In this document: in pieces, positions 1 through 64,000 of the stretch
Position numbering within the stretch: position 1 is the stretch's first letter
How the letters are laid out: each line of letters begins with the position of its first letter
Assembly (NCBI GenBank): GCA_016748015.1
Contig: JAAOMT010000213.1
Coordinates: forward strand, 402,485-466,484
Direction: 5' to 3'
Length of the DNA: 64,000 nt
Origin: Geosiphon pyriformis uo1
Taxonomy: Eukaryota; Fungi; Glomeromycota
Program-made: the position numbers and the translations under genes
The notes under the pieces: model-generated
Told to the model about the DNA's origin: nothing
Database searches by the model: none
What the model saw: only the letters and a program-made list of their open reading frames with translations

Positions 1-411
1 AAAAATAAATTTTGTTTTTTAAAAACTTAAATTTTTAAACTATTGTCAATATTAAAAACACTAAAAAGAAATTAAAAAAATTTATTAATTAAAATAAATA
101 AATAAGTAATTTGATAATAATTTAGAAATTATATTAATTAAAAAACAATTTATATTCTTAAAAAATTAATTAGTTTTTTATTTTAATTATTATACTTTTT
201 TTAATTAAACAATTAATTACAACTCACATAATACTTAATTGTTAAATTTTCAATTTTATTTTTTTAAACAAAATTTTAAAATTAAAAATTTATTTACTTA
301 ATAATAAACAACTTGAATAAACAAAAACTTGTATTATAATTTATTTTTAAATTGAATTGTGTTGAATAAAAATGTTGTAAAACAAAATTGTAGGATATCT
401 GGCTTATTACA

Positions 412-750
412 AATGTTGTACTTTGTTTATAAAATTTTACATTTGATCTTGAAAGATTTCAAAAACCATATCTTCAAAAAGTAATTGAAGCTGCTGGACA
501 TATGTATATTTTTATCGAAAATTTCACTGTGAATTGAATTTTATAAAAAGATTTTCACTCATTTATTGTGATTATACATTTAAAGGTCTCAAGGAAATAG
601 TTCCATTAGCATTAAATTCTGTTAGTTTAGTTAAAATTCGTCGCTTTGCTCGGCGTTCTATTTGTAGATATTTAAGTGGATATGAAAAAGGTCTTTCAGG
701 AAAAGCTGCTATTTTACAGTTAAAAAAATATAAAATCGCATCCTGATACT
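412..750 (+). mobile_element. Degenerate DDE transposase C-terminal fragment (Tc1/mariner-like, fungal '[10 protein letters not shown]' family)
   Basis: Across frameshifts it reads CC...[29 protein letters not shown]...[46 protein letters not shown]...KKYK. This matches the widespread fungal DDE_3-like transposase tail. It is frameshifted, and its 5' part fades into AT-rich sequence. Confidence 0.75.
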
Positions 751-901
751 GTATTAGAGAAATTTGGAATCATTTATATTATACTAAGATTGCTGAAATC
801 AAATTACTAAATATTATATTGATCCAAAATTGCTTAGGTCATTGATTTTTTTAGATGGTCTACTCTGGCCTTGCCCAATTCTTTCTCAAGATACTAAAAT
901 T

Positions 902-3900
902 ATGTCCACCATTCCACCTCTTATCCCAAGAACGACAAGCAGTCAACAAGCTTCGATAAGTAGTCATGGAAATTCTCCAACGATAAATTCACCCAATTCA
1001 ATGATTTTTTCAGCCTTTCTTGAAAAAGATTTTGACGTAAAATCATGGGTAAATTCCGCGTTATCAAACGCAAGAGCAAAGTCAACATCTTCGGTGCTCT
1101 CCAAAAAACCTCGCTCCTCTGTAGCCAGGGCCTCCCCCGAAGAGGAGGGAGAAACCTCTGAAACATTGAGTCCATCTCAGCTTTCTTTATTATCAAACCA
1201 CACAGCTATACTCGTGGAAAAGCTCGATTTTTTAAACCAAGAAGTTTTTCAACGTCTCGAACGCGCAATCGATGACGTGATAAAAAGCATGCCGCGTGTA
1301 ATTTCAGACTTGGAAGTACTAAAGGAAGATACTGAAAGCTTGAAATACAGTCTCACCGATATTCAACAACATCTTGATAACGTTGAGGCTAATACTGGCG
1401 CGGCTCTAGAAAGACTCCGTTATCTTGACTTGGTGAAAACTAGAATGGAATCATCACGTGATGTCTTGCGTGAAGCCGAAAATTGGAGTAATCTTGAGGC
1501 AGAGGCTAGTACAATTTTTGCCTCGCAAGACTATCAAAAAGCAAGTTCACGACTGCATGAGGCCGAAAAAAGCTTGGCCATTTTTCAGAATACAACAGAA
1601 TTCGAGGAACGTAGACGCCTATTAACAGAACTACAAAATCAATTGGAGGCAACAATTAGTCCTCAAGTTTTTGCTGCCTTAAATCAACATGATGTTGCTG
1701 CCTGTCAAAAGTTTTTTACCATTTTTTCCCAAATTGGACGCAAAAAAGCCTTTTGTAATTATTATTACGGTTCACGGAAAGCACCACTTGTAAAATTGTG
1801 GCAAAGTTCTCTTTTTATCGAGGAGAAACAAAAGCATCAAGTTTCTTCACTGGAGACACCTACTAGCATTGGAGAAGAAATTCAACTACCCAAATTTGTG
1901 AACTTTTTACAGAGATTTTATGATGAATGCTTTGTGGTTCTGAACGAAGAGCACACATGGTGTGGAAATGTATTTCCTGACGCTAATGAAACACTGATTT
2001 CACTTATTGAGAATATTTTTAACTCCCTCAAACCTTCATTGGGCGCTCGATTAGAACTTTTGGTAGATCATTACAACGAAAGATGCCTTCCTGAAATTAT
2101 TCGAGCATTCATCGCAACTGAGAACTTTGCTAAACAAATTGAAAGGACTTTGTCCCGTATCAAAGTCCCAGACACTAATCAGAGTACTCATGAAACCAAT
2201 CCCCCTTCGCTTGTTATCCCAAAAAGATCATCACTACATATACCAACTGAAAACTGGGGCATAGTAATTTTCGAACCATTTTCCAAGTATCAAAATCAAT
2301 ATGCTACATACGAGAAGACTTATTTGAATGCAATGCTTCAAATCAATCTTTCGACATTTTCTAAATCGGGTACTATTGATTTGGCTCGTATTATTTCAGA
2401 CACAATCACTAAAACTTTCATACTGGCTGATGAAAGTTTATCACGTTGTGGAGCATTGACTTATGGCTTTGGCAGTGTTGGACTGCAAGAAAGTTTAAAC
2501 ACTTTCTTTATAAATCTAGTCCAAGAATATCGTGAACTCTTGGATCGTTTATCTGTTGAATGTGGACTAAATACCCAAACCGATTATCGTGGTACCAGAT
2601 CATCCGTTGGGAGCGGGCTTGGAGCAAGTTCTACCGTTTCTCTCGCAAAATCTTCCATAGTCGCTCAAGACGATTTCGATTTTGATAATGATAAGTTTGC
2701 ACATGAGGACTGGTCCAATTTTCAAATAGGCCTACGCCTGTTGGATTCATCCCGTGTTTTTTCTGAAAAATTAGAGTTGTTCGAGTGTAAAGCTAGCAAG
2801 GATTTTCTCAAGACTCTTGAATTACTTGAAGATTATAGAAATGTAAAAGAAGAGCTTTTTGATGAACAACGGAGTTCATCAATAACTCAAAATCCTTATT
2901 CTTCCTTGCCAGGAACATATGCAACCTTATCGTTACTCCAGCAATCTCCTTTGAATAGCTATCAGTTGCGTGAATTGTTATCAAGCCTTGAACAAGGACG
3001 AGTAGAGGATATCCAAGGTGATGAAGACACGACAGATAATACAAAATTAGCAGAATCTACTTATCAACGCCAACGGGAACCTTCATCAATACCTCAACAA
3101 TCACCAAAACCTCATATTCTCTTCCAACCATCTTTTGATATGTTGAATGCTTTTGTTAGAGCTTGTCAGCAATTTGTCTTTGATACGATTTTTTTGCCAA
3201 TTGTTAACCATCTCTCTAGTATTTTATCGATGGATGTATGGAATTCCTCTCCAGAAACAGTACAACGATCTCCTTTTAATCTTGAGATTCCCACTTTTAG
3301 TCTATCTCCAAGTGAATACATAACACGTGTAGGGGAACATCTTTTGACATTACCTCAACAATTTGAAGTATATGCTGACGACAAATCCTTAGCTTTTTCC
3401 CTCGATTCCTTGCCATATCATGACGATAATCCGTTAAACGAAAGGGATGAGCTATTCACCCCGAAGACTGCAGTAACACAAGCGTCAAAACCTAATGAAG
3501 AAGAACAGAACGAATCGATCACTGTAGATAAAATAACGACTAGTGAAGCTATTACCCATGCCTGGATAACATCGGTTGCACGAGGAACAATGTTTGCACT
3601 TGTCGATAAAATTTTCTCAATCCCTCAATTATCTGCACATGGAACACGACAACTACTCACAGATCTGGGCTATCTGACCAATGTGCTATCGGCGCTTGAT
3701 ATTTCAGTTTTAAATGAAATTATATTGATTTCCAAAGTTTTGGAAATGAATGAAGATCAACTTGTATTATTCATATCACAAAAAAATGAAGGAAACTCGG
3801 ATTATAATGACAACAATCAACCAATTTTCCAATTGAAAGAAAGGAAAGTCATGATCAAAGTTGCAGGGTTAAGAGGATTTCAAAGGTTGGATTTTGGTGG

Positions 3901-3907
3901 AAATTGA
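902..3907 (+). CDS. COG7: Conserved oligomeric Golgi complex subunit 7 (intronless)
   Basis: About 1000 aa ORF from the ATG at 902. Motifs include FDVKSWVNSAL, LRYLDLVKTRMESSRDVLREAENWSNL, PTFSLSPSEYITRVGEHLLTLPQQFE and QLLTDLGYLTNVLSAL. Confidence 0.9.
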   Translation: MSTIPPLIPRTTSSQQASISSHGNSPTINSPNSMIFSAFLEKDFDVKSWVNSALSNARAKSTSSVLSKKPRSSVARASPEEEGETSETLSPSQLSLLSNHTAILVEKLDFLNQEVFQRLERAIDDVIKSMPRVISDLEVLKEDTESLKYSLTDIQQHLDNVEANTGAALERLRYLDLVKTRMESSRDVLREAENWSNLEAEASTIFASQDYQKASSRLHEAEKSLAIFQNTTEFEERRRLLTELQNQLEATISPQVFAALNQHDVAACQKFFTIFSQIGRKKAFCNYYYGSRKAPLVKLWQSSLFIEEKQKHQVSSLETPTSIGEEIQLPKFVNFLQRFYDECFVVLNEEHTWCGNVFPDANETLISLIENIFNSLKPSLGARLELLVDHYNERCLPEIIRAFIATENFAKQIERTLSRIKVPDTNQSTHETNPPSLVIPKRSSLHIPTENWGIVIFEPFSKYQNQYATYEKTYLNAMLQINLSTFSKSGTIDLARIISDTITKTFILADESLSRCGALTYGFGSVGLQESLNTFFINLVQEYRELLDRLSVECGLNTQTDYRGTRSSVGSGLGASSTVSLAKSSIVAQDDFDFDNDKFAHEDWSNFQIGLRLLDSSRVFSEKLELFECKASKDFLKTLELLEDYRNVKEELFDEQRSSSITQNPYSSLPGTYATLSLLQQSPLNSYQLRELLSSLEQGRVEDIQGDEDTTDNTKLAESTYQRQREPSSIPQQSPKPHILFQPSFDMLNAFVRACQQFVFDTIFLPIVNHLSSILSMDVWNSSPETVQRSPFNLEIPTFSLSPSEYITRVGEHLLTLPQQFEVYADDKSLAFSLDSLPYHDDNPLNERDELFTPKTAVTQASKPNEEEQNESITVDKITTSEAITHAWITSVARGTMFALVDKIFSIPQLSAHGTRQLLTDLGYLTNVLSALDISVLNEIILISKVLEMNEDQLVLFISQKNEGNSDYNDNNQPIFQLKERKVMIKVAGLRGFQRLDFGGN

Positions 3908-4014
3908 AATTCAGAGAATAAATAAATGCCCAAGGTTTTGGTAATATTTTTATTAATTTATTCGATTTTAGAATCATATAAATCATATAAAGGTCACTCA
4001 ATAGAAGTTTAATC

Positions 4015-6318
4015 TTATTCCATGATTACACCTTTAACCCGATGATGACGGTTGCGTGAGAATCTTGAAGAATGTAAAAGGAGCTCTTTCTTGTTTTTAG
4101 CGATATTGCCATGTGTCTTACTCCATCTATCCTTCTCGTAATTTTCCCACATTACCAACGTGGTTTTAAGAACCACTACCCCATGGGGCGGAATTTCATC
4201 TGTGGTAATTCTTTGGAAAATTTTAGTCAAGGTATTGTAAGTTATTGGAACAGTATAAAAGGCTGATTTAGATACAATATACATACTCTTCAATCCGAAT
4301 TCCCAAATCCTTCTTTAACCAAAGGTCCCTTATATCTAAAATTATCAAGGCATTATGCTTCTCGTCAGTTTTTGGCTTGCCGAAGAATGGTGCGAGTAAG
4401 GCAAACGGTAAAGTGATGGATTGTGGTGTATCTTTCCTATTAAACAATACTGTGATAAAAACATAATAAATAAAAATTTCAATAAACAATTAGGAAGTTC
4501 GACATAGTCGATCAAGTAAACGTAATTATACCCGCAACACTTTGTTGAAGTCCATCTTCGTCATCAGAAAGTTTTCCTGCCCAAATATCATAGTTTCCCT
4601 CCTTGCGCAAAACTAATTTCGCTGATTTCCCAAGCGGGTCTTGATTGACAGCAATGATCTCATTGTTGGTGAGAATCTCTTTTGTTTGTGCTGTCAAATT
4701 ACGAACGTCGCATCCTATGAGTAACGGAGATTTTAACGCAGCCCAAAGCGCTAAATAATTAAAAGCAAGAAAGTTGAGTGTGTTTATTCCAATTTTGCTT
4801 ACGTTGGCCTATTATCTTGTTATAGTTTTAAGAGTTGACGTACAAAAATGGGTTTTATACTCTTCATGAGTCATCCCGCCATTCCCGACCTCTAACATAT
4901 CAAGATCATTAAACCCGCCAGGACTCGAATAATCTTCAATACCAACCGTGGCATCTAAAATCTCGAGCATTCCACATGGATCACACTTTCGAGGATCTTG
5001 CTTTTTGTCCACCTGATACACATCATTAATGTCACCTGTTGTGCGCCAGGAATTTGCAACCTTTGGTCCCCTGGAATTTGAAAAGGAAGTCTTGTTTTAA
5101 TTGTGTAATTGAAATTTGAAATTTTAACATTATTTGCTACAGAGTTCGTTTTTACCAGACCCAAGAGTCCTCTTCACCCCAATTGCAGATTGAATAGATG
5201 ATCGGTCGATCAGTTTTATTTAGCGCATCACGCATCCCTATAAAAGTGGATAGGTCAAATAATAGGTGAAATTGGCTTTTTTGACATTTTGATCGGAATA
5301 CTTACAAGTATACCGTGTTTCTGACTCAATCGATAGGTTGTAACAGTTGTCATATTTTAGATAATCTACATCCCATTCGGCGTATTGTTGTGCATCGTTA
5401 TCTTCTCGCCATAAAGAACCTGGTCTTCTCTGGCAAGTCCAGAATCCTAAAGGTAAGATCGGTGATTGGATTATTATCTACGTAATCATGCATCTCACCG
5501 TTTTCTAAATCTTTATATCGTGTTTACTAGGTGAGCCATTGATGTTTCTGCTATTACAATAGATCGAATTTAAATTTTCTTGCACGGCACCTATCAACCA
5601 CGTGCTTGCACGAAGATCAGAGCTATACTAATTCCAGCAGTAAAGTTTATATTGTGCGCATGGTATTAGGCATTATAGCATGCGTAAAGAAATGAGTGAA
5701 TTTTTCTCGTGAGAATGGGAACTCGCCAACATGACATTATGAAATGATGTTTTCAAGTTACGCGAGCTATCTAAAAATTTGGTGTTAAGCTATCACTCAA
5801 TTGTACCTGCGCTTGAATACACTCCAAACAAGAGTCCACGCTCGTGAATATAATCTGCGAGGGCCTTCATTCCTGACGGAAATTTATTTTTATCTGGCAC
5901 GATATCGCCTCGAAATGTTCGGCTTTTCTGCCAACAATCATCGAGATTAAGATATTTATATCCGAGGTCTCTTAATCCGGTACTCACTAATGCGTCGGCA
6001 GTTTCGCGAATGAGTTTCTCATTAATATCACATGCGAATTTGTTCCAGGAATTCCATCTTTTTTCGAATATAGGTTGGGAGCAGGAAAGAAGATAACAGA
6101 AAACCCAGCAATATTGAGTATAGATGGAAATTTGGACCACAAACCTAATAAAATATTTGGCAAGGAACTACATCGCCTAAAATTGAAAAATTAATACTTT
6201 ACCCCATCGATGGGACACGTCCTAATCCATTATCCAAAGCGTCACAATATTGGATCAAATACAAATTCGAAATCAAGCTGCTAATTACGATAAAAAATGA
6301 ACTTAATAATGACTTCAT
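4015..6318 (-). CDS. Secreted alpha-galactosidase, glycoside hydrolase family 27 (multi-exon)
   Basis: Signal peptide, then [13 protein letters not shown]|[48 protein letters not shown] and C-terminal PPHGVVVL. Introns are GT-AG. Confidence 0.93.
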
Positions 6319-7909
6319 TGTGTTTATAAGTAACTACTAAATCTTCATATTATCAGTCAATGTCTCATCATTCCTTTAGAAAGAAGAAAGAGGCAATGAA
6401 TAGACCAGAAAGCACTAAAGTTTTAAACGAAACAGACTCCCATATCACGAGTCTCTACTTGGCAGCACAGCCTGTTAGCGGCATTAATTTTATGCAAGAC
6501 AAAGATAACGCCAACTCGTATTACTGATAATTTGATATTCACATGAAGTTTTGTCCGTATTAAAAATGTGATTAAGGAATTGCTGGTCCAAAATGGCAAA
6601 AGTTATGAAAAATCATTCTCAATAAATACAAGCCAAATGCATATAAACACTCCAAAAACTAGGCTTGGAAGAAAGTTCAACTGATGATACAAATAGCATG
6701 ACAATTTTTTTTGATGATCTTTATAATCTTTTAACGATAGATAAAACAATTTTTTATTTATTAGTAATCTTATATTTTCTTAACCTTATAATTATAAATT
6801 TAACAAGAAAAATATTTACTTGTTGATATTAAATATTAAATAGCTTATAAATTGTATTCAATTTTTAATAATATAAATAATAAGTAAATTTTTATTATTA
6901 ATTCTTGACAATGAAAAAAACTTGTAAAATATTATCAATTATTAAAACATGATATTTTTTAAATAAAATTAATTTAAAATATTAATAATAATAACAAAAA
7001 ATATTTTAAATTAATTTGATTTATATGTATATAATTAAAATATAAATTAATTAATTCAAATTTATCTTTTTAAGTTTTAATAAATTATGTATAATATTTA
7101 ATATTTAGATTTTTGAAAAAAAAATTTTTAATATCAATTTTTATTTTAAATCAAAAATTTGAGTGACTAATTATATATATAAAATGCATTTATATATATA
7201 TTATTATCAGATTCATATTTTAAAGGTTGATCCTTTCTTTATTCAATAATGATCAACAGATCTGTGTTACTGTAAATAAATAAACAATATTACTTTTCTT
7301 AAAAAGTGGTAACATTTTTACAAACTCTGAATTAGCTTACTCTCTTTATTTAGGATACCAGATTGTCATTGGAGATCATTTTTGGCTTTTCAACGATAGA
7401 TTGATAACGTGAAGTTTTTTAAAAAGTTCAATGGCGTAAATAGATTACGTATTTCTCAAATTTCTGCGATATCATGAGTAATATTGAAGCCTGATAATTA
7501 GTCTGATCATCACCTAAATATCACATCAAGTTAAAGCAAGGGTTAAAGAACCGATTATTGGTGGGGGCTTTGAAATAGAAGTCACACGTAGTAAGGAAAT
7601 TTAGGAAACGATCGCATTTTCCTGGGCTTTATAAGGTAGAGTTTTAGTAGTCCCTGCTGAGTACCTTCAAGAAAAAACTCTTTTCCTTCCTACACTTATC
7701 CTTGGGGGTTAATTGGGTAAGTGGTCCCGAAAAAGAATCGTGAAAATTTTTTCACAAAAGAACTGTGTCGGTTTAAAGTTCGATTAAAGGCCGATATTTA
7801 GAAGATTTCACTTAACATATTCTTCAGGTCAGGTAAAAGAGAAGTATAATAAGAGTTACCAATCAGAGGCGGAGAAAAGGTCTTATAATTTCTGTATAAA
7901 CTCAACGCT

Positions 7910-9505
7910 ATGGACCGGGTACCAGAACACCGAAAGAATAATTTTAAGACAAAAGGTTTATTTAAGGCGGACGAATTAAGGAGGAGGCGTGAAGAGCAGC
8001 AAGTAGAAATTCGTCGTAAAAATAGAGAGGAGTCTTTAGCAAAACGGAGGAACCTTAATGTTTCTGGTGCAACCACTTCTGACTCTGAGGATGAGGGTCA
8101 AGCAGCCGCTGCTAACGCCCAACTCCAAGAACAGCTGCCTGGAATGCTGGAAGGTGTAATGTCAAATAATGTAGAAGCTCAACTTGCTGCTACCACCAAG
8201 TTTAGAAAGTTGTTGTCAAAGGAGAAAAATCCTCCGATTCAACAAGTAATTGAATCCGGCGTAATCCCTCGTTTTGTCGAATTCTTGAAATCCCCCCATA
8301 CCCTAATACAATTTGAAGCGGCCTGGGCTCTCACTAACATCGCATCAGGTTCGCCTGATCAAACGAAAGTTGTCATCGACTCTGGTGCTGTCCCAATTTT
8401 CGTTGAATTGTTGGAAAGCCCTGTTGCTGATGTGAAGGAGCAAGCCGTTTGGGCTTTGGGTAACATTGCAGGTGACAGTCCGCCATGCCGTGATTATGTC
8501 TTGCGTGAAGGAGCTCTTCGTCCTTTGCTTCGTATTCTACATGAGCATAACAAGCTCTCTTTGTTAAGAAATGCCACGTGGACCTTGTCCAATTTTTGTC
8601 GTGGAAAAAATCCTCAACCAGATTGGAGTTTGGTTTCTCCTGCGCTTCCCATACTTGCCCGTCTTATTTACTCTGTTGATGAAGAGGTCTTGATCGATGC
8701 CTGTTGGGCTCTTTCTTACTTGTCTGATGGGTCTAATGAAAGGATCCAGGCTGTGATTGAGGCTGGTGTCTGTCGTCGTTTGGTTGAGCTCTTGATGCAT
8801 CCTTCCCTTTCTGTGCAGACACCTGCTTTGAGATCAGTTGGTAATATCGTTACCGGAGATGACGTGCAAACTCAAGTTATTATCAATTGTGGTGCTCTTC
8901 CTGCACTTTTATCATTATTGTCGAGTCATAAGGAAGGTTTACGTAAAGAAGCCTGCTGGACCATCTCCAATATTACCGCTGGAAATAGTGAACAAATACA
9001 AGCTGTAATGGATGCCGGCATTATTCCTCCTCTTGTTCAAATCTTGGAAAATGCCGATTTCAAGACAAGAAAGGAGGCTTGTTGGGCTATTTCCAACGCG
9101 ACATCTGGTGGTTTGAATAAACCCCAAATCATTAAATTTCTCGTTAGCCAAAGGTGCATCAAGCCACTTTGTGATTTATTGACTTGTATGGACAATAAAA
9201 TGATTCAAGTAGCTTTGGATGGCCTTGAAAATATTTTAAAAGTTGGTGACATGGAAAAAGACGACGATGGAAATCCTTACGCCTTGCATATCGAGGAAAT
9301 TGGAGGGATGGAAAAAATTCATAATTTGCAAATACATGAAAATACTGATATATACAAGAAAGCGTACAATATGATCGACACGTATTTCGGAGATGATGAG
9401 GAAGAAGATGCTAACTTGGTTCCTCAGATGGATATGCAGACTGGTCAATTCGCTTTTGGGGGCGACGTCAATGCTCCTAGTGGTGGTTTTAACTTTGGTC
9501 AATAA
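7910..9505 (+). CDS. SRP1: Importin subunit alpha (karyopherin alpha), intronless CDS
   Basis: IBB domain ([27 protein letters not shown]) followed by ARM repeats ([28 protein letters not shown]). Confidence 0.97.
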
Positions 9506-10439
9506 ATGTAAAAAAAACGGTTCGTTTTTAATCATTAAAAGAAATTTGGTTTCCCATAATTTAGCTTTTTAGCCTAACATTTTACCGCTCTAGTTTATTT
9601 TTAGCTCTTTGAGCTTCCATTTATGATTCCTTTAAATCAATTCAATCCCCTTTTTTCGTCCCAAAGAATCACGCTTTGTATTTCATTTTCTTTTCTCATT
9701 CTCCCCTTGTAGATTTTCTGTATATTGGAACAATAGCTTTTTTTACTTTTCGAGAACCACCTGTGTTGACTTCGGGTGATGCTTGTCTCGGACACTACAC
9801 CCTTTAAATAAGCCCCCAAACTCCCCATTCCTTTCGTTTTCTTTTGCCCCTTTTTAAAATTTCCTACACTACCTTTAACTCCTTTTCCCCTTAATACCAC
9901 CATCTAGCTTTTACTGCTTTTTCTTGAGTTTTTGTTGCCCCCTAAATAAAATTTTTTATCGTGTATTCACGGATCCCAAAATAATCGTCCAAAAGCCTCT
10001 GTCAAATTCAATTTCTTTCCAAGATATATTGGTGTACCTCTCTGAATTCATTCAAACAACATCTAATCCGTTCCACCTTTGTTACTTGAATTGTAAATAT
10101 TTAAATCGCTTGAATGTCAAGCTATTCGAGTTTGATTTTAATAATTAGTGAAGCAGTAAGTCCCGGTGTTAACAACTCTCCCAATGCATTTATTGATTCT
10201 ATTTGTAAATATAAATGTTGTCCAAGTAAATTCTGTGTATAGCAGAAGAGGTATAAACCATAAAGGGATTTCAAGAGGTAAAAAAGGCTTTGAATAATGA
10301 ACCTACAAAAGACATGATGAGTGACCTCAAGAGAGTTTAGTGACAATTCGTTTAATAAAAGTTCGCTTCGTAATAATTGAATACATTACTAATAAATTGC
10401 GTGGAGATCAGAAAATCAACTACCTCCTATTTATTACAA

Positions 10440-12622
10440 TCATCTTCGTCTTGAACTTTGATGCTCTTTATCATAATCTCGTCTTCGTTTATTCTCGCTA
10501 GAATAACGACCAGGACCTCGATCCTTTTCAGAATGATCATACTCTTTTCGACGTTCCCTATAATCATGGCTTCGGTTACTTTTGGTAAAAATCTCACTTA
10601 CTCGTCCTGCTTTTTGCGCACGTTTCTCTTTCTCCTCTTCAATCGCCTGTTGCTTTCGAGCCAAAGGGTCAATTACGATGAAATCATCAGGGTCATCTCG
10701 TCGTTGCATCAGGTCTTTGCCTTTGTAATCTTTTTCAAAGACAAGCTGATGTGAAAACCACCCTTCATCGCTTATATCATTTTGCGATTCTCCGAATGTG
10801 TCACGACACGATAAACAGTCAGGTACGGAATGAAGCACGCACAGTTCTGCTTCTTTAGATACCTCTCGTTTACTGGGTTGTTCCACGGGTGCAGCATCCA
10901 ACTTGGTTTTGAAGGCTCTAAGTTGCGTTAACGTCTTTATAAGTAATTCAAACAAACTTTAATGTTTTTGCCGTTTTCAAGGAGTACAATTTAATTATAC
11001 AATATTCACAAATACAAACATCCTGTTCTGATCCTTTCTTTCGTCTAGCGGCGACCGCCCTACCAGATGTCAAATATTTTTTTCGCTCGTTTTCGATAAA
11101 ATTTAAGGCTACCTTGGTTTTCTTTTTAGCCGGGCCTTCTTCATCATCCGTATCCTTTGCTTTGTTCATTTTTAAAATATCACGCGTTACTTGTTTTATT
11201 TCTTGGCGAATAGCTTCCCTGCCGAAAACCATGTGGTAAGGTTAACAATCCTTGAAAATGATCAGCAACTTCGAGGTAAAAACTAACGATTTATTTAAAG
11301 TCGGCCCTTTTTCCTTCTGCAAGGATTCATTCTGGATAGATTCGACCATGAGTCTGACGTTGACTTTCATTCTTCGATCGAAATCTTCAGCACTTTCTTC
11401 CTCATCCTCTAATGATCTATGAATTTTTATTTTTTCTAATTGGTCCTTGTGAGAAAGGACCAAGGATCAATTAGCTCATTTTAGTCAGAAAAAAAAACTG
11501 CTGAAGCAGATATATGAATTTTACCGTGTCTGAAATAGCTATTTGTTTTTCTTTTAAAGCATCAAGATTTACGGCGAGCTCTTTACTGAGACGAGGATTA
11601 TCCTCCATTAAATCATGGCTACTTTTAATCTTCAGATTCGAGTCACTCGCACTCTCAAATTCAGAAGCTTCTTCTCCAAACGATAATAAAGCAACATTCC
11701 TATCCGTCAATATCGATTGAGCATTGAGAAATTTAAGAATAATTAGATTGCCGAATAAAGAAAAAGAGTAGGTAAAACTTGAACATGATTACTTTTGAAC
11801 TTTCTTCCTTTTAATCTCCTCTTTTTTGCCCCCAATGGCTGAGGCCTCTTGGGCAAGTTTTTCTTGGGCCGTTATTCTTGGAAAAATATCATCAAATGGA
11901 TTCCCCAACACTTCGGTGGATATAATCGATGGCGGGAAAAAAGGACGCTCATTAACGTCCACTTCTAATTCCCCGATCTTCAACACATTGAAAATCGTGT
12001 CACCGACCACTTTCCCAAAAATTGTATGCTTATTCTGCAGCTCTTCGGTCGCGCCTAGCGTAATAAAAAACTGACTTCCATTATCGTTCAAACCCGCATT
12101 TGCCATAGCCACCAGACCACGGCGAACAAATCTTAACCGCGTGTGAAATTCGTCTGAGAAGGGCGCTCCATATATCGATTCCCCTCCTAATAATAAATAA
12201 ATAATCAAAAAAATCCAGAAAAGATGCAGATTGAATCAAAAGAAAGGATCTGAATACCTTGTCCAGTACCAGTTGGATCACCACCTTGAATTATAAATTG
12301 AGGAACAACTCTATGGGATGTTAGGATGGAATTAAAGCTTGTTTTAATAAATAGGGAGTTTCTAAGAAATCCTACCTGTGAAAAATCGTCCCATTATAAT
12401 ATCCTTCGAGACATAACTGAATAAAATTCCGCGCAGCCTTTGGTGCTTCCTTTGCCCAAAGTTCTATATCAATATCACCCGCAGTTGTATGGAGAACAAC
12501 CTTTCCGCTTAGAAGCAAAGAATTATAGACTATTCTGAGGCTCACGCTTTAAAATGTAGAGTAGGATAATTCAGAAAATAATTATACCTGGTTGGAGGCT
12601 CTTGAATGTACAAATTTGACAT
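10440..12622 (-). CDS. CWC27: Spliceosome-associated cyclophilin CWC27 (multi-exon)
   Basis: Starts MSNLYIQEPPT. Contains IELWAKEAPKAARNFIQLCLEGYY, GGESIYGAPFSDEFHTRLRF, NPFDDIFPR, LLSFGEEA, KSSHDL and a charged C-terminus. Confidence 0.93.
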
Positions 12623-13487
12623 ATTATATGGGCTTTTCAGGTAGTTCTTTAACTGTTAAAGGTAAAGCTAGTGAGCCCAGCAAAATTGTTCAATTTTCGC
12701 TATAACGAATCAAAAAAAAATAAATTCGATTGATAAATCGAAATCAAATAACGATTGTTGTGCTTCTTGGAGCATTGTCTAGTCTTAAATTTTCTTGACT
12801 TCTATTCTTGGAGTAGAATAGCAAAAAGAATAAATATTTTGAATATTTATTCTAACATAAATACAAAATTAATTGTAATTAAGTAATATAATTAATACAT
12901 ATATATAATTATATATAAAAGAAATATTAACATATATATTTATTAATAAAATTTAAAAATATATTTACATTAAAAATCAAACTTATTAATTTATTGTTAT
13001 AATTTATAAAAAGTTTTCAAATAAATAAATTTAAAATAACAGCAACAAGAAAAAATTAAATGAATGATATTAAATAAGTAATAAACAAAAAAAAATTATT
13101 ATTTATATTTTAATTAACACTTTTACAGTTAAAAAATAATAATTTTTTATTTTACTTAATATTCAAGTGTTGAAACATACTTAAAAAAAATGTATATATG
13201 TTTAAAAATTTAAATTAATAACTTAATTTTAATTTTAAAAATAATGTAGCTAATTAATATAATATATTTTAAAATTATAAAACATTTCCTTAATATTTAA
13301 TTGCAATTTTGAAATTATATAAAATAAGAATTTTAACAAAATCACCAAGAAAAATTTTGTGAAACTTAATGATTGTGCAAAAGACTGATTGTAATTAGCA
13401 TAATGCCACCAGCTGCTTTCATTATTCAAATTCATTTTGTAATTTTTTCAATGATTCGAATAATAATTCATTTAAAGGTCAATTTCC

Positions 13488-15335
13488 TTACTTCTGTCTT
13501 AAATTCATACCTTCCTCTGTGAAAACTTGTCGCCAAATAATTTCTTGTACATAATTCGTTTCTTTATTGACATGACAATTTTGTTTGCAAGTGTATACAA
13601 GCAAAGTACCCCAATCGAGAGAATTAGGTTGGGTATGATCAATGTCTAAATAATTCAATAAAGTAGACAGGATCTATAATTGAAAAATGTATAAGGAATA
13701 TTTCAATTTTCGAGAAATCAACTTAAAAAAAAAGTGAAGAGATTTGCCTATAAATGCCTCACCTGAAATTCAAAAGTACGTGGTTGCCCACAATGCAAAC
13801 AGGGTTGGATGTCTTTAATCGTGGAAGGTTTACCATTTTCGCTAACCCATAGGGGTTCGGGCTCAGTTTTAAGTTCGGACTCAACACGGGCGTACCTTCA
13901 AGATTTATATTTATCAAGGTTTTAAAATTTTTCCTTATAAAAAATAAGACAAACTTACAAGTCATATTCATTCACCTTAAAACTTGATATGGATCTAACT
14001 GAATCTTCTTTTGAAATTTCAAAAATGCTCTATCAACCTCTACTTTGGATTTTTCGTAAGTTTCTTGAGATTCCTCGTATTCTTGGTCGCCAATGACGCT
14101 GGATTGATCCTTCTCTTAATAAATTATGATATCGGATAAGCAGTATTTGTGATTGATAACCAGGATTTCAGCACACAATCCCTACTTTTCTTCAAAAACG
14201 CCTTATCTACTTTATCCTTATCAATATCACCATTGATTTCTGGCTCGGATATAATTTCGTACTCTGGAAATAAGACTCTCTTCTGACACAGTATTTGAGT
14301 ATCCGATTCTATTGTAGATGAATCTCCCGATGAGGGTGTATTGCAATATTTCTTATGGTTCCCAGTATTCCAGTGCTCGATTTGATGATCCTTGGAGCAA
14401 TATTGGGGGATTTGACATTTTCCACAAGTTTCCGATCCGAGCAGACCACAGACAAAACATTGTTTGGCTTTTTAAATTAATGTAAAAAATAAGTTGCTCA
14501 GTTGGAAAATAATTTTAAATTTTTTTATAATTTCCAAATACCTGTTTCAAATGATTTAGACGAGTTGCCGTTTGATTTACCCTCTTTCTTCTTTCCACTT
14601 AAATTTTCGACCAGTAATTCTGAATCATTATCCGCTTTTGAATTTTTTTCCACATGTTCACCGGATTCTTTTTTTTGTGGGGTAGAGGGTAGTGATGGCC
14701 AATATGGGTTCTTTTTGGGTAGCTGGCTACGAAAAACCTTTAGACTATGATGAGGAAGATAACTTAGCATGTATTATTTTACTTCGTTCAAGGTATTAGT
14801 GTGACACAAAATTTTAAAATTATGGATATATAATGTGACACGTGATGCATAATTAAATTAATCAGATTAGAACTTAAAAACCTTTTTTGCCAAGATGTTT
14901 TGTGGCATGAACCCTTCTTGCAACAAAAGACATAAATCATTCTGTGATAAGCTTGAGATGGATGATCCTTGGGTGCATAAAGCTAAATGGATAATTAAAA
15001 GTTAGGAGTTTTCAGGGTTTACATAGAGAAACAAGATGTAATTTTTACCTGAGCCAATAGAATCATTGGACTCTTACAGACACCGCAAGTCACCTCCTCT
15101 GCGGACAAAATATACCTAGGGTTTAACCATGCCTTTGCAAAATACCCAAAATACACGATCAGAAAAATTTATTCTAAAGGAAGCTTTGACAAGATATTAA
15201 ATCGAAGAACTCAATTAGTTTCATTATGCTAACCGGTTTCCCTCCGATTTTGCTAGGAAATGTATCTGCTGTTAAAGGATATTCGGATGGCTCGGCAAAG
15301 CCTAGTTCTACGAGTGGTATCGAAGAAATTGACAT
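13488..15335 (-). CDS. PDCD2: PDCD2 / Zfrp8-like MYND zinc-finger protein (uS5 chaperone family; multi-exon)
   Basis: Starts MSISSIPLVELGFAEP...FPSKIGGKP. Has a MYND finger (CFVC...CGKC...YCSKDHQ..HW...HKKYC) and a PDCD2_C region DWGTLLVYTC...QEIIWRQ. Confidence 0.88.
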
Positions 15336-15729
15336 TTTGCCTTTCTGTTATTATATCCGAAGTTACTTTAAAAAATCAAGTCGTGATCGACTTTTTGTTT
15401 CCCGGTAACTGGAAATTGTATCACTTCCACGCGAGCACTAGATTTTTTACTCACATCAGTCTTACATCAACAAACAGGTTATTTTGATATCTCAACGTGG
15501 GAAACACCATAAAATTAATTGGGCCGATTGGACAACTGTGCTGCGCGTGCACAGATAATGATGTAACCTTTCTGGTTCCATTCAAAAAGTCACACCCGTA
15601 GTTGTGTATAATAATATTTAAATCACAAGGCGTTTCTTTTTTATCTTCGAGACTATAACTTTGACAGCCACTGTTTATTCTCTGCTTAAGAAAACTTCAA
15701 AGCACACTTCTAAAGAACTAAGTCTCAAT

Positions 15730-17102
15730 ATGACTATTGCAAAACTTATTCCCGACCAACAAACTGCTAGGGTTGTTCCCGTAGTAGTCAACCTTAACCA
15801 ACCCCAACCCGTTGTTGCTTTGCCTTCTATTAGACAAGCGAACGACGAAAACGAAGATGTTGAAAATTCTCAACAAATTAGACCTAAACGCTCCAAGAAA
15901 CGTAGGTTTTACTTTGAGCAAGATTTTCAACTTGATACAGTGTCACCCGGAAAGGACGGGAGCAGACGTCGGAATCGACATAATAATAGTAAGTTTGTCG
16001 TTTTATGAGGCAAGAGAAGGATATTTAATAGGGAGAATTTTTTATTTAGTTCAGTTAAGAGTGCTTAGTTTAATTATCTGGAATGCTTCAATAAATACAT
16101 TGCAAAAACAGCCTTGAATATGAATATGAATATTTATGCTTTTTTTGTCTGGTTGAAGCCGCAGAGGATTATAAAATATTCTGTCCTCGCGAAACATTGA
16201 TCAAATCCACTCCAATCCACCAATTCTCTTCCACCCAGACAACTTTACCCAGCATCCCTTCGCTGTTCTCGACCCTGCTGATCTCATGCCACCAGGTTAC
16301 GAGAACAGGTTGACAACTTTTCATTTTGTATACGATGCGGTTGTCGATCATCTTTGCATGGCTTTCGCAGATGGCCAGCTTGATCCTGGCAGTATTAACC
16401 TTAAGAAACATCGTCGCCAACCAGAGCAAATGTGTAAGCCATGCATCACGCGAGAAATGCGTAAGCGTCTAAAGAAGAGTCATCCAAAGGGTATTGTGAA
16501 GAAATACGAGGATGAGTTGATCTATTTTTTGGACCGAATGAATGACGATAATAATGTAGATCAGCCTTATTCACCAACTTCTGTTGAACGTCATGAAGAA
16601 TGGGTAATTGTCCATGAAGTAAAAAGAGGGGAATTGATTGCCAGTAACGTTGATCAAGAACATGATGGTGTGATTGTGGAAAAGCAAGCGGACATTGTGA
16701 ACATGTCCACTACCGATACTCCTTTAAGTGATGAGGAGGAGGAGAAGCATGTTAATTTCGCTACTCCTCGAGGAGTTTTTTTGGTTCTGGATATTGGGGA
16801 TAAATTTTCTCGCTGGGTGGTACATTTAATGTGCCGTTATTACAATTTATGGTCTTTTAGTAAGTAACCTTCAATTTCTCTCGGTTGCTGAGTTTTCTTT
16901 ATTGAATATTTGGTCTAATTTATGAAATTGATTTTTACTAACAGGTAAAGATATCCAAGAAGGAAAACGTTTAACATACGTTTGTCACCCCTCTTGTGAA
17001 TTAGAAGATATTGAACGTGGAGCTATCGTCAGGACAGGAAATAAGATTAGAAAGGAAATCAAATTGCCTGAAAAAACCTTCTTTGAGTATTTATATGTTT
17101 GA
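15730..17102 (+). CDS. R3H-domain protein, R3HDM4-like (3 exons)
   Basis: N-terminal GSRRRNRHNN motif (R3H-associated). C-terminal DKFSRWVVHLMCRYYNLWSFS|KD...GKRLTYV carries the R-x3-H motif. Confidence 0.7.
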
Positions 17103-17242
17103 GATTAAGTTGATAGCATGTAATATTGATTCCAACTCTTGAATTGGAATTTAAATCAATTTAATAGGATATTCAATTTAATGCTTTGGCCCTGAATTTT
17201 ATTAGTCATAATTAATTGAGAGATTTTTGTGTAGGAAATATT

Positions 17243-18176
17243 TCAATTTAAAAGTTTACGCAAAGCTTCGGGCATGAATACATTTAACCAAGAGATATAA
17301 TCGATAATTTTTGGGAAAATGCTCCATTCTTCACCACGTAAAGCTCCTTTCAAAATATGTTCTACAATTTCTTTAGGATCCACCATGAATTTACGCAAAG
17401 TCACAATTTCATCCAAATTACAAATTGTAACTCTAAGATTTTTTGCCAAACCCTGATATCTTAATTCCTCACGAAATCTATTAAAATACTGATGAATTGC
17501 ACTGTTACTGGTGTCATATAAATACGCTCTCTGAAGTGACGAATTACTATCGCCGCTCGATGACGTGATGATAATATTGGAACGTCGCGAGGTAGTAACC
17601 GTGATTGTTAATGGGGACGTGGTGGAAGAAATTGTGGTAATCGAGTCATTTGTCATATAGGGTAATGCCAAATGAGCCAATGTCGCATATCCCAAATAAT
17701 TGACTTCTGTCACACGACGTAAGGAAGCAACAATTTCTTGAGGTGCGTTGAAATCAATCGAGTCATTAGTCATGCAAATTGAATCATTCAAGATTAAGAT
17801 ATCAATTGTAGCGTCCGGAAAAAATTTCACTGAGCTATCAATGAGTAACTCGCAATTTTTTTGTGAGCCGGCATCAAAAACAATCTGTTTTACATATTGT
17901 GCACCGAGGTCGATACATCGTTTTGCAACTTTTGGAAGTTCTTCAGCGTTCGATGATGCAATAACTAAGTGAGATACTTGTTTGCCGGCGAGGTAATATG
18001 CAAATTGTTCTCCTATGATGCGTTTATTTTAATGTCGTCATCAGGTTTAGAATATTCATTGTCAATGATTATTCAAGATTTACAATTAAATGGTGAGATA
18101 TCTTAGGCAAATTACCCAATCCTTGGCAGGCGCCCGTTATAATGACGTTTTTTTCTTGGATAGAGGCAATAGACAT
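17243..18176 (-). CDS. Short-chain dehydrogenase/reductase, 11beta-HSD/DHRS7-like, with atypical active site (2 exons)
   Basis: MSIASIQEKNVIITGACQGLG|EQFAY gives the Rossmann TGxxxGxG motif, followed by EVNYLG. The catalytic YxxxK motif reads YDTSN. Confidence 0.8.
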
Positions 18177-18722
18177 ATCTTTAAACCAATAGTTCCAAAT
18201 CATGTTTTACAAAGGAACTCACTATCATTTTTGTTTAAAAAAAAGAATATCGGTTGTATGCCTGGGAACAAGAATTTTAATTCGACATTTATTTATTGAT
18301 ATAATATCTATCTGGTGATAATTATGACAAAGCAACACTTATCTAATCACGGAATCATATGAAATTACTCAGGCTGATAGAGATAGCTAAATTATATCAA
18401 TAGAGTTAAGCTTGAAGGAATATATGATTCTCCGAGTCGGCAAATTTTTAATAGGGTGGAATAAATTTATGCACAGCTCATATTTTGTTCTATGACGTCA
18501 GATGACTAATGGTTCCCTATGATATATCGAATCATTGTTTCTGTGTAAAAAATTAAATTTTATAAATATGTGCTTTTTTTTTTGCTTAAATTGTATGGGC
18601 TCTCGTATTTTGAAATATCCTATAAAAAACCACTTTTGCGTTCTAAAATAAAACATTAAAGCTATCACTGTGAACAATTCCTAAAAGTTGTAAAAACCTT
18701 AAAAGAAATTTACAAGAATAAA

Positions 18723-20333
18723 ATGACAAAAGTTAAAAAGAAAGCTGTGTTACTTGAAGAATCTGAACGTCAAATGTTACGTGCTGTCCAAGTACCTTTA
18801 AAGCATCGAATGGTCAAGATACCCAGAAATTTTATGGAGACCAAGACTATTGATGGAACGAAAGAAGCTCCTGGGGGGCATAACGATAAAAAAAAGAAGA
18901 CATACGAAATTAGTACCGTATCAACAGTAACCCATAACGCTGAAAATAAGCCTGTTGTTGTTCTCGTACATGGATGTATGTTGGCATATTCAAAATTATT
19001 GCTTTAAACATTTAAATTATAAAGTTTAAATGTGAGTCTAATTTTTTTTCTTTGATTTGAATTATGACATTAGGGGGTGGTGGTAAGAAATTTTTATTTA
19101 TATGTTTACTGAAGATTTGAGTTCTTGAAGTTTTCGCTAATTTTGAAAATTGGACTTGTGATAGGCAAAGGAATTTACGTTCAATCCTTTGACGATTTGG
19201 CTAAGGTAACTGAATTGCTCTATTATTTCATCTAAAATTCAAATTCGAGATTAACTCGAATTTATTCTTTCAGAACTTTCAAGTTCATGCAATTGATTTA
19301 TTAGGATGGGGTCGAAGTTCGAGGCCTAAATATAATTGTGGTGAAGACCCAAAGAAAGCACAAGAATGGTGGGTAGAGAGTTTGGAGGCTTGGAGGATTG
19401 CAATGGGAATTGAAAAATTTACTTTGGTAGGACACTCAATGGGCGGGTAAGTATCATTCTGGTTATAGTAAATATACATTCAAATATTCTTGCTCATTTC
19501 TCACCTTCAATTTACTAAACAGGTATGTTTCCGCTTCATATGCATTAAAATACAAGTCTAATCTTGTTAAACTTGTCCTCATATCCCCAATTGGTAAGTA
19601 GGAAAAATGATTTAAATAATAATGTGTTGTTTTTTTTTCCCATTTTGCTAATCTAAGACTAAACAACATTTTAAAAGGCCTCCAAGGATTCAAAATTGCA
19701 ACTGACTATAGCCCTCCATTCGGTCATCAACTATTACTAAATTCCCTATGGAATCTGACACCACAACGTATCGTAAGCATGCTACCACGTAAACGCATGA
19801 TCTCATTTATGGGAAATTTACGATCAGACTTGATCAACGCTTTCCCATATCCTGATAAGACAGTCATGTACTACTTTTATAATCTGGCCGTACAGACACC
19901 AATTTCTGGTGAAGTTGTATTTAAAAAGTTAGCAGTCCCATTTAAGGAATGGCGTTTACCCTTAAAAGATCAATTACATACTTTGGGTGATCTGCCAGTG
20001 CAGCTAATATATGGTGAGAATGATTGGATGGACCCTAATTTTAGTATTTCTGAGATCAAAGGAAAAAATCTGTTGCCCAACGCCAAAGGTAAATTTCTCG
20101 GTTTTCTAGAATATTTTCTTTTTCATGAGGTCAATACTAAATTAACGCTCTTTCGTTCAGTCTACATCCTTCCTGATTCTGGTCATCATGTGTACGCACA
20201 ACAACACGAAGACATAAATGAATTAATTGCGAACGGCGAGAAATCTTATCCCGAATGTCGGGTGAAGGAATTTGATCTAGAGTTAGATAAAAATTCAGGA
20301 GCACTTAAGCCACGATCGATAAGCATTGCATGA
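18723..20333 (+). CDS. Alpha/beta hydrolase, ABHD4/5 (Ict1/Cld1)-like (multi-exon, with a 9-nt microexon)
   Basis: Motifs [33 protein letters not shown]|YVS (GxSxG nucleophile), IYGENDWMD and SGHHVY. Confidence 0.88.
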
Positions 20334-20975
20334 GTGGGACTCTGAAATCCGGAAACGTAGATTTGACTAAGAAAGCAGCAATTTTGTACAAACCATCATA
20401 AATAATGTTTTTAGATTTAAATATTAAGATTTGTAGATTAAGCGAATTAAAATTGTAGATATTTCTCCATTAAGTTCGTTTTTAGATTAATAAAGCGAGA
20501 TCTGGTGTGAATACACCATAATAATATATAAAAGGTTCTATGTGAGTTTGAAGAAAAGTCGTTTTTTTTTAAATATCACCCACATTACGTCACAAAAAGA
20601 TTTCAAGGGCCCACCCAATTTTATTTTTGTTGTTTCTGCGACTTTGACTGGTTTTTGTTGCAGTATATCCCATATCAAGTCAATATTAAAAATCACGAGT
20701 CCATCAAAAGCAGATAGAATAAACGAAATATTTTTCGCGTCAAAATATATTAATAAAAAAAAATATATACAAAAGGAAGCGTTCTGCCTTTCTAAAACTA
20801 GTCTTCATTTGAGGAGTATTCATCTTGATTATCAATTTTTTCAATTCCACCAACTCAAAGAATGAATTATAGTTGTGCATAAAACTATTATTATAAGAAT
20901 AATCCTTGGGATTTTCATTTTTTAACATATATACAGCGTTTTTATTCACAATCAATTAATAATAAGTTTACAGAT

Positions 20976-22389
20976 TTATATATCAAAGAGCGCCGAGCTA
21001 AGACCCATGATTAAAACGCCCAAGAAAAAGAAGGTGTTCACGTGGAACCCACTTGATGTGTCGTTCTTGATTGCTTGTGGGAGCATTCCCTTTAGTAAAG
21101 TGGGAATGAAAAGGGATTAAGGTTAAAATAAGATTCAAATAAAAAATTCACATGAACCGATTTCGGTTACTCACTTGTATGACAATTATTGACATCAAGC
21201 CGCTCACACCGGCAAATAATCCTCCATAGATGGCATTTAAATCCCAATTGGCCAAATGACTTTCTCGAATAAACAGCCAGCCAACCAAAGCACCAAGCGG
21301 TTGACTAAGCCCCCCCATTAAACATGCGTATAGGAAACTTTTTATTCGTGATCTTGTCGCCATGTACAAAGGTAAAGTAATGGTGAAGCCTTCAGAAATG
21401 TTGTGTAATGCGATAGCGATAAATAGAGCAAAACCCAACGAGGGAGACGCTTCTGAAGTGATGTAGGTTATTAAGCCCTCTAAGAGCAAAAAAAATTATG
21501 AGATTAAAAGCCTTTCGAATTAGTTTTAAGAATAAAATCGTAGATTATATTAACCTGGAAATTTGTGAATTGATATGGCTATAGCTGATTGAATGCCTAT
21601 GCGCATCAGTTCCGTCTTATCCTCTTTGAAATTTTTCCGGGAAACTTTTGAAAAATTGTGGTGATGGTGGTGGTGGTGGTGGTGGTGGTGGTGATGGTGA
21701 GGATGAGGATGAGGGTGAGGGTGAGGGTGAGGACGAGGATGAGGAGGGAGAGGATTAGGATGATGCCCTATTTCATCAATTGTTCCAAAATTATAAAGAT
21801 TCTGAGCAGGCTTTATAAAAACGGAATGTGGACTGTTGCAACTTTCACCGTCGTCGTCCCCATTATGATGAAAAATTTTGCTTTCGTTTATGTGAGTGGG
21901 GGTGATATGATTATAACCCTTCATCTTTTTTACCAATAATGGAGACCGTTCATTGTCAAAATGTTGATTAGGATTCAGTGATGATGAACGTAACTGTCGC
22001 TCATTCACATAAGCCTCAGGTTGTTCATGTGTCAAGTAATTTTGTGTCATCATAGGCTGCTGAGAAGGAGTTGGATCTTGGACAGGAGTTTCAATATCAA
22101 TAATCTCAAGAAGCTCATCGACGTGAATTTCTGCAACGATGAAATAGTGAAGGGCACGATTAAGAATGGCGGATCCCGTTACACCCAGAAAATAAAACAC
22201 CAGAAGAAAGAGACCAGGGTATTTTTTAAAAGAATTCGAGGCTTCCATATAAGATTTTGCTTCAGGCAATAGATGGTACAGGCTTGAAAATAACTGTGAT
22301 GATACAGATAATCGATCGAGTTCAATCAAAATGTGAATACCAGTTTGAAGATTAAATATGCACAATTTGAGGAAGGGAATAACAATAAC

Positions 22390-22433
<44 letters not shown>

Positions 22434-22756
22434 CTACCAATACTCCTGAACCAAGAGACAAAGAGCCCACCAAAATTTTTTGATTCTGGACTACTTGTAT
22501 ATATCTCGTACAAATGAATTTTTGAAGAATCAAATCGGCAAATACAACTGACGCTAAATAGAGGTAAGAAATTTAGGTCATTATTACAGAAATCGATGAA
22601 GAGACGCGTAGTTAAGGATAACTTTGAACCAAACAACAGAAAATTCTTACCTCCAAGACAACATGCGAAACCGGAAGCGATAGCCAAAACCCATCCTTGC
22701 ACATTATTATTAAACTCAATTGGGTTACCGGTTGAAGGAGGGTAAGTATTGTTCAT
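20976..22756 (-). CDS. ZIP-family zinc transporter (Zrt3/ZupT-like) with a His/Pro-rich loop (multi-exon)
   Basis: Motifs LFSSLYHLLPEA, AISIHKFP|EG, AIALHNISEGF, SQPLGA and GMLPQA. A long (PH)n-(H)n loop precedes TM4. Confidence 0.92.
21657..21745 (-). repeat. CAC/CCTCAT coding repeats encoding PHPHPH...H-tract
   Basis: The plus strand shows (tgg)n and (tgaggg/tgagga)n runs within the ZIP loop. Confidence 0.9.
22381..22431. repeat. (AAT)n microsatellite inside a ZIP intron
   Basis: About 14 aat units lie in the predicted intron 22294-22437. Confidence 0.9.
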
Positions 22757-22976
22757 GTTTAGGTTGTTTAAGCCGATTAGTTGGACTTTCTTTTGATAGA
22801 TGGTTCTTTTTCTTTATTTCAAAAGGATAAGATTTAGAGGTGAAAAGTCATTAAAGATATATATATATATATATGAAAGTAAAAAAAATTTTTTTTTTTA
22901 TCTACAGACTTTGTAAAGAAAGTCACCTCTATTTAAAGAATTTATTTAGCCGATGAAAAAGAAAGGGGTAATAGAA

Positions 22977-23093
22977 ACCATGAAGGTACTCATCTCTTTT
23001 TAGAGATCCAATGAATTATACGATTAATTGGTTATTTGGGAGTACCTTACAGGTCATTGAAGTAATTGGGAGTACCTTACAGGTCATCGAAGA

Positions 23094-23128
<35 letters not shown>

Positions 23129-23598
23129 CATCATCGAAATGCAATATTTCATATGCGTTTTTAATCCAGAAATCCCATTCGAAAATTTTTTTTTGGCCCA
23201 CATGTAAAAAAATGATGAAATCCAAATTTTATGGATTGATGATTACGTGAATCATTAATAAAAGTAAATAAAAAATCATTTGTAAACACTCCCAAAGAAA
23301 AATCTATAATAGATTTTTTTGGGCAAAAAAAAATATTCAAAAAGAAAACTAAAAACTGATATCTTTTTTTTTGAGTAAAGGTAAAGAGAGTTCAAAGTTT
23401 CAAATTTTATGACTTTTTCACTTTTTATCAGTAGAATGATTTGTTTTATTTGTTATTATTTCCCAATAGAAAAGTTTTGGAGACAAGGATCGAACGAAAA
23501 AAGTTTTAAATTAATCACATGATTGCTTTCATTGTGATTTTTCCCGTAAAAATTTTTTTTTCTGCATACGATTTTCCGTTAAGGAGTACCTTACAAGT
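22977..23598. promoter_or_regulatory. Cluster of ZRE-like (ACCTTNAAGGT-type) sites upstream of the ZIP transporter
   Basis: ACCATGAAGGT at 22977, ACCTTACAGGT at 23044 and 23074, and ACCTTACAAGT at 23588. All share a GAGTACCTT half-site. Confidence 0.6.
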
Positions 23599-24908
23599 TA
23601 TCACTGATTTTATGTAGTCGACTATTACCATATTCGTTATTAATCTAGATACTTTGATGATTTAACCAAGATTTTTGTTTTTTTAGATGGGATTTTGTAC
23701 GTCATGATAGATGGTTGGTTGGTTAGTTAGTTAGTTAGTTGGTTAGGAAACATTGTTAAAAAAAAAGGTTAGAAATATTATCTAAAAAGAAATCGATAAA
23801 AAAATTTTTTTTTTTTTTAAATTATGAAAAACATGATAAATTAAAATTTTTTGCGTTACTCTCTTTGAATATTTTGGATTGGATTACCCATTTTAAAAAA
23901 CAAAGAATTGCAATTTTTTTTTTTTTCTTTGTTATTTCTCGAGAAACCTTTAAAAATTTATATAATTAGTATGAAAAATTGGATGTTCTTTTTGTTTGTT
24001 CGATCCGTTTAGATGAGTAATTATTACCTAAATAGATAAATTTTTTTAATTATATTAATTAAAAGACATACTAAAATTTGTTGATAAACAAAGGTTAATC
24101 GCAATAAAAATATTTGTTTGATGATTTCAAGTTTTTATTCAATTAGAAGAATTATTTCACAAAAAAATGATAATCTTGAATTGACCCTTTTTAAATAATT
24201 TTTTGGGTTGATTAAAAATGGTTTAATGGGGAAAATCTTTGGGTAATGTGTTAAATATGATAAATAAATAAATAAATAAATAAATATATATATATATATA
24301 TATTTATTTTTAATTTGAAAGGCGAAAGATTTGAGAAATAAAATTGTTTAGAACTATTTCAAAGGTTTTATTTTTTTTTTTTAAAAAAATTTTTAATACT
24401 AATCAATTGTGGTCTATCAGATTTAACCTAAAAAAGTTTTAATTAGACTTTATTTCAATAAATAACCCCAATATATGGGCGTTCAACTTTTAAAAAAATT
24501 AATTGAAACTATTTCAATATAACCTTGTTTCATTTACCGTTCTAATTAAAGCTTTTTTTTTTTTATTGAAAACTGATCGATTTCATTGAAAGAAAAAAGA
24601 AAAAAGAAATCCTCAAATTCTTTAGCGTTTTTTTTGTTTTTTTTTTTAATCAATGCTGATTGAAAAGATCTGGTTATAACAGTAAGTTAAAACAAAGATT
24701 AAAAAAATTTTTTTTTTTATCTCATTGATAAAATCTTTCAAAATCTAACTTACTATAAATCGTTTTTTTTTTCTCTTTTATTTATTTAATTAATTAATTA
24801 TTTTTTACAATAATATAAAATTAAAATTTTAATATATTATAAATAAGTATTATATAAAATTATAATTATAATTATTAAATATTACATTTATAATTAATAT
24901 AATATTAA

Positions 24909-24940
<32 letters not shown>

Positions 24941-25834
24941 ATTGTAATTTTCAAATAATATAAAATATTAATTAATAATTAATTTATAAAATATTTTTAT
25001 TTCTATTGTAAAAACAAAACAAAACAAAACAAAATAAATTCAAATTATATTTTAATATACATTTTTATTTAATTAAAAAATAATATTTATTATTATAAAA
25101 ATTAAATTATTATTATTATTATTATTTTTAAAACCAAATTAATTAATTTTTATAAAACTGTTTACAAAAAAATAAAATTTTTTAAATTATATTTATAAAA
25201 AAAAATAATTTAAATTTTGAAATTAAATACTTTAAATTAATTAAAATTTTTTTTAAAGTATAACAAAAAAACTTAAAAAAGTAAATGGTTAATTATGTAT
25301 AAAAAAATTCATAAACTACTTTAATCTATTATAGAACTTTATTTGTTATAAAATAAATAACAGTTGGATTACATTTTGTTAAAGCATTTAAATAATAAAT
25401 AACAATATTTAATGTTATTAAAAATGCTTTTTTTTATTTTAATATTTAAAAAAATATTAAAATAAAATATATAAAAAATTTAATTGTGTAGAAAAATTAA
25501 TAACAATATTTAATACTTTAATACTCTTTTAAACTTGTATTAGACTATATACATTTTTGTCTTTATAAATCTATCTTAGACATTTTGTTTACTTCATAAG
25601 TGTAAATTTTTACTAAAGCTAAAAAAATTAAAATTGTCTAAAAAAAACAAATATTAAAGAATATCTTTTCAAAATCGAAATAAAATACAATCTTATTATT
25701 ATTTTAATTAGTTCTGGTAACTGGAGTTTTATTTTTATTTTTTTATCAAAATTCAAAACGCAGATGAATTTTTAACACATCAATAATAAACAATACTAAG
25801 CATTTCTATGTAACGCCTATTATTTCCTGCATTG

Positions 25835-27370
25835 TCATTGTAGGACGAAACCTCCATCAAGCAATGCCGGGATAAAGACCTCCCGAATGCTATTTTCATC
25901 TCTATCTATCACAATCCCACAATTCCAACAGTTGTACACTTTGGACCCTCCGATTCTTGGGATGTGTAAGCTTTGTTCTGGATGATAACACGGACCCCCA
26001 ATCCTTGGCCTTGCTGGCCAGACGTTGTCGAAGGATATAATGCGCCCAACAAAACATTTTCCGGTCAGTTTTTGGTGTAATCTCTTTTGTCTTGTGATTC
26101 ACCATATCCGACACTTTGAAACGAGGGTAAAAAATCTAACTGATTTCCAACGAATTTCGTTTTGCAGTTGTATAAATTTTTGCCACATTCGAAAAATCTC
26201 CTTATCGAGTTGTCAGGGCATTTTATTCTTACGTTTTGAGGGAGATTCTAATAACTTATCCTTTTTGCAAATGAGATCATCCAAATACTTGCAAATGCTA
26301 ACTATACTATAGAATGTTAATCTTGCCTACACCTTTTGTGGGAAAGTAAAAGGCGTACGGACGCCAGAATCAATAGAAACTGCATGAACAGAGCCATCCG
26401 CTTGGGTTTTGCGGAGTCTCGTATACCCAGGCAAACTTTCACTCGTTAGTTTTGCGACAATAAGTGTGCTTGTCATCTGAGATTATCCTGTGAAGAATGA
26501 GGCACCTATTATTATGCCTCTTTTTTTTTGGAATAAAGAGGCCACAAGACGTTTATCATTATCCGAAATGGTGGTAGACTTATATAGATGTGTAGTAGGG
26601 CATCAAAAGATTATGGAGATGAGAGACATGGAAACGATTCCATGTGGATTTCGAAAATTTCTGTGCACGAATTGGTATTGTTTCCAGCAGATATTTCAAA
26701 ATTGAAATGATAGAGGGTGCGCTGATAGACCTTGCCCATTCGTATTATGCTTAATTACTTCTTCCCTAGCAATAAATGCTTCATCAATTATATTCGCGCT
26801 GGCCCATATTGCAGCTTCTCGGAGTTTCTCGCCTGTGTTCATTACCATTTTTTCCTGCTTGAAATCTGTGTAAAGCTTAAATTTATTTTTGATGAATTGG
26901 GGCTTTGTCCAAGCCTGTTGTGATTGACCGATATGTGAATTTTTGATATAGAAGCGGTAATTTCGACTTCAATAGACAACAATATTATAAGCAAATCTCA
27001 TCAAGCCCAACCACCACTTCAAGAGCTGCTTTTGAAGATGGCTCGGATAGACCTTGATTAAGAGAGGGCATCTTCCATCTTCTGACGTTTGCGCGCTTTT
27101 CCCTTGCACTTTTCGCCTGTTCTGACGCTCTCGTCGATGGTAGGCAGCTCTCCTTCATGCTCGTCGGAAGTCGCATCGTCGAAGAGACCCATGGGTTTTG
27201 CAAAATGGAAGAAAAAGACCTAACGCGACATCGCTGAGGAGTTCGTAGGTTGAAATTTAGGAGTTGCTTTTGTTGCTCGAAAAGCTATTTTTGTTTTGTA
27301 CTAGAGACACGAGTGTAGAGGTAACGATTGGTGGCAGAGGTGGCGAAGTTGGCAGTGGTGGTATCAGCAT
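25835..27370 (-). pseudogene. Degenerate Fanzor2 / IS607-type TnpB RNA-guided endonuclease
   Basis: Manual translation across stops and frameshifts gives, in order: KVYPSHLQKQLLKWWLGLMRFAYN (HTH_OrfB-like), VSIDSGVRTPFT (RuvC-I), SDMVNHKTKEITPKTDRKMFCWAHYILRQRLASKA, IIQNKAYTS and IGGSKVYNCWNCGIVIDRDEN (Zn ribbon + RuvC-III). Confidence 0.88.
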
Positions 27371-27758
27371 TTTGAGAATGCTAGCTCAAGAGAGAAAAAG
27401 GTGGAGTATTTATTTTTCACAAATCTTTTCATCAGTAAGCAATGAATTATGAAATTTTGAAATTTTCAGTGTTATATAAAACAAATTTACAGCATTCGAA
27501 CTTTTAATCGCACGTTTATTGAAATCAGAATTTCCAGTTCGATAATCTAATATTGTTTCGTTTTCAAGATAAGGGCTTTCTTTTACCTAGTTGAAAACTT
27601 CAAATATCCAATTAAAATTTTTTCTTCCCTTTTTTAATTGCTTCATTGTTATCCAATTTCCTATGTGGAGCCTCAAAATTGTGGCCATTACTGAGAAACA
27701 GAACAGCTGTTCTTTCTAGCACTCCAGTGCAATCACCTCACCTTATATTCGATTACTT

Positions 27759-28230
27759 TCAATCTTCTAATGGGGGTAAGAAAACAAATGGGTGCATATA
27801 TCTTTTTGTATTGTAGACACTCTCCCCCACTTTCCATCCCGGAACATCTTTCATTATTTCAGCTTCACGTTTCAAAGCAGCAAAGTTTCTACGGTAAGCA
27901 TCACGATCTGCTTCAGCTTGGAGTAAAGGAATTATATGAATACGTCCCCAAAGTTTCTCCCTTTTTAGCTCCCTATTGAAAAGAGAAAATATGTAACCAA
28001 ATAGAAATAAAGAAATTATTCAATTGAGTCCTTTCGTCTCATTCAGATACTCGCCTCTGCTCAGCCATGGTTTGACTCCAACTATACCAGCCATAAGCTG
28101 TAATCACTGTTATTGTTGAAATAATAATGGCACCAGAGGGCCCACGTCTTGGAAGGTTGCGTTTATAGCGTATGGAGGGAAAGCCTCCTTCTCGCGGAAG
28201 GTCTTGAGTATGTGGGATTGTGGAAGCCAT
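27759..28230 (-). CDS. NDUFA13: NADH:ubiquinone oxidoreductase subunit B16.6/GRIM-19 (2 exons)
   Basis: QDLPREGGFPSIRYKRNLPRRGPSG...RELKREKLWGRIHIIPLLQAEADRD...EAEIMKDVPGWKVGESVYN. Confidence 0.95.
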
Positions 28231-28578
28231 TATAAGCTGAAAAAGGAGAAAACGTTTGGTAGACAGTACATCTGATAATAGCAGCCAGTGTGATCAAAGC
28301 TTTAACACACTCTGCACACACTTTGTGCACGATAGTTTCTACTTGAGTTGCCCAATTTTTTTACTAAATTGATTCTGCTACCAACTATACTCTGCTGTAT
28401 TTTCTTTTGTATGTTTAAAAGGAAGCTAAGCAGAAGAATTTGAAAAGTTTCGTGATTCTTTCAAAGCTTTCGATTCCAAACAAGGTTTTATAAAAGCTGA
28501 AACTTGGATAAAAACTTTTGGTTTGCTAGTTCGCACAGATTACTATTTCCAAGCTTCAAAATCCTTCTATTTTACGCC

Positions 28579-29547
28579 ATGAGAGGAGCAAAACGACAAA
28601 GAGAAATAGAGGAAGAAAGTAGTAATGGAGGGGACTCCGCATTAACGGAATATTTTAACAGGGGAGCTGCCGATGTTGACGACAACTCTTTACTTGTTGG
28701 CAAAGGAAAGGGCAAAGAAGTGGTAAAGGGAGATGGGTGTGGTTTGCAGAATTCTAGAGAAAGTGAAACGAAAAGAATGCGTCTTGATATTGATCCGGAA
28801 GATATTAGGTAAACCAAACTATTCTATTATTTCGACCTTATTTTTGATAAAAAGTTAGCTCAAAATAGTTGGCAAGAGTTTTAATAGCCTATATAAATTT
28901 TATTTAGATTCTTGGATAATTATTCATCTGGATCCTCGTCGGAATCGAACTCATCAATAGCCACTCCTACATCCGAGCCATACGATCCTGATCAAAACTT
29001 GCCCTATTTCCAACGGCAACAACATACCGAATATGGCTTCAACCATACAAGTCAAAATAATCAGCAACATCTTTATTCAAACAATTCCCATTCAAACTTT
29101 TCTTACAAAGCTCGTCCCTTAAGAATTTCAACTCGCTCCACTGCCTCCTCCTCGTCATCTGAACTTATGCGCCCCTATGATAATATCAATTCCTTGCTGT
29201 ATTTAGCACATTTGACACGGAATTCACATGTTGTTCATGAGTTAGAAGAAGATCTTGGGGATATGGAAATCGATGAGAGAGAGGAAGAAAGATGGAAGAA
29301 ATTGAATTATGAAGAAATCCAATTTAATAGAAGTGGAATAGCTGCTTCGTCTCCTTCCGGTACGACATCATCCGTCGTGACCTGTATTAATGAAAACAGG
29401 ATCAATAATGTTCATTATTTTGGAGAAAATTCCAATTTTAATTCCGAGACTGTTCTATCATCCGAGTATTCAAATATCAATTCAATGTTGAGAGACGCAT
29501 TTTTGAGGAGACGCAATAGTGTGGGCATTGTTAATCCTAATCCATGA
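28579..29547 (+). CDS. Uncharacterised low-complexity protein with NLS-like basic motifs and two YxxINSxL helices (FAM104/VCF1-like?)
   Basis: Exon 1 MRGAKRQRE...KRMRLD, then an intron at about 28809-28907. Exon 2 contains YDNINSLLYLAHLTR and YSNINSMLRDAFLRRR. Confidence 0.65.
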
Positions 29548-30318
29548 CCAAGAAATTAATTTATACGCGACCTAGATCCCAATATGTAGAGATAAAGGTC
29601 AATTTTTACTACACAAAATTATGACCTAGAGAAAATATAACATTTGGAACGATATGTCTTCCTTTGGTTTTTTAGAAGAGAAGCCCTTAATTTTTATAGC
29701 TTTTTGAACTTTTGATAAGTAAACTCAAATAAACAAATATATATCCTGAAAACTGATTTTTTTCAAAATGTTGACTTTTTTCGCGTTTTGTCAAACATTA
29801 TTTAAGTTTAAAAAATTTTTGTCATGACCATGCAAAGAACAGAAAAAACACTGTCTGCTAGTTTTAACGTTCGTCAAAATAGTTTTGTTAATAGAAAGTT
29901 TAACAAAGTATGTTGCAAATAAATTTCAGTTTCAGTTTTATTTTTACTTGAAAGCTATAAAATAAAATAAATTTCGTTGCATGTTTTAAACATTTATATA
30001 ATAAAAATATATAATATATGTGTTTTAATTCAAATATAATTATTAACATTTCAAATATTTTAACAATATACATAGATATATTTTTTTTTAAACAAAATTA
30101 TATTGAATTATTATTATTTTAATATTTTTTATTTTTAAAGAAAATTTTATAATAATAAAAATTTATTTTAAACAATGACACACAAACATTGGTGATCCAT
30201 CATGCCACATTGAATAAATAATAAATAGAACGTCTTTCTCTACTATTCAATAATACTGTCTCTTTAAAAGACAAACCACGTTATCGACTCAACCGTTTGA
30301 ATTCAGGGAAAACCCGAA

Positions 30319-32225
<1,907 letters not shown>

Positions 32226-32777
32226 TCAGAAAATATGATCAGAAAATATGAAATTCACGTTATTTATCTGAATCGAAATAAATTTTAGCCTTTCAAAAGT
32301 GAAGTCCGAAATCAACTTATTATCAAATATACATATTGTCCTTTTGCTATATAAAATATTTGCTTTATTGAAGAATATAATTTTAGTGCAGAGACCTCAT
32401 TGGGTAGACGAGTTTGTGCGCTAAAAGTTAATTAACTAGGGTTTTATGACAAATTGTCTTGACCCAAAAAAGCAATCGAGGAACGGAATAATGCTCGCGT
32501 GATATAGTATGTCTTGAGGTGATAACCGTTTTTGAAATTTATAGGATAATTGTGCGACACAAGAAAATGTACCGTTGCTCGAGGAAGCGACCCCCAAGTT
32601 ATAAAATGGCTACAGAAAATTCAGTTCTCCTTGTTTTTCCCGTTTAGCATCTCTGCTTTTTCGCTGAGCTCAAGTTCCCTAAAAAGCCTCGTGTAATTTT
32701 TCTTGTTCTGAATACGGGATTTCGCCCTTACCCCTTGGTTTAAAATATACGACAGCCTTTCACTTCAAACTTCTACA

Positions 32778-34580
32778 ATGCTAAGTAACGGTGATCTTCA
32801 GTTTGACCCCACATCAAAAGAAAGCTTAGAAGCTTACATTGAAACCAGCGTGCAGTTCCTAGACTTCACCGTTCTCCCCTCAAGCTTGTTTGAATGCGCT
32901 GCGCATGTAACGCTGAGCATGTTTCCGGCGTGGAAGCGCGAGGATCTGGTATTTTTCCAGTGCAAAGATGGAATAACGAATAAACGTATTATTTTCCTAA
33001 TTCATTGGTTGCTTTTTTTTTCAAAAATCATTTCTTTGATGTGATAAAAATTAATATATATATGGACTTCTTGCTTAGTGGTTAAGTGCACAAATACGAC
33101 ATTCAACTTTTCGATTTTAATTCGTGCTTTTGGAAATAAATCTGAGGTCCTCATTGATCGAAAACAAGAGATAATGGTCTGAATATTTAATTAAATTACA
33201 ACTGTTAAGATTAAGAATAATTTTCATTGCTGAAATATTTTTTCTAGAATCTCATTACGCTGTCAAAATTGGGTCTGTCCCCACCTCTTTATGGACGATT
33301 CAATAATGGATTAGTGTATGGATTCATACCAGGGGAGGTGTTATCCGTGCCGGATCTGAGTGATCCACATAAGTCTAACCTGATTGCAAAGAATATGGCA
33401 ATGTGGCATGATGTCAAAATGGCAGGTGCCGGGACGCCGACTTTGTTTCTCACATTGAGGAAATGGTTAAATGAAGGTAAATTCTTGAATAAAGGAAATT
33501 GGTTTTTGAGTCAAAACTATGTGGCCAATGGATAGAAAAATTTTATCATTATGAAATATCAATACTCGAAATGCATGATTTATTGATCTTATGTTGCTAT
33601 ATCAGTGGATTTTGACTAAAACTTTTTTGCTTGCGTAAAAAAGGAAGTTTCATTTTGCTAATTTCAAATTCAATCCAAATTTGACTTTTTTTACGATAAA
33701 GTGCCACATTCTTATTCTAATCCAAAAATCAACCAAACTTTTCAAAAAAATTTCAATTTGGATGTTATTAAAAAAGAGGTAAGCGTAAACCGTATTAAGT
33801 TCCTTTAGTTGTTTAGAAAATTTCCTGTATAAATTTGTTTAAATATCTCCCATTTAGATGGAAACTCTCCAAATTGAGCTTGAAAAAATTAATGCGCCTG
33901 TTGTATTTTGTCACAATGATCTTTTACACGCCAACCTTATATATAATACGGCGAAAGATCAGGTTTCTTTCATAGATTATGAGTACGGATCTTATAGTTA
34001 TCGAGGATTTGATATCGGGAATCATTTCAACGAATTTGCAGGTGATTTTCCAGTGTCGAAGCCTTAATATGATTTTTTCTTGTGACAAAATTTTAATCAT
34101 CTCCCTTTTTTTGATGGATGAAGGGTTTGAATGTGATTATAAGTTGTATCCCAGAAAGGACTTTCAACTTCGATGGCTTCAGAATTATTTATTTGAGTCG
34201 AATTCGGGTAAGAAAAAAATTCTCTTATTGTTAAAAATACAATAGACTAATCGGTTTTTTTTTAAAGGGGTTGAAATAACAAAAGATGAAATAGAGGCTC
34301 TTTATCGGGAGGTGAACAAGTTTGCCCTTGCGTCACATTTCTATTGGGGTCTATGGGCATTGGTAAGTAAACAAGATTCACATTAGGGTATATCTTTGGT
34401 TTTAAACAAGATGGTATACCTTTCGCTAACCAATATTTTATCTAATAATACACCATCCCATTACAATAAAAAAAATAGATTCAAGCACAATTATCTGATA
34501 TAAATTTTAATTACATGGCGTATGCCATCTTACGTTTTGATGAATATTATCGACGTCGAGATGAATTTTTTGCATTATAA
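32778..34580 (+). CDS. Ethanolamine/choline kinase (multi-exon)
   Basis: Motifs GITNK, LIDRKQE, Brenner motif FCHNDLLHANL, FIDYEY, FDIGNHFNEFAG and SHFYWGLWAL. Confidence 0.92.
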
Positions 34581-34807
34581 ATTATTTAAAGAAAGTTTGG
34601 CTAATGTTGATAGTCGTTCATTTTGTATTAATCGAATTATTTAATTTGATCTTCCGGTTATTTATTTTATCGATAAAAATCTGGTGGTTATTTTCTTGAA
34701 CTTTGATCAGATTAAATTAAAATCAGATCTTCGATAGTAGTAAATCTTCATTATACAAATAATACAATTTTCGGCTTTAAATGTATGCTAGATTTTACGC
34801 CAAAAAT

Positions 34808-35565
34808 ATGGGTGACTATTATTTCTTTTATGGTAGCCTAATTTTTCCACAAGTTTTGCGCCGCGTGTTAGCAGCCGGCCAAGCTGTAGCGGGCCGGGAG
34901 TCTGATACTCTGAACTTTGAACAGTTTACACCAGCCATTCTAAAAGTATGATTTTCGCCGGGATTTAAAACGGAATTTTCAAGAAACAAGTCAAACCCCA
35001 GAACCGCGGCTGGCACAAATTGTAGCTTTCATTTTAATAAATTTCTTACATTTAATTAACAATAGGGATATTCACGTAAAAAGGTTTTGGGCGCTGATTA
35101 TCCTGCTATTGTTAGCAGTGAAAATCAACATGAAGTATATGGGGTTCTCGTACAAGGACTCTCTAGGATCGAAATTGAACAATTGGATAAATGGGAAGGG
35201 GATGTGAGTAGCTTTTCCATAAATCAGTTTTGTTTCAATTTCAATTTATCTTTTTTGAAATTTTTTTAATATTTCAATTAATCTTTGTCTAGCAATATAT
35301 TCGAAAGAATGTTGAGGTATATATTAGAAAGTTGCCACCATCAAACGGAAACCATCCGGAATATCAATCCTCTAAGCCGGAAGCCACGCAACTCTTTAGC
35401 AATGAAGACTACGAAGCAATCAGCAAGTCTACAAATTCTTTACTGGTTTCGGCCCAAACTTATGTCTGGATTGACTCGCCAGCATTTTTAAAAGATGAGG
35501 ATTGGGAACCAGAAGAATTTCTAAAGAACTTAGTAAGATGGGAGTCGAAGGATTATGAAACTTAG
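34808..35565 (+). CDS. AIG2-like / gamma-glutamylcyclotransferase-fold protein (3 exons)
   Basis: MGDYYFFYGSL...PAILK|GYSRKKVLGADYPAI...LDKWEGD|QYIR...AQTYVW...WEPEEF. Confidence 0.85.
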
Positions 35566-35879
35566 GAAATTTGATTAAATCAAGGGGTTTTATGATTTTC
35601 AACAGATGGAAATGAGATTTTATTGCTAAAAACTCCAACGATATCAAGATCAAATTTTTCATTTTCCAAGTGCAATTTTTTAATTTTGAACGACCATCAA
35701 AAATTATAAGGTAGTATTTACACGTTATAATCATCAAACATTTTCTACCAGTAATTCCCTGATGATAAAAGTTGCACAACACAATCTACTCCTCGTGTAG
35801 CTTAAGTAAAATTTATCGTACTAGTCCCCAAATTAGGTCGTTTTTATTCAGTCGCTCTACTCACTTTGACTTCCTAAGT

Positions 35880-38657
35880 TCAAGTATGAGAAAGATCAAG
35901 CAAAGGTTCGTTGTCCTCATCACTATCAATAATAAAGCGTGATGGTGGATTAAAATTATCATTGTGATTATTCGCCTCATCTTCAGGTGGTGAATTCACT
36001 GTGGAGCGAAGTGTTATGCTACTATTATTATTGGTAACGTTGTTAGAGATAGATTTTATCGTATCAAGTGAGAGATTGTCGGCGCTATTAAATTGACTAT
36101 TTGCACGATCGGTAATACTGAGGAACCTAGCACCACTATCTATTGACGGTGTTTCGTAGTTGGCCGCATATAACGAACTCCCAATACTAGCTTTACTATT
36201 ATTATTGTTTTTTCTTATCATATGTGATGAATCAACACCTCCCGCTATTGGAATGTTGACCCTAGAATTGCTACCACTACTCAATTGACTATTTTCGATA
36301 GCCCCAAGTTGTGAAGTGGTTTTTCCTTGTTGTGTTGATGATTGCATGTCCTCTAACTCTTCAAAAGATTCAGCGTCATTATTTCCAATTATATTTTCGC
36401 CCCTATCTGGTACCAATACTCGACCTCCGTTTCTTACAAGATTCTGATGTCGCCATCTTTCCTTAGCTGGTGATTTCTTATCAGATTGATGTCGCGAGAA
36501 TATTGGTTTTAAGAATCGATTATCAAAAGAGATAAACCAATGAGCTTGATCAGCTCTAGTTCTAGCCAACGAAGTTGCTGAAGTAGTTAAAAGTCCATTG
36601 TTTTCAATAGAGATAACACTGTCGGCTGATTCAAGAGAGATTTCTGGTGAATGATCAAAATAAAATTCCCCATTTCTGTTTGTCCCACGTTTATGAAGAT
36701 TCCGATTGTATTCCTCATCAAACTCATCAGATTTTCGTCCATTATTCGATTCTTCGTAATCACTATCGGCACTATCTTCATCTTCCACTCCAATTCGAAT
36801 CTTTAATATTTCTAGCATTCTACTAGTAGTACCTCCAAACACTATTACACTTAATACGACCACTACCAAGATAGTAGTACGCATCGAAGGAGCATGATCA
36901 CCACTCAAATCTGCTGCTAAAGCAAATGCTACTGCTCCACGTAAACCAGCCCAAAATAGCATCACTTGATGCGCATGAGGAAGGTGTTCAGCACGTTTTC
37001 TATACCTCGCTATAGCATTAATAATATTGGCAAGTGGGAAAACTGCACAATATCTTGCTAAACAAATAATTATCTAAAAACAAAAAATAAATATTAATAA
37101 CGGAAAACGTTTTGTAATAACAACCAAGATATTTGAACTTACAGCCGTGAAAAATATGAAAAATGGTTTATAATGTAGGTCTGTTAACGTGAATAACGTC
37201 AAGCCTAGGTAAATGAAAATGAAGTTTTCTGAAAGCTGTGCCATAACGTGAAACATATATTTAGTGGTTCGTTTTGCCCTCAAAGACATGTTATCGTAGG
37301 CATAATGTTTCAATGTAATGCCGCAAAATAAGAGTGATACAATCCCTGCAAAAAAAAAGGGGGGAAATAAGAACGTTACAATCGAGAATTTCAAATAAAA
37401 ATATTTATGAAGAAACATACCAGACATCTTTAATCCGTTAGAAAAAAAGTAAGAGTTATATGCGATGAGACCAATCATACAAGATTCTATCGCGGGGTAC
37501 TTGTGCAGCTGAGAATACTTTAGCATGTTTACCTTCTTAGTTAATTATAATAAAAAAAGCAAAAACAAAGTTGAATTTAATTCAACAACAAAAACAACTG
37601 CATGAATAAAACATAAATATTATCAAAGGATATCAGTGCGCACAGAAGAGCAATAATAATGCCGATCCACAACGAAGCTGTGAAAATACCCAAGAAGGTC
37701 CCAATACCACGAATTATGTTTGATAGATGGAGTTCCTTGCCTTCGAATTGTTTGAGCGTTCTGAAATGTAGATAATAAAAATCTTATATTTTATATATAT
37801 ACGAAAATGCAGTTCTAACAGCAGTTAGAAGGATATAGGAGAATGCTTACTGGAACAATACAATAGCGACAGCATCATTCATTATACTTTCTCCAAATAT
37901 GACCGAATACAATTTTGGATCAACTTTGAGGGTTTGAAATATAGCTAATACAGTTACAGGATCAGTTGCGGACAATATAGCACCAAATATCATGGAATCC
38001 AAAAATGAGAGAGCTACGATCCCAATAAGCCCCAGAAATGCGACAAGAAATCTAGAGAAGTATTTAAGTGAATTAAAAATATGAATTAAATTAGATAAAT
38101 ACTGTTAATTATTATTATTGGAAAATCATACCCAGTGACTAAAGCAGAAATAAAAGTTCCAATAAGTGCAAAGGTCAGTATTGTTCCGAAATTGCGAAAA
38201 AAGTTTTCCTGTAACCCAAATCTCGTTTAGATTTATATATTAATATTCTCGCCAATAAGGAATTCTCAACTGGAATTTACCCGTTTTAACTCATAACCCG
38301 AATTCAAAATAATTGGTGGTAACAATAAGTTAAAAAAATAAGAAGGATTAAAAGTGACCATTTTTTGGACAACCAGGCCGGGGGACAAACGAAGTATTAA
38401 TCCTACGAACATCCCTGTTTTTACAAAAATCAAATGAACAATGTAGGAAATGTAATAGACAAAGGGAAAGCCAAACAAGAAAGGTTGTTCTAAATGCCTG
38501 CAAAGATCGAGACTACTGTCTCATGTATCGCGCGAATTTTTTTAATTTGCAAATAATAGCTTGTCCAAAGCGCGCCAATCAATAATGAAGTTTGTATTAA
38601 TAGGGCCCATGAGGAATAAAGCTCTTCGTCTCCTGGTGCTGGATCGTCTGCAGTCAT
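35880..38657 (-). CDS. NHX1: Endosomal Na+(K+)/H+ exchanger NHX1 (multi-exon, one AT-AC intron)
   Basis: Motifs [50 protein letters not shown] and WAGLRGAV. Confidence 0.95.
37527..37633 (-). other. U12-type (minor spliceosome) AT-AC intron in NHX1
   Basis: Minus strand reads CTG|ATATCCTTTG ... ATTAACTAAGAAGGTAAAC|ATG. Splicing restores ...LCAL-MLKYSQL in frame. Confidence 0.88.
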
Positions 38658-38998
38658 TTTTTCAAAGTTGTTTTGCAAAACTTAAATAGTTTTATGAAGT
38701 CTCAAGTGTGTCCGAAAATAAGCTTTTTATTTGAATGAGAATAGGGCGTGAATAAAATAAGAGGGGCGGCAAGCTCAATTTTTAAATAATTCAAAATTCG
38801 ATGAGAGACGATTTAAACTTTTGGTTTGTGAGCTTGTGAGTCAACAATGTAGAATCCTTTCATGATTTTGATGATTAGCATTATTTTGATAATCCTTTAC
38901 AACGATTTTCCGTTATGACTCGGTATCTACAAGGGTCCCATTGTCTGGAGTCAGTGATATGATCTTGTTTTCAAGCATAATCACATGATGCTTACTAA

Positions 38999-40117
<1,119 letters not shown>

Positions 40118-40924
40118 AATGTTTAACAGTTGCTTTGACAATCTGTCCTTTTTGGGCAACTTTCATTCCAATAGTCAGTAATCTACAAATTAGATTTTAG
40201 CTCTGATGAAATTAATATTTGTAGAATTTTCGACTTGTTTTTAATTGATGCAATAAACTCGAAACAAATGTTCTGGATTTTTTGCGAGATGATTTTTATG
40301 AAAACAAAACAAGTTTGAAAGTTTCAGTAGTTTTTTTGATAATTTATTTTTTCATTTCATTTTTTATTGAGTAAAGTGCGAAAATATAATTGCAATACTT
40401 GACAATACATTTTAATCTTTAAATTTTTAAAATTAAAAATAAAACAATAATATTAATTTTAAGTTTGTTATAAAATAAATTATAAATTATTATCATTATA
40501 AACAATATGATTAAAACAAAAGTTGTTTTTTTGGAAACTGTTTTGAAAATATTACAAAATAATTTTTCAAAAAACTGATTTTTTAATTTGGACATTGGGA
40601 TTTTTCTCAAGATTTCTAATATTAATATGAAGCTTGTTTATTTTAGGGACCTGTTTTTAATCCTTTTAATATGTTGACATAGAGCAACAAAAATAATCAA
40701 AAAGCATCTTCAACTCAATCACCCGACTTTGATCATATTATAAATACGATCCTCAATCAGTATTCATAGTCTGTTACAATTTGCCTATTATTATCATCGA
40801 GAATGCTTATAGCAAGATTTTATAAAATCTACGATTAAATTTCTAAACAAAAGATTTCACGAAGCATATAAAAATTTAAAAAATCCCTCCTGTTCTTTCT
40901 GTTTATATTATCAGTAGATCAAAA

Positions 40925-44591
<3,667 letters not shown>

Positions 44592-45124
44592 TCTATCTGG
44601 AATCACTTTACACAATATCTAACCATCAAAAGTGTATTCAGCCTTTTGTATGATGGAATTTGGGTTTCTCTCCTGACAATATACGCAAATACAACTTATT
44701 CTATGAAAATTTTTCAGCAAAAATCTTTTCGCTGCTATCTATTTCAAGAAATTGTACTGTTGGTAAAATCTTATAATGTACAGCAAATCTAAAAAAGCTT
44801 TTTACTAGGATTCTTTACTATAATAAAACTGTTTGATGCTTGCAAGTGTTTTTTTTTGGATTAATTTGTCCACAATACAAAATTTCTTTTGCATTTAAAG
44901 CTAAATGAAAAGTTCATTTAGGTTACCTATGTTTTTCTCATTCGGAGGTTTTATATTGTTCTGATCAAGAAAAGCACTCCAAAGAATCAGGGACTTTCCC
45001 TTTAAAGTTTACAAAAATTGTCGCGTTCTTGTATTACCCACAAAAGTGTTCATGAACACAATTGTAGCGATCCAAACTCATCCTAACCGATTTTAAAATG
45101 AGGGCATTTGTTATCGTGATAACC

Positions 45125-46150
45125 TTAATAGGCGGTAACATTGTTGGAAACATCCCCGAAGAGCCTTGGCAACTCGTTTCGAACAGAACCCAAAAAATTA
45201 TAGTTGAGATCCAGGTCACTGGATCTGAGAGATTGCAAATTCATACATGATAAAAACTCTAGCCCTATTTGCGTGATTCTAGGACAAAACGAGACATCAA
45301 CTTTCTTGAGTTTTCGGAGGTTTTCGGCGATACAGTATAAAGAAACGTCATGAATATTGCATCCACACATCACAAGCGTCTCCAGTTCAAAGCAATGGGT
45401 TGCAACTTTAATTATAGCCTCGTCTGACACGTTTTTCAACCCACCAAGATGTAACTCTTTTAGATATGGGACGTATGGCGCGAGAATTATCAAAAATTGA
45501 GACGTCACACGAGAACAGGCTGAGAGATTAAGTGCGTTGAGGGAATGAAAAGCAGTCATTGGGTAGGCGAGATCATCTGTAACCCATGGGCAGAATGTCA
45601 AATCTAAATTTTCTATGTGTTGTTGTCGTTTTGCCAAATCAGTGATTACACGTGAAGTCATTCGGAAACATCTTTCGAGGTTGACTTCGCGTAATCGATT
45701 GCTTCCTAAAGCCAATGCCTTAATGGTTTTATCAGTCAGATTCCGACAATCTCGTAAATAAATGATTCGAAGTTCAGGGCATTGTTGTGCAAAAATTTCC
45801 AAAACAGAGTCCGTCACATTCCCCAAGTAACTCAGATCAAGTTTTATGAGGCGGTGACAGGCATTGATAAGGCTCATAAGTAGGGCATTTTCACTATAGC
45901 TGTAAGCTCCTATCGTGTTGAAACAAAGCTCTCGAATGAAAATAGCGTTTTTTGGATGATCTTCAAGCGATCTTTTTAGAGTTCTAGCTGCTTCAAAGTT
46001 TCGGAAATAAGGTGATCGCCAGACCAGAGGAACCACCAAATTATATAGCGAACGGTTGATGAAAAGGCAAGTGTGGAGTGTGTTTGAGTCAAGGTACTCC
46101 AAAATATGAAGTAAAACATCATTTATGAGTATTTGTTTTCTTTGAGCCAT
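45125..46150 (-). CDS. F-box/LRR protein (intronless)
   Basis: N-terminal F-box-like segment LINDVLLHILEYL...CLFINRSLY, then cysteine-containing LRRs (LRDCRNLTD, LTFCPWVTD). Confidence 0.88.
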   Translation of the reverse strand: MAQRKQILINDVLLHILEYLDSNTLHTCLFINRSLYNLVVPLVWRSPYFRNFEAARTLKRSLEDHPKNAIFIRELCFNTIGAYSYSENALLMSLINACHRLIKLDLSYLGNVTDSVLEIFAQQCPELRIIYLRDCRNLTDKTIKALALGSNRLREVNLERCFRMTSRVITDLAKRQQHIENLDLTFCPWVTDDLAYPMTAFHSLNALNLSACSRVTSQFLIILAPYVPYLKELHLGGLKNVSDEAIIKVATHCFELETLVMCGCNIHDVSLYCIAENLRKLKKVDVSFCPRITQIGLEFLSCMNLQSLRSSDLDLNYNFLGSVRNELPRLFGDVSNNVTAY

Positions 46151-47170
46151 TTCTAAAAAGATATTTAAATGGTTTGCCGTAGGGTGTCAGAATCGAAAAT
46201 GACTTTCACACTCCACTCGTTAAGAAAAGTGACAACTAGAATTTTTGCATGAATTTTTTTATTATTACATTTTAAATCTTCAATAAAATCACATGATATA
46301 TTCCATCCTAGCTGTGTAATTTGAATGATCGCGTACTAGATTAAAAATATGCCATTTTTTTAAAAAACTCTAAATACTATTAATTATAAAGTTACTTTTT
46401 TTAATTAATAAAATCTATTTTTTATGTTTAAATTACTTTTTAATTAAATATGTTTTACTTTATAATATTAAATACACATTTGAATTTTTTGGAATCTTAA
46501 ATGCTGATTTGGTAAAATTAGTAATAAAATTTGTTAATAATACAAGTTTTTTTTTAATATAAAACTAAAAAATTTTTTTTTTATAAAAATCCAAGTTGAA
46601 ATTTTAAGTAATAATAAAATAAGTAATTCTTTAAATATTTTTATGAAAAAGACAAATTATTATTGTAAAAAATAACAAAGACTCCTAAAGTTAAAATAAA
46701 TAAACATGTTTATAGTTTTTTTGGTTTGACTAATATAATCTTAACTGATTTGAATAATTGGTTACATGTAACAAACACATAAGCTGGTTTTATTATGTGA
46801 ATTGTAATTGAATTATACTTGTTACCAAATAATAATAATAATAATTGAATAAATTAAGAAAAATGCTAAGTAAAAAATCAAGAATAGTTTATAATTTAAA
46901 TTTCAACTGGGCAATTGCAGAAAAAGTTGTTTTTAAAACACAATTATTCCAAAAATAAAAATGTTTTTTGCCACTAAGAAATATTTATCAAACTGTAAAG
47001 CAAATAATGCAGCATTTCACAAACTTAGTCTTAACTATCAACTATATTGATTTACGTATATTTTGAAAAAATATAAAGCCAAATAGAAGATCTTTATCAA
47101 CAAAGCAAAAATTAATCTGAAGAAAAAAGATTGAATCTTAATATTATGCCAATAGATAGATTTTTATTTA

Positions 47171-50100
47171 ATGGAAAACAATCTCACAAATTCCCCAGAG
47201 ATTTTACCACCTATGAATGTTCTTAGCTCAATACCTGTAGAAATACCTTTGCGAGCTCACAATGAACTTCCGGCTCAAGTTCTGAATGAACAATCACCAG
47301 CTAATCTTTCCTCGTCACCCCACTCCATTACACCACCATCCCCCTCTTCTAAATCTACCTCACCAGAGATAATATTGCCCAAACGTGAATTTAATGTAGA
47401 ATCTAAAAACCGGGATTCTTCTTTTTATCAACAATTGTTCATTAATGTTGATCAACCTGTTGGTAGTATGTCAATTTCACCCTCCAGTCGTGATGTAGTG
47501 CTAGCAGCGTATGTTTTATTTTGGATTTCGAAATTCCTTATTAAGATACATGTATATGTAGTTTTATTAATGTGGATACATACCAAAATTTCATGATATT
47601 TTTCCAGCCGTAAGGGTCTCTTCATTATTGATCTGGAAAATCCGTATAATCCCCCGCGGGTACTCAATCATTTAACAAAATGGGAGGTTGCTGACGTACA
47701 ATGGAATCCACATCAAGCCCGAGATACATGGGTTGCTTCAACTGTACGCTTATTTGCGTTGATTTTTGTTGAGAGTTTCAGCTTGTTATTTGAAAAGAAT
47801 GCTATTGGTCTATTATGATCTTCCTTAATGGTTTTTTTAGTCTAACCAAAAGGCTCTTATTTGGAATCTTGATTATTCGTCATCTGGGGCCGTTAAAATT
47901 ATTCTACATAGCCATACGCGTGCTATTAGTGATATAAATTGGCATCCCTTTAATCCTGATGAACTTGCAACATGTTCTGTTGATACATTTGTTCATCTTT
48001 GGGATTTAAGGATTGAAAAGAAACCCGTAATGTCTTTTTGTGCTTGGACTGGTATGTATATGGTCTATTACACTTTGAAAGAATCTTTCTAATTCGACAA
48101 AACATAGATAACTAATAATCGTTCAATTTATTAATCAAAGCTGGTGCTACACAAGTAAAATTCAATAAGAAAAATCAATATATACTGGCTTCCTCTCATG
48201 ATACCGATGTTAAAATATGGGACACTCGTGTAAGTATGATAAAATAATCTCATTAAAGAACAATTTGCTGTGATATGAAACTGATATTCATTTTTGGATT
48301 TTACATAAGCGAGGTTCTCGTCCCGTAACGAATATAAAAGCCCATACAACCAAAATCTATGGAATTGACTGGAGTAGAAAAAACGAAACAGACATAATTA
48401 CCTGTAGTTTGGACAAACGCGTAAAGGTATAAATCAATTAAACGTATATATTATGAAATAGCTCATTTGGCTTATTGAACTAGGTCATAACCTACCAAAG
48501 GTCTGGAACACTAATCAACCTGAAATATGTCAACGAGTCATTGAAACAAATTCGCCGGTTTGGCGTGCTAGACACACTGTAAGCTTGACCTAATATTAAT
48601 CTCTCTTGATCTCTCTAAAAGCTTATTAATTTGGCTATCTGGATGTTAGCCAGTTGGTCTTGGTATACTCACGATGCCACAACGTTCAGAGAATACACTT
48701 TATCTTTGGAACCGTGAGAACCCGGAAAAACCAGTATACGCTTTTCGAGGACATACAGATGTTGTTAAAGAGTTTGTTTGGAGGGTAAAAGGTGGTGGTG
48801 ACCCGGATGTTGGTAAGCTCTTTTAAAGAATGGGGCTATTTTTGAAATTTACAAAATTTTCTCATTTTTAATGACATTTCACAGATGATCGTGAATTCCA
48901 ATTAATCACATGGTCGAAAGATCAAACTTTACGATTATGGCCAATTACCGATGACCAATTAAAGGTATTTTCGAGCTTTATCCCAAAAATTATCGTATTA
49001 TTTGCGAATTTATCAGTTTTATTTCCAGTCTATCGGCCATATAAGGGGTAGAGCAAGATCGCCGTTGATTCGAAAATCACGTATCGACTCTAGTTTTACA
49101 TTCCGAGATCCCCCAAAAACTGATGCTCATTCGACATCGCCCACCTTAGCGCCATCTACCGCAGTGTCTACCTTACGTGTGATTGCTGGTAATCGTATTG
49201 CGACAATGTCCCAGATGAGACCCTCCGGAGCGTCTGGAGGAGGAGTAACTAGTATCACAAGTTACATGAATTCATCTGCTGGAGTCTATCCTAGGCAAAG
49301 ATCAATATCACCAATTCTCTGGATGCAAGGAGTGAAATTAGTAAAACCTAGTGGAGATATCCGTGCTGATGAGGAGACGCCACAAGGTCTAGCTCAAGAA
49401 ATTTCTTCGGTGGTGAACAAATATCAGAATGAGGTGAAATTTGAAAAGGTACTGCTCCATTAATAACAATTTGCGACTTTTTCATTTTCTTTCCTCCTGA
49501 TAATCTCCTTCGTTTACACCAGATTAATGTCACAAACCGTAGTTGTACTATTAGTCTACATACACATGGACCTTGGTCCGATAGTGGTGTTGCTCTCCTA
49601 CGTATCAATATATCGTTCCCTTCTCAATATCCTGACAAGACGATACCAATTTTTGATATTCAAAAGACCGGAATGATATCTATAATGAACAGAGCCCATA
49701 CATTACAAATCCTTAATGGTATAGCTCTGCAGCACGTGTCACAAAAGCGTCCATGTCTTGAAGCCTGCATTCGTCATCTCCTTGGAAAGCACTCTCCAGA
49801 GGATATGTATGATCGATATGGCAGAGATGATTCCGACGAAGAAACTTTAATGAATTCTTCAAGAAGAACATCTTATGATAAAAGCTATATCTATTTTCTT
49901 GGCGATAAGGACGATCACAATGTACTTTTCCCTATTTTGTGTGGGGCAAGATTCTCAGGAAATGGTATTCACGTTTTTTTTTAGGGCTCCCTTCTCAAAT
50001 ATTCAATTTTATTAATGAGATTTTCAACCTAAAGGTCAACTTGTCTGTTTTTTCTCAAGTTTGCGTACCCCTGATACAACTGTCCCTACAACACCAGCCA

Positions 50101-51501
50101 AAGCAAATACAACTACTACTCTCCGCGTCATGCCAACTTATACCTACACCCATCCCAGATCATATGAATCCTTAGAACAGTATAGAGCTATATCTCGATT
50201 ACCACGTCAGATTCCCCGTTACAGTGGTGATGAAAACTCATTATCTGATGGACAAGATGACGAAGATGACGTAATAACCCCCCTTTTGTATTTTAGACCA
50301 AAGGTATTTAATATTGTTAGTTTATTTCTGTTATGCTTTGGGACATATAATGGTATTTATGAAACTTAACGAATAATAGGGTGGCTCACGTGAGACTTCA
50401 TCAGATCCTTCAAACCTTTTCCAGCCCATCAAATTAGATCGGACAGGAATTATTGTTTACATTCACGATCTTTCTGAATGGATGCCCGTTAGCCAGAAAT
50501 TGGCCTTGGAATACACGTATTTATATTCAGTTTGTGTAAAATTCTTCATTAGGCCAACCATTAATATATTAAAAATTTATAGTCTTTATGGCGATGATCC
50601 AGTAGAGATTTGCAAATATAATGCAAAAGTTGCAGCGAAACATAAACGGCCTGATTTAGAAGAAGTTTGGTTATTAGCTTCTTTCATACTTGCAGAGAAT
50701 GTTCCATTAGAGCGAAGAAAAGACATTTCTGTTATTCGTGATAATAGAGGAAGTTACACAGAGAATTTATCTCTGGTGATGACAAATCAAGCCAAATATT
50801 TAAAGAAAAGAAGGGATAGTGGAACAGGGTTTGATCCTTTTTTTGAAGATTTCAGCTCACATTGTTTGTTTAGCAAAGTACAATGGGGCTCACATCCCTG
50901 GGGGGTAAGGCTTATCAGAGAATTGTAGGTATGAATTATGTTATGGTCGTAAATTATACGTTGGGAAAATCTCATTTTAATTGGGAGAAAATTTTTCCAA
51001 GATTTCAACATTTTGCCGCCATTGGAGATGTTCAGACCTTGGCAATTCTATCTTGTGTCTTACAAGAGCCTTTTCCACCAGATCCCAAGCTAGTATGGCT
51101 AACGGACTATAATGCTATTGTAAGTATTTTGTTTCCGCTGTAAGGTTCATTGTGATGGATAACCAAATAAAATTTTACAGGTAACTCCTGAATCATTGAG
51201 TGGTGCGACGACCTGTGCTACAGACTATTTTAACTATTATATGCGCCATCCAGAAAAACGCAGCCAAAGTCAAAATTTTTTACCCCAAATGACCACACAA
51301 TTTGTTGGTACCTTTGCCGACTCTTTCAATTCTTCCAAAGAATCATGGGGTACTTATCAATACCAAACATCAGAAGCTAGTGGTAATGCCGGAAATTCAC
51401 CTACACCTCCAACGCCTAATTATTGGCGAGAGGAAACCTTCACCGGTACTGGATCTACTATGGTGCTGATGACAGGACATTCAACTCATAATCATTATAA
51501 C

Positions 51502-51532
<31 letters not shown>

Positions 51533-52452
51533 GAAGGTCAACAGTTGGTACAGCAAATCGAGATCCTATTTGTTTGCCTTCAAGTTCCAGTTCAAACACT
51601 TCTTCTCCGCGTACTCCAAAAAGATCTAGTCCCGCTACAGGCGGAGGACCAATTTCTAATCGATTGGAACAACTTGGATGGGTGGAAATTGATAAGAAAA
51701 AACCTGCTGAAGTGGATATAGTCATGATGAATTGTAATGAATTTGATGATGAGAGGAGGTAAGTTATAATATTATCATTATTCTCTGACCAGCAAAACAA
51801 CCAATATATGTATTTTTCTTTTAATTAATTCTTTTGAGGGTTCGTTCATCAAAGACCACTTCACGTTCCCCTGCTAGATCCTGGGCGGGAATCTTCGGCA
51901 ATCTATGATCAATATCGACTAGCTTACGCTGAATTATTGTATCACTGGGGTCTAATGGAAGCACGTGCAGAACTTTTGAAATTCATGTGTTTTGTAAAAA
52001 GCGATAATATAAGGGGTACTTCAGATCACTGTCAGACACTAGGTGAAATCTTTAAATTTTCTGAATTGATTTGTATCTTCAACTGGCTATAACTTTGCCT
52101 CAAAATTCTTAGAAATATTTATTCACTGCCACGGGTGTGGCGCTGAGTTAAAACCTGATATAAAATGCGGCAATTGTCAACGCAAAATGCCCGGAATAAA
52201 ATGCTCAATATGTCATCGTATAGTGAAAGGTTCATTTATTTTTTATTAGAATTTATTTCTCACCTGATAAAAATTACGATGAATTCTCATTTTCTAGGTT
52301 TGATGAATTTTTGTGTGGTATGCTCTCATGGAGGCCACACTGACCATCTTCGTGAATGGTTTGCGGCAGGAAATAATCAATGTCCGTCAGGATGTGGATG
52401 CTTATGTGTATTAGAAGAAGGAGGTTTTGGTGTTGATGATGGAAATGGTTAA
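47171..52452 (+). CDS. WDR59: GATOR2/SEACAT subunit WDR59 (Sea3/Mtc5), multi-exon
   Basis: WD40 N-terminus (VGSMSISPSSRDVVLA, WEVADVQWNPH, VWRAR), an RWD domain, CGARFSG, GDVQTLA and a C-terminal RING (CSHGGHTDHLREWF...CPSGCGC). Confidence 0.93.
51502..51531 (+). repeat. (CAT)n poly-His tract in WDR59
   Basis: 10 CAT codons in frame in a low-complexity exon. Confidence 0.85.
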
Positions 52453-53188
52453 AGTGGGATTATGTACAAAATGGTAATTCCACACAAAAAGGAAGACTAA
52501 AATTACTAACTTATAAAAATATAACGTTGAATTATGATTGTTGGGCTCACAAAAATTGCATTTCAAATTAGAAAGTAGGAGCATTATATAATTTATTCAA
52601 GATATTTTTCAATAGTAGATATTTTTTAAACAAAATAACCAATGAGATAATAAAAACCTTAATACTATAATTGTTATTTAATAATTTAATATCCGTATAA
52701 TAAAATAAATTAGTTTTTAAAAATAAATACTAAAATAATATCTTTGATTGATTGTGTTTAATATATATTATATTTATAAAATTAATTTTTTAATTTTTTC
52801 AAACTCATTAATTTGAAATAGAAAAATATTGAGACATTCAATAATTACTAATAAAGATTACCAAAATATTGGCTTCATTCAAATTCGACAAGATTATTGT
52901 TTGTCTAAATTTTTATACCTGGCGTAGGATTAGATCATGATTAAATATGAAACATTGGCTTATATTATCACTTTACTTATAACAGTCTAATTTCAATTCT
53001 AGTGTTTAGTTTTTCATATTTCTCAAGAAGATTGAAAATTAGATTGGGAATCAAGAGAAGTAATGACCAGTTAATTATCATTTAAGCCTATATAAATATA
53101 AAATTTCCGGGTCCTGATTATAAACGTCTAAACTTTTATCAACAATAATGGCTCTTTAACCCAATTCCAATTTCCAATTTCTAATACA

Positions 53189-55053
53189 ATGCTTTCTTAT
53201 TTAAAACGACACCTACGCGGTATTGCTATCACGGCTGGGATTACTGGAGGTGTTTATATTTTAGGAAAGTATGCAAAGTGGAAGATTGAGGAGTTCAAAG
53301 ATAAAGTAGGAGCTGAGAGGACTGCAAAAGAAAAGTAGGCATTAAGGTGATCCACCTTCTAAAGAACCATAAATTTTCTTATTTTTTTGGTTTATAATCT
53401 AACGGATAAATACTTAATTAATTCCCCGTCAATTTGACATCTTCAAGTATGAAACGTCGTTTTTTGCAAAGACAAAATGATTGCACCTATGTAGTCTTGC
53501 CACTCCTCTCATCAATAGGGGAACAGCTCTGGTCTGAAATTGATATAGAATCAATAATTGGGAAGCTTCAAAGAGCAAAGGGTAACCAATCTTCGACACC
53601 AACTACTTCTCCCTCTTCGTCTGGGGTTTTGGTGAAACACAGTATGTATAAACCTAATTTTTAGTGGTTTTAATTGAAAAAAGACCTTCGTTTCATTTTA
53701 TGGAAACCTTAATAGAAGACCATCAAATTACCGACGTTCCGGTTGAAGGGGAAAAGAAGGCAGAGTCCGAGGTTGGATACGAATCAAGCGATCAGAATTC
53801 TTCCCAAACTCCACCTTTATTAAGTAAAAAAGAGAAGTTAAAGCTATGGAATGAAGTGAAAATCAAAAGTATACCTCAATTTGATATATAAAACTCTTAA
53901 GTTGAGGGATTGTAAAAATCTAAATAATTATTTTCGATACTTAGGTCTTACCCGTACCATATCATCCATATATTTGCTCACATTTCTTACAATTCTTACC
54001 CACGTTCAACTCAATCTATTGGGAAGATTTAATTACCTATACTCCGTGCTATCACTTACTGAACGTGATAAAGAAACAACGATTCAAATACAACCAGCCA
54101 AAGGAATTGTCTTAAGTCCTGATAATGAAAAGAATTATTTGTTCTTCACCTGGTGGTTATTAAATGTCGGCTGGAAACGAGTGGTGGAACGTGTTAATAT
54201 TGTAGTCGAACGGATCGTTACTGAGTTTGTTCTTTTTTCATTGTTGTATATTTCTATTTGGTAATTAAATCAATCAAGCCTTCAACTCACCAAGCGAGAT
54301 TCTCATTTCGGGTACTCATGATAGTATTCCCATCAATCGAGAACTTTCATACAAAGATTTTGTCTGGTTAATTTCTGAGATTCGTGGACAGATTGATGGC
54401 TCTGATGATATTGAAGGGGAAAGCATGTTACAAGGGTAATAAACTAACATGTTTTTTATTCAATTTATTATTAAATATCAACTCTGCAGCTAAAATCTCT
54501 AGATTTCGAAATGTCATGCTTCCTGAAACCTTGTCTGAGGAATTGGACGTATTGCGACAAGTTGGCGAGGATGAACCAATAATCGATGGTGAACTAAGGA
54601 AGTTATTAGACGAAACCAAGGATTTCCTAGATAGGTATATACAATTTATCAATATATTTTGAATCCATCTTATAATTGATGCTTTACATTTGCAAATTTT
54701 TATTGTAGCCCTGACTTCAAAGTTGTGCAGTCGGCCTGTCTGACCGCTGGTTTTGATCTTTTTCAAAATGACATGTATCCTCATTTTATTTTACTGGAAA
54801 ACGACGAAGAAAACATTCAACCACCCGGGAAGATTATTAACCTGGCTATGCTCCTTCCAGATTTGAGTAAACAGGCACATGTAATAATCAATGGCGTGCC
54901 CAATAGATATCTTGAGGTTGAGTTTATCATTCAAATTTTTATTAAATTTGAAATTTTACTGATCTTGATCTAAACTCATAGGCTGTAAAAAATGTCAAAG
55001 AATTCCAAGAATTCACTGCTATTATCTATTCATCATTTGACGACGTACTATAA
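53189..55053 (+). CDS. PEX3: Peroxin 3 (multi-exon)
   Basis: Motifs YLKRHLRGIAITAGITGGVY, MKRRFLQRQNDC, KLKLWNEVKI, HVQLNLLGR, WWLLNVGW, LLDETKD and EFTAIIYSSF. Confidence 0.93.
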
Positions 55054-55505
55054 GTAACCCATATTTCTACCCTTCGAAATACCCAGCAATTAGAAGGAAT
55101 ATAAAAAAATGTTCGATATCATGTGTTTGGTAATCTCACATCGATGCTCAAATATAAATACCACATAACGACAAAGAATTCCTAGATTTTCCACTCGATT
55201 AAGAAATCTACCCACGTGAGCCGCCAAGTAATATATCTTTTAGCACCTTCTTACTATTACACTTCAATCATGCCCTAATCATTATCTCGTGATTGAACCT
55301 GTTTTGACAATAGTGGTGTGGTGTTCACTGCTGAGCCCGAGATGTCCCTGAAATAAATGCTGTGAAAATTCCCCTTTTTATAATGATAAAAAAAAAGACT
55401 ATAAAGCATACCATATGTTTTCCCTTTGCCTTCTTAGTTTTTAGGAATAAATTTTGGCAACATTTTGCAAAGCCTGTATTTTCTTCAATTACTTTGTAGG
55501 TGGAT

Positions 55506-56729
55506 TTACCTTATTACAGGGAAAATACTTATCTTTTCACTTTTCTGCTCCCTGAGAACCAACAATTTAGGAGATACCCAATCAGGATCAATTAATTGTG
55601 ATATATCATCCCCTTTATATTGGGGTATCAGCTAAATATAGAATTAAACAAATTCATTATTAATATCATTTCTTTCAGACTAGAAGTTATATTAAATCAT
55701 AAACATACGGCGCGTATTATATTATAAGCGGCTTCCCGCGATGAATATTCCCTGATCATATGAGCTGTCCCAAATTCATGATATAAACGAGTCTCGTTCG
55801 ACCTAAACAGGACATCATCAACGCGTAAGAAATAACGCTGAAGAACAAAAAATCCAGATGGCATTACGCGCTAAATTTTCAAAATTTTAATTGGATAATA
55901 TTAGAAAAAAGCGTTTTTTCAAAGTCCGCAAACTTAATTATTTCCTTACTATTTTAACAAGTAGTATAGCAATCCCATTGTCAGCTAATTCATCTTCAAA
56001 TAATATATTTTCGTCATAAAAGCTTATCGGTTCAGGTTGCCTGAGTTTTTCTAAATCAATGCGATCTTCAGTTGCCTCAAATTTCTATGAAAAAATTGTG
56101 ATAATAAGTTTTCATTAGATTTGAGATGTTCATAATATCGATGATAAACTTGAGAAAAATTGTATATATAAAAAACCCGCCCATCCCAAGTTAGAGATCA
56201 ATGTCCCTTTATAATCAGTTGTATATGTCCAATCATAGGGCTTAATTATATCTTTATGATATTGACTATTTATTGTGCTTTAAAATCGAGGATATTTAGG
56301 TTCCCAGCTAAAAATAATCTGGAATAAGATTAGGAACATAATCAAAGAGAAAGTATTTACCTCTTTTTATTCCATTCTTCTGCATATGCCAACTCAACTT
56401 TGCTGCAACCTTCTTTCGAGGAACCCATCGACTTCAAGGCATCCATTGGCGAAAATTTGTACTTGAAACCAGTTTCATTCGAGATTGTAAGGGTGTTGTT
56501 TCCGAAAAACATTTCAGGGAGTGGCATTGAAAGCTCTGCTTGGGCCCTAAAATGCAAAAGAAGCTTTGTTAAAGAGCCTTTAAAACGTGTAAAAAGATGT
56601 TTTTTACCGCTCAATTTCCCGAGAGTTGAGAATTGGAAGCTTGGTGGAAGTAATTGACCAGCCTTGAGTGATTATACTGGAGCTGGGCCCTTCTCGATAG
56701 GTTTTAAAAGAAACGGGTACTGCTGTCAT
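55506..56729 (-). CDS. TIP41: TIP41-like PP2A/TOR regulator (multi-exon)
   Basis: Motifs [34 protein letters not shown] and [33 protein letters not shown]. The 3' end may be extended by two further exons. Confidence 0.93.
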
Positions 56730-56795
56730 TATGAATAAGCCCCTAGATGAAAACACCAGTTCACGAATTTAGAAATTGTTAAAAGGTGTTCATCC

Positions 56796-56890
56796 ATGAC
56801 TCATCATCTTTCCAGTGTGATACTTTTCATGTCACAAAAAGTCATCATTAAAGTCCCGATTTCAAAACTAGATTTGGATTTGATGAGTCA
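56796..56890. promoter_or_regulatory. Two Gcn4/CpcA (AP-1-type TGACTCA) sites in the TIP41/PDX1 divergent promoter
   Basis: ATGACTCAT at 56796-56804 and ATGAGTCA at 56883-56890, followed by a TATA-like GTATAAAA at about 56944. Confidence 0.6.
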
Positions 56891-57009
56891 ATTATGACGC
56901 AAATTAGATATTGCTAATCGGTATAACCACACCAGATTAGAAAGTATAAAATATATGTCAAAAAATTTTAAACTATTCGTTGCTTCTTTTCCTGATTTTT
57001 ATTTTTAAA

Positions 57010-58383
57010 ATGTCTAGTTTCGATATTCCATCAAACCTTGTGTCTTTTCCTGATGAGAAAATTTTTTCTTCCAAACCTATTCAAAATGGAGTTCCCCTGC
57101 AGGCTACCTTTGCTCTTAAAGCTGGTCTGGCTCAAATGTTGAAAGTAAGTTTTTTTGTCGCATCTCAGCTTTGCCTGATCTATCATATATTTATACTTCC
57201 ATTATTGAATACCAAACATATAAAGCGAAATAATTTTTCAATTCTTCCTTGCTAAGGGGGGTGTCATAATGGATGTGATTAATGTTGAACAAGCTAGGAT
57301 AGCGGAAGAAGCAGGAGCAACAGCTGTAATGGCCTTAGAGCGTGTTCCGGCAGACATTAGAAAGGAGGGTGAGGCGCTTGAAAAAGTTTTTATCAATTTT
57401 TAATATAAATCAATCAATCAATCAATAATTATATGTTTTCACTACGAAGGAGGGGTAGCTCGGATGTCCGATCCCAAAATGATCAAGGAGATAAAAGAGG
57501 CTGTCACCATCCCAGTAATGGCTAAAGTAAGAATTGGTCATTTTGTAGAAGCCCAGGTTAGTAATAAATTCTTTATTTATTCCGTTTTAATTTTCTATAA
57601 ACAGTAGGTTTAAAAATTGATTCGAGGACTTGATAGATTTTAGAGGCAATCGGTGTAGATTTCATTGATGAATCAGAGGTGCTTACCCCAGCCGATGAGC
57701 AATATCATATCAACAAAAATAAATACCAAATTCCATTTGTATGTGGCGCCAAAAATTTGGGGGAAGCCCTTCGACGAATTTCTGAGGGTGCCGCTATGAT
57801 TCGAACCAAAGGTGAAGCAGGAACGGGAAATGTTGTCGAAGCCGTCCGCCATATGAGAACTATTACATCAGAAATTAGACGTGCTTCTCTTATGAGTGAA
57901 GAAGAATTGTTTGGCTATGCCAAAGAATTACAGGCCCCATATGAGCTTTTGAAAGAAACTGCAAGACTGAAAAGGCTCCCTGTTGTAAACTTTTCGGCTG
58001 GAGGAGTGGCAACGTAAAGATTAAAAAATATTTTTGTAAGTAAATTATTTTCAATCCTCAAATATTTTCAATTTTTAGACCGGCAGATGCAGCGCTGATG
58101 ATGCAGCTAGGATGTGATGGTGTGTTTGTGGGTTCAGGGATTTTTAAATCAGGCGATCCGGTAAGGAGGGCCAAAGCTATTGTGCATGCTGTAACACATT
58201 ACAATGATCCAATAGAGTTGGCAAAAGCATCAGAAGATATTGGAGAAGCGATGGTAATTTTTTTATGTTTATTGTATTTTTCCTTTCGTTTAGATTTGCA
58301 AAGGTTAATCTGAAAATAAATAGGTTGGTATTAATATCGACACGTTACTGGAGAACCAACTTATGGCAAAACGTGGTTGGTAG
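57010..58383 (+). CDS. PDX1: Pyridoxal 5'-phosphate synthase subunit PDX1/SNZ (multi-exon)
   Basis: Motifs GLAQMLK|[41 protein letters not shown] and [11 protein letters not shown], ending AKRGW*. Confidence 0.97.
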
Positions 58384-58899
58384 ACATTAAAGGTATATCT
58401 TCTTTTGGATAAATTCATTGCCCTATATAATTATAAATGGTATATAGAGTTATTTATATTCCTCTATTCCCTTGTTTAGAGTATTTAAATAGAATGTGTG
58501 GTCTTAACTCGATCATTTAGTTTTAGGACTATCACTAGTATTATTTAAGATCAGATATTTTCAATTCGAAAAATAAATTCACAGCTTCTGAATCCTTGCC
58601 GTAGAATTTATGGTATTGTAAAATTTAAACAGCAATTGTTCTCAAGATTCCCATCAAAAATTAAATTAGAGGTGAAATTTCATAAGACGAAAAAATCAAC
58701 ATTGGCTAAAAAGGAGTAAACAAGAAAAGCTTATTTAACAGGAGCAAAACATAATGCAATATTGTGCTACAACACAAAGGATGACTATCAAAGTTACTGT
58801 TATTAGTAATTAATTTCAAAACTGTAAAATAACATTGCAATAAATTACAACACTGGGAGATTATTTTAAAATCGCAACTTTTGAAAATTAATTATTATA

Positions 58900-61800
58900 C
58901 AAATAAGTTTATTTTTATTTATAAATTAAATTGGTTATAAGTATATTATCAAATGTATATAAAATATTTGTTATGGCAGTTAACAATAATTAATATCTTA
59001 TTCAAAAATGAAAGCTTTAATAATCACGTTTATTTTTATATTCAAAACAAAAAATTAAATTAAACTTTACAATAAGTCTGAAAAACATGAAATTAAATTA
59101 TAAATCCAAAAATATTTATAAAATAATCTGCAAAATTACTTTTTATTTACATTAAATAAGAGGAATTAATTTAAAAAAATGTATTTTGGCGAATGGAAGT
59201 ATTGTGGCAAAGTTATCAAAATAAAATTCTTGTGTGAGAATAAAATGCGTAAAAGTATGTCCATTTTTTTATTTGAATAAATAGCATTTTTTATACAAAT
59301 TATCACAAATTATTAACTTAAAATATCTCTTTATACTTTATAAAAAATAAAAATTAATATAATTTTAATATATAATAATATAAAAATATCAGTTTTGACA
59401 AAATAATATACATATATGATATTAATATAAAAATTTAATAAATATAATATTTTAAAAATAAATTTTACCCAATAAATTTTTAAACAATAAACTTTTTGTA
59501 ACTATTATTTCGTAAAAACAGTTAAACAAAATATTATATTAATATTGATTTAAAACAATTTTTGACTGTTTTAGATGTACTTTTTTTATTTTTAATTGGA
59601 AGTTTTTTTAAAAAACACATTAAAAATAGTTTTAATATTGTTTTTACTGTTAACAAAAGTCTTTAAATTTTTTAAAATAAGCTTGTATTAAAGTTTTTAT
59701 TTTTTTAGCAACTTTTGCAATTGCTATTATTACTACTTTTAAATAACTACTAAAACAATAACTATAATAATAACAAATGATATTATTATCTTAAACCAGT
59801 TTTTTTAAAACAAATAAAATTTTACTTTTAGGTTTTTCTTAACTTTGTAATATATTAACAAAAATATTAGTTTTAATTAAAATAAATACAAATTTATATT
59901 AATTATATTGTTTAATATAATTATTTTTTTTAATTATAAAAGTAAAAAAAATTATTTTTTTAATATATTTTTATCTAATTTTTATATAATAATGTTTTTT
60001 TAAAAATTAAATTAAATTATGTAAAACATGTATTTTAGTTATTATCTGGTTTTATTGGATTTAAATTGGGTTTTAAAAACAATATTAAGTTGTTTTATAC
60101 AAAATTTATATTTATTTGTTGTTATTTTATTTTCTGGTTTTTAAATTTAAAAATATGTATTTATAATTATTAAAACTAATATATCAGATTTATTAAAAAT
60201 TTTATATTATAAATATTGTTATAAATATTATTTAATAATAATAAAAACTTCCAAAAAATAACCAATTTATTAAAAAAATAAATAATAATAAAATATATAT
60301 TAAAAATTACCAGTAATTAACAAATTAACAAAAATTAATTATTTTAAAAAAGCTGTATCTTTTTTATTTTTATTATTATTTATTAATAATACATTAATAA
60401 CTGTTAAAATTGCTTAACAATATTTTATAAAGATATTTCTTTTAAATAAAATTATAATTAAATAGTCTTTTATTGTTTTAAACTTATTTTTTTTCAAATT
60501 GGCTTATCTAAAGTAGTTTTGATATAATTTTTATTTTTTTTAAAAATTTTAAAATATTTAATAAAAAACTGATAATTAAGTTGTTGTTTTTTTGTTTTTT
60601 CTTTTACTGCTATTTAAATAATAAAAAAACCAAAACAACCAAGAATTAAACTATTTATATTTTTATTATATTTAATAACAACTTTTTTAAAGTGCTAAAA
60701 AATCTTTTTTTTGGTATTTTTGATAATTTTAGTGTTTTAAAACTTATTTTTTTTGTAAAAATAAAACTTTGGTTTTTTTTGCCCTTTTTATTTTTTTATT
60801 AGTTTTGTATTATTTGTATTAATTATAATGTCTAGTTTTATTATAACTATAAATAAAAAATAAATTTTTATTTAAAATAATAAAATAAATATAAATATAA
60901 ATTAATAAGCTAATAAATAATAAAAAATAATAATATTAAATAATAATAAAATAATTAAAAAGATAATTCAACTTTAATAAGTGAATTAAATTAATAAAAA
61001 TTTAATATGTAAGATTAGTTTTATAAATATTTCAGTTATTATTCTTTTCAAAAAATAACAAAGAAATTTAAAAATAGAAAAATAGTCTGTATTATTAATA
61101 AAAGATAACATATTAATATAATTTTATGTCTTATATTAATATTTTAGAATTCAATATTAAATATTAATTGTATTTTTCAGTAAATATTTATTCAATATAT
61201 TTTACAAAAACCAATAATTATACAAATTAAAAAAAAAATATAGTAAAAAAAAATAAAAAAGTTAATATTATTATATTAATTTAAGTATAATTTAAGTGTA
61301 AATATTTTTCTATAATTCTTAAAATATCTTATTTATATACAATAAAAAAAAAATTAATAATTATATTAGTAATTCAATTAATAACCAGATTAATAATTAA
61401 GTCAATAATCAAGTTAATAATTATATTAACAACTTATTTTAAAAATAAGTTGGTTAATTATATAATATTAATAGCTAATACATATGCTTAATTATAGTTA
61501 AGTAAATAGATAAGATTTAAAAAGTAAAAGTTTTATTCATAATATTATTCTTTCCAAAAAAATTAAGCTCTGGCAAAATAAAATTATATAAAAAAAATTT
61601 TGAAGTTTTTATCTTAAAACTAACTAATTTGCTAAAATTTTTGACTGAAAAAATATAAAAAAATTAAAGTAATACTAGTTTAAATTCACAAAATTAAATC
61701 TTTGTATAAATATTTTGGTTCTTTTCACAATAATCAAAACTTTTAAAATATTTAAATATACAATGCCTAAAATTTTTGTTTGGATTTTTAAAGTTGTTTT

Positions 61801-64000
61801 TTTTAATAGTTTTATATTTTTTATAATTTTATCAAGTCTTTTATACTATTTAAGTTGTTTTTTATATGACAATTTTCTGTTTATAGATAATAATTTATTT
61901 AGTTTTTTTTTAATTATATTAGAAAAAATAAATATTTTAGCAGTTATATATTTACATATGTATTTTTCTAATATATTAACAATTTTCTGTTTTTTTGTAA
62001 CAGATTTTTAAAAGTTAATAACAAAATATACTTCAATTTTATCTTTAATTGTTATTTGTTCTTTAATTATAAACAAAATATTTAAATAGTTTTTTATTTA
62101 ATAGTTATGAATAATAAAAAAGACATTTTAAATAATTTAATTAAAGAAATATTTTTTTATGTTAATTAAAAATATGTTTATTTTAGAACTAAAATAATTT
62201 TTCTTATAATTGTTTTGGTGTTTTATTGTTAATTACTTTGAGTATTATAATAATTGGTAACTAATTAGTTTTTTTGTAATTTTTTTTAATTTGTATACTA
62301 TAAACAGATCAAATAATTAAATTTTATTTTATTTTAGTCTTATAATATATATAATGTATTCTAAGTTTTTTTTACTAATAAGCTAAAAAAAGCTTTTTTT
62401 TATTTTAAAGCAGTTTTTAAAAACATTTATGTCTATATATAATTTTTTTATAAATAAAATTAACAATTAAAATAGCTGTTTAGTTTGATATTGCTTTGAT
62501 TTTTACTTATTTTATTAAATAATTGGTTATTGTTATAATGTATCTATTTTTATTAAAAATTACAATTAAAGATTTAACAACATCAAATATAAAATAAATG
62601 TTTTTTTTCAATTGGAGTTTTTTTTTATTAGCAGATATTACAAGTTTTAATGTATTTTATTATATTTTTTCTTAATTTTGACCAGTGTTACTTATAGAAT
62701 ATAGGAAGTATATTAACATATAAATTAGCCAATCAGAAGTAGCCATAATAAATATAAAATTCTAGGATTCCTTTTAGAGAAATTGCAGAATTCTAGGAAT
62801 TGTAGAATTCTCATATAAAGAATCACAAAATTCCAAAATTTCAGAATTTTTCTTAAAGAAATTGCAAGATTCCAGAAATTTCAGGATTCCTGGTGTGAAG
62901 AATTAAGGAATTGAGAAATCTTAATTATGTATATATAGTGGTATCATTAAAAGTAGAAAAGACAGACCTCTGAGTTTAAATTTTATCTAAGCAATCTTTT
63001 AATTCACAAATATTAATAAATAATTATTTGCTATTTCAATTTACTATTCACTATCAACATTCTATGTTGATAGTATCAAATACTTGATTACACTGAAACA
63101 ATAACTCTTGATTATGACTATTAATGAGATACTAACTTTAATTGCCTTGGCTTATTCCTCTTTAATTTCTTTATTTCTTTTCTTTTTTTTATTTCTCTTT
63201 TATTGTTGTTTAATAATTGATTAAAAATTAAGCACTAAGTTACAGATGTTATAGAGACTGGTAAAAAACCCATGAAACAAGGGTAGAGAACTTATAAATT
63301 TGAGAATAGCTTACCAGGAAGATTACCAGTCATCACACTGAGAAAAAAATTTGACAGAATTGTGATTCTGGGAGATTACTGAAACAACCATTAAATTTCT
63401 TTCTATTATACAAAGGACTCAACCAAAATCTTTAGATACAAACAATCTACAGATATTACCAATATTATCAAGCAAATTAACACCAAGTTATGAGTTTGTT
63501 ATTTGATTTGAGATTCCAAATAATCATCTGTAACACCAATAATATTTTGCTAATGTTTTTTGAATAGTTTTTGTTTTTCCAAAATAGTTTGCTAAAAAAA
63601 TTAATATAAATATTATATATTATAATTTTTTTTTCTCAAATTAAATAACTCTTTATAAACAATTAGAATTTTTTTAGTTTTTTTTATATTATTAATTCTT
63701 ATAAATCAAATTTTTATTTGATTGTTTTTACAAATATTCACTTTGCTATTAATTATATTTTAATAAATATTGTTTTTACTCAAAAATTAGATAAAAGCTG
63801 AATAATTTTTCAAGTTTATTTGTTAATTTTTAATTTAAGCAATTAATTTTTATTAGATAACTAATTAAAATAAAGTATTTGTATTTTAATTGTTTATTTT
63901 TTTTGATATTTAATATTATAATTAAATTTATTTAAGTAGATAATCCAATAAAAAAGCTTTTTATAATCTAGCTTTCTTTTGTTTTTTAGCAAAATTAAAG
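58900..64000. other. Extremely AT-rich, gene-free tract with decayed repeat-like patches
   Basis: No credible ORF, and CpG is almost absent after about 59.5 kb. A slightly more complex patch lies at 62.7-63.55 kb. Confidence 0.7.

Follow-up and report, generated by a model that had tools for sequence, protein, structure and literature searches.

Fanzor2 proteins are compact eukaryotic RNA-guided enzymes of interest for genome editing, and they mark the transfer of prokaryotic IS607 elements into eukaryotes. The Fanzor1 proteins form a separate clade and are carried by Mariner, Helitron, MuDR and other transposon superfamilies with TIR and TSD. Fanzor2 has been reported only in IS607-type elements, which are without TIR or TSD (PMC3627910), and the eukaryotic IS607-like elements ACa-1/2, ISvMimi_1/2 and ISvNY2A_1 encode TnpA together with Fanzor2 (Bao and Jurka 2013, PMC3627910). 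In characterised IS607 elements, TnpA inserts at a short G/C-rich core and the TAM of TnpB/Fanzor2 matches this core, while the omega-RNA scaffold extends over the 3' end of the gene and across the right end (RE) of the element, and the guide is the flanking DNA (bioRxiv 10.1101/2023.08.09.552727; PMC10432273; PMC11832414). Known TAMs include CCG for NlovFz2, the Fanzor2 of Naegleria lovaniensis, for which 5'-CCG was determined experimentally (PMC10432273), and GGG for ApmFz2 (PMC11832414). TnpB proteins share the core motif D-X(125,275)-[TS][TS]-X-X-[C4 zinc finger]-X(5,50)-RD (PMC3627910), and a DPG motif with a C-terminally shifted Glu defines Fanzor and pro-Fanzor (bioRxiv 10.1101/2023.08.09.552727; PMC11832414); the pro-Fanzors are mostly cyanobacterial (bioRxiv 10.1101/2023.08.09.552727). 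Fz2 has been described as "found broadly in fungi" (PMC10432273), and no paper joining Fanzor with Geosiphon or Glomeromycota was found in the set of papers searched.

Here we describe a locus in a stretch of 64,000 nucleotides from the genome of Geosiphon pyriformis (the window), in which positions 27432-25761 of the minus strand very probably represent an autonomous DNA transposon of the IS607 type, in a copy that is dead and has suffered internal deletions. Database proteins were compared with the window DNA by frameshift-aware alignment, and stop-free pieces of the window were searched individually. The alignment reference was P0032, an intact metagenomic TnpB/Fanzor protein of 463 aa, through which the catalytic positions were transferred to the ApmFz2 triad Asp324, Glu467 and Asp501 (PMC11832414). 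The features are as follows:

25761..27432, minus strand: whole unit, 1672 bp (end alignments; BLAST coverage).
27433..27435, minus strand: flanking core trinucleotide CTG at the left junction, where better-preserved copies read CCG; presumed crossover core and TAM.
27380..27432, minus strand: left end (LE), beginning ATGAAAAGATTTG (aligned with the 5' ends of 11 paralogues; pattern search).
27006..27365, minus strand: remnant of a decayed IS607-type serine recombinase (TnpA), with YLYTRVSS kept (tblastn with the TnpA of metagenome contig L073).
25835..27058, minus strand: Fanzor2/TnpB pseudogene, with its terminal stop at 25837-25835 (frameshift-aware alignments to P0032 and P0004).
26981..27055, minus strand: HTH-like N-terminal segment of the nuclease, KVYPSHLQKQLLKWWLGLMRFAYN (Pfam HTH_OrfB_IS605; aligns from residue 1 of P0032 and P0064).
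26369..26371, minus strand: RuvC-I catalytic Asp codon in VSIDSGVRT, with DSG where the family reads DPG; aligns with ApmFz2 Asp324 via P0032.
25972..25974, minus strand: AAA, a Lys codon, at the RuvC-II position; the family residue at this place is the C-terminally shifted Glu (QNEAYTS), which corresponds to ApmFz2 Glu467.
25919..25930, minus strand: second CxxC of the zinc ribbon, CWNC (Pfam Cas12f1-like TNB, E = 0.007); the first CxxC, which relatives have within SKTCSxCG, has been lost by deletion.
25898..25900, minus strand: RuvC-III catalytic Asp codon, second D of DRDEN; corresponds to ApmFz2 Asp501.
25761..25834, minus strand: right end (3'-end alignments), presumed to hold a TnpA site and to supply the omega-RNA scaffold with its 3' part.

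Residues 3-457 of the 463 residues of P0032 aligned colinearly with window positions 27052-25823 of the minus strand, with 164/459 identities, three internal stops and nine frameshifts. The score of this alignment was 358; reversing the protein gave 49, using the opposite strand gave 42, and 10 shuffles of the DNA gave 42 +/- 4. P0004, the closest well-preserved relative, showed 52% identity over 257 columns, with two stops and seven frameshifts crossed. Searches of individual pieces yielded two weak but independent Pfam matches, which lie in the correct order along the gene, i.e., HTH_OrfB_IS605 on piece 26972-27154 (minus strand; E = 2.3e-4) and Cas12f1-like TNB on piece 25838-26098 (minus strand; E = 0.007); the paralogues match TNB strongly (E 1e-11 to 9e-14). 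A preliminary description of this DNA had made its reading of the region as a TnpB-derived nuclease depend on colinearity with TnpB/Fanzor and on matches to TnpB/Fanzor profiles, and both were observed. The motifs that it had quoted, i.e., KVYPSHLQKQLLKWWLGLMRFAYN (27055-26984), VSIDSGVRTPFT (Asp codon 26371-26369), SKRKNK with LDKEIFRMWQKFIQLQNEIRWK, SDMV..KTDRKMFCWAHYILRQRLASKA and IIQNKAYTS, were all found on the minus strand where it had placed them, and its most C-terminal motif, IGGSKVYNCWNCGIVIDRDEN, is also present and continues to the stop at 25837-25835. As P0032 and P0064 begin at the position matching window 27058, the nuclease homology starts at (I)KVYPSHLQ; a start codon is not identifiable, and 27058 reads ATC.

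The family shows the TnpB core motif (IDPG ... YTSKTCSxCG ... CxxC ... DRDEN), and the signature of DPG and shifted Glu occurs in the paralogues as well as in P0004 and P0032 (IDPGVRT and QNEAYTS or QDEAYTS, aligned with ApmFz2 Asp324 and Glu467). The A1 profile, made from the C-terminal pieces, matched 2703 proteins at E <= 1e-10. When it was compared to solved structures, the best match was the mimivirus Fanzor2 9B0L (E = 7.5e-19), far ahead of Cas12f and TnpB, and P0032 also matched 9B0L (E = 2.1e-19), with both the HTH and the RuvC regions aligned. The preliminary assignment to a dead copy of Fanzor2/IS607 type is thus borne out by the best-matching structure and by paralogues that combine DPG, QNEAYTS and an upstream recombinase. 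Overall, these comparisons support, at the level of sequence, the view that the region holds an IS607-type Fanzor2/TnpB nuclease gene, present as a dead copy in the nuclear genome of a eukaryote.

A TnpA remnant was detected by tblastn with the L073 TnpA, residues 56-103 of which matched window positions 27365-27222 (E = 2.8e-4), a stretch that contains YLYTRVSS. The YxRVSS motif is the catalytic motif of serine recombinases; in the window the codon for the catalytic Ser lies at approx. 27305-27303 and a stop is found at 27287-27285. Residues 151-172 matched 27219-27154 (E = 0.004), and residues 229-246, the C-terminal tail, matched 27059-27006 (E = 0.1) in a frame that overlaps the start of the nuclease. 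The remnant is weak when taken alone, and its identification rests mainly on DNA homology to paralogues with strong TnpA matches: L073 TnpA showed 47% identity over 166 aa to L008 (E = 4e-36) and also matched L019 (E = 1.6e-30), L021 (E = 1e-27) and further paralogues down to E = 1e-20, and the Resolvase profile PF00239 matched paralogue L020 (E = 1.8e-4). These matches place a probable IS607 serine recombinase, linked and upstream of the nuclease, in the family. The Ser/Thr/Pro-rich N-terminus NPWVSSTMRLPTSMKESCLPS that had initially been ascribed to the nuclease is an out-of-frame reading over the TnpA remnant and not part of the nuclease, and the N-terminal "basic patch" represents the Lys/Arg-rich tail of TnpA.

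The boundaries of the element were located from the family. BLAST coverage confined the homology with the fetched copies to approx. 27416-25761, and end alignments push the left boundary to 27432. The LE of the family opens ATGAAAAGATTTGCTTAATAATGCC..., and that of the window, which starts at 27432, is short by approx. 70 nt of subterminal repeats as compared to paralogues. The RE of the family closes ...TTATTGATGTGTTACAATCCATCCG and is followed by unrelated flanks (end alignments); the window finishes ..TTCATCTG at 25761 where the family finishes ..TACAATCCATCCG, and the inverted repeat AATAATAGGC / GCCTATTATT of the paralogue RE is degraded in the window. Subterminal repeats of the TGCCTAT type were observed on both ends. 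No inverted repeat between LE and RE and no target duplication were found, and the flanks are unrelated between copies. The LE is preceded by CCG in L011, L019, L028 and L042 and by CTG in the window, L018 and L007; CCG or CTG is present at the LE flank in 7/10 copies, the RE ends in CCG in 17/28 copies, and a C(C/T)G core occurs at both junctions of the window copy. The presence of CCG at both junctions of the family would be consistent with the IS607 scheme of a shared core and TAM. Full-length copies of the family measure approx. 2.0 kb; in the window copy, the LE has lost approx. 70 nt of this length, the TnpA part two segments of approx. 125 nt and approx. 50 nt, and the nuclease part 66 nt.

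A search of the genome (128.3 Mb in 792 contigs) with the 1536-bp region gave 122 DNA matches with 66-89% identity; a scan with PF07282 gave 118 matches, and a scan with P0032 gave 367 candidates, about 92-96 of which were scored and among which the longer matches all contain stops. Among the 59 distinct Fanzor-like places that were fetched, 37 showed at least 300 nt of DNA-level homology to the window element (66-80% identity), and the remaining places represent more divergent Fanzor2 subfamilies. The longest family-related open frame in the fetched loci encodes 228 aa. The product of one open reading frame in paralogue L036 is identical to KAG9307454.1, which is recorded as a hypothetical Geosiphon pyriformis protein. 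Frameshift-aware alignment of 71 genome loci found at least 1-10 stops and 2-12 frameshifts in each of the copies spanning most of the protein. As every one of these copies is broken, no intact copy was found in the genome, in a non-exhaustive search covering the 59 fetched places. The copies differ by 20-34%, and on the evidence of these sequences the family appears to have multiplied to dozens of copies and then to have died out in Geosiphon pyriformis. The intact copy that had been hoped for in this genome was thus not found among the places examined; an intact relative is carried by the metagenome contig L073.

L073 is a contig of 3.8 kb in which the P0032 gene is preceded and overlapped by a gene encoding a 248-aa protein with MerR and Resolvase domains, a gene order that, as read from the sequence, is the classical IS607 arrangement. 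This intact element ends ..AAAATCCATCCG, and the terminus ATCCATCCG is common to L073 and the fungal family, the proteins of which are only approx. 36-50% identical. The retention of the RE terminus despite this strong divergence of the proteins argues that the terminus is functionally constrained. Two further metagenome contigs carry relatives: L156 is another decayed copy and has the same RE, and L155 (51% GC) has a well-preserved C-terminal frame of 286 aa. In FastTree trees, the Geosiphon pieces group with the metagenomic proteins P0004, P0153 and P0002 (support 96-99), this group nests in a clade with P0032, P0151 and P0052 (99), and the latter clade joins P0064 and P0013 (99). No supported sister group was found in these trees for the clade of fungal and metagenomic sequences; a weak link (51) to a cyanobacterial clade appeared in one tree and was gone once more cyanobacterial sequences were added.

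To our knowledge, no fungus other than Geosiphon has cyanobacteria (Nostoc) living within its cells. As pro-Fanzors are reported to be almost exclusively cyanobacterial, direct transfer of an IS607 element from the endosymbiont to the fungal nucleus could have founded the family, and if this were true, the family would preserve an instance of the prokaryote-to-eukaryote jump from which Fanzor2 arose. Across the RuvC half, cyanobacterial TnpBs were 40-53% identical to P0004, with matches at E <= 1e-30 in 67/251 genomes of the order searched. Nothing above 53% identity was observed among the 251 genomes of this cyanobacterial order or the best 80 bacterial loci, and, in the lack of any closer bacterial relative, nothing indicates recent transfer. 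Recent transfer from cyanobacteria was therefore rejected on the basis of this best identity among the genomes and loci searched and of trees that give no supported sister, and descent of the family and its soil-metagenome relatives from a direct endosymbiont transfer of any age is considered improbable.

The neighbourhood of the copy bears on two further explanations. GRIM-19/NDUFA13 was identified as two exons on the strand of the element (E = 5.7e-12 and 1.4e-8), the last of which ends at 27759, 327 nt from the LE, and an open reading frame for a ZIP transporter lies at 21550-22533. The preliminary description had placed the element between these two genes; NDUFA13 does adjoin it, but the ZIP frame is approx. 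3.2 kb away. It is very unlikely that the locus, instead of being a transposon multiplied in the fungal genome, is a fragment of an endogenised giant virus (Nucleocytoviricota) with an IS607/Fanzor2 on board. Giant viruses commonly carry Fanzor2 and IS607, and a mimivirus is the source of the best solved relative (PMC3627910; PMC10432273), but the homology between copies ends exactly at the ends of the element with unrelated flanks at every locus, the neighbours GRIM-19 and ZIP are ordinary fungal genes, and a unit of approx. 2 kb is repeated at 37 or more places. A virus could nevertheless have been the original vector of the element. Still less probable, to the point of being nearly negligible, is that bacterial DNA, from the cyanobacterial endosymbiont or a contaminant, was mis-assembled into the fungal genome. 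The 40-53% identity of cyanobacterial TnpBs over the RuvC half of P0004, the best surrogate of the family, and the mostly cyanobacterial distribution of pro-Fanzors (bioRxiv 10.1101/2023.08.09.552727) would be in line with such an origin, but the contig that contains the copy measures at least 466 kb and has eukaryotic genes on either side of it, it is pseudogenised like all the others, which are spread over many contigs, and the 53% ceiling applies to all bacterial genome matches.

With regard to the lesions, the window copy retains the D, the YTS, the second CxxC and the RD of the TnpB core motif and has lost the first CxxC, and internal stops are located at 26969, 26439 and 26213 of the nuclease pseudogene. 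The motif set had been called complete in the preliminary description, which does not hold, as Lys stands in place of the RuvC-II Glu, a deletion has removed the first CxxC, and DSG is found in RuvC-I instead of DPG. To judge from its frames, the window copy can encode neither TnpA nor the nuclease today. An intact and expressed gene in which the stops and frameshifts are spliceosomal introns is a reading with hardly any probability. Eukaryotic Fanzor genes can carry introns, and the paralogues have extra segments of 50-125 nt that are absent from the window, but the segment absent near 26797, as determined against 18 paralogues, consists of 66 nt (22 conserved codons) of in-frame coding sequence with no GT..AG; in addition, single-base frame changes fall inside conserved motifs, the catalytic Glu is a Lys and one CxxC is missing. 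Introns as the source of the frame breaks were thus ruled out, the paralogue-only segments being conserved coding sequence deleted from the window. Chance resemblance in AT-rich intergenic DNA, which the weak single Pfam matches on window pieces (E = 2.3e-4 and 0.007) might suggest, can be dismissed given an alignment score approx. 70 SD above shuffles, the 122 homologous DNA matches in the genome and the 2703 proteins found by the profile.

CpG decay or RIP-like mutation of the family was also ruled out, as the observed/expected ratio of CpG was 0.88 in the element and 0.97 when pooled over copies. The GC content was 40% in the element and 32% in the window.

If the locus does derive from an autonomous IS607-type transposon, the intact ancestor would have been approx. 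2.0 kb long and would have carried a TnpA gene followed by a slightly overlapping gene for a Fanzor2/TnpB nuclease of approx. 410-460 aa. TnpA would have mobilised the element through site-specific recombination, with a short CCG as the core and with no inverted repeats or target duplication left behind, and the 3' end of the nuclease gene together with the RE would have been transcribed into an omega-RNA with the DNA directly beyond the RE as guide. The nuclease may then have cut empty donor sites flanked by CCG, and homology-directed repair would have put the element back. The window copy would have landed 327 nt downstream of GRIM-19/NDUFA13. For L073, the omega-RNA is predicted to end ..AUCCAUCCG plus the guide, with CCG as the putative TAM. 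Single-sequence folds of the 3' regions of the window, L073 and L008 were no better than those of shuffled sequences (z = -1.74, -0.06 and +0.13, respectively), and no Rfam match for an omega-RNA was obtained. As the copies decayed neutrally, covariation is not expected in the 3' alignment of 25 copies (A3), which is gappy.

As an enzyme, the fossil copy in the window is of no use; overall, it is a real but ordinary relic, as IS607-type elements that carry Fanzor2 and lack TIR and TSD have been known since 2013 (PMC3627910). The fossils document a complete IS607, with recombinase and Fanzor2, that multiplied and then became extinct in an early-diverging symbiotic fungus, and they also reveal the ends of the family and a probable CCG target motif. 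On the environmental contig L073, both genes are intact in a living relative with a matching RE terminus.

Among known systems, ApmFz2 (mimivirus protein L79, PDB 9B0L), from an IS607-type element, is the best solved-structure match of the family. Both share the order of an HTH-like segment, the RuvC-I DPG, the shifted Glu in N-E-x-x-T-[ST]-K-T-C, a C4 zinc ribbon and D-R-D-E-N, and the IS607 context is common to the two. As the homology begins at ApmFz2 residue 138, the family is without the viral N-terminal domain (residues 53-130, PMC11832414). The two also differ in that the TAM of ApmFz2 is GGG, whereas the junction core in the Geosiphon family is CCG, and in that the window copy is dead (Glu to Lys, loss of a CxxC, stops and frameshifts). 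The CCG at the LE flank and RE terminus of the family equals the TAM of NlovFz2, a likeness that comes from the junctions only and involves no sequence comparison. Membership in Fanzor1 was ruled out by the IS607 TnpA context, by the lack of TIR and TSD, and by the PDB matches, which included no Fanzor1 structure at E <= 1 (A1 profile) or E <= 0.01 (P0032).

The TnpBs of prokaryotic IS607 pro-Fanzors have the same DPG motif and shifted Glu as the Geosiphon family; unlike these, the fungal family and its metagenomic relatives form a separate clade (support 99), and the host is a eukaryotic nucleus. As in ACa-1/2, ISvMimi_1/2 and ISvNY2A_1, a serine recombinase lies upstream of Fanzor2 in a unit of approx. 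2 kb without TIR or TSD. Whereas the hosts of the elements described by Bao and Jurka (PMC3627910) are amoebae and giant viruses, or yeasts in the case of single-copy Fanzor2s, the Geosiphon family is multi-copy, fully decayed and glomeromycotan.

An apparently intact IS607 element was found on metagenome contig ena:ERZ27397459:k141_8069108 (locus L073; GC content 40%), and both of its genes are apparently undamaged. Its TnpA (248 aa) carries MerR and Resolvase domains, and the TnpA gene overlaps the gene for P0032, a Fanzor2-like nuclease of 463 aa. The right-end terminus of this element, ..AAAATCCATCCG, is common to the fungal family, i.e., the IS607/Fanzor2 family in the Geosiphon genome, and its left-end region contains direct repeats TGAATATT(A)GTGATTAAT. 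The metagenomic loci are:

L073:878-3072, apparently intact IS607 element
L155:253-1113, well-preserved C-terminal frame, P0004 (286 aa), JGI metagenome 3300066541
L156, decayed family copy, JGI metagenome 3300065534

The nearest relative of the fungal family is P0004, on a contig with a GC content of 51% that stops within the right end of the element. The L156 copy (GC content 35%) has a right-end terminus identical to that of the fungal family. Together, L155 and L156 suggest that the family, or the lineage of its host, occurs in environmental samples.

Among 25 fungal-family copies aligned at their right ends (alignment A3), an 11-nt indel (in the region of window 25790-25830) separates two variants, i.e., ..AATAATAGGCGTTACATAGCAATG.. 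versus ..AAATA-----------GTAGCAATG..; the longer variant, which is that of the window copy, forms a 10-bp inverted repeat (AATAATAGGC / GCCTATTATT). More divergent Fanzor2-like subfamilies (e.g., ..MYTSKICSQCGWINEKLGG..) are also present in the Geosiphon genome, and some of these score higher than the window's family for the TNB domain (maximum 72.9 bits). All divergent copies inspected are fragments, including:

L046:1408-1671, divergent Fanzor2-like locus
L034:1516-1701, divergent Fanzor2-like locus
L031/L063 (G000:C701:385587-386183), divergent Fanzor2-like locus

Two neighbouring genes were recognized in the window:

27759-28230, minus strand, GRIM-19/NDUFA13 gene, at least two exons
21550-22533, minus strand, ZIP transporter ORF

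The GRIM-19/NDUFA13 gene ends 327 nt upstream of the left end of the element, on the same strand, and its read-through transcripts could cover the relic. Frames overlapping the ZIP transporter ORF hold poly-Ile and poly-Tyr runs. The ORF itself contains a long His/Pro-His run, HPRPHPHPHPHPHPHHHHHHHHHHHHHH, such as ZIP proteins typically have in their metal-binding loop; this run is at the same time a low-complexity tract.
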